A stretch of 36,991 nucleotides of DNA from a virus (Duplodnaviria > Caudoviricetes), in IMG/VR virus record IMGVR_UViG_3300016263_000151, positions 1 to 36,991 of that record; one strand, 5' to 3'. Both the position numbers and the translations under genes were made by a program. Positions 1 through 36,991 of this stretch are shown here, in pieces; the stretch's first letter is position 1; every line of letters starts with the position of its first letter. The notes below the pieces were generated by a model. The model saw only the letters and a list, made by a program, of their open reading frames with translations. It did not search any database and was not told the DNA's origin.

Positions 1-34
1 TGGCCACGGCAAAAATCAATCAACATCTTGTGGG

Positions 35-760
35 TCAAAAGAGATCCCCCTGCACGCCGTGCGAGATCCAGCAGGCTGCGGAATTGTGCGCCTCGATCCG
101 GCTGGCGATTACCTGGGCGCGCAATCCGGCAGATGGTGGGCAGTACATCCCGAACCGATCGACAGAGCCCGCGTTCACGCTTGCATTGGTGCTGTCGGCG
201 CTTGCCAGAGGCAAGTGCTGGAAAACCCTAGGGTCAAGCATGCGCAGCCCGTGGAGGCGGCAGGCAGGCCGACCCTGATCATCGCAGACAGCGTCCATGG
301 CCTCGCCCATGCGGTTCCACCATGACGCCGTGCCCGGCGTTGCCCATTGCCCTGACGAACCGAGGGCTACCATGTCCCACGCATTGGCTAGGCGCTCCAG
401 CCGCTCCAGGCTCTCGTGCAGGTGCCAGACCGGCACGCCGCGGATGTGGCTTGGCCAATCGGCCAGCAAAGCGTCGTTGTCGGCCTCCGCTCCTTCGATC
501 ACGTCAGGGATCAAAGCCCAGTCAAAGCCTGGGTGCCGATGCCATTCTTCGCACCAGGCAACGTATCCTGGGACGTCGATCTGGCCGCCCTGCTTCCAGA
601 CCGTGAAGGCGCCATTGTCGAAAACGAAGGACTGGCAGACCTCTGCCACGACAGCCAGGTCGTCGCGCCTTGGGTATGGGATAAGGGCGTGGCGGCCGGC
701 CAGGAATTGAGCAGCGGCCTGCCCTCCTCCTGAAACCGGCGTCCCGTGGTAGTGGATCAT
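35..760 (-). CDS. TGT-fold DNA transglycosylase, DpdA-like (7-deazaguanine insertion)
   Basis: Motifs in TGT/DpdA order: VFDNGAF, PDVI, PVWH, ALGSSG, LHGL, SADST; ATGA overlap with the upstream QueF-like ORF. Confidence 0.75.
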   Translation of the reverse strand: MIHYHGTPVSGGGQAAAQFLAGRHALIPYPRRDDLAVVAEVCQSFVFDNGAFTVWKQGGQIDVPGYVAWCEEWHRHPGFDWALIPDVIEGAEADNDALLADWPSHIRGVPVWHLHESLERLERLANAWDMVALGSSGQWATPGTASWWNRMGEAMDAVCDDQGRPACRLHGLRMLDPRVFQHLPLASADSTNASVNAGSVDRFGMYCPPSAGLRAQVIASRIEAHNSAACWISHGVQGDLF

Positions 761-996
761 GACCTAGTGGTGATGATGGTCACGCCGTGATGTTCGGCCA
801 CCAGGGTTTGAATGCCTCCAAACGTGCGTTGCAGTTGGTCGGCGATCTCCTCGTGATAACCGCGGTCGTGCAGCGTCACCTCGTCAATGATGTCCTCCAC
901 CATGATCACTTTATCGGTCATGATGCTCAGGCTGTATTTGATCCGAGCCCCATTGTTAGGACAAAACGCAAAAAACTCGGTGCTGTAGATATTCAC
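757..996 (-). CDS. Small QueF-like (T-fold) protein
   Basis: EFFAFCPNNG resembles the QueF EFxxxCPxxG catalytic-Cys motif, GYHEE resembles the hHE substrate motif; GAGG RBS before GTG; only 79 aa. Confidence 0.55.
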   Translation of the reverse strand: MNIYSTEFFAFCPNNGARIKYSLSIMTDKVIMVEDIIDEVTLHDRGYHEEIADQLQRTFGGIQTLVAEHHGVTIITTRS

Positions 997-1017
997 GTCA
1001 TCCTCTCAAAAAAAAGA

Positions 1018-1818
1018 TCAACTCAGGCTTCTCCATGCTGCCGCTGCCACTCGCGGAACCTGTCCGTTGCCAAGGGCTTTAAGTCGGTCCACCCGAGCGG
1101 CCATCCCATCAACCACTCGACCCACGTCGGGTTCAGCAGGCCACCGCTGATGTGCCGGAGCTGCGGCGTCTGTTTTTTGTCGCCATGGTCGTATCCCTTG
1201 CCGCTCTTGTAGTCGTTGTAGCCCGGCGATGGGTACATCCTTGCCGATACCGCCTCGATCAACGTGCCTCCTTCTCGACCCTTCGTCGGTGTCACTCTTC
1301 CACCCTTTGTCCCGAAAGAACTTGTCGGCGTAGGCCACAATCCAGATCCTGTCTCGCTGATGGGGCGCTCCGCAGTCGGATGCTGAAACACAACACCATT
1401 GCGAGTCATACCCCAGCGCGGCAAGGTCACCGAGGACCATGGCAAGTCCTCGTCCCACAAGCATCGGTGAGTTTTCCACGAAGACGAATTTTGGTCGTAC
1501 CTCACAGATAATTCGTGCCATGTGTTTCCACATTCCGCTGCGCTCGCCGTCGATCCCGGCCCCTTTTCCTGCGATGCTAATGTCCTGGCACGGAAACCCG
1601 CCAGATATGACGTCAACAAGGCCTCGCCACGGTCGACCGTCAAAGGTCTGAACGTCATCCCAAACCGGGAAAGGCGGGAGAAGTCCGTCATTTTGTCTGG
1701 CGACAAGTACGCTTGCTGCGTAAGGCTCCCACTCGACAGCGCAGACGGTGCGCCATCCGAGCAGGTGTCCTCCGAGTATTCCGCCACCAGCGCCCGCGAA
1801 AAGAGCCAGCTCATTCAA
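1018..1818 (-). CDS. C5 cytosine DNA methyltransferase, alpha-like chain (motifs I-VIII and X)
   Basis: LFAGAGG (I), GGFPCQDIS (IV), FVENSP (VI), HQRDRIWI (VIII), LKALGNGQVP (X); start inferred as TTG at 1818 overlapping the upstream TGA. Confidence 0.9.
   Translation of the reverse strand: MNELALFAGAGGGILGGHLLGWRTVCAVEWEPYAASVLVARQNDGLLPPFPVWDDVQTFDGRPWRGLVDVISGGFPCQDISIAGKGAGIDGERSGMWKHMARIICEVRPKFVFVENSPMLVGRGLAMVLGDLAALGYDSQWCCVSASDCGAPHQRDRIWIVAYADKFFRDKGWKSDTDEGSRRRHVDRGGIGKDVPIAGLQRLQERQGIRPWRQKTDAAAPAHQRWPAEPDVGRVVDGMAARVDRLKALGNGQVPRVAAAAWRSLS
1023..1814 (-). CDS. Overlapping alternative-frame methyltransferase beta-like chain (TRD-like repeats plus motif IX)
   Basis: 263-codon open frame nested in the MTase; LNPTWVEWLMGWPLGWT is motif IX-like; WPTPT and YPSPGYNDYK repeats; true start may be internal. 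Confidence 0.65.
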   Translation of the reverse strand: MSWLFSRALVAEYSEDTCSDGAPSALSSGSLTQQAYLSPDKMTDFSRLSRFGMTFRPLTVDRGEALLTSYLAGFRARTLASQEKGPGSTASAAECGNTWHELSVRYDQNSSSWKTHRCLWDEDLPWSSVTLPRWGMTRNGVVFQHPTAERPISETGSGLWPTPTSSFGTKGGRVTPTKGREGGTLIEAVSARMYPSPGYNDYKSGKGYDHGDKKQTPQLRHISGGLLNPTWVEWLMGWPLGWTDLKPLATDRFREWQRQHGEA

Positions 1819-2093
1819 AATAGCCCCCGCAGCCGCACCGGGTTCACCTTCTTGCCAGTGATCTGGCAGGCCCGCGCCGGCGCCGCCTCGGCATGCTGGC
1901 TGTGCAGCAGTTCGTTGACCCGCCCGCACACGCTGGACAGCCGCAGGTCAAGAGCCTCGGACAGCTCTGCCCGGCTCCAGTCCCGGTCGGTGTGCCTGGC
2001 CAGAAACTCGACGATCTCGCGCGCCTGGTCGCCGAGCTTGCCGTTGCTGCGGTGCTCACGGTAGGCCTCAATCGAGGTGGTGGCTACGTTCAT
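1815..2093 (-). CDS. Winged-HTH DNA-binding protein
   Basis: WSRAELSEALDLRLSSVCGRVNEL helix-turn-helix pattern; ATGA-coupled start at 2093. Confidence 0.65.
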   Translation of the reverse strand: MNVATTSIEAYREHRSNGKLGDQAREIVEFLARHTDRDWSRAELSEALDLRLSSVCGRVNELLHSQHAEAAPARACQITGKKVNPVRLRGLF

Positions 2094-2176
2094 TTCGCCA
2101 CCCCGTCGAGCAAATGGGCCGCGCTGATGATGACGGCAATTACGAGGGCCGTAATCCATAAAACGAGAGCGTTCAT
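2090..2176 (-). CDS. 28-aa single-TM peptide
   Basis: MNALVLWITALVIAVIISAAHLLDGVAK; ATGA overlaps at both ends; GGAG RBS. Confidence 0.6.
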   Translation of the reverse strand: MNALVLWITALVIAVIISAAHLLDGVAK

Positions 2177-2367
2177 TTGCGCTGCTCCTTCATGTGCTGG
2201 CGCTCGTATGCCTCGACGTCTTCGGGTCGATAGAGCACGCGGGTGTTGCGGCCGCCGCCGAGCTTGACGAAGTGAGGGCCCCTGCCCTTCACCCGCCAAT
2301 TCGACAGCGTCTTGACGTCGATGCGCCAGCGATCGGCGACCTCTTTGGGTGTGAGCAGGACGGTCAT
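2173..2367 (-). CDS. Excisionase/AlpA-like HTH protein
   Basis: LLTPKEVADRWRIDVKTLSNWRVKGRGPHFVK...VLY is a typical MerR-like Xis HTH pattern. Confidence 0.8.
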   Translation of the reverse strand: MTVLLTPKEVADRWRIDVKTLSNWRVKGRGPHFVKLGGGRNTRVLYRPEDVEAYERQHMKEQRK

Positions 2368-2720
2368 GCCTTTAGCCTCCGGCCGTTGTAATCGAACTTG
2401 CGGCGATCCATTTCCATGCCGGTAAATGCAGCGCCTTCATGCCCGCACTCGTTTCCTTGGTCATCCATGTCGCCGCCACCGCCGTGGCTTTGAACGTGAA
2501 AGAACAGGTGTGTTTCGTTGCCATCGTCGTCGGGCATGTAGGGGCCGTCTTCACCTTCTTCCCATGCTGGGTTGGGCACGCGCAGGACGATCGGTTCGTC
2601 TGGATTGATGTAGTCGCCCGACGCTTTTTCGGCGGGCGTTAGGTTGTCCCACCGTTCAGTAGCGTTTTTGACGAACTGGTAAATGTTGCGCAGGGTTTGT
2701 GGTTGCCAAGAAAAGCTCAT
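2364..2720 (-). CDS. Hypothetical acidic protein
   Basis: 118 aa, ATGA overlaps with both neighbours, AGGAG RBS. Confidence 0.65.
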   Translation of the reverse strand: MSFSWQPQTLRNIYQFVKNATERWDNLTPAEKASGDYINPDEPIVLRVPNPAWEEGEDGPYMPDDDGNETHLFFHVQSHGGGGDMDDQGNECGHEGAAFTGMEMDRRKFDYNGRRLKA

Positions 2721-3130
2721 GCCGGGATCTCCTTGCGATACACGCGCTTGCTGCCCATCAGGCTGGGCATCTCGAACGCGTCATAAGCGCCAGGCCGCAT
2801 GCAGGTGCGGCGCAGCTCGTGGCCTTGGTAGCTTTGATCGTGGTGCCATCTGCCGACCTCTCTTGGGCCGGCGACCTGGGCGTCCGAGTTGCTTTCGTTG
2901 ATGGCTCTGAGACGGCGAGAGCCGGAGAGCGTGAGGTCGTATTGCTTCTCGCCGGGGTTGCCAACCAGCCGGATATATCCGGCCTCAAGCATGCGCTTGA
3001 TCGCGTTGATTGCGGTCTGATCGCTGCCGCCGCTGGTGAGCTGGTTGCGTGGCTGCGGTCCGAAATCACGCAGGCATTGCATGATCAGCCATTGCTTGGA
3101 TTTGTATTCGATGTTCATGCCGGTGGTCAT
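2717..3130 (-). CDS. Hypothetical protein, possible winged HTH
   Basis: AINAIKRMLEAGYI...YDLTLSG resembles a wHTH wing; translationally coupled. Confidence 0.6.
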   Translation of the reverse strand: MTTGMNIEYKSKQWLIMQCLRDFGPQPRNQLTSGGSDQTAINAIKRMLEAGYIRLVGNPGEKQYDLTLSGSRRLRAINESNSDAQVAGPREVGRWHHDQSYQGHELRRTCMRPGAYDAFEMPSLMGSKRVYRKEIPA

Positions 3131-3942
3131 GCTGCGCTCTCCTCGGTTTGCTGCACTTCGCCAGTCTCTGCGTCGATGATCTGGGCCTTGAGACGAGACG
3201 GCTCGCCGGGATTGTCGATGCTTGGCGCCGGCGGCAGATCGACCGTGTCCTGCTGCACAAAGGTTTCGTTGTCCGACTCAAACACGGCGTCGACGTCAGC
3301 GCTTGACGGCAGGCGCTTGGCAATGCGGCGAATGACGGTCTTGCGCGCCATCTCGTCCCACCATTGCACCCACGGGCCGCTGTCCTTTGCGCGGCTGGTC
3401 ATGCGCACCTTCTCGACCTCGGCGACGCTCATCACCTCGCGGTAGATCGCGCCGTCTTTGGTGCGGGCGATCGCATAGACCGCGATGGCTTTGCCGCGCT
3501 CTGCACCAAGGAAGGGCTTGTGCTTGATCGCTTCGTAGTCGCCGAGCTCGTATTCGAAATGGTCTTTGTCGTACACCACATTGGCGCTGATGCTGGCGAG
3601 CTCGCCGCTGTTGCGGATCTTCTTCAGGATGCCGCCGACCATCGGCATGTATTGCGTCTTCGGGCCTTCCTTTGTGCGGAAAATGACAAGCGCTGCCTCG
3701 CGGCCGTCGCACAGCAGACCATCCTGGGCGGCTTTCATGCACGAACCCAGCAGCGTGCGTCGATCGGTTTCGAGCAGATCGGGCTGCATCTGAATTGCTG
3801 TCATCGTGGTGCGGATGAATTTGTCGACCGGGATCTGAGGCGGCAGCGCGGCATGGAAATCCTGCTTCATGCGCTCCAGTGTCTGGCGCATGACGACGAT
3901 CGGCTTGACGTCTTTTTCGGTGGTGGTGACTTCAGTGCTCAT
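3127..3942 (-). CDS. recT: RecT-family single-strand annealing recombinase
   Basis: AAQDGLLCDGREAALV, WVQWWDEMARKTVIRRIAKRLP conserved RecT blocks; next to exonuclease. Confidence 0.92.
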   Translation of the reverse strand: MSTEVTTTEKDVKPIVVMRQTLERMKQDFHAALPPQIPVDKFIRTTMTAIQMQPDLLETDRRTLLGSCMKAAQDGLLCDGREAALVIFRTKEGPKTQYMPMVGGILKKIRNSGELASISANVVYDKDHFEYELGDYEAIKHKPFLGAERGKAIAVYAIARTKDGAIYREVMSVAEVEKVRMTSRAKDSGPWVQWWDEMARKTVIRRIAKRLPSSADVDAVFESDNETFVQQDTVDLPPAPSIDNPGEPSRLKAQIIDAETGEVQQTEESAA

Positions 3943-3944
3943 GT

Positions 3945-4901
3945 TTACTCCTTGGGTGTAGTGAAGGTGATTTTGAATTGACGGTATCCCTTGCGGGCGT
4001 TGACGTAGGTGCCGACCATCTCCGGCGTGACGAGCGTGCCTTTGCTGTCTTTGGTTTTTGACAGGTTGATGCTGCCGAACGATCCAACGGCGCGCTCTGC
4101 CGTGCCCACGCGCTCCAGGATCTTTGCCTTGGCGATCTCGGCGTCTGTGTCTGCTGCGGCCCTCCTATTGGTTGCGGAATGGTAATCTTCCACCAGTGCT
4201 GCGAAAGTCGCATCACTTGCGCCGTCGTAAACTTTGCCGACCTCGACGTTGCTATAGAGCTGGGCGATAAACTCGGCGTCGCGTGTGTAGTCCGGCGTTG
4301 GCGCCTCGTTCTTTTCGATGCGGTTCCAGAAGTCTGCAACGCGCTGGCGGATGACGTGGCCAACGATCGGATCGTAGCGGCGGAATGCGACCTTGGCGGT
4401 GTTGCCATTGACCATGGCCACGATGGCGCACCATTCGTATCCGCTCACGTTCATTTGGTGTTGCACCTGCAGCTCGATGTGCTCTGGCGCCTCAATGTTA
4501 CCGTTGCCGTCGTCTTTCCAGTTCTGGCGATACACCAGGCCGTCGACGTTCTTGATCTCCATGAGGCCCTTGCCGTGCTCGGGGTGGATGATCTCGAAAT
4601 CGAACGAGCTGCCCATGCGTGCGTCGGGGTCGCGCATGTAGACCTTGAGCGGCTGGATCTGCCAGCCCTGGTCCTCGGCCACGCCTTGGGCGATTGCGCT
4701 TTCCAGGCGGTTGCCCCACTTCATGCGCTCGTTGGGCTCGATCTTGACAACCTCGCCAACGAGCTTCTCGTAGAAGAGCTCGAACTCGGTTTTGTAGGGC
4801 GAGAGGTTGAAGAGCGCAGCGATGTCGGTCGATGTCACGTCTTGCGTGCGCATTTGCAGCCAGTGCTGCTCGTCGGTTGGGATGATGATCTCGGTAGTCA
4901 C
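3945..4901 (-). CDS. YqaJ-like (lambda-exonuclease family) viral recombination nuclease
   Basis: WLQMR, TSTDIAAL..SPY, MKWGNRLE, SSFD, EIKN, LQVQHQM motifs. Confidence 0.9.
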   Translation of the reverse strand: MTTEIIIPTDEQHWLQMRTQDVTSTDIAALFNLSPYKTEFELFYEKLVGEVVKIEPNERMKWGNRLESAIAQGVAEDQGWQIQPLKVYMRDPDARMGSSFDFEIIHPEHGKGLMEIKNVDGLVYRQNWKDDGNGNIEAPEHIELQVQHQMNVSGYEWCAIVAMVNGNTAKVAFRRYDPIVGHVIRQRVADFWNRIEKNEAPTPDYTRDAEFIAQLYSNVEVGKVYDGASDATFAALVEDYHSATNRRAAADTDAEIAKAKILERVGTAERAVGSFGSINLSKTKDSKGTLVTPEMVGTYVNARKGYRQFKITFTTPKE

Positions 4902-4993
4902 AGTGGTGCGTCCTCGGCGTCAGATGGGTAAATGGGGCCGCGTGGTTCGGTGTATGGCGGCAGCGGAAATTGGGGAAATGGCCAGTCAATCAC
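4898..4993 (-). CDS. 31-aa Pro-rich peptide
   Basis: (M)IDWPFPQFPLPPYTEPRGPIYPSDAEDAPL read by hand; GTGA overlaps at both ends, exactly filling the gap. Confidence 0.55.
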   Translation of the reverse strand: MIDWPFPQFPLPPYTEPRGPIYPSDAEDAPL

Positions 4994-5127
4994 GACGACC
5001 ACCAGGCAACGAGAGCGGCGGCCAGGCCAATGGCGATCAAGACGACCAGCAGGAAGTCGACGCCGGCCTCAATGCGCGCATTGCGCTTGGCGTGAGAAAC
5101 GAAGGGGTGCTGGCGGTAGTTGCTCAT
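4990..5127 (-). CDS. 45-aa single-TM protein
   Basis: MSNYRQHPFVSHAKRNARIEAGVDFLLVVLIAIGLAAALVAWWSS read by hand; ATGA-coupled. Confidence 0.6.
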   Translation of the reverse strand: MSNYRQHPFVSHAKRNARIEAGVDFLLVVLIAIGLAAALVAWWSS

Positions 5128-5435
5128 TTTGCACCCACCATGCGGTTAAGGGCGCCAAAGAACACGTTGGCATAGCCGTTGGCGCGGTCCGCGGCGTAGT
5201 CGGTGGCGTCGTCTTCTTGGCGCTTGCGCAGCAGCACGCGGCACTCGGACTCGAGCTCGGTGAGGGTGGCCTCGTTGAGCATGTTGGTGATGGCCACGCC
5301 GTTGAGCACGACATGCCAGAGCTCACGAACGTCGCTGTTGTAAAAGCAGTCGAGATGCGTATCGATCTCGCGATAGAAGATGCGGAAATGCTCATAGTCC
5401 GCGAACTCTGCCATGTAGTCCCATTGTGTATTCAT
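5124..5435 (-). CDS. Hypothetical protein, first gene of the leftward early operon
   Basis: AGGAG RBS 5 nt before ATG at 5435; downstream of the leftward promoter. Confidence 0.7.
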   Translation of the reverse strand: MNTQWDYMAEFADYEHFRIFYREIDTHLDCFYNSDVRELWHVVLNGVAITNMLNEATLTELESECRVLLRKRQEDDATDYAADRANGYANVFFGALNRMVGAK

Positions 5436-5477
5436 GCTCACTCCTGACTTTGTTGCCGCAGCGATTTGTGCTGCGGT

Positions 5478-5494
5478 GTTGCTATTCTCGCAAC
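5478..5494. promoter_or_regulatory. Operator GTTGC-N7-GCAAC over the PL -10
   Basis: GTTGCTATTCTCGCAAC; same dyad at 5785-5801. Confidence 0.65.
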
Positions 5495-5512
5495 GCCAAG
5501 AGCGCGAGTCAA
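5484..5512 (-). promoter_or_regulatory. Leftward sigma70 promoter (PL-like)
   Basis: TTGACT-N17-GAGAAT with TG extended -10. Confidence 0.7.
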
Positions 5513-5549
5513 ATAGTAGCGTGTGATTCCCTACTGTGCCGTGGGGTTA

Positions 5550-5718
5550 TTAGGCGTTGGTCTTGATCCAGAGCACCGGCGAGGCCCAGGCCAGCTCGAC
5601 GTTCTGCGATCAGAGAGACGGCAGAGCTGTCGATTCCCATGAGCTTTGCGAGCTGGCGCTGAGACATGCGACGCTCGGCCAGGCGATCAGTAAACCATTG
5701 CGTGTCGATTGATGCCAT
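5550..5718 (-). pseudogene. CI-like XRE repressor remnant with internal deletion
   Basis: N-terminal HTH start MASIDTQWFTDRLAERRMSQRQLAKLMGIDSSAVSL joined out of frame to NVELAWASPVLWIKTNA*, a repressor-like C-terminus; divergent from cro. Confidence 0.65.
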
Positions 5719-5755
5719 CACATCACATTGCACAATCCACATTGAGGCGCAACCA

Positions 5756-5784
5756 TTGCAGGGACGCTGCGATGCCGGCATAAT
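5756..5784 (+). promoter_or_regulatory. Rightward sigma70 promoter (PR-like), probably leaderless cro mRNA
   Basis: TTGCAG-N17-CATAAT; ATG 8 nt downstream with no SD. Confidence 0.65.
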
Positions 5785-5801
5785 GTTGCGAAATGCGCAA
5801 C
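5785..5801. promoter_or_regulatory. Operator GTTGC-N7-GCAAC over the PR start and cro ATG
   Basis: GTTGCGAAATGCGCAAC. Confidence 0.65.
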
Positions 5802-6014
5802 GATCTGATTCAACCTTCGGCCCTGGTAGTGCGTGCTTTTGGCGGCGTTCGCCAGACCGCGCGTCTTCTGAGTTGCGAACCATCTACTGTCTCCCGATGG
5901 AGCAAGACGGGTCGCATCCCTTCTGAGTGGCAAAAGCCAGTCCTTGTGCTGGCCTGGGAGATGAACATTGACCTGACCGCTCATGATTTAATTTTTGGGC
6001 GGGTGGCAGCGTGA
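5793..6014 (+). CDS. Cro-like HTH regulator
   Basis: FGGVRQTARLLSCEPSTVSRWSKTGRIP; position divergent from repressor remnant. Confidence 0.85.
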   Translation: MRNDLIQPSALVVRAFGGVRQTARLLSCEPSTVSRWSKTGRIPSEWQKPVLVLAWEMNIDLTAHDLIFGRVAA

Positions 6015-6379
6015 TGACATTCACATTGCCGTGGCCGCCGAGCACAAACACCTATTGGCGCCACCCGACCAGGGGCGCGCTTGCTGGCCGGCATTTGATC
6101 AGCGAAGCGGGCCGACAGTATCGAGCAACGGTTCAGCAACAATTAGTTACAACTTTTAACAAACCGATAACTGGACGCCTTGGAATCGAAATTAAAGCAT
6201 CGCCACCGGACAATCGTCGGCGCGATCTCGATAACATCCTCAAAGCGCTTCTGGACTCAATAACTCACGCTGGCGTCATTGAGGATGACAGCCAGTTCGA
6301 CGCGATCGCCATCGCCCGCCTGCCCTCGGAAAAGCCGGGCCGCGTCGACGTCACAATTTTTCAACTGGAGAACTTATGA
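6011..6379 (+). CDS. rusA: RusA Holliday junction resolvase
   Basis: LPWPPSTNTYWR, PPDNRRRDLDNILKALLD, EDDSQ. Confidence 0.93.
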   Translation: MMTFTLPWPPSTNTYWRHPTRGALAGRHLISEAGRQYRATVQQQLVTTFNKPITGRLGIEIKASPPDNRRRDLDNILKALLDSITHAGVIEDDSQFDAIAIARLPSEKPGRVDVTIFQLENL

Positions 6380-6768
6380 ACCTTGGAATTTTCACCGGCC
6401 GCCTGGGCCGCGACGCAGAACTCAACCACATGCCCAGTGGCGACCCCGTGCTGAATTTCAGAATGGCGGTCGATGTGGGCACCCGCGAAAAACCCAACAC
6501 CATGTGGGTTGAATGCGCCCTCTACGGCCAGCGCACCCACAAGATGCAGCAGCACCTGACCACAGGCATCAAGGTAACCGTGAGCGGACGCATCACCATG
6601 GAAACCTTTGCCACCAAAGACGGCGCCCAGAAAAGTGCCCTGCGCCTCACCGTTGGAGAGATCGACATATCGTTCCCGCCCAAGGGTGATGGCCAGCAAA
6701 CGCAACAAACGCAACGAACATCTAATGCAGGACATGCTGACGACATGGACGATCCGATCCCGTTCTGA
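6376..6768 (+). CDS. ssb: Single-stranded DNA-binding protein
   Basis: GRLGRDAEL OB-fold start and acidic DDMDDPIPF tail. Confidence 0.93.
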   Translation: MNLGIFTGRLGRDAELNHMPSGDPVLNFRMAVDVGTREKPNTMWVECALYGQRTHKMQQHLTTGIKVTVSGRITMETFATKDGAQKSALRLTVGEIDISFPPKGDGQQTQQTQRTSNAGHADDMDDPIPF

Positions 6769-6832
6769 CGTGTAAGCAAGATGTAAGGAAAGATCTCACA
6801 ATGGAGCCTATACGCTTGGCGGCGTTCTCAGT

Positions 6833-6915
6833 AGGGTTTCACATGCAGTCTGCCGGAACTGAGCCGGTCCGCCAACTCCCGCAAGGGTGAGACTGCAGGT
6901 GAAGCCCTTTTTTTT
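6833..6915 (+). ncRNA. Putative C4/CI-like antisense RNA or structured attenuator
   Basis: Long closing stem (6833-6851 with 6890-6908), inner hairpins GCCGG/CCGGT and CCC-GCAA-GGG, then T8. Confidence 0.55.
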
Positions 6916-6926
6916 AAGGGATCGAT

Positions 6927-7745
6927 GTGAACTACTATGAGCACCACCTCGGCGACTATGCGCAGGCGACAGCGCATCTGTCGTTCGTGGAGGATGCCGC
7001 CTATTCCAGGCTGATCAGAAAATACTACGCGACCGAGCGGCCATTGCCGGTCGACCTTGCTGCCGTTCAGCGCTTGGTTGGCGCCAGGGACAAGGACGAG
7101 AAGTCCGCCGTTGAAACCGTGTTGCGTGAGTTTTTTGAGCTGCTGGATGATGGCTGGCACAACAAGCGCTGCGACGAAGAGATTGCCCGTTACCGGGACA
7201 AGCAAACGAAGGCCAGACGCAGTGCTGAAGCGCGTTGGAACCGCGACACTCAGCATACCGATGGCATTGCGGACGCTATGCGAACGCATAGCGAAGGCAA
7301 TGCTCACCAGACACCAGACACCAGACACCATACACCAATATCTTCTGAAACAAGTTCAGAAGATAAAAAGCGCAGCCGCGCCAGGCCTGTGGAAAAGCCC
7401 ATCGAGGTCAGCGACGGGGTCTGGCTGTCATTCCTGCAGGTCAGGAAATCCAAGAAGGCGGCCGTCACAGATTTGGCCATGCTTGGCATCAAGCGCGAGT
7501 GCGTGAAGGCTGGAATTAGCCTTGAGGAAGGCCTGACGTTGTGCTGCGAGCGTGGGTGGGCATACTTCAAGGTTGAGTGGTTGCGGGACCAACGCAAGGG
7601 CTCTTCGGGGGGTGAGAGCTTTTACGAACGCGACCAACGTCTGAAGCGCCAAGAGGCAGCTAAGTGGGGCGGTCGTCCAGTCACAGACGATTTCATGACC
7701 ATAGACGCGGAGGTGCAGCATGTCCCTGCCATTGAAGGCGATTGA
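6927..7745 (+). CDS. Replication initiator, DUF1376/YdaU family
   Basis: MNYYEHHLGDYAQATAHLSFVEDAAYSRLIRKYY...WHNKRCDEEI; internal repeats. Confidence 0.85.
   Translation: MNYYEHHLGDYAQATAHLSFVEDAAYSRLIRKYYATERPLPVDLAAVQRLVGARDKDEKSAVETVLREFFELLDDGWHNKRCDEEIARYRDKQTKARRSAEARWNRDTQHTDGIADAMRTHSEGNAHQTPDTRHHTPISSETSSEDKKRSRARPVEKPIEVSDGVWLSFLQVRKSKKAAVTDLAMLGIKRECVKAGISLEEGLTLCCERGWAYFKVEWLRDQRKGSSGGESFYERDQRLKRQEAAKWGGRPVTDDFMTIDAEVQHVPAIEGD
7253..7339. repeat. Putative replication origin: 11-bp iterons plus 7-bp tandem repeat
   Basis: GCATACCGATG/GCATTGCGGAC/GCTATGCGAAC/GCATAGCGAAG/GCAATGC then CACCAGA x3, CACCATA, CACCAAT. Confidence 0.65.
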
Positions 7746-8178
7746 TCGCCTATTTGAGCGGCTTTACGAAACCTACGGAAACGAATGGGTCGCTCGCTGG
7801 TCCGGATTGGAAGAGCCAAAAGTCAAAACCGTTTGGGCGTATGAACTGTCAGGATTTGCCAACCACCTTCAGGACATTGCCTGGGCGCTGGAGAACCTGC
7901 CACCACGGGCACCGAACGTGATCGAGTTTCGCAACCTGTGCCGATCGGCGCCGCGCCAGGCAGCACCAGCTCTGCCAGAACCCAAGGCAGACCCGGCGCG
8001 ATTGAAGGCCGAGCTATCCAAGCTGGCCGAGGTTCGCAAGACCAGCACCGGCCAGGTCGACCACAAGGCCTGGGCCAAGCGCATCATCGCTATGCACGAG
8101 GCCGGCGATCGAGTGCGCCCGATCTCCCTGCGTTTCGCGCGCGAGGCTCTGAAGATGAACTTGACGGGGGCGGTATGA
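7720..8178 (+). CDS. Replication P-like helicase loader candidate
   Basis: Follows initiator; RLFERLYETYG..W and PNVIEFRNLC pattern. Confidence 0.6.
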   Translation: MSLPLKAIDRLFERLYETYGNEWVARWSGLEEPKVKTVWAYELSGFANHLQDIAWALENLPPRAPNVIEFRNLCRSAPRQAAPALPEPKADPARLKAELSKLAEVRKTSTGQVDHKAWAKRIIAMHEAGDRVRPISLRFAREALKMNLTGAV

Positions 8179-8441
8179 CCCGCGACGACATCATCCGCAT
8201 GGCGCGGGAGGCTGGAGGCGGTCTATCGTGCATTGCCGAACCGCTGGAACATCCGTGGAAGTTCAGCGAATCCGAACTCATGCGCTTCGCCGTTCTTGTC
8301 GCTGCTGCCGAGCGTGAGGCGTGTGCGAAGGTGTGTGACGAGAAGGTCGATGCCGAGTACGCAACAGGAAAGGTCGATCACAACGAGATGGGCTGGACAC
8401 AAGCCTGTGCCATCGCCATCCGCGCAAGGGGGCAGGCATGA
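8175..8441 (+). CDS. Hypothetical phage protein
   Basis: MTRDDIIRMAREAG...AAAEREACAKVC...AIRARG; ATGA-coupled. Confidence 0.75.
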   Translation: MTRDDIIRMAREAGGGLSCIAEPLEHPWKFSESELMRFAVLVAAAEREACAKVCDEKVDAEYATGKVDHNEMGWTQACAIAIRARGQA

Positions 8442-8641
8442 CCGAACTTAAACCCACCATGCGCAGGTCAGCGCCACGCGGCATGGAAAAAACCGAGCTT
8501 CCGCGAGAACTGCGCGAGTTCATTGAGCGTGAAGCCCTGGACATCTTCGCCACCATGACCAACGGCGGCTGTACTTTGCAACAGACGCTCACAGCGATCT
8601 TTCTCAGCGGCATGAGCGCCGCACACAGCATTAAGGAGTGA
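8438..8641 (+). CDS. Hypothetical protein
   Basis: 67 aa, ATGA-coupled. Confidence 0.65.
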   Translation: MTELKPTMRRSAPRGMEKTELPRELREFIEREALDIFATMTNGGCTLQQTLTAIFLSGMSAAHSIKE

Positions 8642-8644
8642 AAG

Positions 8645-9088
8645 ATGAACCAAAGAGAAACGTTGAAGTTGGCGCTAGCAGTGTTGGAAGAATGGCGCAA
8701 AGGTTTTCCAGATGACTGGACTGATTTTGATGCGGAAGCCATTACTGCCATCGAAGAATCTTTGGCACAGCCAGAGCAGGAGCCGGTGGCGACACTTTGG
8801 CAACACGGTGAAACTGGACGCACCCGCATCACCATGCCAAACGATATTACGGACTGTGATGCCCGTTGGTTCAAAGCCGCCGACCTCTACACCACCCCAC
8901 CACAGCAACAACGGTGTTACTGCGGAAACATCTATCGACTTGGTGTAGTGCATCGTGAAAGTTCGTTCTGCGATGAACATCCTCGCAAGCCGCTGAAGAT
9001 TGAAGAACTGCCCGCAATGCGTGATGGTGACCATGCTTTTCTTGCTGGCGTTCGTTTTGCAGAGCAAGCACACGGCATTAAGGAGTGA
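8645..9088 (+). CDS. Hypothetical mosaic protein
   Basis: AAGGAG RBS; EQEPVA and LYTTPPQ modules; lower GC than flanks. Confidence 0.7.
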   Translation: MNQRETLKLALAVLEEWRKGFPDDWTDFDAEAITAIEESLAQPEQEPVATLWQHGETGRTRITMPNDITDCDARWFKAADLYTTPPQQQRCYCGNIYRLGVVHRESSFCDEHPRKPLKIEELPAMRDGDHAFLAGVRFAEQAHGIKE

Positions 9089-9091
9089 GAT

Positions 9092-9247
9092 ATGGGACAA
9101 CCTTGGTACATCCGACTAGGCTGGTGGCTTTGCGAAAAGACAGGTCACATCGGACAGCGCGGCGGCTGGATTTACAACGGCCAATATCATTGCGAGTGCA
9201 AGTTTTGTGGACGCATTGTCAGCAAACCATTTAAAGAGGGCACATGA
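9092..9247 (+). CDS. 51-aa putative zinc-binding protein
   Basis: MGQPWYIRLGWWLCEKTGH...HCECKFCGR read by hand; AAGGAG RBS; ATGA overlap with next gene. Confidence 0.6.
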   Translation: MGQPWYIRLGWWLCEKTGHIGQRGGWIYNGQYHCECKFCGRIVSKPFKEGT

Positions 9248-9468
9248 CCGACACCTGGTCCGAAACCTACCGCCACCAGTGCGAGGTGCGAGACATCATC
9301 GCCAAGCGCCTCACCAAGGGCCGGCAATGGGCACAGGACCACCTCGACGGGATTGAGAAGGCTCGGGGCAAGAAAGCCAGAAAAGCGCTTGAGCTCGACA
9401 TCCTGCGTCAATGGCAATGGGGTAACCGCGGCGCCCCTGGCCATTGGATTGATCCACCTGTTGCGTAA
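9244..9468 (+). CDS. Hypothetical protein
   Basis: 74 aa, GAGGG RBS. Confidence 0.7.
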   Translation: MTDTWSETYRHQCEVRDIIAKRLTKGRQWAQDHLDGIEKARGKKARKALELDILRQWQWGNRGAPGHWIDPPVA

Positions 9469-9488
9469 TTCGCACCACCGTTTAGAAT
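9460..9488 (+). promoter_or_regulatory. Putative late promoter with operator-like site
   Basis: TTGCGT-N16-TAGAAT, 6 nt before the terS ATG; GTTGC-N7-GCACC overlaps the -35. Confidence 0.5.
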
Positions 9489-9494
9489 TGAACC

Positions 9495-9923
9495 ATGGCA
9501 AGAACCGGACGCCCCCCGCAACCCGTACCGCAGGACAAGGCCGACGAGATCATCGAATGGATCTCGGCCGGTAAAACCCTGCGCGAATGGTGCCGCGAAA
9601 ACGATCTGCACTACTCCACCGTCTACTTGTGGATGGAGAAGGACGAAGAGTTCGCTCAACGGTTCGCGCGCGCGCGTGAGACAGGCCACGACGTGATTGC
9701 CGACGAGTGCCTGGAGATCGCCGACGAGCACCCGCCGACGAACGACGAGGGCAAGACCGACGCCGGCTATGTGGCTTGGCAGAAGAACCGGATCTGGACG
9801 CGCACGCAGCTCTTGGCGAAGTGGAACCCCAAGCGCTACGGCGACAAGATCGACGTCACCAGCAAAGGCGACAAGGTCGGCCTGGCCATCAACATCGACC
9901 TCGGCAAGGAACAGGCGGCATGA
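9495..9923 (+). CDS. Terminase small subunit
   Basis: GRP..., EIIEWISAGKTLREWC HTH, WNPKRYGDK; upstream of terL. Confidence 0.88.
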   Translation: MARTGRPPQPVPQDKADEIIEWISAGKTLREWCRENDLHYSTVYLWMEKDEEFAQRFARARETGHDVIADECLEIADEHPPTNDEGKTDAGYVAWQKNRIWTRTQLLAKWNPKRYGDKIDVTSKGDKVGLAINIDLGKEQAA

Positions 9924-10117
9924 CCAACGAAGAGCGACGCATCGCCGAGACGATCATCCGCGAATATCCCGAGGTGGCCAACGCTGTGCGCCAGGTTCTG
10001 AACGAGCGCGACCTCGATGAGATCCTCGACCGTGCGGCCACCAGGCGCGAGCTGCCGATGGAGCTGCGCAGCGTGCCCGGCGTCGTCGTTCGCCGCAAGC
10101 ACGAGGGCGATCTGTGA
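9920..10117 (+). CDS. Hypothetical protein between terminase genes
   Basis: 65 aa MTNEERRIAE...; 4-nt overlaps at both ends. Confidence 0.65.
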   Translation: MTNEERRIAETIIREYPEVANAVRQVLNERDLDEILDRAATRRELPMELRSVPGVVVRRKHEGDL

Positions 10118-11502
10118 CCCAGATCAACTACGCCCCACCCGGGCCCGTCTCGCGGGCCTTCATGCTGTCGGAGGCGTTCTTCCGCGGCATCATGGGACCG
10201 TTCGGTTCCGGCAAGTCGACCGTTTGCGTGATGGAGATCCTGCGTAAGGCAAAGGACCAGCGCACTGGCGTCGATGGCAAGCGCCGCACGCGGTTCGCTG
10301 TCGTTCGCAACACTTATCCCGAGCTGCGCACCACGACGATCAAGACCTGGCATCAGTGGGTGCCACCGAATATCGGCCGCTGGGTCGACACCGGCCCGCC
10401 CATGCATCACATCCAAGAGGGCGATCTCGACCTTGAGGTCATCTTCGTGTCGCTCGATCGACCGGACGACGTGGCCAAGCTGCTGGGCATGGAGCTCACC
10501 GGCGCCTGGGTGGATGAGGCGCGCGAGGTTCCAAAGGCTGTCATCGACGGGCTCACGGGCCGCGTGGGCCGCTATCCCAGCGTCATGATGGGTGGCTGCA
10601 CCTGGTCGGGTTTGTTGGCCTCAACCAACCCGCCAGACAACGATCACTGGTGGTACAAGCTGGCCGAGGAGGTCAAGCCCGAGGGCTGGGAGTTTTTCCG
10701 CCAGCCCAGCGGCTTGGCGCCCAACGCCGAGAACCGCGAGAACCTGCCGCCGAATTACTACGAGCGCCAGGTGGCCGGTAAGGACGAGGACTGGATCAAG
10801 GTCTATGTGCACGGCGAGTATGGGTTCGTGCGCGACGGCAAGCCTGTCTATCCCGAATACAAGGACAGCCTGCATTGCAAAGAGTTCTCCATTGTGCCGT
10901 CTTGGCCGATCTATGTGGGCATCGACTTTGGCCTGACACCGGCTGCCGTCTTTGGGCAGAGGACGCCAATGGGCGGGTGGAGATGGCACAGCGAGCTGGT
11001 GACCCAGGACATGGGCGCCAAGCGCTTTGCCGAGCTCCTGCGCAATGCCATGCACGAGCGCTATCCCGGCATGTCGTTTGGCGCGATCACTGGCGACCCA
11101 GCTGGTGAGGGCCGCGCCCAGACCGACGAGAGCACGCCGTTTCAGATCCTGCGCGCTGCCGGCGTCGAGGCGAGCCCTGCCCCGACCAACGATTTCATGA
11201 AGCGCCGGGAAAGCGTGGCCATGTGCCTGACCAGGCTGGTCGACGCCGATCCTGGCCTGATCATCCACCCGCAATGCAAAATGCTACGCAAAGGCATGGC
11301 CGGTGGGTACAATTACAAGCGACTACAGGTCACCGGTGAAGAACGCTACCGGGATGTGCCAGACAAAGGCATGTATTCCCACGTCTGCGAGGCTGGCCAA
11401 TACATGCTGGTTGGCGCAGGCGAAGCGAGGACACTGGTAAAGCGCGACCGCCCTGCCTTCCGACAGGCGACCGCAATCTCAGACTACGCAATTATGGGGT
11501 GA
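10114..11502 (+). CDS. Terminase large subunit
   Basis: Walker A GPFGSGKS, Walker B AWVDEARE, STNPP, nuclease GIDFG and SHVCEA. Confidence 0.93.
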   Translation: MTQINYAPPGPVSRAFMLSEAFFRGIMGPFGSGKSTVCVMEILRKAKDQRTGVDGKRRTRFAVVRNTYPELRTTTIKTWHQWVPPNIGRWVDTGPPMHHIQEGDLDLEVIFVSLDRPDDVAKLLGMELTGAWVDEAREVPKAVIDGLTGRVGRYPSVMMGGCTWSGLLASTNPPDNDHWWYKLAEEVKPEGWEFFRQPSGLAPNAENRENLPPNYYERQVAGKDEDWIKVYVHGEYGFVRDGKPVYPEYKDSLHCKEFSIVPSWPIYVGIDFGLTPAAVFGQRTPMGGWRWHSELVTQDMGAKRFAELLRNAMHERYPGMSFGAITGDPAGEGRAQTDESTPFQILRAAGVEASPAPTNDFMKRRESVAMCLTRLVDADPGLIIHPQCKMLRKGMAGGYNYKRLQVTGEERYRDVPDKGMYSHVCEAGQYMLVGAGEARTLVKRDRPAFRQATAISDYAIMG

Positions 11503-11506
11503 AACT

Positions 11507-11725
11507 ATGGGCGGTATATTTGGTGGCGGCGGTTCTTCTCAACCTTCCCCCCCTCCTCCTCCTCCGGCTCCGACGCCAGCTCCGACGATCGACACCGCTC
11601 GTCAGGCGCAGCAGAGCCGTGACGCAGTGGCTGGCCGCCGTGGCCGCGCCGCAACGATCCTGACCGGCGCACAGGGCGATCTCAGCGCCCCGACCACCGG
11701 CACCAAACAACTGTTGGGCAACTGA
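11507..11725 (+). CDS. Small Pro-rich virion-associated protein
   Basis: MGGIFGGG, poly-Pro, RRGRAATILTG, KQLLG; precedes portal as in podoviruses. Confidence 0.7.
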   Translation: MGGIFGGGGSSQPSPPPPPPAPTPAPTIDTARQAQQSRDAVAGRRGRAATILTGAQGDLSAPTTGTKQLLGN

Positions 11726-11727
11726 TC

Positions 11728-13383
11728 ATGGCCGACTCTCGCGCCGACGAAATCATCCGGCGACAGGAAAACATGGCCACCGACCGGGCCGTGTTTGACA
11801 GCCATTGGCGCGAGATCGCCGAGCGCATCCTGCCGCGTGCCGACTACTTTCGCGTGAACCGCCAGCCCGGCGACAAGCACACCGAAAGGATCTTCGACGC
11901 CACCGCCAATTTGGCGCTGGAGCGCTTTGCCGCCGCCATGGAGTCGATGCTCACGCCTCGCACCCAGCAGTGGCACAAGCTCAAGACCGGCGTGCCCGAG
12001 CTCGACGAGAACCAGGAAGTGCAGGCCTACCTCGACGAGGTGACCAAGATCCTGTTCCAGGTGCGCTACAGCCCGCGGGCCAACTTCGCCAGCCAGGCCA
12101 ATGAGTGCTACATGAACCTGGGCGCCTTCGGGACGTCGGGCATCTTCATTGACGACCTGGTCGGGCGCGGCATCCGCTACCGCTCGATTGCCCTGCCCGA
12201 GATGTACATCGCCGAGAACCATCAAGGCGCTGTCGACACGGTGCACCGCAAGTTCCAGTTCACCGCTCGCCAGGCCGCGCAGAAGTTCGGCGAGAGCAAG
12301 CTGCCCGAGGCGATCAAGAATTGCCTGGAGAAGCGCCCCGAGCAGACCTTCGATTTCATCCACGCCGTCGCGCCCCGCGAGGACATGGACGTCAATCGCA
12401 AGGACTACAAGGGCATGCCGATCTACTCGTGCTATGTCGACGTGCAGAGCCGCACGATCCTGAGCGAGGGCGGGTTCCGCTCGATGCCCTATGCGGTCGG
12501 CCGCTACGTCACGAGCCCGAAAGAAATCTACGGCCGCTCGCCGGCCATGACCGTGCTGCCCGACATCAAGATGCTCAACGAGATGAGCAAGACGGTGATC
12601 CGCGCAGCTCACAAGATCGTCGATCCCCCGCTGCTGCTGCAGGAAGACGGCGCGCTGCAGGCCTTCGATCTGCGTCCTGGCGCACTGAACTATGGCGGCG
12701 TCAACGAGCAGGGCAACCAGCTCGTGCACCCGCTGCAGACCGGCGCCCGGGTCGACATTGGCCTCGACATGATGGAGCAGCGCCGCAAGGTCATCAATGA
12801 CGCTTTCCTGGTGACGCTCTTCCAGATCCTGGTCGACGCGCCCCAGATGACGGCGACCGAGGCCATGCTGCGCGCCCAGGAGAAAGGCGCCCTTCTCGCC
12901 CCCACTATGGGTCGGCAGCAGTCCGAGTTCCTGGGTCCGTTGATTGAGCGCGAGATCGACATCCTGGCTCGTGCCGGCGCCCTGCCCCCGATGCCTCGCG
13001 TGCTGATCGACTACGACGGCCAGGTCGAGATCGAATACGTCAGCCCACTGAACCGGGCGCAACGTGCCGACGAGGGCGTGGCCATTCTCAACACCCTGCA
13101 AGCGATCGCGCCCCTGGCTCAGATCGACCCCAAGGTGATGATGATCTTCAACCCCGAGGCTGTGGCCCGCGAGCTCGCCGACATCAACGGCGTGCCGGCC
13201 AAGGTGCTGCGCTCGCCCGAGCAGATCCAGGCGATGGAAGACCAGCAGGCCCAGGCCGCGCAGGCTCAGCAGCTACTTGCCGCGGCGCCCGTCGCCTCTG
13301 GCGTGGTCAAGGATCTGGCTCAGGCCCAGTCCATGGCTGGCGCTAACCCGGCCCAGGCCGCTCCTGCCATCTTCCCGGCATGA
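11728..13383 (+). CDS. Portal (head-tail connector)
   Basis: 551 aa; IFDATA, YGRSPAM, MTATEAMLRAQE, IEYVSPL. Confidence 0.92.
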   Translation: MADSRADEIIRRQENMATDRAVFDSHWREIAERILPRADYFRVNRQPGDKHTERIFDATANLALERFAAAMESMLTPRTQQWHKLKTGVPELDENQEVQAYLDEVTKILFQVRYSPRANFASQANECYMNLGAFGTSGIFIDDLVGRGIRYRSIALPEMYIAENHQGAVDTVHRKFQFTARQAAQKFGESKLPEAIKNCLEKRPEQTFDFIHAVAPREDMDVNRKDYKGMPIYSCYVDVQSRTILSEGGFRSMPYAVGRYVTSPKEIYGRSPAMTVLPDIKMLNEMSKTVIRAAHKIVDPPLLLQEDGALQAFDLRPGALNYGGVNEQGNQLVHPLQTGARVDIGLDMMEQRRKVINDAFLVTLFQILVDAPQMTATEAMLRAQEKGALLAPTMGRQQSEFLGPLIEREIDILARAGALPPMPRVLIDYDGQVEIEYVSPLNRAQRADEGVAILNTLQAIAPLAQIDPKVMMIFNPEAVARELADINGVPAKVLRSPEQIQAMEDQQAQAAQAQQLLAAAPVASGVVKDLAQAQSMAGANPAQAAPAIFPA

Positions 13384-13682
13384 TCGGCAACATGACGGCC
13401 GCGGTGCGGCGCATCCTCAACCGCAAGTCGGCCTATCGCCGGACGTTTCTCGACGCTGATGGCCACATCAACCGCAACGCCGAGATCGTCCTGGCCGACC
13501 TGCGCAAGTTCTGCCGGGCGACCTCGACCACGGTGACCGTCTCGCCGATCTCCAAGTCGATCGACCCGGTGGCCATGGGGATGGCCGAGGGCCGGCGCGA
13601 GGTGTGGCTGCGCATCATGGCGCACCTGCACATCGACGAGAAACAAGTCTTCAACCTTGAGGAGCCGAACGATGGCAACTAG
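13380..13682 (+). CDS. Bbp19-like protein
   Basis: VLADLRKFC...EGRREVWLRI directly after portal. Confidence 0.75.
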   Translation: MIGNMTAAVRRILNRKSAYRRTFLDADGHINRNAEIVLADLRKFCRATSTTVTVSPISKSIDPVAMGMAEGRREVWLRIMAHLHIDEKQVFNLEEPNDGN

Positions 13683-14136
13683 CGCAGCCAGGATGCTGGC
13701 CAACGAACCCGAAGAAAACGACGACGACGACGAAGGCGAGGTCGAATACGGCAACTCGGACCAAGTCAGCACCAACAAGACCGCCCACGAGTTTTTCGCC
13801 GTGCTGTTGCAGGCGGCCAGGTCGTCGCACGAGCTGCACCTCTCGACGCGGTCTTTCGCTGAGCACATGGCGCTCGACGCGCTCTACAGCGAGCTGCCTG
13901 GTCATGTCGACGGCCTGGTCGAGAGCTATCAGGGCGTCTTCGGCCTGATCACCGAATACCCGGCCAACCCGCCGATGCCCGACATGGGCAACTGTGTGAA
14001 GTTCGTCACGGATCTGCGCGCCTACGTCAAGGCCAAGCGCAAAGAGGTGAGCTCCAAGTCGGAGCACCAGAACGACATCGACGGCATCGTGACGCTGCTG
14101 AACCAAACACTCAACAAGCTCAAGTTCCTGTCCTGA
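13672..14136 (+). CDS. Ferritin/Dps-like four-helix protein (DUF5856-like)
   Basis: HELHLSTRSFAEHMALDALY...VDGLVESYQG; acidic N-terminal tract. Confidence 0.65.
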   Translation: MATSAARMLANEPEENDDDDEGEVEYGNSDQVSTNKTAHEFFAVLLQAARSSHELHLSTRSFAEHMALDALYSELPGHVDGLVESYQGVFGLITEYPANPPMPDMGNCVKFVTDLRAYVKAKRKEVSSKSEHQNDIDGIVTLLNQTLNKLKFLS

Positions 14137-14164
14137 TTTTCCTCAACCACCACAAGGAGTATTC

Positions 14165-15052
14165 ATGTCCGATGCACAAAACGGGTCTGCCATGCTGGCA
14201 GGCAACCCGGCAGGCCAACCCGCTGCCGACAACCAAGGCGGCTCTGCGGCCGCATCAACGCCACCCTCCGGCGCTTCGTCCAACGACATCGGGAAACCGA
14301 CCGACCAAAGCACCGGCAACTGGTACGACAGCATCGAGGACGCCGACCTCAAGGGCTATGTGCAGAACAAGGGCTGGAAAGACCCTGTCGAGCTGGCCAA
14401 CGGCTACAAGAACCTCGAGAAGCTCCTGGGTGGCGAGAAGCTGCCCATGCCCAAGGGCGCAGAGGACAAGGAAGGCTGGGGCCGCGTCTATGACGCGCTG
14501 GGCCGGCCAAAGTCAGCCGAAGAATACAAGCTGCCCGTGCCCGAGGGCGACCCGGGCAACTTCGCCAAGGCGGCGGCCGGAAAGTTTCACGAGCTCGGCA
14601 TCAGCCAGCAGCAGGCCGAAGGGCTGGCCGCCTGGTGGAACGAGCAGCAGACCGGCCAGATCCAGCAGGTCCAGCAGATGACCGCCCAGAAGGTCGAGCA
14701 AGAGCTCGGCGCCTTGAAGACCGAATGGGGCACCGCCTGGGACGAGAACATCAACCTCGGCAAGCGCGCGGCCCAGGAGTTTGGCCTCGACGCCAACAAG
14801 CTGAGCGCCATTGAGCAGGCCATGGGCACGGGCGAAATGCTCAAGTTCATGTCTCGCATTGGCCGCGGGCTGACCGAGCACACGTTTGAAGGCGGCAAGT
14901 CGACGCAGGGCTTTGGCATGACCCCCGAGGCGGCGCGCTCGCGCATCAGCGCCCTGCAGCAAGACAAGGAATTCTCGACCAAATACATCAGCGGCAACGC
15001 CGACGCGCAGGCCGAGATGCAAAAGCTGATGAAGATCGCTTACCCGGAGTGA
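14165..15052 (+). CDS. Capsid scaffolding/assembly protein
   Basis: Low-complexity N-terminus, YKNLEKLLG, LGRPKSAEEY, LKTEWG; between portal and capsid. Confidence 0.8.
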   Translation: MSDAQNGSAMLAGNPAGQPAADNQGGSAAASTPPSGASSNDIGKPTDQSTGNWYDSIEDADLKGYVQNKGWKDPVELANGYKNLEKLLGGEKLPMPKGAEDKEGWGRVYDALGRPKSAEEYKLPVPEGDPGNFAKAAAGKFHELGISQQQAEGLAAWWNEQQTGQIQQVQQMTAQKVEQELGALKTEWGTAWDENINLGKRAAQEFGLDANKLSAIEQAMGTGEMLKFMSRIGRGLTEHTFEGGKSTQGFGMTPEAARSRISALQQDKEFSTKYISGNADAQAEMQKLMKIAYPE

Positions 15053-15056
15053 TGCG

Positions 15057-15314
15057 ATGACCGCAACAGCGATTAAAACATTGCAACACTCGCCGGAAAT
15101 TCGGCTAGAATGTTTGAAACTGGCGCACCGTCCAGACCGCTCGCCTCAAGAGGTGATCGCAATGGCCAGGGAATACCTGGCCTGGGTCGGCGGGGTGCCT
15201 GTCCCGACAACCCTCGACGGGCCGGGTGACAGCCAGAAAGTGGGCAAAACGGCCCCGGCAGATACTGCACGGACAAGCCTTCCGAAGAGCGCCGCGAAAG
15301 CGGCAACCGTTTAA
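15057..15314 (+). CDS. Hypothetical protein overlapping the capsid leader
   Basis: EIRLECLKLA...AREYLAWV N-terminal half; GGAG RBS. Confidence 0.55.
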   Translation: MTATAIKTLQHSPEIRLECLKLAHRPDRSPQEVIAMAREYLAWVGGVPVPTTLDGPGDSQKVGKTAPADTARTSLPKSAAKAATV

Positions 15315-15338
15315 TCAACACCTTCGAAAGGTTACGAT

Positions 15339-16295
15339 ATGTCTTTCAACGTCTCGACCGCGTTCGTCCAGCAATATTCGACGAACGTGCAAATGCTCCT
15401 GCAGCAGCAGGGCTCGCGCATCCGCAATGCGGTGCAAAACTTCCGCTTCCAGGGCAAGGCCGCCTCGATGGCCGAGCAGTTCGGCGCCGTCTCCCCGGTC
15501 CGCAACCAGTCTCGTCACAGCGACACGCCTCTGATCAGCACCCCTCAGGACAAGCGTTGGATCTACCCCAACGACTACGACTGGGCCGACCTGATCGACA
15601 GCCAGGACAAGCTGCGCATGCTGATCGACCCGACCAGCTCCTATGCGATGGCTGGCGCCTGGGCCATGGGCCGCGCTATCGATGACGAGATCATCGCCGG
15701 CATCTTCGGCAGCAACAACACCGGCGAAAACGGCACCTCTGCCACCGGCACGCTCTACGCCTACAACAGCAACAGCCAGTCTGTCGCTGCCACGGTTGGT
15801 GCGAGCTCGGCGACTGGTCTGAACATCGCCAAGTTGCGCGCTGCCAAGCGTATCCTGTTGCAGGCCGAAGTCGACGTCGACAACGACCCCCTGTACATGG
15901 TGATCACCGCCAAGCAGCACGACGACCTGCTGAACGAAGCACAGGCCATCAGCCTGGACTACAACACCCGCCCCGTGCTGGTGGACGGTCGCATCACCTC
16001 GTTCATGGGCTTCAACTTCATCCACAGCGAGCGCATCCCTGGCGGCGCCTCGTTCAACACCGCCATCAACACCGGCATCTCCTCTGCTGACAGCGATGGC
16101 AGCTATGTGACCGGCTCGCGCTGGATGGTTCCCTTTTTCGCCAAGTCTGGCGTTGCTCTGGGCATGTGGAACGACGTCACCACCTCGATCGATCGCCGCG
16201 CTGACAAGCGCAACTCCTACCAGGTGTACGTCACCGGCACGTTCGGTGGCGCTCGCATGGAAGAGAAGCGCGTCGGCCTGATCAACTGCAAGTAA
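15339..16295 (+). CDS. Major capsid protein
   Basis: AFVQQYSTNVQMLLQQQGSR, AMGRAIDDEII, FMGFNFI, GARMEEKRV; strongly biased codons. Confidence 0.9.
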   Translation: MSFNVSTAFVQQYSTNVQMLLQQQGSRIRNAVQNFRFQGKAASMAEQFGAVSPVRNQSRHSDTPLISTPQDKRWIYPNDYDWADLIDSQDKLRMLIDPTSSYAMAGAWAMGRAIDDEIIAGIFGSNNTGENGTSATGTLYAYNSNSQSVAATVGASSATGLNIAKLRAAKRILLQAEVDVDNDPLYMVITAKQHDDLLNEAQAISLDYNTRPVLVDGRITSFMGFNFIHSERIPGGASFNTAINTGISSADSDGSYVTGSRWMVPFFAKSGVALGMWNDVTTSIDRRADKRNSYQVYVTGTFGGARMEEKRVGLINCK

Positions 16296-16308
16296 GGAGT
16301 TCTGAACC

Positions 16309-16758
16309 ATGGCCCAATATCTGAGCAACGAACTGGCCGGCACCACAACCGGCCTCACCACGGCAGCCGCTACGGGTTATCGTCCTGGCGCTTCGGTCTA
16401 CGGCGCCCGCATGAAGCGCTTTCGCGCCACTGTGACCTACGCCGGCCAGACCACGAGCGACACGATCCTGTTGGCTTCTGTGCCCGCTGGCTTCACGTTC
16501 GCCTTTGGCGTGTTGAACGCAGACACCTCGTCTGGCTCGACCACACTGGCGATCGGCACCAGCGGCTCTACCGCCAAGTATCGCGCTGCCGGCGCTTTCA
16601 CCTCAACCGACACGCCCACCATGTTTGGTAAGGCTGCCCCGGCTGCTGGTGCGACGCCTTTGGCTGACACTGAGAACATCATCCTGACCCTGGCCGCCGC
16701 GACCGCACCGTCGTCTGGCACCTTGGTTGTGGATCTGTACTTCAGCGCGCCGAACTGA
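16309..16758 (+). CDS. Capsid cement/decoration protein
   Basis: Thr/Ala-rich beta protein right after capsid, AAGGAG RBS. Confidence 0.65.
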   Translation: MAQYLSNELAGTTTGLTTAAATGYRPGASVYGARMKRFRATVTYAGQTTSDTILLASVPAGFTFAFGVLNADTSSGSTTLAIGTSGSTAKYRAAGAFTSTDTPTMFGKAAPAAGATPLADTENIILTLAAATAPSSGTLVVDLYFSAPN

Positions 16759-16769
16759 TCGGCACTGTG

Positions 16770-16797
16770 AGGGGCTGGGGTAACCCGGCCCCTTCTT
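16770..16797 (+). terminator. Weak intrinsic terminator or stabilising hairpin
   Basis: AGGGGCTGGG-GTAA-CCCGGCCCCT followed by TCTT. Confidence 0.55.
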
Positions 16798-16816
16798 CCA
16801 TTCTCAGGAGATCATC

Positions 16817-17005
16817 ATGCCCGCTTACTATTTCGGCATCAACTATGGCGAGAACGAATACGGCGCCGTGGGTCAATCGACCGACCCGACCAAGGACATC
16901 GAGATTGTGATCCCAGACACCAGCAAAGTGCCAAGCGTTGCTGAGCTGGTTGTGGCTATCGAAAAGCTGCAAAACTTCATCTTGCGCAACGGCAAAGCCT
17001 GGTAA
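16817..17005 (+). CDS. Hypothetical structural-region protein
   Basis: 62 aa, AGGAG RBS. Confidence 0.7.
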   Translation: MPAYYFGINYGENEYGAVGQSTDPTKDIEIVIPDTSKVPSVAELVVAIEKLQNFILRNGKAW

Positions 17006-17015
17006 GGGGTAGATC

Positions 17016-17306
17016 ATGCGCGGCTATCGTGTAGACCTACTTTCCAATGCCAGCGCGACTGGCAGCGATGTCACCTGGCCTGGCGGCCGTGGCACGTTCA
17101 TGGTTGCTGGCACGTTCGGCGGCGCCACCGTCAAATTGCAGGTGCTGGGCCCCGATGGCTCGACCTACATCGATGCTGGCACCTACACCACGCTGACGGC
17201 TGCAGGCGCTGGCAACTTCGATCTGCCACAGGGCAAGATCCGCGCGGCTGTATCTGGCGGCCCGCCGTCGGGCATTTACGCTATCGCCGTGACCGTTGAC
17301 CTCTAA
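17016..17306 (+). CDS. Hypothetical beta-rich virion protein
   Basis: GTFGGATVKLQ; Gly/Thr-rich. Confidence 0.7.
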   Translation: MRGYRVDLLSNASATGSDVTWPGGRGTFMVAGTFGGATVKLQVLGPDGSTYIDAGTYTTLTAAGAGNFDLPQGKIRAAVSGGPPSGIYAIAVTVDL

Positions 17307-17318
17307 GGACCGACTGCC

Positions 17319-17567
17319 ATGATGCCGATCACCAGTCCGGTCACAATGCCGGTGACGTTCGGCGTCACTGGCTTTGACCGCAGCGAGCTTTGGATCGATT
17401 TGTTTGGTCCCTCGCTGCTGCTTGATTTCGTGTCGCCGCGCACGACCGCACTGGGCGACAGCGTCAGCGACGCATCACTCGATCTTCGTTTCATCAATGG
17501 CGGCTTCTCAGTCGCGCCGACAACCGACCCTGCCACTGGCGTGGGCCGCTACCTTGTGCAGGTGTAA
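17319..17567 (+). CDS. Hypothetical fibre-associated protein
   Basis: SLLLDF and SLDLRF motifs; AAGGA RBS. Confidence 0.6.
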   Translation: MMPITSPVTMPVTFGVTGFDRSELWIDLFGPSLLLDFVSPRTTALGDSVSDASLDLRFINGGFSVAPTTDPATGVGRYLVQV

Positions 17568-17569
17568 CC

Positions 17570-19261
17570 ATGGCCCTTCAGCAAAAAGCCTTCTCTGACA
17601 TCATCACCTTCTCGCGTTCGAGCAACGCGACGCGCACGGGCCCTGACGGCACGGTGCAGTATGCGCCTCACAACCTGCTGTTGCGCTCACAAGAACTGGA
17701 CAATGCTGCTTGGACAAAAGACAACTGCACTGCAACTGCCAACGCTATTGCAGCCCCAGATGGAACCGTCACGGCTGACATGATCACAGACGGGGCCTCT
17801 GGCTCTCCCTCTTTGTATTTAGCTGCATTCGTCACAATTACTGCATCTGCCCCTTATACGGCAAGCGGTTATGTCAAACGAGGAAATACAGATTGGATTC
17901 GATTTATCATTCAAGATGGTGCGTTTGGCAATCAAACAGTCGTATGGTTTAACTTGGCTACCGGAGCGACGTCAAGCGGCGTCACGCTGACGTCAGTAGG
18001 TAATGGCTGGTATCGCTTCTCAGTGACTGCAACAATCGGGAGCGCAAGCACCGCTCAATATCAAATCAATACTGCGGCAAGTAACGGCAGCAACACACGA
18101 GTGTCTGGAGGCACTTACTACCTCTGGGGCGCCCAGCTCTCTGTCGGCTCCATCGCCGGCGACTACACGCCCACGACCAGCGCCGCCGTCTACGGTCCGC
18201 GCTTTGACTACGACCCGGTGACCAAGGCTGCGAAGGGCCTGCTCATCGAGGAGCAGCGCACGAACCTGCTGACGTATAGCGAACAGTTCGACAATGCCGT
18301 GTGGAGTAAGGTAAGAATGTCAATTACCTCAAACTCTACTTCTGCTCCTGACGGGACTACGACTGCCGATACGTTTGTCGAGGACACAACTGCATCCAAT
18401 ACTCACGTTTTGTATGTGACTCAGTCAGGCCTTACGTCTGGGGTGACGTACAGCTTCAGCCTATATGTAAAAGCCAACGGCAGAACGCAAGTAAATATCT
18501 CTTGCGGTAGCACTGCATTTACCGGCATCGGCGGGACTTTGTTTGACCTGTCGGCAAACACCGCAAGCAATGGCACCGGTGTTGTTGGATCTTCTATTAC
18601 GGATGTCGGTAACGGGTGGAAGCGGATTGTCTACACGGTGACAGCAAACGGAACCGGCTCAGGCGACATCTACATCGGAACCTACGTAAACGGTTCTGGT
18701 TCATACACTGGCAACGGCACCTCTGGCGTTTACGTCTGGGGCGCCCAACTCGAAGCCGGTGCATTCGCCACCAGCTACATTCCCACGATCGCCTCAAGCG
18801 TCACGCGCTCGGCTGATGTGGCGACGGTCAATACGCTGTCGCCTTGGTATAACGCCACTGAGGGAACACTGTATGCGGAGTTTGCTGGCGCTGCTGGCTG
18901 GGCTGTGCAGTTGGGCGAAGGTGCAAACTTCAACAACAGAATTGCAATCGGCTCAACCGGTGCAAACTTCCTTGTTTCTGATGCAACCGGAACCAACCAA
19001 GTGAATATTGGAAGCTATAACGGCACGGCTACAGCTTTCGTCAAAATCGCTGGCGCATACAAAGTTAACGACTTTGCCTGCTCCATCAATGGCGGCGCCG
19101 TTACCGTTGACACGATCGGAACAGTTCCGGCACCAACATCGATGATGATCGGGGCAAGAAACACCGCTTCGCCGAACAGCTTTTTGAACAGTTGGGTGAA
19201 GCGCATCGCCTACTACCCGCGCCGCATGACCAATGCAGAGCTGCAGGCCCTCACCGCATAA
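17570..19261 (+). CDS. Head/tail fibre with two carbohydrate-binding-like repeats and a LamG/ConA-like C-terminus
   Basis: Duplicated NLL..S..FDNA.W / APDGT.TAD / GNGW.R / WGAQL; GLLIEEQRTN; ATSYIPT. Confidence 0.75.
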   Translation: MALQQKAFSDIITFSRSSNATRTGPDGTVQYAPHNLLLRSQELDNAAWTKDNCTATANAIAAPDGTVTADMITDGASGSPSLYLAAFVTITASAPYTASGYVKRGNTDWIRFIIQDGAFGNQTVVWFNLATGATSSGVTLTSVGNGWYRFSVTATIGSASTAQYQINTAASNGSNTRVSGGTYYLWGAQLSVGSIAGDYTPTTSAAVYGPRFDYDPVTKAAKGLLIEEQRTNLLTYSEQFDNAVWSKVRMSITSNSTSAPDGTTTADTFVEDTTASNTHVLYVTQSGLTSGVTYSFSLYVKANGRTQVNISCGSTAFTGIGGTLFDLSANTASNGTGVVGSSITDVGNGWKRIVYTVTANGTGSGDIYIGTYVNGSGSYTGNGTSGVYVWGAQLEAGAFATSYIPTIASSVTRSADVATVNTLSPWYNATEGTLYAEFAGAAGWAVQLGEGANFNNRIAIGSTGANFLVSDATGTNQVNIGSYNGTATAFVKIAGAYKVNDFACSINGGAVTVDTIGTVPAPTSMMIGARNTASPNSFLNSWVKRIAYYPRRMTNAELQALTA

Positions 19262-19270
19262 GGAGCACAC

Positions 19271-19687
19271 ATGGACGAAGTCATCACCCAGGAAGCGCCC
19301 GCGCCCGAGCTGCCGATAGCGCCCGAGCTGCCCGCAGTTCCGGCCAAACCGCTGTTCAATGACTACTACTGCAAGTTCGACAGCGAAGAGGCGGCCAATG
19401 CTGCCCTCGTTGCTGCCGGCGCCCTGGTGCAGACCGACGCCGTGATCGACGAGAACGAGCAGGTGATCCAGCCCGCCGGCTTCACGCCTGCTGCCGGCGT
19501 CTCGGTCGACGTCATCGGCGTGATCCACAAGCCCACCGGCAACATGATCCCGACCGTCGAGTTCGGTGAGCAACCCGAGATGGCGGCCATCCCCGGCTGG
19601 CACGTCAACGTGCGCTCATCCGCCGAGATCGAAGCCCTCAAGACCTACGACATTGCCCCGGCCACTCCCGTTCGCATCTGGGCATAA
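19271..19687 (+). CDS. Fibre-associated protein (chaperone candidate)
   Basis: DVIGVI, GWHVNVR, PATPVRIWA; follows fibre gene. Confidence 0.65.
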   Translation: MDEVITQEAPAPELPIAPELPAVPAKPLFNDYYCKFDSEEAANAALVAAGALVQTDAVIDENEQVIQPAGFTPAAGVSVDVIGVIHKPTGNMIPTVEFGEQPEMAAIPGWHVNVRSSAEIEALKTYDIAPATPVRIWA

Positions 19688-19696
19688 GGAGCAGCG

Positions 19697-20296
19697 ATGG
19701 CCTCAGTCATCCAGGTTGCAAACCGCGCACTGACCAAGCTTGGGTCGGCTCGCATCACGTCTCTTGCTGACAACGTCAAGGGAGCGCGGGCGATCGCCTC
19801 ATGCTTCGATGACCTGCGTGACGACGAGATGCGCGCCCACCGCTGGCAATTCACGCTCAAGCGCACCAGCCTGGCCGCCATGTCTTCGGCCCCGGCCTTT
19901 GGCTACCAGTATCAATACCAGGTGCCCGCCGATTTCCTGAAGATCGACATGGTCAATGACCAGTTCCCATCTGCCGTGATGGACAACTACATCGGCGCCG
20001 AGGAGCTCGACTGGGCGCTTGAAGGCAACCTGATCCTGACCGATATGGGCGCGCCCCTGAAGCTGCGTTATGTGGCCAGCATCACAGATCCGAATAGCTG
20101 GGACGTCAATTTCCGCGAGGCCCTGGCGTCACGCATCGCCATGGAGCTCTGCGAGGATCTCACGCAATCCAACGAGAAGAAACGCGCCGCTGCCGACGAC
20201 TATGCGCGAGCCATCAAGCAGGCCGTGCGCAGCAACGCCATCGAGCGCCTGCCGGTGACGCCGCCAGACGACCAGTGGGTCATCTCTAGGATCTGA
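19697..20296 (+). CDS. Tail adaptor / tubular protein A
   Basis: NRALTKLG, W.F..KR..L, YQVPADFL, FREALA. Confidence 0.82.
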   Translation: MASVIQVANRALTKLGSARITSLADNVKGARAIASCFDDLRDDEMRAHRWQFTLKRTSLAAMSSAPAFGYQYQYQVPADFLKIDMVNDQFPSAVMDNYIGAEELDWALEGNLILTDMGAPLKLRYVASITDPNSWDVNFREALASRIAMELCEDLTQSNEKKRAAADDYARAIKQAVRSNAIERLPVTPPDDQWVISRI

Positions 20297-20297
20297 C

Positions 20298-22580
20298 ATG
20301 CCCAAGGCATCACCGCTTCGCTCATCGTTCAATGCCGGCGAGCTCTCGCCGCTTATGGCTGGCCGCCCCGATGTGGCCAAGTATGCGAACGGCTGCGAGC
20401 TGCTTGAGAATTTCATCCCCTCGGTGCAAGGGCCTGCCGTGCGTCGCGCCGGCACGCGGTTTGTCAACGAGGTGAAGGACAGCGCCGATCGCACCTGGCT
20501 GGCCCGGTTCGAGTTCAACACCGCCCAGGCCTATGTGCTGGAGTTCGGCGATCAGTACATCCGCTTCTACACCAACCACGGCGTTCTGCTGTCTGGTGGC
20601 GTGCCATACGAGATCGCTTCGCCCTACGCCATCGCCGACCTGACCGACGCCACCGATGGCACCTTCCGGCTCGACATGGTGCAATCCGGCGACGTGATCT
20701 ACATCGCGCACCCGAGCTACCCGCTGCAGAAACTTTCGCGGCTTGGCAACACCAACTGGACAATCGCCGATGCGCCGCTGACCAATGGACCGTTCAAGAC
20801 CGAGAACGTCGACCGCACCATCACGGTTTACGCCAGCGCGACCACGGGCAGTGTGACCCTGACGGCGAGCTCTGGCATTTTCACGTCGGCGATGGTGGGC
20901 TCGTTTGTCTACCTCGAACCCGCGGATCTATCCTCGGTCAAGCCCTGGACCGCTGGCCAGGAATACTCGACCAACCCGCTGAACACTTTGCGCCGGTCTG
21001 ACGGCAAGACCTACAAGTGCACGACCAATGGCACGCCGACATCCGGCAAGGTCTGGCGCACCGGTCCCGATAAGCCCATCCACATCTATGGCACCGAGGC
21101 AGACGGCGACTACAGCGGCATCAGCGGCACGACCTGCGAGCGCCAGGGTCTTGACTGGCTCTTTGTCGACTCGGGCTTTGGCTATGTGAAGATCACCGGG
21201 TTTACCAGCTCGACCGTCGTCACGGCCACCGTGCAGGGCAACAACCCGCTGCCGGCCGGTGTCGTCGGATCTGGCAACGCGACATTCCGCTGGGCCTTGG
21301 GCGCGTTTTCTGGGACCGAAGGCTATCCCAGCAAGGTGACGTTCTTCCGCGAGCGCCTGACGCTGGCCAAGGGCCAGGAGCTGTTCTTTTCCTGCTCGGG
21401 CGACTTTGAGAATTTCGCCAGCAAAGACGACAGCGGCCAGGTGGTGGCCGATCGGTCGATCAAGGTCACGATCTCGTCCGACCAGGTCAACCAGGTGCAG
21501 TGGCTGGCGCCAACCCAGTCGCTGATCATTGGCACGTCTGGCGGCGAGTTCGCCTGCGGGGAAAACTCAACCAACGAGGCGTTTGCGCCCGGCAACGTCA
21601 AGATTGAGCAGCAGACGTCCGAGGGCTCGCGTGGCGTGGTTCCCGTGCGCGTGGGCTACTCGACGCTGATGGTGCAGGCCTCTGGCCGCAAGGTCAAAGA
21701 GGTCGCCTACAACCTGCAGCAGAATGGCTATGTGACGAACGACGTCACGGTCCTGGCCGAGCACATCACCCTTGGCGGCATCGTGCAGACGAGCTGGCAC
21801 AAGGAGCCCTATGTGGCCATGTGGAGCGTGCGCGCGGACGGCAAGCTCCTGGGGTTCACGTTCAACAAGGAGCAGGACGTCGTCGGCTGGCATCGCCACA
21901 CCCTTGGCGGCTCCGGCGTCGTCGAGTCGGTCTGCGTCATCCCCTCCCCCGATCGCACCCGCGACGAGCTCTGGGTGATCGTGCGTCGCACCATCAACGG
22001 CTCGACCAAGCGATATGTCGAATATTTGGAGCGCGAGTATCAGGACGGCGACACGCAGTCGTCGTGCTTTTATGTCGACAGCGGCTTGACCTACAGCGGC
22101 TCGCCGGCCACGACGATCTCGGGCCTGAGCCATCTTGAAGGCCAGACCGTGCAGGTGCTGACGGATGGCGCCTCGCATCCTGACCGCGTGGTGACGTCAG
22201 GCTCAATCACGCTGCAACGCGCATCGAGCGTCGTGCAGGTTGGCCTGGCGTGTCCTGCCATTTTGAAGACCACGCGCATCGAGGCTGGCGCAGGCGATGG
22301 CACGGCGCAAGGCAAGACGAAACGCATCACAAAAGTGGTGTTCCGGTTCTACAATACGCTCGGTGCAAAGGTCGGACCCGATGCGAACAATCTGGATGAC
22401 ATCCAGTTCCGCACGCCCTCCGACCCAATGGACCAGGCGCCGCCGTTATTCACCGGTGACAAGCTCGTAGACTGGCCCGGTGGTTACGATTTCGACGGCT
22501 ATGTGATGGTGAGGCAAGAGCAGCCACTGCCGATGACGCTGGTGGCCGTCATGCCGCAAGTTCATACCTTCGATCGATGA
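20298..22580 (+). CDS. Tail nozzle / tubular protein B
   Basis: SFNAGELSP, EFGDQYIRFY, YPSKVTFFRERL, VVGWHRH, LSHLEGQTV. Confidence 0.85.
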   Translation: MPKASPLRSSFNAGELSPLMAGRPDVAKYANGCELLENFIPSVQGPAVRRAGTRFVNEVKDSADRTWLARFEFNTAQAYVLEFGDQYIRFYTNHGVLLSGGVPYEIASPYAIADLTDATDGTFRLDMVQSGDVIYIAHPSYPLQKLSRLGNTNWTIADAPLTNGPFKTENVDRTITVYASATTGSVTLTASSGIFTSAMVGSFVYLEPADLSSVKPWTAGQEYSTNPLNTLRRSDGKTYKCTTNGTPTSGKVWRTGPDKPIHIYGTEADGDYSGISGTTCERQGLDWLFVDSGFGYVKITGFTSSTVVTATVQGNNPLPAGVVGSGNATFRWALGAFSGTEGYPSKVTFFRERLTLAKGQELFFSCSGDFENFASKDDSGQVVADRSIKVTISSDQVNQVQWLAPTQSLIIGTSGGEFACGENSTNEAFAPGNVKIEQQTSEGSRGVVPVRVGYSTLMVQASGRKVKEVAYNLQQNGYVTNDVTVLAEHITLGGIVQTSWHKEPYVAMWSVRADGKLLGFTFNKEQDVVGWHRHTLGGSGVVESVCVIPSPDRTRDELWVIVRRTINGSTKRYVEYLEREYQDGDTQSSCFYVDSGLTYSGSPATTISGLSHLEGQTVQVLTDGASHPDRVVTSGSITLQRASSVVQVGLACPAILKTTRIEAGAGDGTAQGKTKRITKVVFRFYNTLGAKVGPDANNLDDIQFRTPSDPMDQAPPLFTGDKLVDWPGGYDFDGYVMVRQEQPLPMTLVAVMPQVHTFDR

Positions 22581-23002
22581 GGATTGTTCCATTTGAACCC
22601 GACCACCTGAACCGACTATTGCTTCAACCAAGCCAGGCCATCATGCAACCGACCTTGTCCAATCCGAAATATGCCGAGGGCCTGCACCAAGCAGGTCCAG
22701 CGTATTCGCTTGTTGACTATGATGCGGTTTTCGCATGCATGGGGCTTATTCCTCAATGGGAGAACCGAGCGATCGCGTGGGGTTTGATCAGCGCAGAGGC
22801 CGGCCCTCACTTCCTGATGATCCACAAGGCGGTGCATCGCACGATGCGCCTTCATTACTACCGTCGCATTGAGACGGCCGTCGCCTGCGATTTCAAGCAG
22901 GGCCATCGCTGGGCAAAGATGCTCGGCTTTGAGCGCGAGGGGCGCATGCGCTCCTACACGCCAGACGGCAGGGACTGCGACCTCTACGCGAGGGTTCAAT
23001 AA
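22577..23002 (+). CDS. GNAT-fold protein in the gp13-like position
   Basis: RWAKMLGFEREGRMRSY..DGRDCDLYAR. Confidence 0.65.
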   Translation: MRIVPFEPDHLNRLLLQPSQAIMQPTLSNPKYAEGLHQAGPAYSLVDYDAVFACMGLIPQWENRAIAWGLISAEAGPHFLMIHKAVHRTMRLHYYRRIETAVACDFKQGHRWAKMLGFEREGRMRSYTPDGRDCDLYARVQ

Positions 23003-23550
23003 TGGAAATAGCAGCAATCGGCTCAGCGCTTTCTGCGGCAGCGCCGGCCATCAGCCTGGTGTCGACCGCCGTGTCGGCTTTTGGCGCCATGCAACAGGCC
23101 GACGCCCAGTCCGCGAGCCTGCGCGCCCAGGCGCAGCAGCAGGAATACAACGCCACTGTGGCCCGCAACAATGCAAAGGTCGCCGCCGACCAGGCCAACG
23201 CAACGGAAGAGGCGCAGCGCCGTCACTTCAATGCGCTGCAGGGCCAGGCGATCGCTGGCGTCGCTCAATCCGGCACCGGGTTTGACGGCTCGAACCTCGA
23301 CCTGCTCAAGCAAAACGCAATCAACAACGAGCTCGACGCGCTGACCATTCGCTATGAAGGACAGAACCAGGCGAGAGGCTTAGAGGCGCAAGCCGCCCAG
23401 GATATGTACGGCGCAAGCGTGAGCCGCATGAACGCAAGCAATGCGATGACTGCTGGCTATTTCAACGCCGGCGCCAACCTGCTCAGCGGCGCGGCCAAAT
23501 ATGGCTACTACAGCCGGGTCGGCAACAAACCTTCTGCGATGGTGGAGTAA
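23002..23550 (+). CDS. Small internal virion (ejection) protein
   Basis: Hydrophobic Ala/Gly N-terminus, Gln/Ala helices, AQSGT.FDGS. Confidence 0.7.
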   Translation: MEIAAIGSALSAAAPAISLVSTAVSAFGAMQQADAQSASLRAQAQQQEYNATVARNNAKVAADQANATEEAQRRHFNALQGQAIAGVAQSGTGFDGSNLDLLKQNAINNELDALTIRYEGQNQARGLEAQAAQDMYGASVSRMNASNAMTAGYFNAGANLLSGAAKYGYYSRVGNKPSAMVE

Positions 23551-23553
23551 AGC

Positions 23554-26181
23554 ATGGCCGTCAAGATCCCCATCTATGAAGACCGCCTGACACCGAGTGG
23601 CTTTGGCGTCGTGCCGCGCGCGGCCAATGTCGAGTTTTCCGACGCGATCGGCCGCGGCATGCAGAACCTCGGAAACGCTGGCCAGGAGGTCGCCATCAGC
23701 GAGATGCGCGTGCAAAAGTACGAGGAGGAGCAGCGCAAGATCGCCGATGCAAAGCTGCAGAAAAAGCTCGACGACGACGCCATTGTTGCTGCCGGCAAGA
23801 CCATCTCCGACGCGGCCCTGCACTGGGACAGCTATCTGAAGAAGACGTCCGAGACGCCTGGCATGAGCTACGACGGTTTCATGCCCAAGACCGTCAAAGA
23901 GTTCGACGACTACGCCAAGACCACTTTGGCCGGCATCACCAACCAGAAGGCCCAGCAGTGGGCCGAGCAGCATCTCAACTCGATGCGCACCAACATCGGA
24001 ACGCGAGCCATCACCATGGAAGCGCAGGCCGGCGTTGCTGCGCGTGACGAGAACATCGAGCAGACCTATCAGAACCTGGCGCGCATCGCCGCTCAAGACC
24101 CGAGTCAATACGAGATCGGCCGCCAGATCCTGCTCTCGACCATCGCCAATGCTGGCTACGACCCGCAGACCCGCGTTGCGCGCGCCAAGACATATTTGGA
24201 GCGATATGGCGAGCAAGCGCTGACCGGTGAGATCGAGCGCAATCCAAACCCCGTCAAGTCGACCCTTGAGCGCGCCTACACCGGCTCGTTTGGGACCGCT
24301 GCCGACTTCGTGCTGAAGCAAGAGGGCGGGTATGTGGCCAACGACGCCGGCAAGGGTCCGACCAACATGGGGATCAACTCGCAGGCCAACCCCGGCGTCG
24401 ACGTCAAGAACCTGACGCGAGAGGGTGCCAAGGCGATCTACAAGAGCAAATACTGGGACGCGATCGGCGGCGACAAGCTCAACGAGCAGAGCCCGGCGCT
24501 TGCTTTGGTGGCTTTCGACACGGCCGTCAACATGGGGCCCGAGACTGCAAAAAAGCTCGTCGCCGAGGCTGGCGGTGACGTCAACAAGCTGCTGCAACTG
24601 CGCGAGCAGCGCTATGCCGACATCATCAAGAACGACCCGAGCAAAGCGCAGTTCAAGAACACATGGGCCAAGCGCATGTCCGAGCTGCGCGACGAGGTCA
24701 ATGCGACCTCTGGGCCAGCCGCTCCTGTGATCAGCTCGATTTCACGCGACATCAACGTCGATCGACTGCCGGCCTTCATCAACGCCGCCAACACCGAGGC
24801 CACCCGCCAGATGGGCGTCTATCGCAGCCAACTGCAGACGACCGAAGGCGATCACGTCGCCATGTACATGAACGGCCAGCCGCCTCAGAAGCCACTGACC
24901 GAGGGTGAGTACGTCAAGGCCTATGGCCCGGTCGAAGGACCGCAGCGTTTTGCCAACTATCAGCAGATCGCCGTGATGGGTTCCGACATCAACGCGCTGA
25001 AACTGCAGACGCCTGAGCAGATGGCCGCGGTCGCCGAGCGCTATCGGCCCGACCCGAACGCGCCCGGCTTTGAGCTCGCCACCAAGCGCTATGACACGAT
25101 CCTGAAAGCCATCGACCAGGTGAACCAGGCGCGCCAGGCCGACCCAATGGCTTATGCGCAGGCCACCAAGATTGGCGACGCCAAGCCGCTCAACTTCAAC
25201 GACCAGGCCGCCTTTGGCGCCGAGCTTAACAAGCGCACCGGTGTGGCCGCCACCATGCAGCAGACCTATGGCACGCCCTACTCCTTGCTGACCAAGGCCG
25301 AGGCGACCACGCTCAACGAAGGCTTTCAGCGCATGACCACCCAGCAGCGCCTGGGATACCTCAACACCATTCGCAGCTCGGTGACAGATCCGACCGCCTA
25401 TCGCGCCATCATGCAGCAGATCGCGCCAGACAGCCCGGTGACCGCCATGGCCGGCATGATCCTGTCGAAGCAAAACCCGGTGATCGTCAAGAACCTGATC
25501 AGCGCCGATCAGGTGTTTCAGCAGAAGGACGTCGCCGGCGTGATGCTTGAGGGCGAGGCGTTGCTGAATCCAAACAAGGCCGAAAAAACCGAGAACGGCA
25601 AGGGCAAGACGTTTCCCATGCCGAAAGAGCAGGACATGCGCGACCAGTTCACCAACGCTGTCGGCAAGGCCTTTGCGTCAGATCCGAACGGGGCAAATTT
25701 CGCCTATCAGGCGGTCAAGGCCTACTACGCCGGCCAGTCCGCGCGCGTGGGCGACGTCTCTGGCAACATCGACAGCGGCCGCATGAAGGACGCCATCACC
25801 GCTGTGATCGGTGGGGTGACCGACGTAAATGGCAAGGGCGAGGTGGTTCGTCCCTGGGGCATGAGCGAGGATCGCTTCATCAACGGCGCCAAGGCTGCGT
25901 TTGACGGCGCGATCGCCGCGGCCGGCTACAAGGGAACGCAGCTCGACGTCTGGGGCGCCTATGGCCTGCAGAGCGCTGGCGACAGCAAGTATCTGCTGCG
26001 CTCGGGCACGGGCTATCTGACCGACAGGACCGGCAACCCCATCGTGCTCGATCTGACCGAAAAGCCCGACTACTCGAGGCTCATCCCTGGTGGCGCGCCT
26101 GAGCCGCAACTCACGCCTCCGGCGACGCAAGCGCAAGGTAAGACCACCAAGCCCAACACCCAGCAGCCCAAGACCAAATGA
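23554..26181 (+). CDS. Internal virion protein with GH108-like muramidase domain
   Basis: VLKQEGGYVANDAGKGPTNMGI, YKSKYWD, FDTAVNMG at about 24300-24700. Confidence 0.8.
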   Translation: MAVKIPIYEDRLTPSGFGVVPRAANVEFSDAIGRGMQNLGNAGQEVAISEMRVQKYEEEQRKIADAKLQKKLDDDAIVAAGKTISDAALHWDSYLKKTSETPGMSYDGFMPKTVKEFDDYAKTTLAGITNQKAQQWAEQHLNSMRTNIGTRAITMEAQAGVAARDENIEQTYQNLARIAAQDPSQYEIGRQILLSTIANAGYDPQTRVARAKTYLERYGEQALTGEIERNPNPVKSTLERAYTGSFGTAADFVLKQEGGYVANDAGKGPTNMGINSQANPGVDVKNLTREGAKAIYKSKYWDAIGGDKLNEQSPALALVAFDTAVNMGPETAKKLVAEAGGDVNKLLQLREQRYADIIKNDPSKAQFKNTWAKRMSELRDEVNATSGPAAPVISSISRDINVDRLPAFINAANTEATRQMGVYRSQLQTTEGDHVAMYMNGQPPQKPLTEGEYVKAYGPVEGPQRFANYQQIAVMGSDINALKLQTPEQMAAVAERYRPDPNAPGFELATKRYDTILKAIDQVNQARQADPMAYAQATKIGDAKPLNFNDQAAFGAELNKRTGVAATMQQTYGTPYSLLTKAEATTLNEGFQRMTTQQRLGYLNTIRSSVTDPTAYRAIMQQIAPDSPVTAMAGMILSKQNPVIVKNLISADQVFQQKDVAGVMLEGEALLNPNKAEKTENGKGKTFPMPKEQDMRDQFTNAVGKAFASDPNGANFAYQAVKAYYAGQSARVGDVSGNIDSGRMKDAITAVIGGVTDVNGKGEVVRPWGMSEDRFINGAKAAFDGAIAAAGYKGTQLDVWGAYGLQSAGDSKYLLRSGTGYLTDRTGNPIVLDLTEKPDYSRLIPGGAPEPQLTPPATQAQGKTTKPNTQQPKTK

Positions 26182-29100
26182 GCTTCTTCGACCTCGATCC
26201 GACTGCCGGCCAGAACCTGATGGATCAGGCCAGGCTCAACCCGGTGAACCCCGAGGACATGAAGCCCGGGTGGTTTGCCGGGACGTGGAAGGCGCCCGTG
26301 ACTGGTCTGGCTTCCGCGGTCAACGATGCGGCTCTGTTACTGGGGGACGCCGCCACACCGGTGTTGCGCTCTACGGTGGCGCGTCCGATCGACACGCTGT
26401 TTGGCACCAAGACCGAGGACTGGCTGATCGGGCAGCAGCAGATCGCCCGCGACAACATCACCGCCTGGTCGCCTGACCCGCGCACCACCGGCGTCGTCGG
26501 CCAGGCTGTGCACGGCATCTTCAACATTGTGCCCGAGGCCGTCGCAGGTGGCCCAGAGGTCGCTGCGTTGCTGCAGGGCTACAAGGGCATGCAGGCAGGC
26601 CTGCAGGACGGCCTGGACCCCGGCACGGCCTTCGGCAAGGGCGCGATTGATGGCATCTCGACCTGGGTCGGCCTCAAGATCCCCATGACGCTGGCGCCGC
26701 AGCTCGGCGCGGCCGGCACGATCGGCACGGGCGCTGCGGGCAACCTGGTGACCGGTATGGCCACGAGGGGCGCGACAGGCGAGCTCCTGCGCGCGCGCGG
26801 CTATGGCGACATGGCCGACCAATACAAGGTGCTCGACGGCGCCGCGATCGCCACCGACCTGATCATGGGTGGAGCCTTTGGCGCCCTCGCCCACTACGGC
26901 CCCGCCGGCATGGCCAAATACAAGGAGTGGCAGAAAAGCAACGACGGCAAGCTGTTGAGCAGCGACGAGCAGACCGCGCTTTTCCTGAACGCCACACTGC
27001 ACGCCGAGCTCGACACCGCCCCGGGCATCCCCACCAACCCGGCCGCCCGGGCCGCGCATGCCGAAGCGCTCAACAAAGCCATGGCTGACCTGCTGTCGGA
27101 TAACCCGGTGACGGCGCCAGATGGCGTGACGCAGGCCGATTTCATCGACAACCCAACGGCCACGCAAACACGCGCCGAGATCATGACCACTGTCGAGGAG
27201 CACCTCGGCCCCGAGTGGCAGCAGCTCAAGGGCGAGCTCGAGGCCCGCGGTTTGCCTGGCGACACCACGCTCTACCAGGTCCGCACCGCGCCCGAGAACA
27301 TGGCGCCCGTGCGCCCGACCGCAGAGGTCAAAGGAATCATCGAGAAGGCCCGCGCCGAGGGCTGGGACGGCGAGCGCATCCTGTCCACCCTGGAAGGCCT
27401 GGCCGGTCGTCTTGAGCAACGCAACGCCGCCAACTTAGAAGCTCGCAAAGGCGACCGCGTGCGTGGCGAGCTCTGGATGCGCGAGCGTTTGACCCGCGCA
27501 GAACGCACTGGAGAGCTTTCTCCCGAGACGGTTCGTCTGGCCATGTGGCTTATCGACAAGAACCCGAACGTCGTGAGCGATTTGGCGCTGTCGATCCGTG
27601 GCAAGGGCGATGCCGGCGTCGGGGGCAACTACAACGTCGTCGAGCGCCTGGTCACGCTGATCAAGGGACGAGGCGACGACAGCACCGCCGTGCACGAGAT
27701 CCTGCACCACACCGAGCGCATGCTGCCCGAGCCTGTGCGCGAAGGCATCCGCCGCGCCTGGCTGAAAGAGCTGCGAGCCGTCGAGCGCTTCGCCAAGACG
27801 ACGCAGAACCAGACCCTGATGGTGGCCGTGGCCGATGCGCTGAAAGCGGCCACAGGTGACGACAAGGCGTTTGACCGTGTCGCCGAGATGATCAAAACCG
27901 GCGAGGTCAGCCAAAACTTCTACGCGCTGGTGAACCCGTCCGAGTTCTGGGCCGAAACGGCGTCGAAGATTATCCAGGGTCGTGCAGGCGCCGAAAGCTG
28001 GGTCGCCCAGGCTAAGCAGTGGCTGACAGAGTTCATTGAAAAGATCAAAGACGCCTTTGGCATGCGCAGTGACGCCGCGGTGATTCGAGGCCTGAACGCC
28101 GTCTTGAAGACCGAAGGCGACCTGTCCGGCAACATGCTGGCAACCAATGTGCGCCTGTATCCAGCAATCCGGCCAGGCGTCGAGGCGCCCGGTGTTGGCG
28201 TGGCCAAAGAGAACCTCAACGGATTTGAGCCGGATCTGCGCGTGAGCGTGCCGATTGGCCGCATAAGGCTGCCGGAAAAACCGCTCGTGCTGACCGGAAC
28301 CAACAAGAAGAACGCCGCCCGCCAGGTCGCAGCGATCGACGACATTCTGGCCAGGTTCCCCAACGCCGACGCGTCGCCGCTTGAGTGGTCGAAAATGATG
28401 GCCTACGCGATGGCCACCAAGGATGTGCCGGTCCCGCCCTATCGCTTCCTGTCGGACATCAACAGCGACGGCGCATTCAAGAGTCTGTCGCGTCTGAGCG
28501 CCGGCCAGATCGCAGACGCGAACCACGGTTTTGAGAACGCCCGCGCCTTCCGCGAGGCCTACATCGGCAAGCAGCTCGACGTGGTCACCACCGGCAAAAT
28601 GTTCCTGTGGTCGTTCCTGTCGCGCGGCGTGAGCCCCTACACCCAGGAAGGCCTGTTTATCGACGCTTTCCCGAGCGCTGGCGACTGGATCAAGAAGGCC
28701 GCAGAAGGCAACTTCACCGAAAAAGATTTTGCGGCATACGAGGCCTGGGCGAAGTCGGTTGCGCCGCAGGGATCTGGCCAGCCGGGATCTGGCGCCACGC
28801 ACAACCTCAACGCCTTCGGCAAGCTGTTCCTGTACAAGATGGGCGCCAAGGGCGAGGACGGCGTCTCGCTGCTGCAGAAGATGCACGACATGATGGAAGA
28901 CCCCAACATGACGGGCAAGGAGCTGCGCCGCTGGTTTATCCAGAACACCGAGGGCGTGGGCATCGACAACAAGGTCGTGTCCTTCACCATGCTGGTGGCT
29001 GGGTTTGACGACGTGATGGTGCTGGACCGCGTGCAGATCCGGCAGCTCTGGGACGACGGCCGGTTTGGCGATCGCAACCTGTATGACGGCCGCAAGGTCG

Positions 29101-29897
29101 ACGGGAAGCCTGTCGCCGGCTCTGCGCTGTCCGAGATCACCTACGGCGCCCGCGGCCTGCTGATATACGAGGCGATTGAGCGCGCGCTGGCCAAGCGCAT
29201 TGAGAACCTCTACAGCAGCCTGGGCCGCCCGCAGGACGCCAGCATTGGCCGCTATCACTGGGAAACCTGGGTGGCAGACAGCCAGCAGGAGGCCAGCCAC
29301 GGCACGCTGGACGCGATCCTGGCCGACGCCAGGGGTGACCAGGCGGCCATCTCCAACGTCACCGCCAAGGAGGGCGAATACGGCGGCTATGCCTACGGGG
29401 CGCGCTATGGCCGCGACGCCAATGGCCAGCCCTATTTCCTGTACACAACGCCCATGGGCAACGAATACCGGTTCGGTGTTGGGGCTTTCCGGGAGTTCTT
29501 GGAGGCGGTAAAATTACCAGCCAACAAAGTCGTGCCGACAAAGTTCAAAGTTACGGAGGCCGGAAATGCGCCCTGGTACCAAAGGCCGGAAGTCAACAAG
29601 CCAAACCTCGAAGCCCTCGCCCAGCGCTTTGCCGGAAAGCCCGGCGCGGGCGAAGGAGCGGGAGCTGTTCGCCCGGATGGCCAAGGTGAAGCAGTATCCG
29701 ATGGCGCCGGACGAGGAGCCGACCCCTACGGAGCCGACGCAGCAGTCCGCAACAATCCCAGCCTGACGGTCCCGATGGAAAACGGCGCCGAGGTTCCTGC
29801 CGCCCGAGCGCTTGCCCAGGCTGATGCGGAAATCGCAAAGGCGCAGCAGGATTCGCAAGGCTACGACGCAGCGGTCGCCTGCGCTTTAAGGGGCTGA
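26178..29897 (+). CDS. Large ejection protein with zincin (HEILH) and HhH-GPD/Ogg-like cargo domains
   Basis: Gly/Ala hydrophobic N-terminal third; HEILHH plus EFWAE; GIDNKVVSF...GFDDVMVLDR. Confidence 0.75.
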   Translation: MSFFDLDPTAGQNLMDQARLNPVNPEDMKPGWFAGTWKAPVTGLASAVNDAALLLGDAATPVLRSTVARPIDTLFGTKTEDWLIGQQQIARDNITAWSPDPRTTGVVGQAVHGIFNIVPEAVAGGPEVAALLQGYKGMQAGLQDGLDPGTAFGKGAIDGISTWVGLKIPMTLAPQLGAAGTIGTGAAGNLVTGMATRGATGELLRARGYGDMADQYKVLDGAAIATDLIMGGAFGALAHYGPAGMAKYKEWQKSNDGKLLSSDEQTALFLNATLHAELDTAPGIPTNPAARAAHAEALNKAMADLLSDNPVTAPDGVTQADFIDNPTATQTRAEIMTTVEEHLGPEWQQLKGELEARGLPGDTTLYQVRTAPENMAPVRPTAEVKGIIEKARAEGWDGERILSTLEGLAGRLEQRNAANLEARKGDRVRGELWMRERLTRAERTGELSPETVRLAMWLIDKNPNVVSDLALSIRGKGDAGVGGNYNVVERLVTLIKGRGDDSTAVHEILHHTERMLPEPVREGIRRAWLKELRAVERFAKTTQNQTLMVAVADALKAATGDDKAFDRVAEMIKTGEVSQNFYALVNPSEFWAETASKIIQGRAGAESWVAQAKQWLTEFIEKIKDAFGMRSDAAVIRGLNAVLKTEGDLSGNMLATNVRLYPAIRPGVEAPGVGVAKENLNGFEPDLRVSVPIGRIRLPEKPLVLTGTNKKNAARQVAAIDDILARFPNADASPLEWSKMMAYAMATKDVPVPPYRFLSDINSDGAFKSLSRLSAGQIADANHGFENARAFREAYIGKQLDVVTTGKMFLWSFLSRGVSPYTQEGLFIDAFPSAGDWIKKAAEGNFTEKDFAAYEAWAKSVAPQGSGQPGSGATHNLNAFGKLFLYKMGAKGEDGVSLLQKMHDMMEDPNMTGKELRRWFIQNTEGVGIDNKVVSFTMLVAGFDDVMVLDRVQIRQLWDDGRFGDRNLYDGRKVDGKPVAGSALSEITYGARGLLIYEAIERALAKRIENLYSSLGRPQDASIGRYHWETWVADSQQEASHGTLDAILADARGDQAAISNVTAKEGEYGGYAYGARYGRDANGQPYFLYTTPMGNEYRFGVGAFREFLEAVKLPANKVVPTKFKVTEAGNAPWYQRPEVNKPNLEALAQRFAGKPGAGEGAGAVRPDGQGEAVSDGAGRGADPYGADAAVRNNPSLTVPMENGAEVPAARALAQADAEIAKAQQDSQGYDAAVACALRG

Positions 29898-29898
29898 C

Positions 29899-32553
29899 AT
29901 GAGAGAGCGCTGCATCCAGGCCGTGTCCGACGCAATCGGGCGCGCCATCACCCAGCAAGAAGCGCAAGGCATCGAGGACCGGCTCCTCAAGAACATGCGC
30001 TTTGCCGCGGCCAAAGATCCCGCCGCCTTTCGCGCGCTGTCCGCCGACCAACGTCTCAAGGCCGCAGCGGGCCTAGCCGCCCAGGAGCTGGTGCAAGAGG
30101 CCGAGCTCAAAAAGCGCCGCATCGCCCTGACCATCCAGGCGCATGATCGCCTCTCGACCTTTCTGAACGACGCCAAGACGGCCGGCCTTGATGGCCTCGA
30201 CGCCCTGCGCCGCACCCTGGTCTTCGTCGCTGACGGCAAAAGCAACACCATGTCGGCCGAGAGCCGGGCCAACGCCGTGCGCGCCAACGCCATCCGACAG
30301 CTCGTCGATACGTTCGAGGCTGTCGACCCTCGGTTCTGGGGCCTGTTCGAGAGCGAGGAAGGCGTCAAGACGCTGACCCGGGCCATCTTTGGAGAGAAGA
30401 CGGGCGTGCCCGAAGCGGACGCCGGCGCCAAGGCCTGGCTGTCTGTGGCCAATCAGATGCGCGAGCAGTTCAACGAGGCGGGCGGCAAGATCGGCCTGCT
30501 GGAAAACTGGAACCTGCCGCAGCACCACAGCCAGACCAAGGTCAACAAGGCCGGCGCCAATGGCTGGATCGCCGACGTCATGGGCAAGCTCGACCGCAGC
30601 AAATACACCAACGACGACGGCACGGTCATGAACGACCAGCAGATTGAGGCCGTGTTGCGCAGCGCCTGGGTGACCATCGCCACCGGTGGCATCAACCAGA
30701 TGACGCCTGGCGGCCAGGGCCAATCCATGCTGGCCAACCGCCGCGCCCAGCACCGCGAGCTGCATTTCAAGGACGCCGACAGCTATCTCGACTACCAGGC
30801 CAAATATGGCGAGAAGTCGCTGTGGGGCGTTATTACCGGCCACGTCGAGGGCCTGTCCAAAGAGATCGCCATGCTGGAGACGTTCGGGCCCAACCCCGAC
30901 CAGACGTTCCGGCTGCTGATGGAGAAAGAGCTCCAGGCCGCCGCCATCGACGACCCCGCCAGCACTGCAAAGATGCAACAGCAGGCGCGCCGCCTGTCCG
31001 ACCTGTTCGATTTCGTCACCGGCAAGACCCAGCCGATCGTCAACGAGCACCTGGCCCAGACCTTCGACACGCTGCGCAACTGGCTGGTGGCCTCGCGCCT
31101 TGGTTCTGCCGTCATCACGGCGCTGACCGACGAGGCGACCCTGCACCTGACCGCCAAGGTCAACAACCTGCCCGAGATGCAGCTCATCCGCAACGAGCTC
31201 GCGGCGCTCAACGTGGCCAACAAGACCGAGGAGAACCTCGCGCACCGCGCAGGCCTCGGCGTCGACACGATGCTCAGCCACCTGAACCGCTGGGGCCAAG
31301 ACAATCTCGGTCCTACGTTCTCCAGCAAGATGGCCAACACGGTTATGCGCGCCTCGGGCATGGAAGCTCTGGACGGCGCGCGCCGCCGCGCGTTTGGCGT
31401 CACCATGATGTCGGCCCTGGGCGAGGTGGTGGGCAAATACGACAAGCTCGCGGATCTCGACCCGGTCGACAACCGCATTCTGTTGTCAAAAGGCATCACC
31501 GACGTCGACTTTGCGATCTGGAAGAAGGCGGAGCTCGAGAAGTGGGGCGCCGGCAACGGCGTGCTGACGCCCGAGTCGATCATGCGCCTGTCGACCCGAG
31601 ACATCTGGGAAGCGATCCAGCCGCGCATTCAGGAGCTCGTCGCCGAGAAGCAGGCCAAGATCGACGCCATCAACAAGATGGCCGCCATGACGCCGGAGGC
31701 GAAAGCCGAGTCGATCAAGAGCTGGTCCGACATCTACGACGACCAGATCGCCAACTTCGACGAGAAAGCCCGGCGCGAGGCCGTGCTGCGCCTGCTGGCC
31801 GTCGTGGGCGAAGAGACAGACATGGCCGTCATCCGGCCAGGCGCTGCTGACAAATTCCTGACGGGCGCCGGCATGGAGCGCGGCACCTGGAAGGGCGAGC
31901 TCACCCGCTCATTCTTTCAGTTCAAGGCCTTCCCACTTGCCATGATCGCGCGCCACTGGATGCGCGGCATGTCGATGGAAACCGCGGGCGGCAAGGCGAT
32001 CTATCTGGGCAGCCTGATCGCCGGCACCACGATCTTGGGCGCCGTGTCGCAGTCGATCAACGACCTGCTGCAGGGCAAGGACGTCCGCAACTACAACCCG
32101 ATGGAAGAGCACGGCGTAAAAAACTGGATGGCCGCATTCCTGAAGGGCGGCAGCCTGGGCCTGTATGGCGACTTTCTGTTTTCTGGGGCGACCCAGCACA
32201 ACCAGGCCGGACCGATCGCCGCGCTCCTTGGACCGGTCGCAGGCCTTGCCGAAGAGGCGTTCAAGCTCACCCAAGGCAACATCGTGCAGGCCATGCAAGG
32301 CAAGGACACCAACTTCGGCGCCGAGCTCGTTCGCTTCGTGAGAGGCAACACGCCGGGGGCCTCGCTGTGGTACGCAAAAGCAGCCCTCGACCATATAATC
32401 TTTCATCAACTGCAAGAGTATTTCAGCCCCGGTTACCTGGCTCAGATGCAGCGCCGGGCGCAGAAGGAATTTGGCCAGCAATACTGGTGGACCCCCGGCG
32501 CCGGAATCGAAGGGATGCGCGCCCCGAATTTGGCGCGAGCCATTGGAGAATAA
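29899..32553 (+). CDS. Large internal virion (ejection) protein
   Basis: 884 aa; LPQHH, HFKDADSY, FFQFKAFP, GGSLGLYGDFL, PGASLWY. Confidence 0.8.
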   Translation: MRERCIQAVSDAIGRAITQQEAQGIEDRLLKNMRFAAAKDPAAFRALSADQRLKAAAGLAAQELVQEAELKKRRIALTIQAHDRLSTFLNDAKTAGLDGLDALRRTLVFVADGKSNTMSAESRANAVRANAIRQLVDTFEAVDPRFWGLFESEEGVKTLTRAIFGEKTGVPEADAGAKAWLSVANQMREQFNEAGGKIGLLENWNLPQHHSQTKVNKAGANGWIADVMGKLDRSKYTNDDGTVMNDQQIEAVLRSAWVTIATGGINQMTPGGQGQSMLANRRAQHRELHFKDADSYLDYQAKYGEKSLWGVITGHVEGLSKEIAMLETFGPNPDQTFRLLMEKELQAAAIDDPASTAKMQQQARRLSDLFDFVTGKTQPIVNEHLAQTFDTLRNWLVASRLGSAVITALTDEATLHLTAKVNNLPEMQLIRNELAALNVANKTEENLAHRAGLGVDTMLSHLNRWGQDNLGPTFSSKMANTVMRASGMEALDGARRRAFGVTMMSALGEVVGKYDKLADLDPVDNRILLSKGITDVDFAIWKKAELEKWGAGNGVLTPESIMRLSTRDIWEAIQPRIQELVAEKQAKIDAINKMAAMTPEAKAESIKSWSDIYDDQIANFDEKARREAVLRLLAVVGEETDMAVIRPGAADKFLTGAGMERGTWKGELTRSFFQFKAFPLAMIARHWMRGMSMETAGGKAIYLGSLIAGTTILGAVSQSINDLLQGKDVRNYNPMEEHGVKNWMAAFLKGGSLGLYGDFLFSGATQHNQAGPIAALLGPVAGLAEEAFKLTQGNIVQAMQGKDTNFGAELVRFVRGNTPGASLWYAKAALDHIIFHQLQEYFSPGYLAQMQRRAQKEFGQQYWWTPGAGIEGMRAPNLARAIGE

Positions 32554-32556
32554 GCA

Positions 32557-33504
32557 ATGACCGTCACGACCCAGACATCCTCGGCAAGCTACCTTGGGAA
32601 CGGCTCAACGGTAGCCTTTACCGTTCCGTTTTACTTTCTGGCCAACACTCACCTGGAAGTTATCCTGCGCGATGCACAGGGCGTTGAGACGGTTCAGGCC
32701 CTGACCACCAACTACACGGTCACCGGCGCCGGCGTCCCGGCTGGCGGCACGGTCACTATGCTGGTCGCGCCCGTCACAGGCACGACCCTGGTGATTAGGC
32801 GCAATGTGCCGCTGACGCAGGAAGTCGACTACCAGGAAAACGACCCCTTCCCCGCCGCGACCCACGAGCTCGCGCTCGACAAGCTGACCATGGTCGCTCA
32901 GCAGTTGGACGGCGAACTGCAAAACGCCCTGCACTTTCCGGCGACGGAAACCACAAACGATGGCGAGCTTCCGATAGCTGCCGATCGAGCCGGCAAATAT
33001 TTGGGCTTTGACGGCAACGGCAACCCAATCTTGTCGGGGATCATTCCAGACAGCCGCTACTACGGAGCTTTGGCGTCAGACCCCTCGACGCGCCCCAACG
33101 GCAGCGCGATGGTGGCTGGCGACGCCTATTTCAATACGACCTACCAGGCGCTCTACATCTACACCGGTTCGGCGTGGACCGCGGCGCCTTATGTGGCGGA
33201 CGGCACCAGCCTACGCACCGGCACAGCCACTGCAGGCCAGACCGTGTTCAACGTCACTGGCGGCTACACCCCGGGCAAGATCCAGGTCTATGTCAATGGC
33301 GTGCTGCTCGACCCGGCCGACTACACGGCGACCAACGGCACAAGCGTCACATTCGCTTCAGCTCTGGCGCTCAACGACACCATCTCTGTGGCCGTTTTCA
33401 AATCGGTCGGCAGCGTCTCGATCAACGATGTGACGGGCATCACGTTCAGCACGTCAGCAGCAAGTGGCAGCGCCGTCGAAGGCGCGTTGTGGTTCAGGGT
33501 GTAA
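32557..33504 (+). CDS. Tail fibre protein with T7 gp17-like N-terminal adaptor
   Basis: YLGNGSTVAFTVPF, IRRNVPLTQ, ALDKLTMVAQQ, VYVNGVLL. Confidence 0.82.
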   Translation: MTVTTQTSSASYLGNGSTVAFTVPFYFLANTHLEVILRDAQGVETVQALTTNYTVTGAGVPAGGTVTMLVAPVTGTTLVIRRNVPLTQEVDYQENDPFPAATHELALDKLTMVAQQLDGELQNALHFPATETTNDGELPIAADRAGKYLGFDGNGNPILSGIIPDSRYYGALASDPSTRPNGSAMVAGDAYFNTTYQALYIYTGSAWTAAPYVADGTSLRTGTATAGQTVFNVTGGYTPGKIQVYVNGVLLDPADYTATNGTSVTFASALALNDTISVAVFKSVGSVSINDVTGITFSTSAASGSAVEGALWFRV

Positions 33505-33507
33505 ACC

Positions 33508-33990
33508 ATGCCCATCTACGCTTATGTCGGCGGCACAGGCCCAACGCTTGATCTGAATTTTGTCGCGCAGACATATCAGCGGGGCAACACGCCTGTCACC
33601 TACACATACCTCGCCTGGCGTGAGGTGCAGGCTGTGTATGCCTACCGCAACGGCGCATGGGTGCAAACGGTCGGCTCGTGGGCTGGAAGAGGCGGAACCT
33701 ATCAGCCGTTGATGGCCGGCATCAACTACCTGTCGTTGTCGATTGGAATACTGAAAGCATACATTGACCCGGCGTCTGCCGAGGGCGTTTTGTTCAATCG
33801 CATTTACAACGGCAGAAGGGTCGGAGACGTCAACAACGACACGTTGATCACCATTTCCGACTCTCTTGATACGCTGAAATTCTACAACGGCCAGGCGATC
33901 AACCCCGTGTCGGAAGCGTATCTGCGCAATGAGCTGCTGCCGATTTTCCAATACTACGCGCCTGACTACAACGCGTATCTCTATTCCTGA
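33508..33990 (+). CDS. Hypothetical fibre-region protein with dockerin/EF-hand-like motif
   Basis: TLDLNF start; GDVNNDTLITISDSLDTLKF. Confidence 0.6.
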   Translation: MPIYAYVGGTGPTLDLNFVAQTYQRGNTPVTYTYLAWREVQAVYAYRNGAWVQTVGSWAGRGGTYQPLMAGINYLSLSIGILKAYIDPASAEGVLFNRIYNGRRVGDVNNDTLITISDSLDTLKFYNGQAINPVSEAYLRNELLPIFQYYAPDYNAYLYS

Positions 33991-34006
33991 AAGGCTGGGC
34001 CGATGA

Positions 34007-34642
34007 ATGACGCGATCCCGTGACACCGCAAACCTGTTGTCTGATGGCGGCATTGGAGCAGCCGAGCTGCTGACCGACGCCGTCGAAACCGCGAAGATTA
34101 AAGACCTGAACGTGACAACGGGAAAGCTCGCCGCAAACGCGGTTACGCCAGGAAAGATGTCGCAGCCTCTTACGCACGGCACGCCGGTGGCCACAACCAG
34201 CGGCACCGAAAAAGACTTTACCGGCATTCCTGCCTGGGTGCGGCGCATCACTGTTTCTCTTGCCGGTGTCTCGCTGTCTGGTACAGCGCTGCTTCGTTTT
34301 CGTTTGGGCACGTCTGGAGGGTTTGCCACGAGTGGTTATGTTGGCGCCGGATCTGTGATTTCGTCTGGTTCGGCCACGGCAAACCAAACTGCTGGTTTTG
34401 ACATTTACACCAACGTACCCAACGCAAGTTACACCTACAGCGGCGAAATCGTTTTTGTTTGTGTGGATGCAACTAATGACATCTGGGCTGCGGCTGGAAC
34501 ATTCTCATGTAATTCTGTGGCTTGGACGCATACTGTTGCTGGGCACGTTGACCTGTCTGGCGCACTGACACAGGTGAGACTGACAACCAGCAATGGAACC
34601 GACACTTTCGACGCGGGCACTATCAACATTCACTATGAGTGA
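34007..34642 (+). CDS. Tail fibre-like protein
   Basis: AVETAKI/NVTTGKL/AVTPGKM fibre repeats, DFTGIPAWVRRITV, FDAGTINIHYE. Confidence 0.7.
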   Translation: MTRSRDTANLLSDGGIGAAELLTDAVETAKIKDLNVTTGKLAANAVTPGKMSQPLTHGTPVATTSGTEKDFTGIPAWVRRITVSLAGVSLSGTALLRFRLGTSGGFATSGYVGAGSVISSGSATANQTAGFDIYTNVPNASYTYSGEIVFVCVDATNDIWAAAGTFSCNSVAWTHTVAGHVDLSGALTQVRLTTSNGTDTFDAGTINIHYE

Positions 34643-34645
34643 GCC

Positions 34646-34867
34646 ATGGACAATCAGCAGCTATTCAACATTGTTGTGTCGGTTGGCGGATTTATGGCCG
34701 CCTGGGTCTTCAACAACATGAACAGGCAGATCCAAAGACTTGAGGACAAGTTAGCGGAACTGCCAATGGTCTACGTGCAAAAGGATGACTACCGGTCTGA
34801 CATTGCAGAGGTGAAAAACATCTTGCACCAGATCTTCGACAAGCTGGACGGCAAGGCCGACAAGTGA
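34646..34867 (+). CDS. Small membrane protein with coiled coil
   Basis: N-terminal TM, YVQKDDY, FDKLDGKADK. Confidence 0.7.
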   Translation: MDNQQLFNIVVSVGGFMAAWVFNNMNRQIQRLEDKLAELPMVYVQKDDYRSDIAEVKNILHQIFDKLDGKADK

Positions 34868-34868
34868 T

Positions 34869-35564
34869 GTGGACCCGTTTACCCTTCTGGCGATGGCAAA
34901 CGGCGCTGTCGCTGCCGTCAAGAAGGGGTGCCAGCTCTACAAGGACATCAAGAGCGCAGCGGGCGACGTCAGCTCGGTGCTCAAGGACATCGACAAACAA
35001 TTTGCAGGAAGGAAGGTAAGCAAGGCCCAGGCAGAGAAGATTGCGGAAAAAAAGGCAGAGGTGAAGGCCGCGGCCACCACCGATCCAAACGACGTGATCT
35101 CACAGATCGGCAATCAGCTCGGCGACTTCTTCGACGCATTCGACAAGATCGAGCAGCTTTTCTACGAGGAGGAGCGACACGCAAGAGAGGTCTACGAGGG
35201 CGACGAGTCGGTGAACAGGCGGGCGCTGCAGCGTGTGCTGGTGCGCTCTAGGCTTGAGATGATGCAGGCCGAAATGCGCGAGTTGATGATCTACCACTCG
35301 CCGCCTGAGCTGAAAGATTTGTGGGGCCGGTTTGAGCTCATGCGCGAACAGATCGGCAAGGAGCAAAAGAAGGCCTGGGAAACGCTGCGCATCAAGCGGC
35401 AGCAGGAGGAAGCAGAGCGCAGAGAGCTGCATGATTTTGTTTGGGGGATAGTCGGATGGCTGGTCGCCGTGGCAGTGCTGTGGATCTACGCGACGCTTCT
35501 GCTGTGGGCGATCGCTCTACACAGAGACGGCTCGCTCTCTCTATGGTGGGTAACATCATCATGA
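34869..35564 (+). CDS. Coiled-coil protein with C-terminal TM
   Basis: MDPFTLLAMA start; hydrophobic C-terminus. Confidence 0.7.
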   Translation: MDPFTLLAMANGAVAAVKKGCQLYKDIKSAAGDVSSVLKDIDKQFAGRKVSKAQAEKIAEKKAEVKAAATTDPNDVISQIGNQLGDFFDAFDKIEQLFYEEERHAREVYEGDESVNRRALQRVLVRSRLEMMQAEMRELMIYHSPPELKDLWGRFELMREQIGKEQKKAWETLRIKRQQEEAERRELHDFVWGIVGWLVAVAVLWIYATLLLWAIALHRDGSLSLWWVTSS

Positions 35565-35704
35565 TGCTGATCTTGGTGCTGGCGCTGACCTTCGGCGGCT
35601 TTCTGTACATGGACTACAAGACCGAAGAGGCCAGAGCAAAGAAGATGGACAAACGCGTGATCGAGCTGCGCCGACAGTTCGAACAATTTTGCAAAAAGGA
35701 TTGA
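35543..35704 (+). CDS. i-spanin-like membrane protein
   Basis: N-terminal TM, short coiled coil, C-terminal Cys; start uncertain. Confidence 0.5.
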   Translation: MVGNIIMMLILVLALTFGGFLYMDYKTEEARAKKMDKRVIELRRQFEQFCKKD

Positions 35705-35705
35705 T

Positions 35706-35882
35706 ATGCGATGGTTGCTTGTTTTGCTGCTGCTGGCCGGGTGCCAGGACAGATACCGCTACCCGTGCATGGATGAAAAGAATTGGGACAAGGAAGAGTG
35801 CAAGCGCCCCCAGTGTTCCATTCTGCAAGTGTGTCCTGATCAACTGATCAAACCTGAAGAGATGAAAGGGGAAGTGCGATGA
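35706..35882 (+). CDS. o-spanin-like lipoprotein
   Basis: MRWLLVLLLLAGC lipobox, then four more Cys; read by hand; AAGGA RBS. Confidence 0.7.
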   Translation: MRWLLVLLLLAGCQDRYRYPCMDEKNWDKEECKRPQCSILQVCPDQLIKPEEMKGEVR

Positions 35883-36175
35883 CCTCTGAAAAGATCGATT
35901 CGATCATCAAGCTGGCGATCACCATCACGTTCTGCATCACGATCGGCTGCATGGTGTTTCTGTCCATGTATAGCCTGGTCTTTGTGCCGCAGCCCATGAA
36001 CGGCATCGCGCCGGCCGACAAGCAGTTTTTCTTCCTGCTGTCGGACATGAGCAAATACATCCTCGGATCGCTGGGCACGCTGCTGGCCATCAAGGGCAAG
36101 GACGCGATCGCCGAGATGATGACCAGGGAGCCCGAGCCACAACCCAAAGAGGCCAAAGATGGACAAGCTGCTTGA
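35879..36175 (+). CDS. Two-TM membrane protein
   Basis: Two hydrophobic segments; ATGA-coupled. Confidence 0.7.
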   Translation: MTSEKIDSIIKLAITITFCITIGCMVFLSMYSLVFVPQPMNGIAPADKQFFFLLSDMSKYILGSLGTLLAIKGKDAIAEMMTREPEPQPKEAKDGQAA

Positions 36176-36617
36176 CCTGTTGAAGGGAGCAGCCCCTGCC
36201 CTGGCCACCGCGGTCGTCGGCCCCTTGGGTGGCGCGGCCATAAACGCGATCGCTGACAAGCTCGGCGTCCCTGCCACCCCGGCCGCCATCACCAGCGCGC
36301 TCGAGGCGAACCCCGAAGCCGCCGCCAGACTGCGCGAGATCGACGTGCGTGAGTTCGAGGCCGAACAGAAGGCCGTGTCCGAGCGCTGGCAGGCCGACAT
36401 GAACAGCGACTCGTGGCTGTCCAAGAACATCAGGCCCATGACGCTGATCTACCTGCTGACCGCCTACCTGCTCATGGCGGTCGCAGACGGCGCCGGGTTC
36501 CACATCTCTGAGAGCTACGTCACCCTGCTCGGACAGTGGGGCATGTTGGTCATGGGTGCTTATTTCGGTGGCCGGACTATTGAGAAAATCGCAACAACGA
36601 TGGAGAAACGCAAATGA
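36159..36617 (+). CDS. Holin (3TM gene-transfer-release holin-like)
   Basis: APALATAV.GP.GG, SDSWLSKNIRP, YFGGRTIEK. Confidence 0.75.
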   Translation: MDKLLDLLKGAAPALATAVVGPLGGAAINAIADKLGVPATPAAITSALEANPEAAARLREIDVREFEAEQKAVSERWQADMNSDSWLSKNIRPMTLIYLLTAYLLMAVADGAGFHISESYVTLLGQWGMLVMGAYFGGRTIEKIATTMEKRK

Positions 36618-36991
36618 AAGAAAACTTCGACGAGGCGCTGGCGGCCGTGCTGCATCACGAGGGCGGCTTTGTGAACCATCCTTCTGACCCTGGCGGCATG
36701 ACCAACCTGGGCTGCACCAAAAAGGTCTGGGAGGAGTGGGTTGGCCACCAGGTCGACGAGCAGACCATGCGCAACCTCAAGCCGGCCGACGTGGCCCCGC
36801 TCTACAAGGCCCGCTACTGGGACAAGGTGCACGGCGACGAGCTGCCTGCCGGAGTCGATTATGTGGTCTTTGACGCGGCCATCAACTCTGGCCCTGGGCG
36901 CGCCGTGAAGTGGCTGCAGGCCTGCGTGGGCGTTGATCCTGACGGAGCCATCGGTCCGCGCACCATGGCGGCCGTGAAGGCTGCGAACCCC
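36614..36991 (+). CDS. GH108 endolysin, partial at window end
   Basis: HEGGFVNHPSDPGGMTNLG, YKARYWD, FDAAINSGPGRA, DGAIGPRT. Confidence 0.92.
   Translation, partial: MKENFDEALAAVLHHEGGFVNHPSDPGGMTNLGCTKKVWEEWVGHQVDEQTMRNLKPADVAPLYKARYWDKVHGDELPAGVDYVVFDAAINSGPGRAVKWLQACVGVDPDGAIGPRTMAAVKAANP

Follow-up and report, generated by a model that had tools for sequence, protein, structure and literature searches.

A predicted internal virion protein of 1239 residues, encoded in the window (the whole 36,991-nt stretch that was analysed, DNA of an uncultured short-tailed phage), carries between its gp16-type ends a module with the predicted fold of the Ogg2 DNA glycosylases. In the explanation we tentatively prefer, which we regard as possible rather than probable, this is a gp16-type ejected protein whose inserted Ogg2-fold module would act as a glycosylase/AP lyase on the entering genome of the phage itself and excise an abnormal base from it. 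The carrier gene, its parts and its neighbours are listed in Table 1.

Table 1. Coordinates in the window of the carrier gene, its predicted parts and the adjoining genes.
Feature	Position	Strand	Basis or description
Carrier gene, 1239 aa	26178..29897	+	predicted epsilon15 gp16-type internal virion protein, cargo inserted
N-terminal scaffold, residues 1-366	26178..27275	+	phrog_1145, E=9e-56; resembles epsilon15 gp16 and phiV10/SPN1S genes annotated structural
Zincin-motif domain, residues about 416-660	27423..28157	+	HExxH at 506-510, E589; predicted metallopeptidase
Mobile glycosylase-fold module, residues 670-1151	28185..29630	+	pLDDT 95.8, pTM 0.92 (predicted model); unit common to unrelated carriers
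Ogg2-like HhH-GPD core, residues 758-1041	28449..29300	+	structure comparison with Ogg2 entries
K932, predicted catalytic nucleophile (MjOgg K129)	28971..28973	+	conservation; alignment to the position changed to Q in 3KNT
D950, predicted catalytic Asp (MjOgg D147)	29025..29027	+	conservation; alignment with MjOgg
Pocket helix and loop: H1027, W1031, H1041	29256..29300	+	positions of Ogg2 Asp194, Trp198 and C-terminal Lys; register inferred from alignment end points
C-terminal alpha/beta subdomain of module, residues 1042-1151	29301..29630	+	predicted secondary structure; outside the Ogg2 match
C-terminal scaffold tail, residues 1190-1239	29745..29897	+	17/48 identical to epsilon15 gp16 end, pairwise E=2e-6
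Upstream cassette: gp13-like, gp14-like, 875-aa gp15-like with GH108 lysozyme domain	22577..26181	+	
Downstream 884-aa gp17-like (IVP-D-type) virion protein	29899..32553	+	phrog_684, E=2e-276; epsilon15 order identical

The carrier gene is not an assembly artefact, because other runs cover it or contain close relatives. In a second run from the study behind this record, five overlapping contigs span the gene region with zero differing letters, and a run from another study contains close relatives across most of the glycosylase-fold domain. The one RNA run examined gave no coverage of the domain. The location of the gene among ejection proteins, proposed in a sequence-only reading of this DNA, is upheld by its gp16-like ends and by a cassette in the order of epsilon15 gp13-gp17, in which the carrier occupies the place of gp16. 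A search with the N-terminal scaffold matched 41 phage records, epsilon15 among them with E=2e-14. The likeness to epsilon15 gp16 extends over the N-terminal 240-370 residues, the C-terminal 50 residues and the gene order. However, the epsilon15 protein has 634 residues, whereas in the carrier the shared ends enclose a zincin-motif domain as well as the glycosylase module. Seven of ten gp16-type orthologues lack the glycosylase domain and have other cargo or none instead; ddrB-ParB DNase domains occupy the slot in 2/7 of these. Judged by homology and gene order, the carrier is likely to be packed in the head and ejected; epsilon15 gp16 is itself a proposed internal virion protein, with gp17 as IVP-D (available part of PMC4819975). 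T7 gp15 is presumably IVP-C. Delivery to the cytoplasm is not given, because gp16 is proposed as a counterpart of IVP-C (same source), T7 gp15 builds a periplasmic tunnel (PMC8954989), and one orthologue has a cell-wall SLT domain in the slot.

The HhH-GPD fold on which the sequence-only reading had staked its claim was found in the predicted model, in which residues 670-1151 fold with high confidence. Four Ogg2 entries (MjOgg 3FHF/3KNT, Tm1821 3N0U and SsOgg 3FHG; PF22175, PRK01229) took ranks 1-4 at Z 14.8-15.8, followed by hOGG1 at Z 10.5. Their whole chains align with the module, over 203-208 residues at rmsd 3.0-3.5, and the core matches Tm1821 with Z 15.8, rmsd 3.0 and 207/209 Tm1821 residues aligned. 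In a wide structure search, ranks 1-25 were all glycosylases or glycosylase-fold proteins (Z 4.7-15.8). The model predicts a two-lobed helical HhH-GPD fold, nearest to Ogg2 and without the OGG1 A-domain. Unlike Ogg2, the module has 482 residues with two extensions, is always fused and falls under the family cut-offs. The extensions, about 90 residues at the N-terminal side and 110 at the C-terminal side, include conserved positions, and residues 1042-1151 are without an Ogg2 counterpart. A QNG1 (DUF2419)-like nucleotide hydrolase, which would cleave the base off a free modified nucleotide such as an immune signal, appears very unlikely. The alignment with QNG1 structures takes in 235-257 residues, some of them from the N-terminal extension, and scores Z 8.7-10.0, but this is 5-6 units under Ogg2, the rmsd is 4.8-4.9 against 3.0, and the sequence signal points to Ogg2 only.

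Sequence searches were borderline; the case is carried by the comparison of structures and by conservation. The best matches in a PDB sequence search were MjOgg at E=0.13 and 0.17, Pfam Ogg-HhH was matched at E=0.32 with 11 bits against the PF22175 cut-off of 27, and a profile of the core reached MjOgg at E=0.0093. NCBIfam (PRK01229) gave no match for the module, although a viral Ogg2 control did pass. Against the preferred reading, Foldseek returned zero matches at E<=0.001 (best 5.4e-3), profile-profile comparison (hhalign) against six viral Ogg2 gave 3% probability only, and profile A1, which included flanking columns, missed Ogg2 and found no glycosylase. These six viral Ogg2 were the controls, cellular Ogg2 controls being absent from the 2 and 201 genomes searched. 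The ESM Atlas offered, as a lead only, a cluster in which 27% of members carry PF22175 (score 0.90, 137/256 features). A loose motif, written after viewing the sequence, was present in 73/10,000 shuffles, so the motif on its own is weak evidence.

The ORF translation confirmed Lys932 (codon AAG at 28971) and Asp950 (codon GAC at 29025), 18 residues apart and followed by GRYHWETW (residues 1024-1031). They are the sole K..D pair at this spacing within the protein, and the segment quoted in the earlier reading corresponds to residues 926-958. Conservation of the pair in homologues, on which that reading depended, was near complete: K932 is present in 252/252 aligned sequences and D950 in 251/252, and among the 70 sequences below 50% identity the counts are 70/70 and 69/70. 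Such a Lys-Asp dyad is described as the mark of bifunctional HhH enzymes (available part of PMC13490550). By conservation, the hairpin register is G928-I-D-N-K932 against G-I-G-Y-K in Ogg2, with G928 in 252/252 and G926 in 229/252; the second hairpin Gly position is Asp in 229/252. H1027, W1031 and H1041 were each found in 251/251 ungapped rows, and F936 and Q1037 are likewise nearly invariant. W1031 corresponds to the stacking Trp (Mj W198), in a register derived from hOGG1, CacOgg and Ogg2 alignment end points rather than coordinates, and F884 to the wedge Phe (219/249 ungapped rows). The core is under purifying selection, with dN/dS of 0.09-0.27 in 7/7 pairs, lower than that of the scaffold in every pair.

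The module thus shares with Ogg2 the Lys-Asp spacing, the stacking Trp and the wedge Phe, but differs where Ogg2 reads its substrate. The His that Ogg2 has at D+2 touches the lesion phosphate; the module family has Val/Ile there in 252/252. H1041 is the counterpart of residue 207 in each of the four Ogg2 alignments, and the module's chain runs on beyond it with no free C-terminal Lys, whereas 6/6 viral Ogg2 controls end in Lys. The carboxylate of that Lys is described as reading N7-H of 8-oxoG (available part of PMC3397491), held by His/Arg/Asn at K+4/+7/+8 (available part of PMC13490550). At these three positions the module family has Phe (251), Leu (249) and Val (216 of 252). The guanine-reading Asp of Ogg2 at W-4 (Mj D194) is replaced by H1027. 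A His at W-4 does not imply a dead enzyme, since the matching end-register position of E. coli Nth, 176, is also His. The module is not a member of Ogg2, because different residues, themselves conserved, stand in place of the C-terminal Lys sensor, its His/Arg/Asn clamp and the Asp that reads guanine. The Ogg-like glycosylase of the sequence-only reading therefore stands as regards the fold and not as regards the 8-oxoG-recognition residues, and 'Ogg-like' names a fold, not a shown substrate. The three purposes put forward in that reading, namely repair of virion DNA, removal of host-made adducts and attack on host DNA, are likewise hypothetical. 8-oxoG is a possible substrate only through a sensor unlike that of Ogg2.

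Ogg2 without its C-terminus is described as losing 8-oxoG excision while retaining AP-lyase activity (available part of PMC3397491). This, and the conserved positions in the two extensions, would suit a binder of abasic sites or ends, in which the Lys would capture or cut pre-existing AP sites, or the domain would grip incoming DNA and protect it, with no base excision. Such a role seems quite unlikely, as the near-invariance of W1031, H1027, H1041, F936 and Q1037 suggests that a specific base pocket is kept.

Dag1 and Dag2, compared here by description only, are likewise repurposed HhH glycosylases in phage-host conflict with Lys, Asp and stacking Trp, and Dag1 cuts 7-deazaguanine DNA (available part of bioRxiv 2025.10.29.685425). 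An injected, Dag1-like weapon that excises a modified base, e.g. 7-deazaguanine, from competitor phage or host DNA would accommodate the loss of the N7-H sensor, which may fit a base without N7-H, and the DNase domains that fill the same slot in domain-free orthologues; the carriers, mostly without deazaguanine genes, would be immune. We nevertheless consider it unlikely. Dag1/Dag2 are host-encoded and stand-alone with an essential Asp at W-4 (D184/W188 in Dag1, where D184A abolishes defence; same source), whereas the module is phage-encoded and fused, with His there in 251/251. Moreover, few copies would arrive in a single injection, a TGT-like gene in the window and in 1/35 carrier contigs could turn these phages into targets, and PADLOC gave no match.

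The module family comprises 395 clusters at 50% identity. All 60 carrier ORFs that are complete within their locus are fusions, of 747-3734 aa, and none is stand-alone. By similarity, 50/80 viral loci have a virion neighbour or a window-like scaffold; of five further loci checked, four lie inside a virion module, three of them adjoining a gene annotated as ejection protein. Carriers span several virion scaffolds, and in one lineage the carrier follows a terminase gene, outside any ejection cassette. A 2OG-Fe(II) oxygenase gene follows the carrier in one lineage. Polyvalent-type Pfam domains occur in 12/21 carriers scanned, and partner domains include ART-PolyVal, LPD22/23/37/38, PBECR5, InPase, GNAT and a HExxH domain. 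A MuF fusion in locus L082 was dropped, the 'minor head protein' PHROG match being the InPase stretch. The domain was absent from 50,697 GenBank phage records and was found in genome assemblies on 5 small or phage-like contigs. Nine short database proteins appeared stand-alone; a complete stand-alone gene was present in 0 of the 21 metagenome loci retrieved with one of them. The module recurs as a unit in unrelated phage proteins, and none of Pfam, PHROGs, NCBIfam and PADLOC has a name for it.

Large virion-module proteins with swappable enzyme domains are already described as polyvalent proteins (Iyer et al. 2017, PMC5512222). Of the novelty claimed in the sequence-only reading, the glycosylase domain in an ejection protein is new, while the principle of enzyme cargo was already known. 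That survey covers 131 domains, and its main text does not contain the words 'glycosylase', 'Ogg' or 'lyase'; our literature search found no description of a glycosylase domain in a phage ejection protein.

The zincin-motif domain contains a HExxH helix and a Glu in a later helix, matching the Zincin-like MPTase definition; H506/E507/H510 are kept in 51/51 ungapped rows and E589 in 52/52. Its model is of low confidence at the expected strands of the three-stranded sheet. A fold search listed no zincin, but N-terminal helices filled the list, so the result is uninformative. A window-type zincin region was detected in just 52/280 carriers, and P1 DdrB is described as processed before packaging (available part of PMC5512222). 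Both points would agree with action before packaging or non-delivery, whether through zincin-motif cleavage at assembly with late proofreading of progeny DNA by the freed module, or through an end in the periplasm. We judge this decidedly unlikely: an enzyme acting late in the cytoplasm would not have to be fused, but all complete carriers are fusions, on several virion scaffolds, and here the module sits between two conserved gp16 ends.

When the ORFs from 18 carrier genomes and 6 non-carriers were clustered, no family of non-structural genes was shared across the carrier lineages. A Dps-like DUF5856 gene was present in 6/18 carriers versus 0/6 non-carriers (p=0.28). The window's own TGT-like gene (35-760, phrog_887) was rejected as a partner, being found in 1/35 carrier contigs (those of at least 25 kb from the 80 loci) and 0/9 comparison contigs. 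QueC, FolE and thymidylate synthase (PF00303) were found in none of the 18 near-complete carrier genomes, and many carriers strongly avoid restriction-type words; carrier DNA is therefore probably not hypermodified, so that any unusual base found there would stem from damage or from marking by the host. GANTC, chosen after a scan of all 2-6-mers, was depleted in 12/18 carriers versus 0/6 (p=0.014). It was rejected as a self-avoided target, since six carriers are at 0.83-0.92 of expectation, and we attribute the depletion to the host or the lineage. That the module is a transferase modifying bases, akin to the aGPT-Pplase/PUGT enzymes that share the glycosylase fold and hypermodify phage thymidine, is scarcely credible. 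PaMx11 gp46 is among the fold matches, but its Z of 4.3 is at background level, and the oxygenase gene that follows one carrier has to be set against the lack of a thymidylate-synthase-family gene and of any shared non-structural family.

Under our preferred explanation, in which the enzyme works on the phage genome that it enters with, its gp16-like ends would direct the carrier into the head and out again with the other ejection proteins, as homology and gene order suggest. Once in the host, the domain would regain its fold, perhaps after release by the adjacent zincin-motif domain. The base would be flipped against W1031, then excised by K932 and D950, which would also nick the strand by the known Lys-Asp mechanism; filling of the gap would be left to the repair enzymes of the host. 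The target base is probably a capsid-acquired lesion or a host-added mark. For the few injected copies, a single genome of 37 kb would be a more fitting target than a chromosome. The evidence for own DNA as the target is weak, as nothing here directly favours own over foreign DNA, and nicking one's own genome is risky, which counts against this explanation. Host UNG2 in HIV-1 virions is likewise a particle-borne glycosylase acting early on the viral genome (available part of bioRxiv 2025.10.29.685425); however, UNG2 is a host enzyme of different fold, whereas the module is phage-encoded and within a structural protein. The module may even be an injected base eraser, derived from Ogg2 with a rebuilt pocket, which strips a host-added mark from the entering genome before phage genes are read, a counter-defence swapped among the virion proteins of many unrelated lineages. 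We assign this a low probability. If true, the nature of the removed base would lead to a host defence, so far undescribed, in which foreign DNA is marked.

To our knowledge, recorded phage glycosylases are stand-alone repair genes and recorded conflict glycosylases are host defences. The module family is large and more conserved than the surrounding structural scaffold, and its 482 residues are predicted to fold as a single unit. Since the pocket is unlike Ogg2 at all base-reading positions save the Trp, the substrate could be a new lesion or mark, and the module a possible reagent. Taken together, the near-invariant predicted catalytic residues and the likely injection suggest that the phage likely delivers an unnamed enzyme, probably one that cuts abnormal bases. 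A glycosylase within ejection proteins would let base excision serve the phage already in the opening minutes of infection.

The sequence-only reading had placed an HhH-GPD-like glycosylase domain inside a predicted ejection protein, with K932 and D950 as its catalytic pair; the motif, both residues and GRYHWETW lie where it put them. Taken alone, the motif is weak evidence, its pattern (written afterwards) occurring in 73 of 10,000 shuffles. Sequence searches for Ogg similarity were borderline, with MjOgg matched at E=0.13, Pfam Ogg-HhH at E=0.32 and MjOgg at E=0.0093 by a profile of the core; no PHROG, NCBIfam or PADLOC family matches the domain. The predicted fold was then obtained with AlphaFold2 from 96 sequences (pLDDT 95.8, pTM 0.92). 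Structure comparison placed four Ogg2 entries at ranks 1-4 (Z 14.8-15.8) and hOGG1 next (10.5); VIA-align with Tm1821 gave Z 15.8 and rmsd 3.0 over 207/209 residues. Foldseek returned Ogg2 chains at ranks 1-6, none at E<=0.001. The match spans residues 758-1041 and, compared with Ogg2, the module (residues 670-1151) has ~90 extra residues before this region and ~110 after it. Judged by this model, the domain almost certainly has an Ogg2-type glycosylase fold. In BFVD, the module model also hit other phage proteins, both large and small, with a weaker Ogg2-fold match (e.g. A0A6J5LC27, 859 aa; G8EYE9 of Synechococcus phage S-CBP42, 198 aa), which suggests further families.

K932 and D950 align to K129 and D147 of MjOgg (Gln occupies the Lys position in 3KNT); the accessible part of PMC13490550 describes the Lys-Asp dyad as a mark of bifunctional enzymes. 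Conservation of the pair was borne out by aligning 252 sequences (251 search hits plus the query), where K932 and R951 occur in 252 and D950 in 251, and among the 70 rows below 50% identity (K932 70/70, D950 69/70). Core dN/dS is 0.09-0.27 in all seven close pairs compared (7 loci out of 80) and lies below that of the surrounding scaffold in each, the scaffold figures being rough (41-46% identity). The domain is probably an active enzyme, as far as model and sequence indicate; that it merely binds abasic sites is improbable, a QNG1-like nucleotide hydrolase is very unlikely and a base transferase less likely still.

The pocket register was deduced from alignment end points (hOGG1 325 to 1037, CacOgg 289 to 1038, Ogg2 207 to 1041), which set W1031 against Trp198/Phe319 and H1027 against Asp194/Gln315, all of them residues that the accessible text of PMC3397491 identifies. 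In Ogg2, the carboxylate of the C-terminal Lys discriminates 8-oxoG from G (PMC3397491, in part) and is fixed in place by a His/Arg/Asn clamp (K+4, +7 and +8; PMC13490550, in part). In the domain, however, the Lys position is H1041 and the chain runs on, whilst the clamp residues are Phe, Leu and Val; the Ogg2 features are retained throughout in six viral Ogg2 controls. The losses are coherent and the substitutes nearly invariant (H1027, W1031 and H1041 each 251/251; F936 251/252). Because of this, the domain is not an Ogg2 member, yet its chemistry would most likely be Ogg2-like. As hOGG1 senses 8-oxoG by a backbone carbonyl (PMC3397491, in part) and H1041 could, by analogy, supply one, 8-oxoG is still a possible substrate. 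Six viral contigs (L122, L129, L139, L143, L154, L156), three of them 158-388 kb long, carry canonical Ogg2 genes that stand alone and end in Lys.

The window record is rated complete at 36,991 bases. Assembly of the gene is backed by a second run within the record's own study, as well as by close relatives from a different study. In order, the late genes encode terminase, portal, scaffold, capsid, adaptor, nozzle, gp13-like and gp14-like proteins, an 875-aa protein bearing a GH108 lysozyme, the 1239-aa carrier, a virion protein of 884 aa and a fibre of T7 type, the same order as epsilon15 gp12-gp17. The GH108 family occurs twice in the window. The N-terminal 240-370 residues of the carrier match 41 phage records; epsilon15 gp16 is among those matched, as are phiV10, SPN1S and PAT1 genes with a structural annotation. 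The carrier's final 50 residues match the gp16 C-terminus; gp15 and gp16 are proposed IVP-C counterparts (PMC4819975, in part). Residues 416-660 hold HExxH and a later Glu, the signature of polyvalent-protein peptidases (PMC5512222, in part), and are a putative peptidase. Delivery of the domain is probable, and action before packaging quite unlikely. Ten loci with a visible gp16-like gene were reached via the neighbouring gp17-like gene, and seven lack the domain, carrying ddrB-ParB (two), SLT (one) or no Pfam domain (four). Moreover, ART-PolyVal or GNAT is inserted immediately ahead of the module in close relatives. Therefore, the module is swappable cargo between two fixed ends.

Features of the window and of other viral loci
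Feature	Coordinates	Strand	Match or remark
TGT-like gene	35-760	-	phrog_887, E=1.5e-67
Small neighbour of TGT-like gene	757-996	-	phrog_37496
Partial DNA-methyltransferase-like gene beside TGT-like gene	1023-1814	-	phrog_1008 over residues 61-213
DUF5856/Dps-like gene	13657-14136	+	between portal and scaffold genes
gp15-like ejection protein	23554-26181		GH108
Carrier ORF	26178-29897	+	1239 aa
Module	28185-29630	+	residues 670-1151
Endolysin	36614-36991		GH108, window end
Stand-alone Ogg2 gene	L122:1291-1908		ends in Lys
InPase-methyltransferase protein with domain	L082:7742-12969; L234:3796-9032		directly after terminase gene

The module has 395 relatives among 50%-identity representatives and occurs at 80 loci in viral contigs, with none in 50,697 GenBank phage records. 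Carrier ORFs complete within their locus (n=60) are all 747-3734 aa. Virion neighbours like those of the window occur at 50/80 loci; of five others inspected, four lie inside a virion module, three of these adjoining a gene annotated as an ejection protein, and one has no recognisable neighbour. Further contexts are a gp17-like fusion, giant proteins before the fibre gene, a 750-aa family and the InPase-methyltransferase protein; directly after the last of these comes a 2OG-Fe(II) oxygenase gene, and the two may form an oxidise-then-excise pair. Polyvalent-type domains occur in 12/21 carriers scanned. In a tree of 32 cores scaffold labels cluster, yet 10 changes are needed for 8 groups, which fits movement between scaffolds and gives no direction. 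No paper describing a glycosylase domain within a phage ejection or virion protein came up, subscription papers being mostly outside the search. The accessible parts of PMC7824862, PMC5336643 and PMC11288001 concern stand-alone genes, and 'glycosylase', 'Ogg' and 'lyase' are absent from the main text of PMC5512222, whose supplements may list the domain.

No partner gene was found for the domain. The TGT-like gene recurs in just 1/35 carrier contigs and was rejected as a partner; with QueC and FolE absent from the window, it is possibly an orphan DNA transglycosylase fed by host precursors. None of the 18 near-complete carriers encodes QueC, FolE or thymidylate synthase, and no non-structural gene family spans carrier lineages. 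The DUF5856/Dps-like gene occurs in 6/18 carrier genomes vs 0/6 controls (not significant). No word is avoided across all carriers yet not in controls, and restriction-type words are strongly avoided in many carriers, which suggests that their DNA is unprotected. In six carrier genomes (G014, G020, G021, G022, G024, G031), several also without CCWGG or GGCGCC, GANTC, an alphaproteobacterial methylation site, falls to 0.02-0.15 of its expected frequency, and it stands at 0.50 in the window; this is likely a clue to the host.

A weapon against modified DNA, by analogy with Dag1 (bioRxiv 2025.10.29.685425), is unlikely, as is erasure of a host-added mark. Cleaning of the phage's own DNA is favoured because no partner or modification genes were found and word avoidance suggests unprotected DNA; incoming phage DNA is the somewhat likelier target. 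That an active Ogg2-fold enzyme is delivered and would then clean this DNA is, as a whole chain, tentative and short of an even chance. Taken together, these relatives form a real, large and unnamed branch of predicted Ogg2-fold glycosylases, moving as cargo among phage virion proteins.
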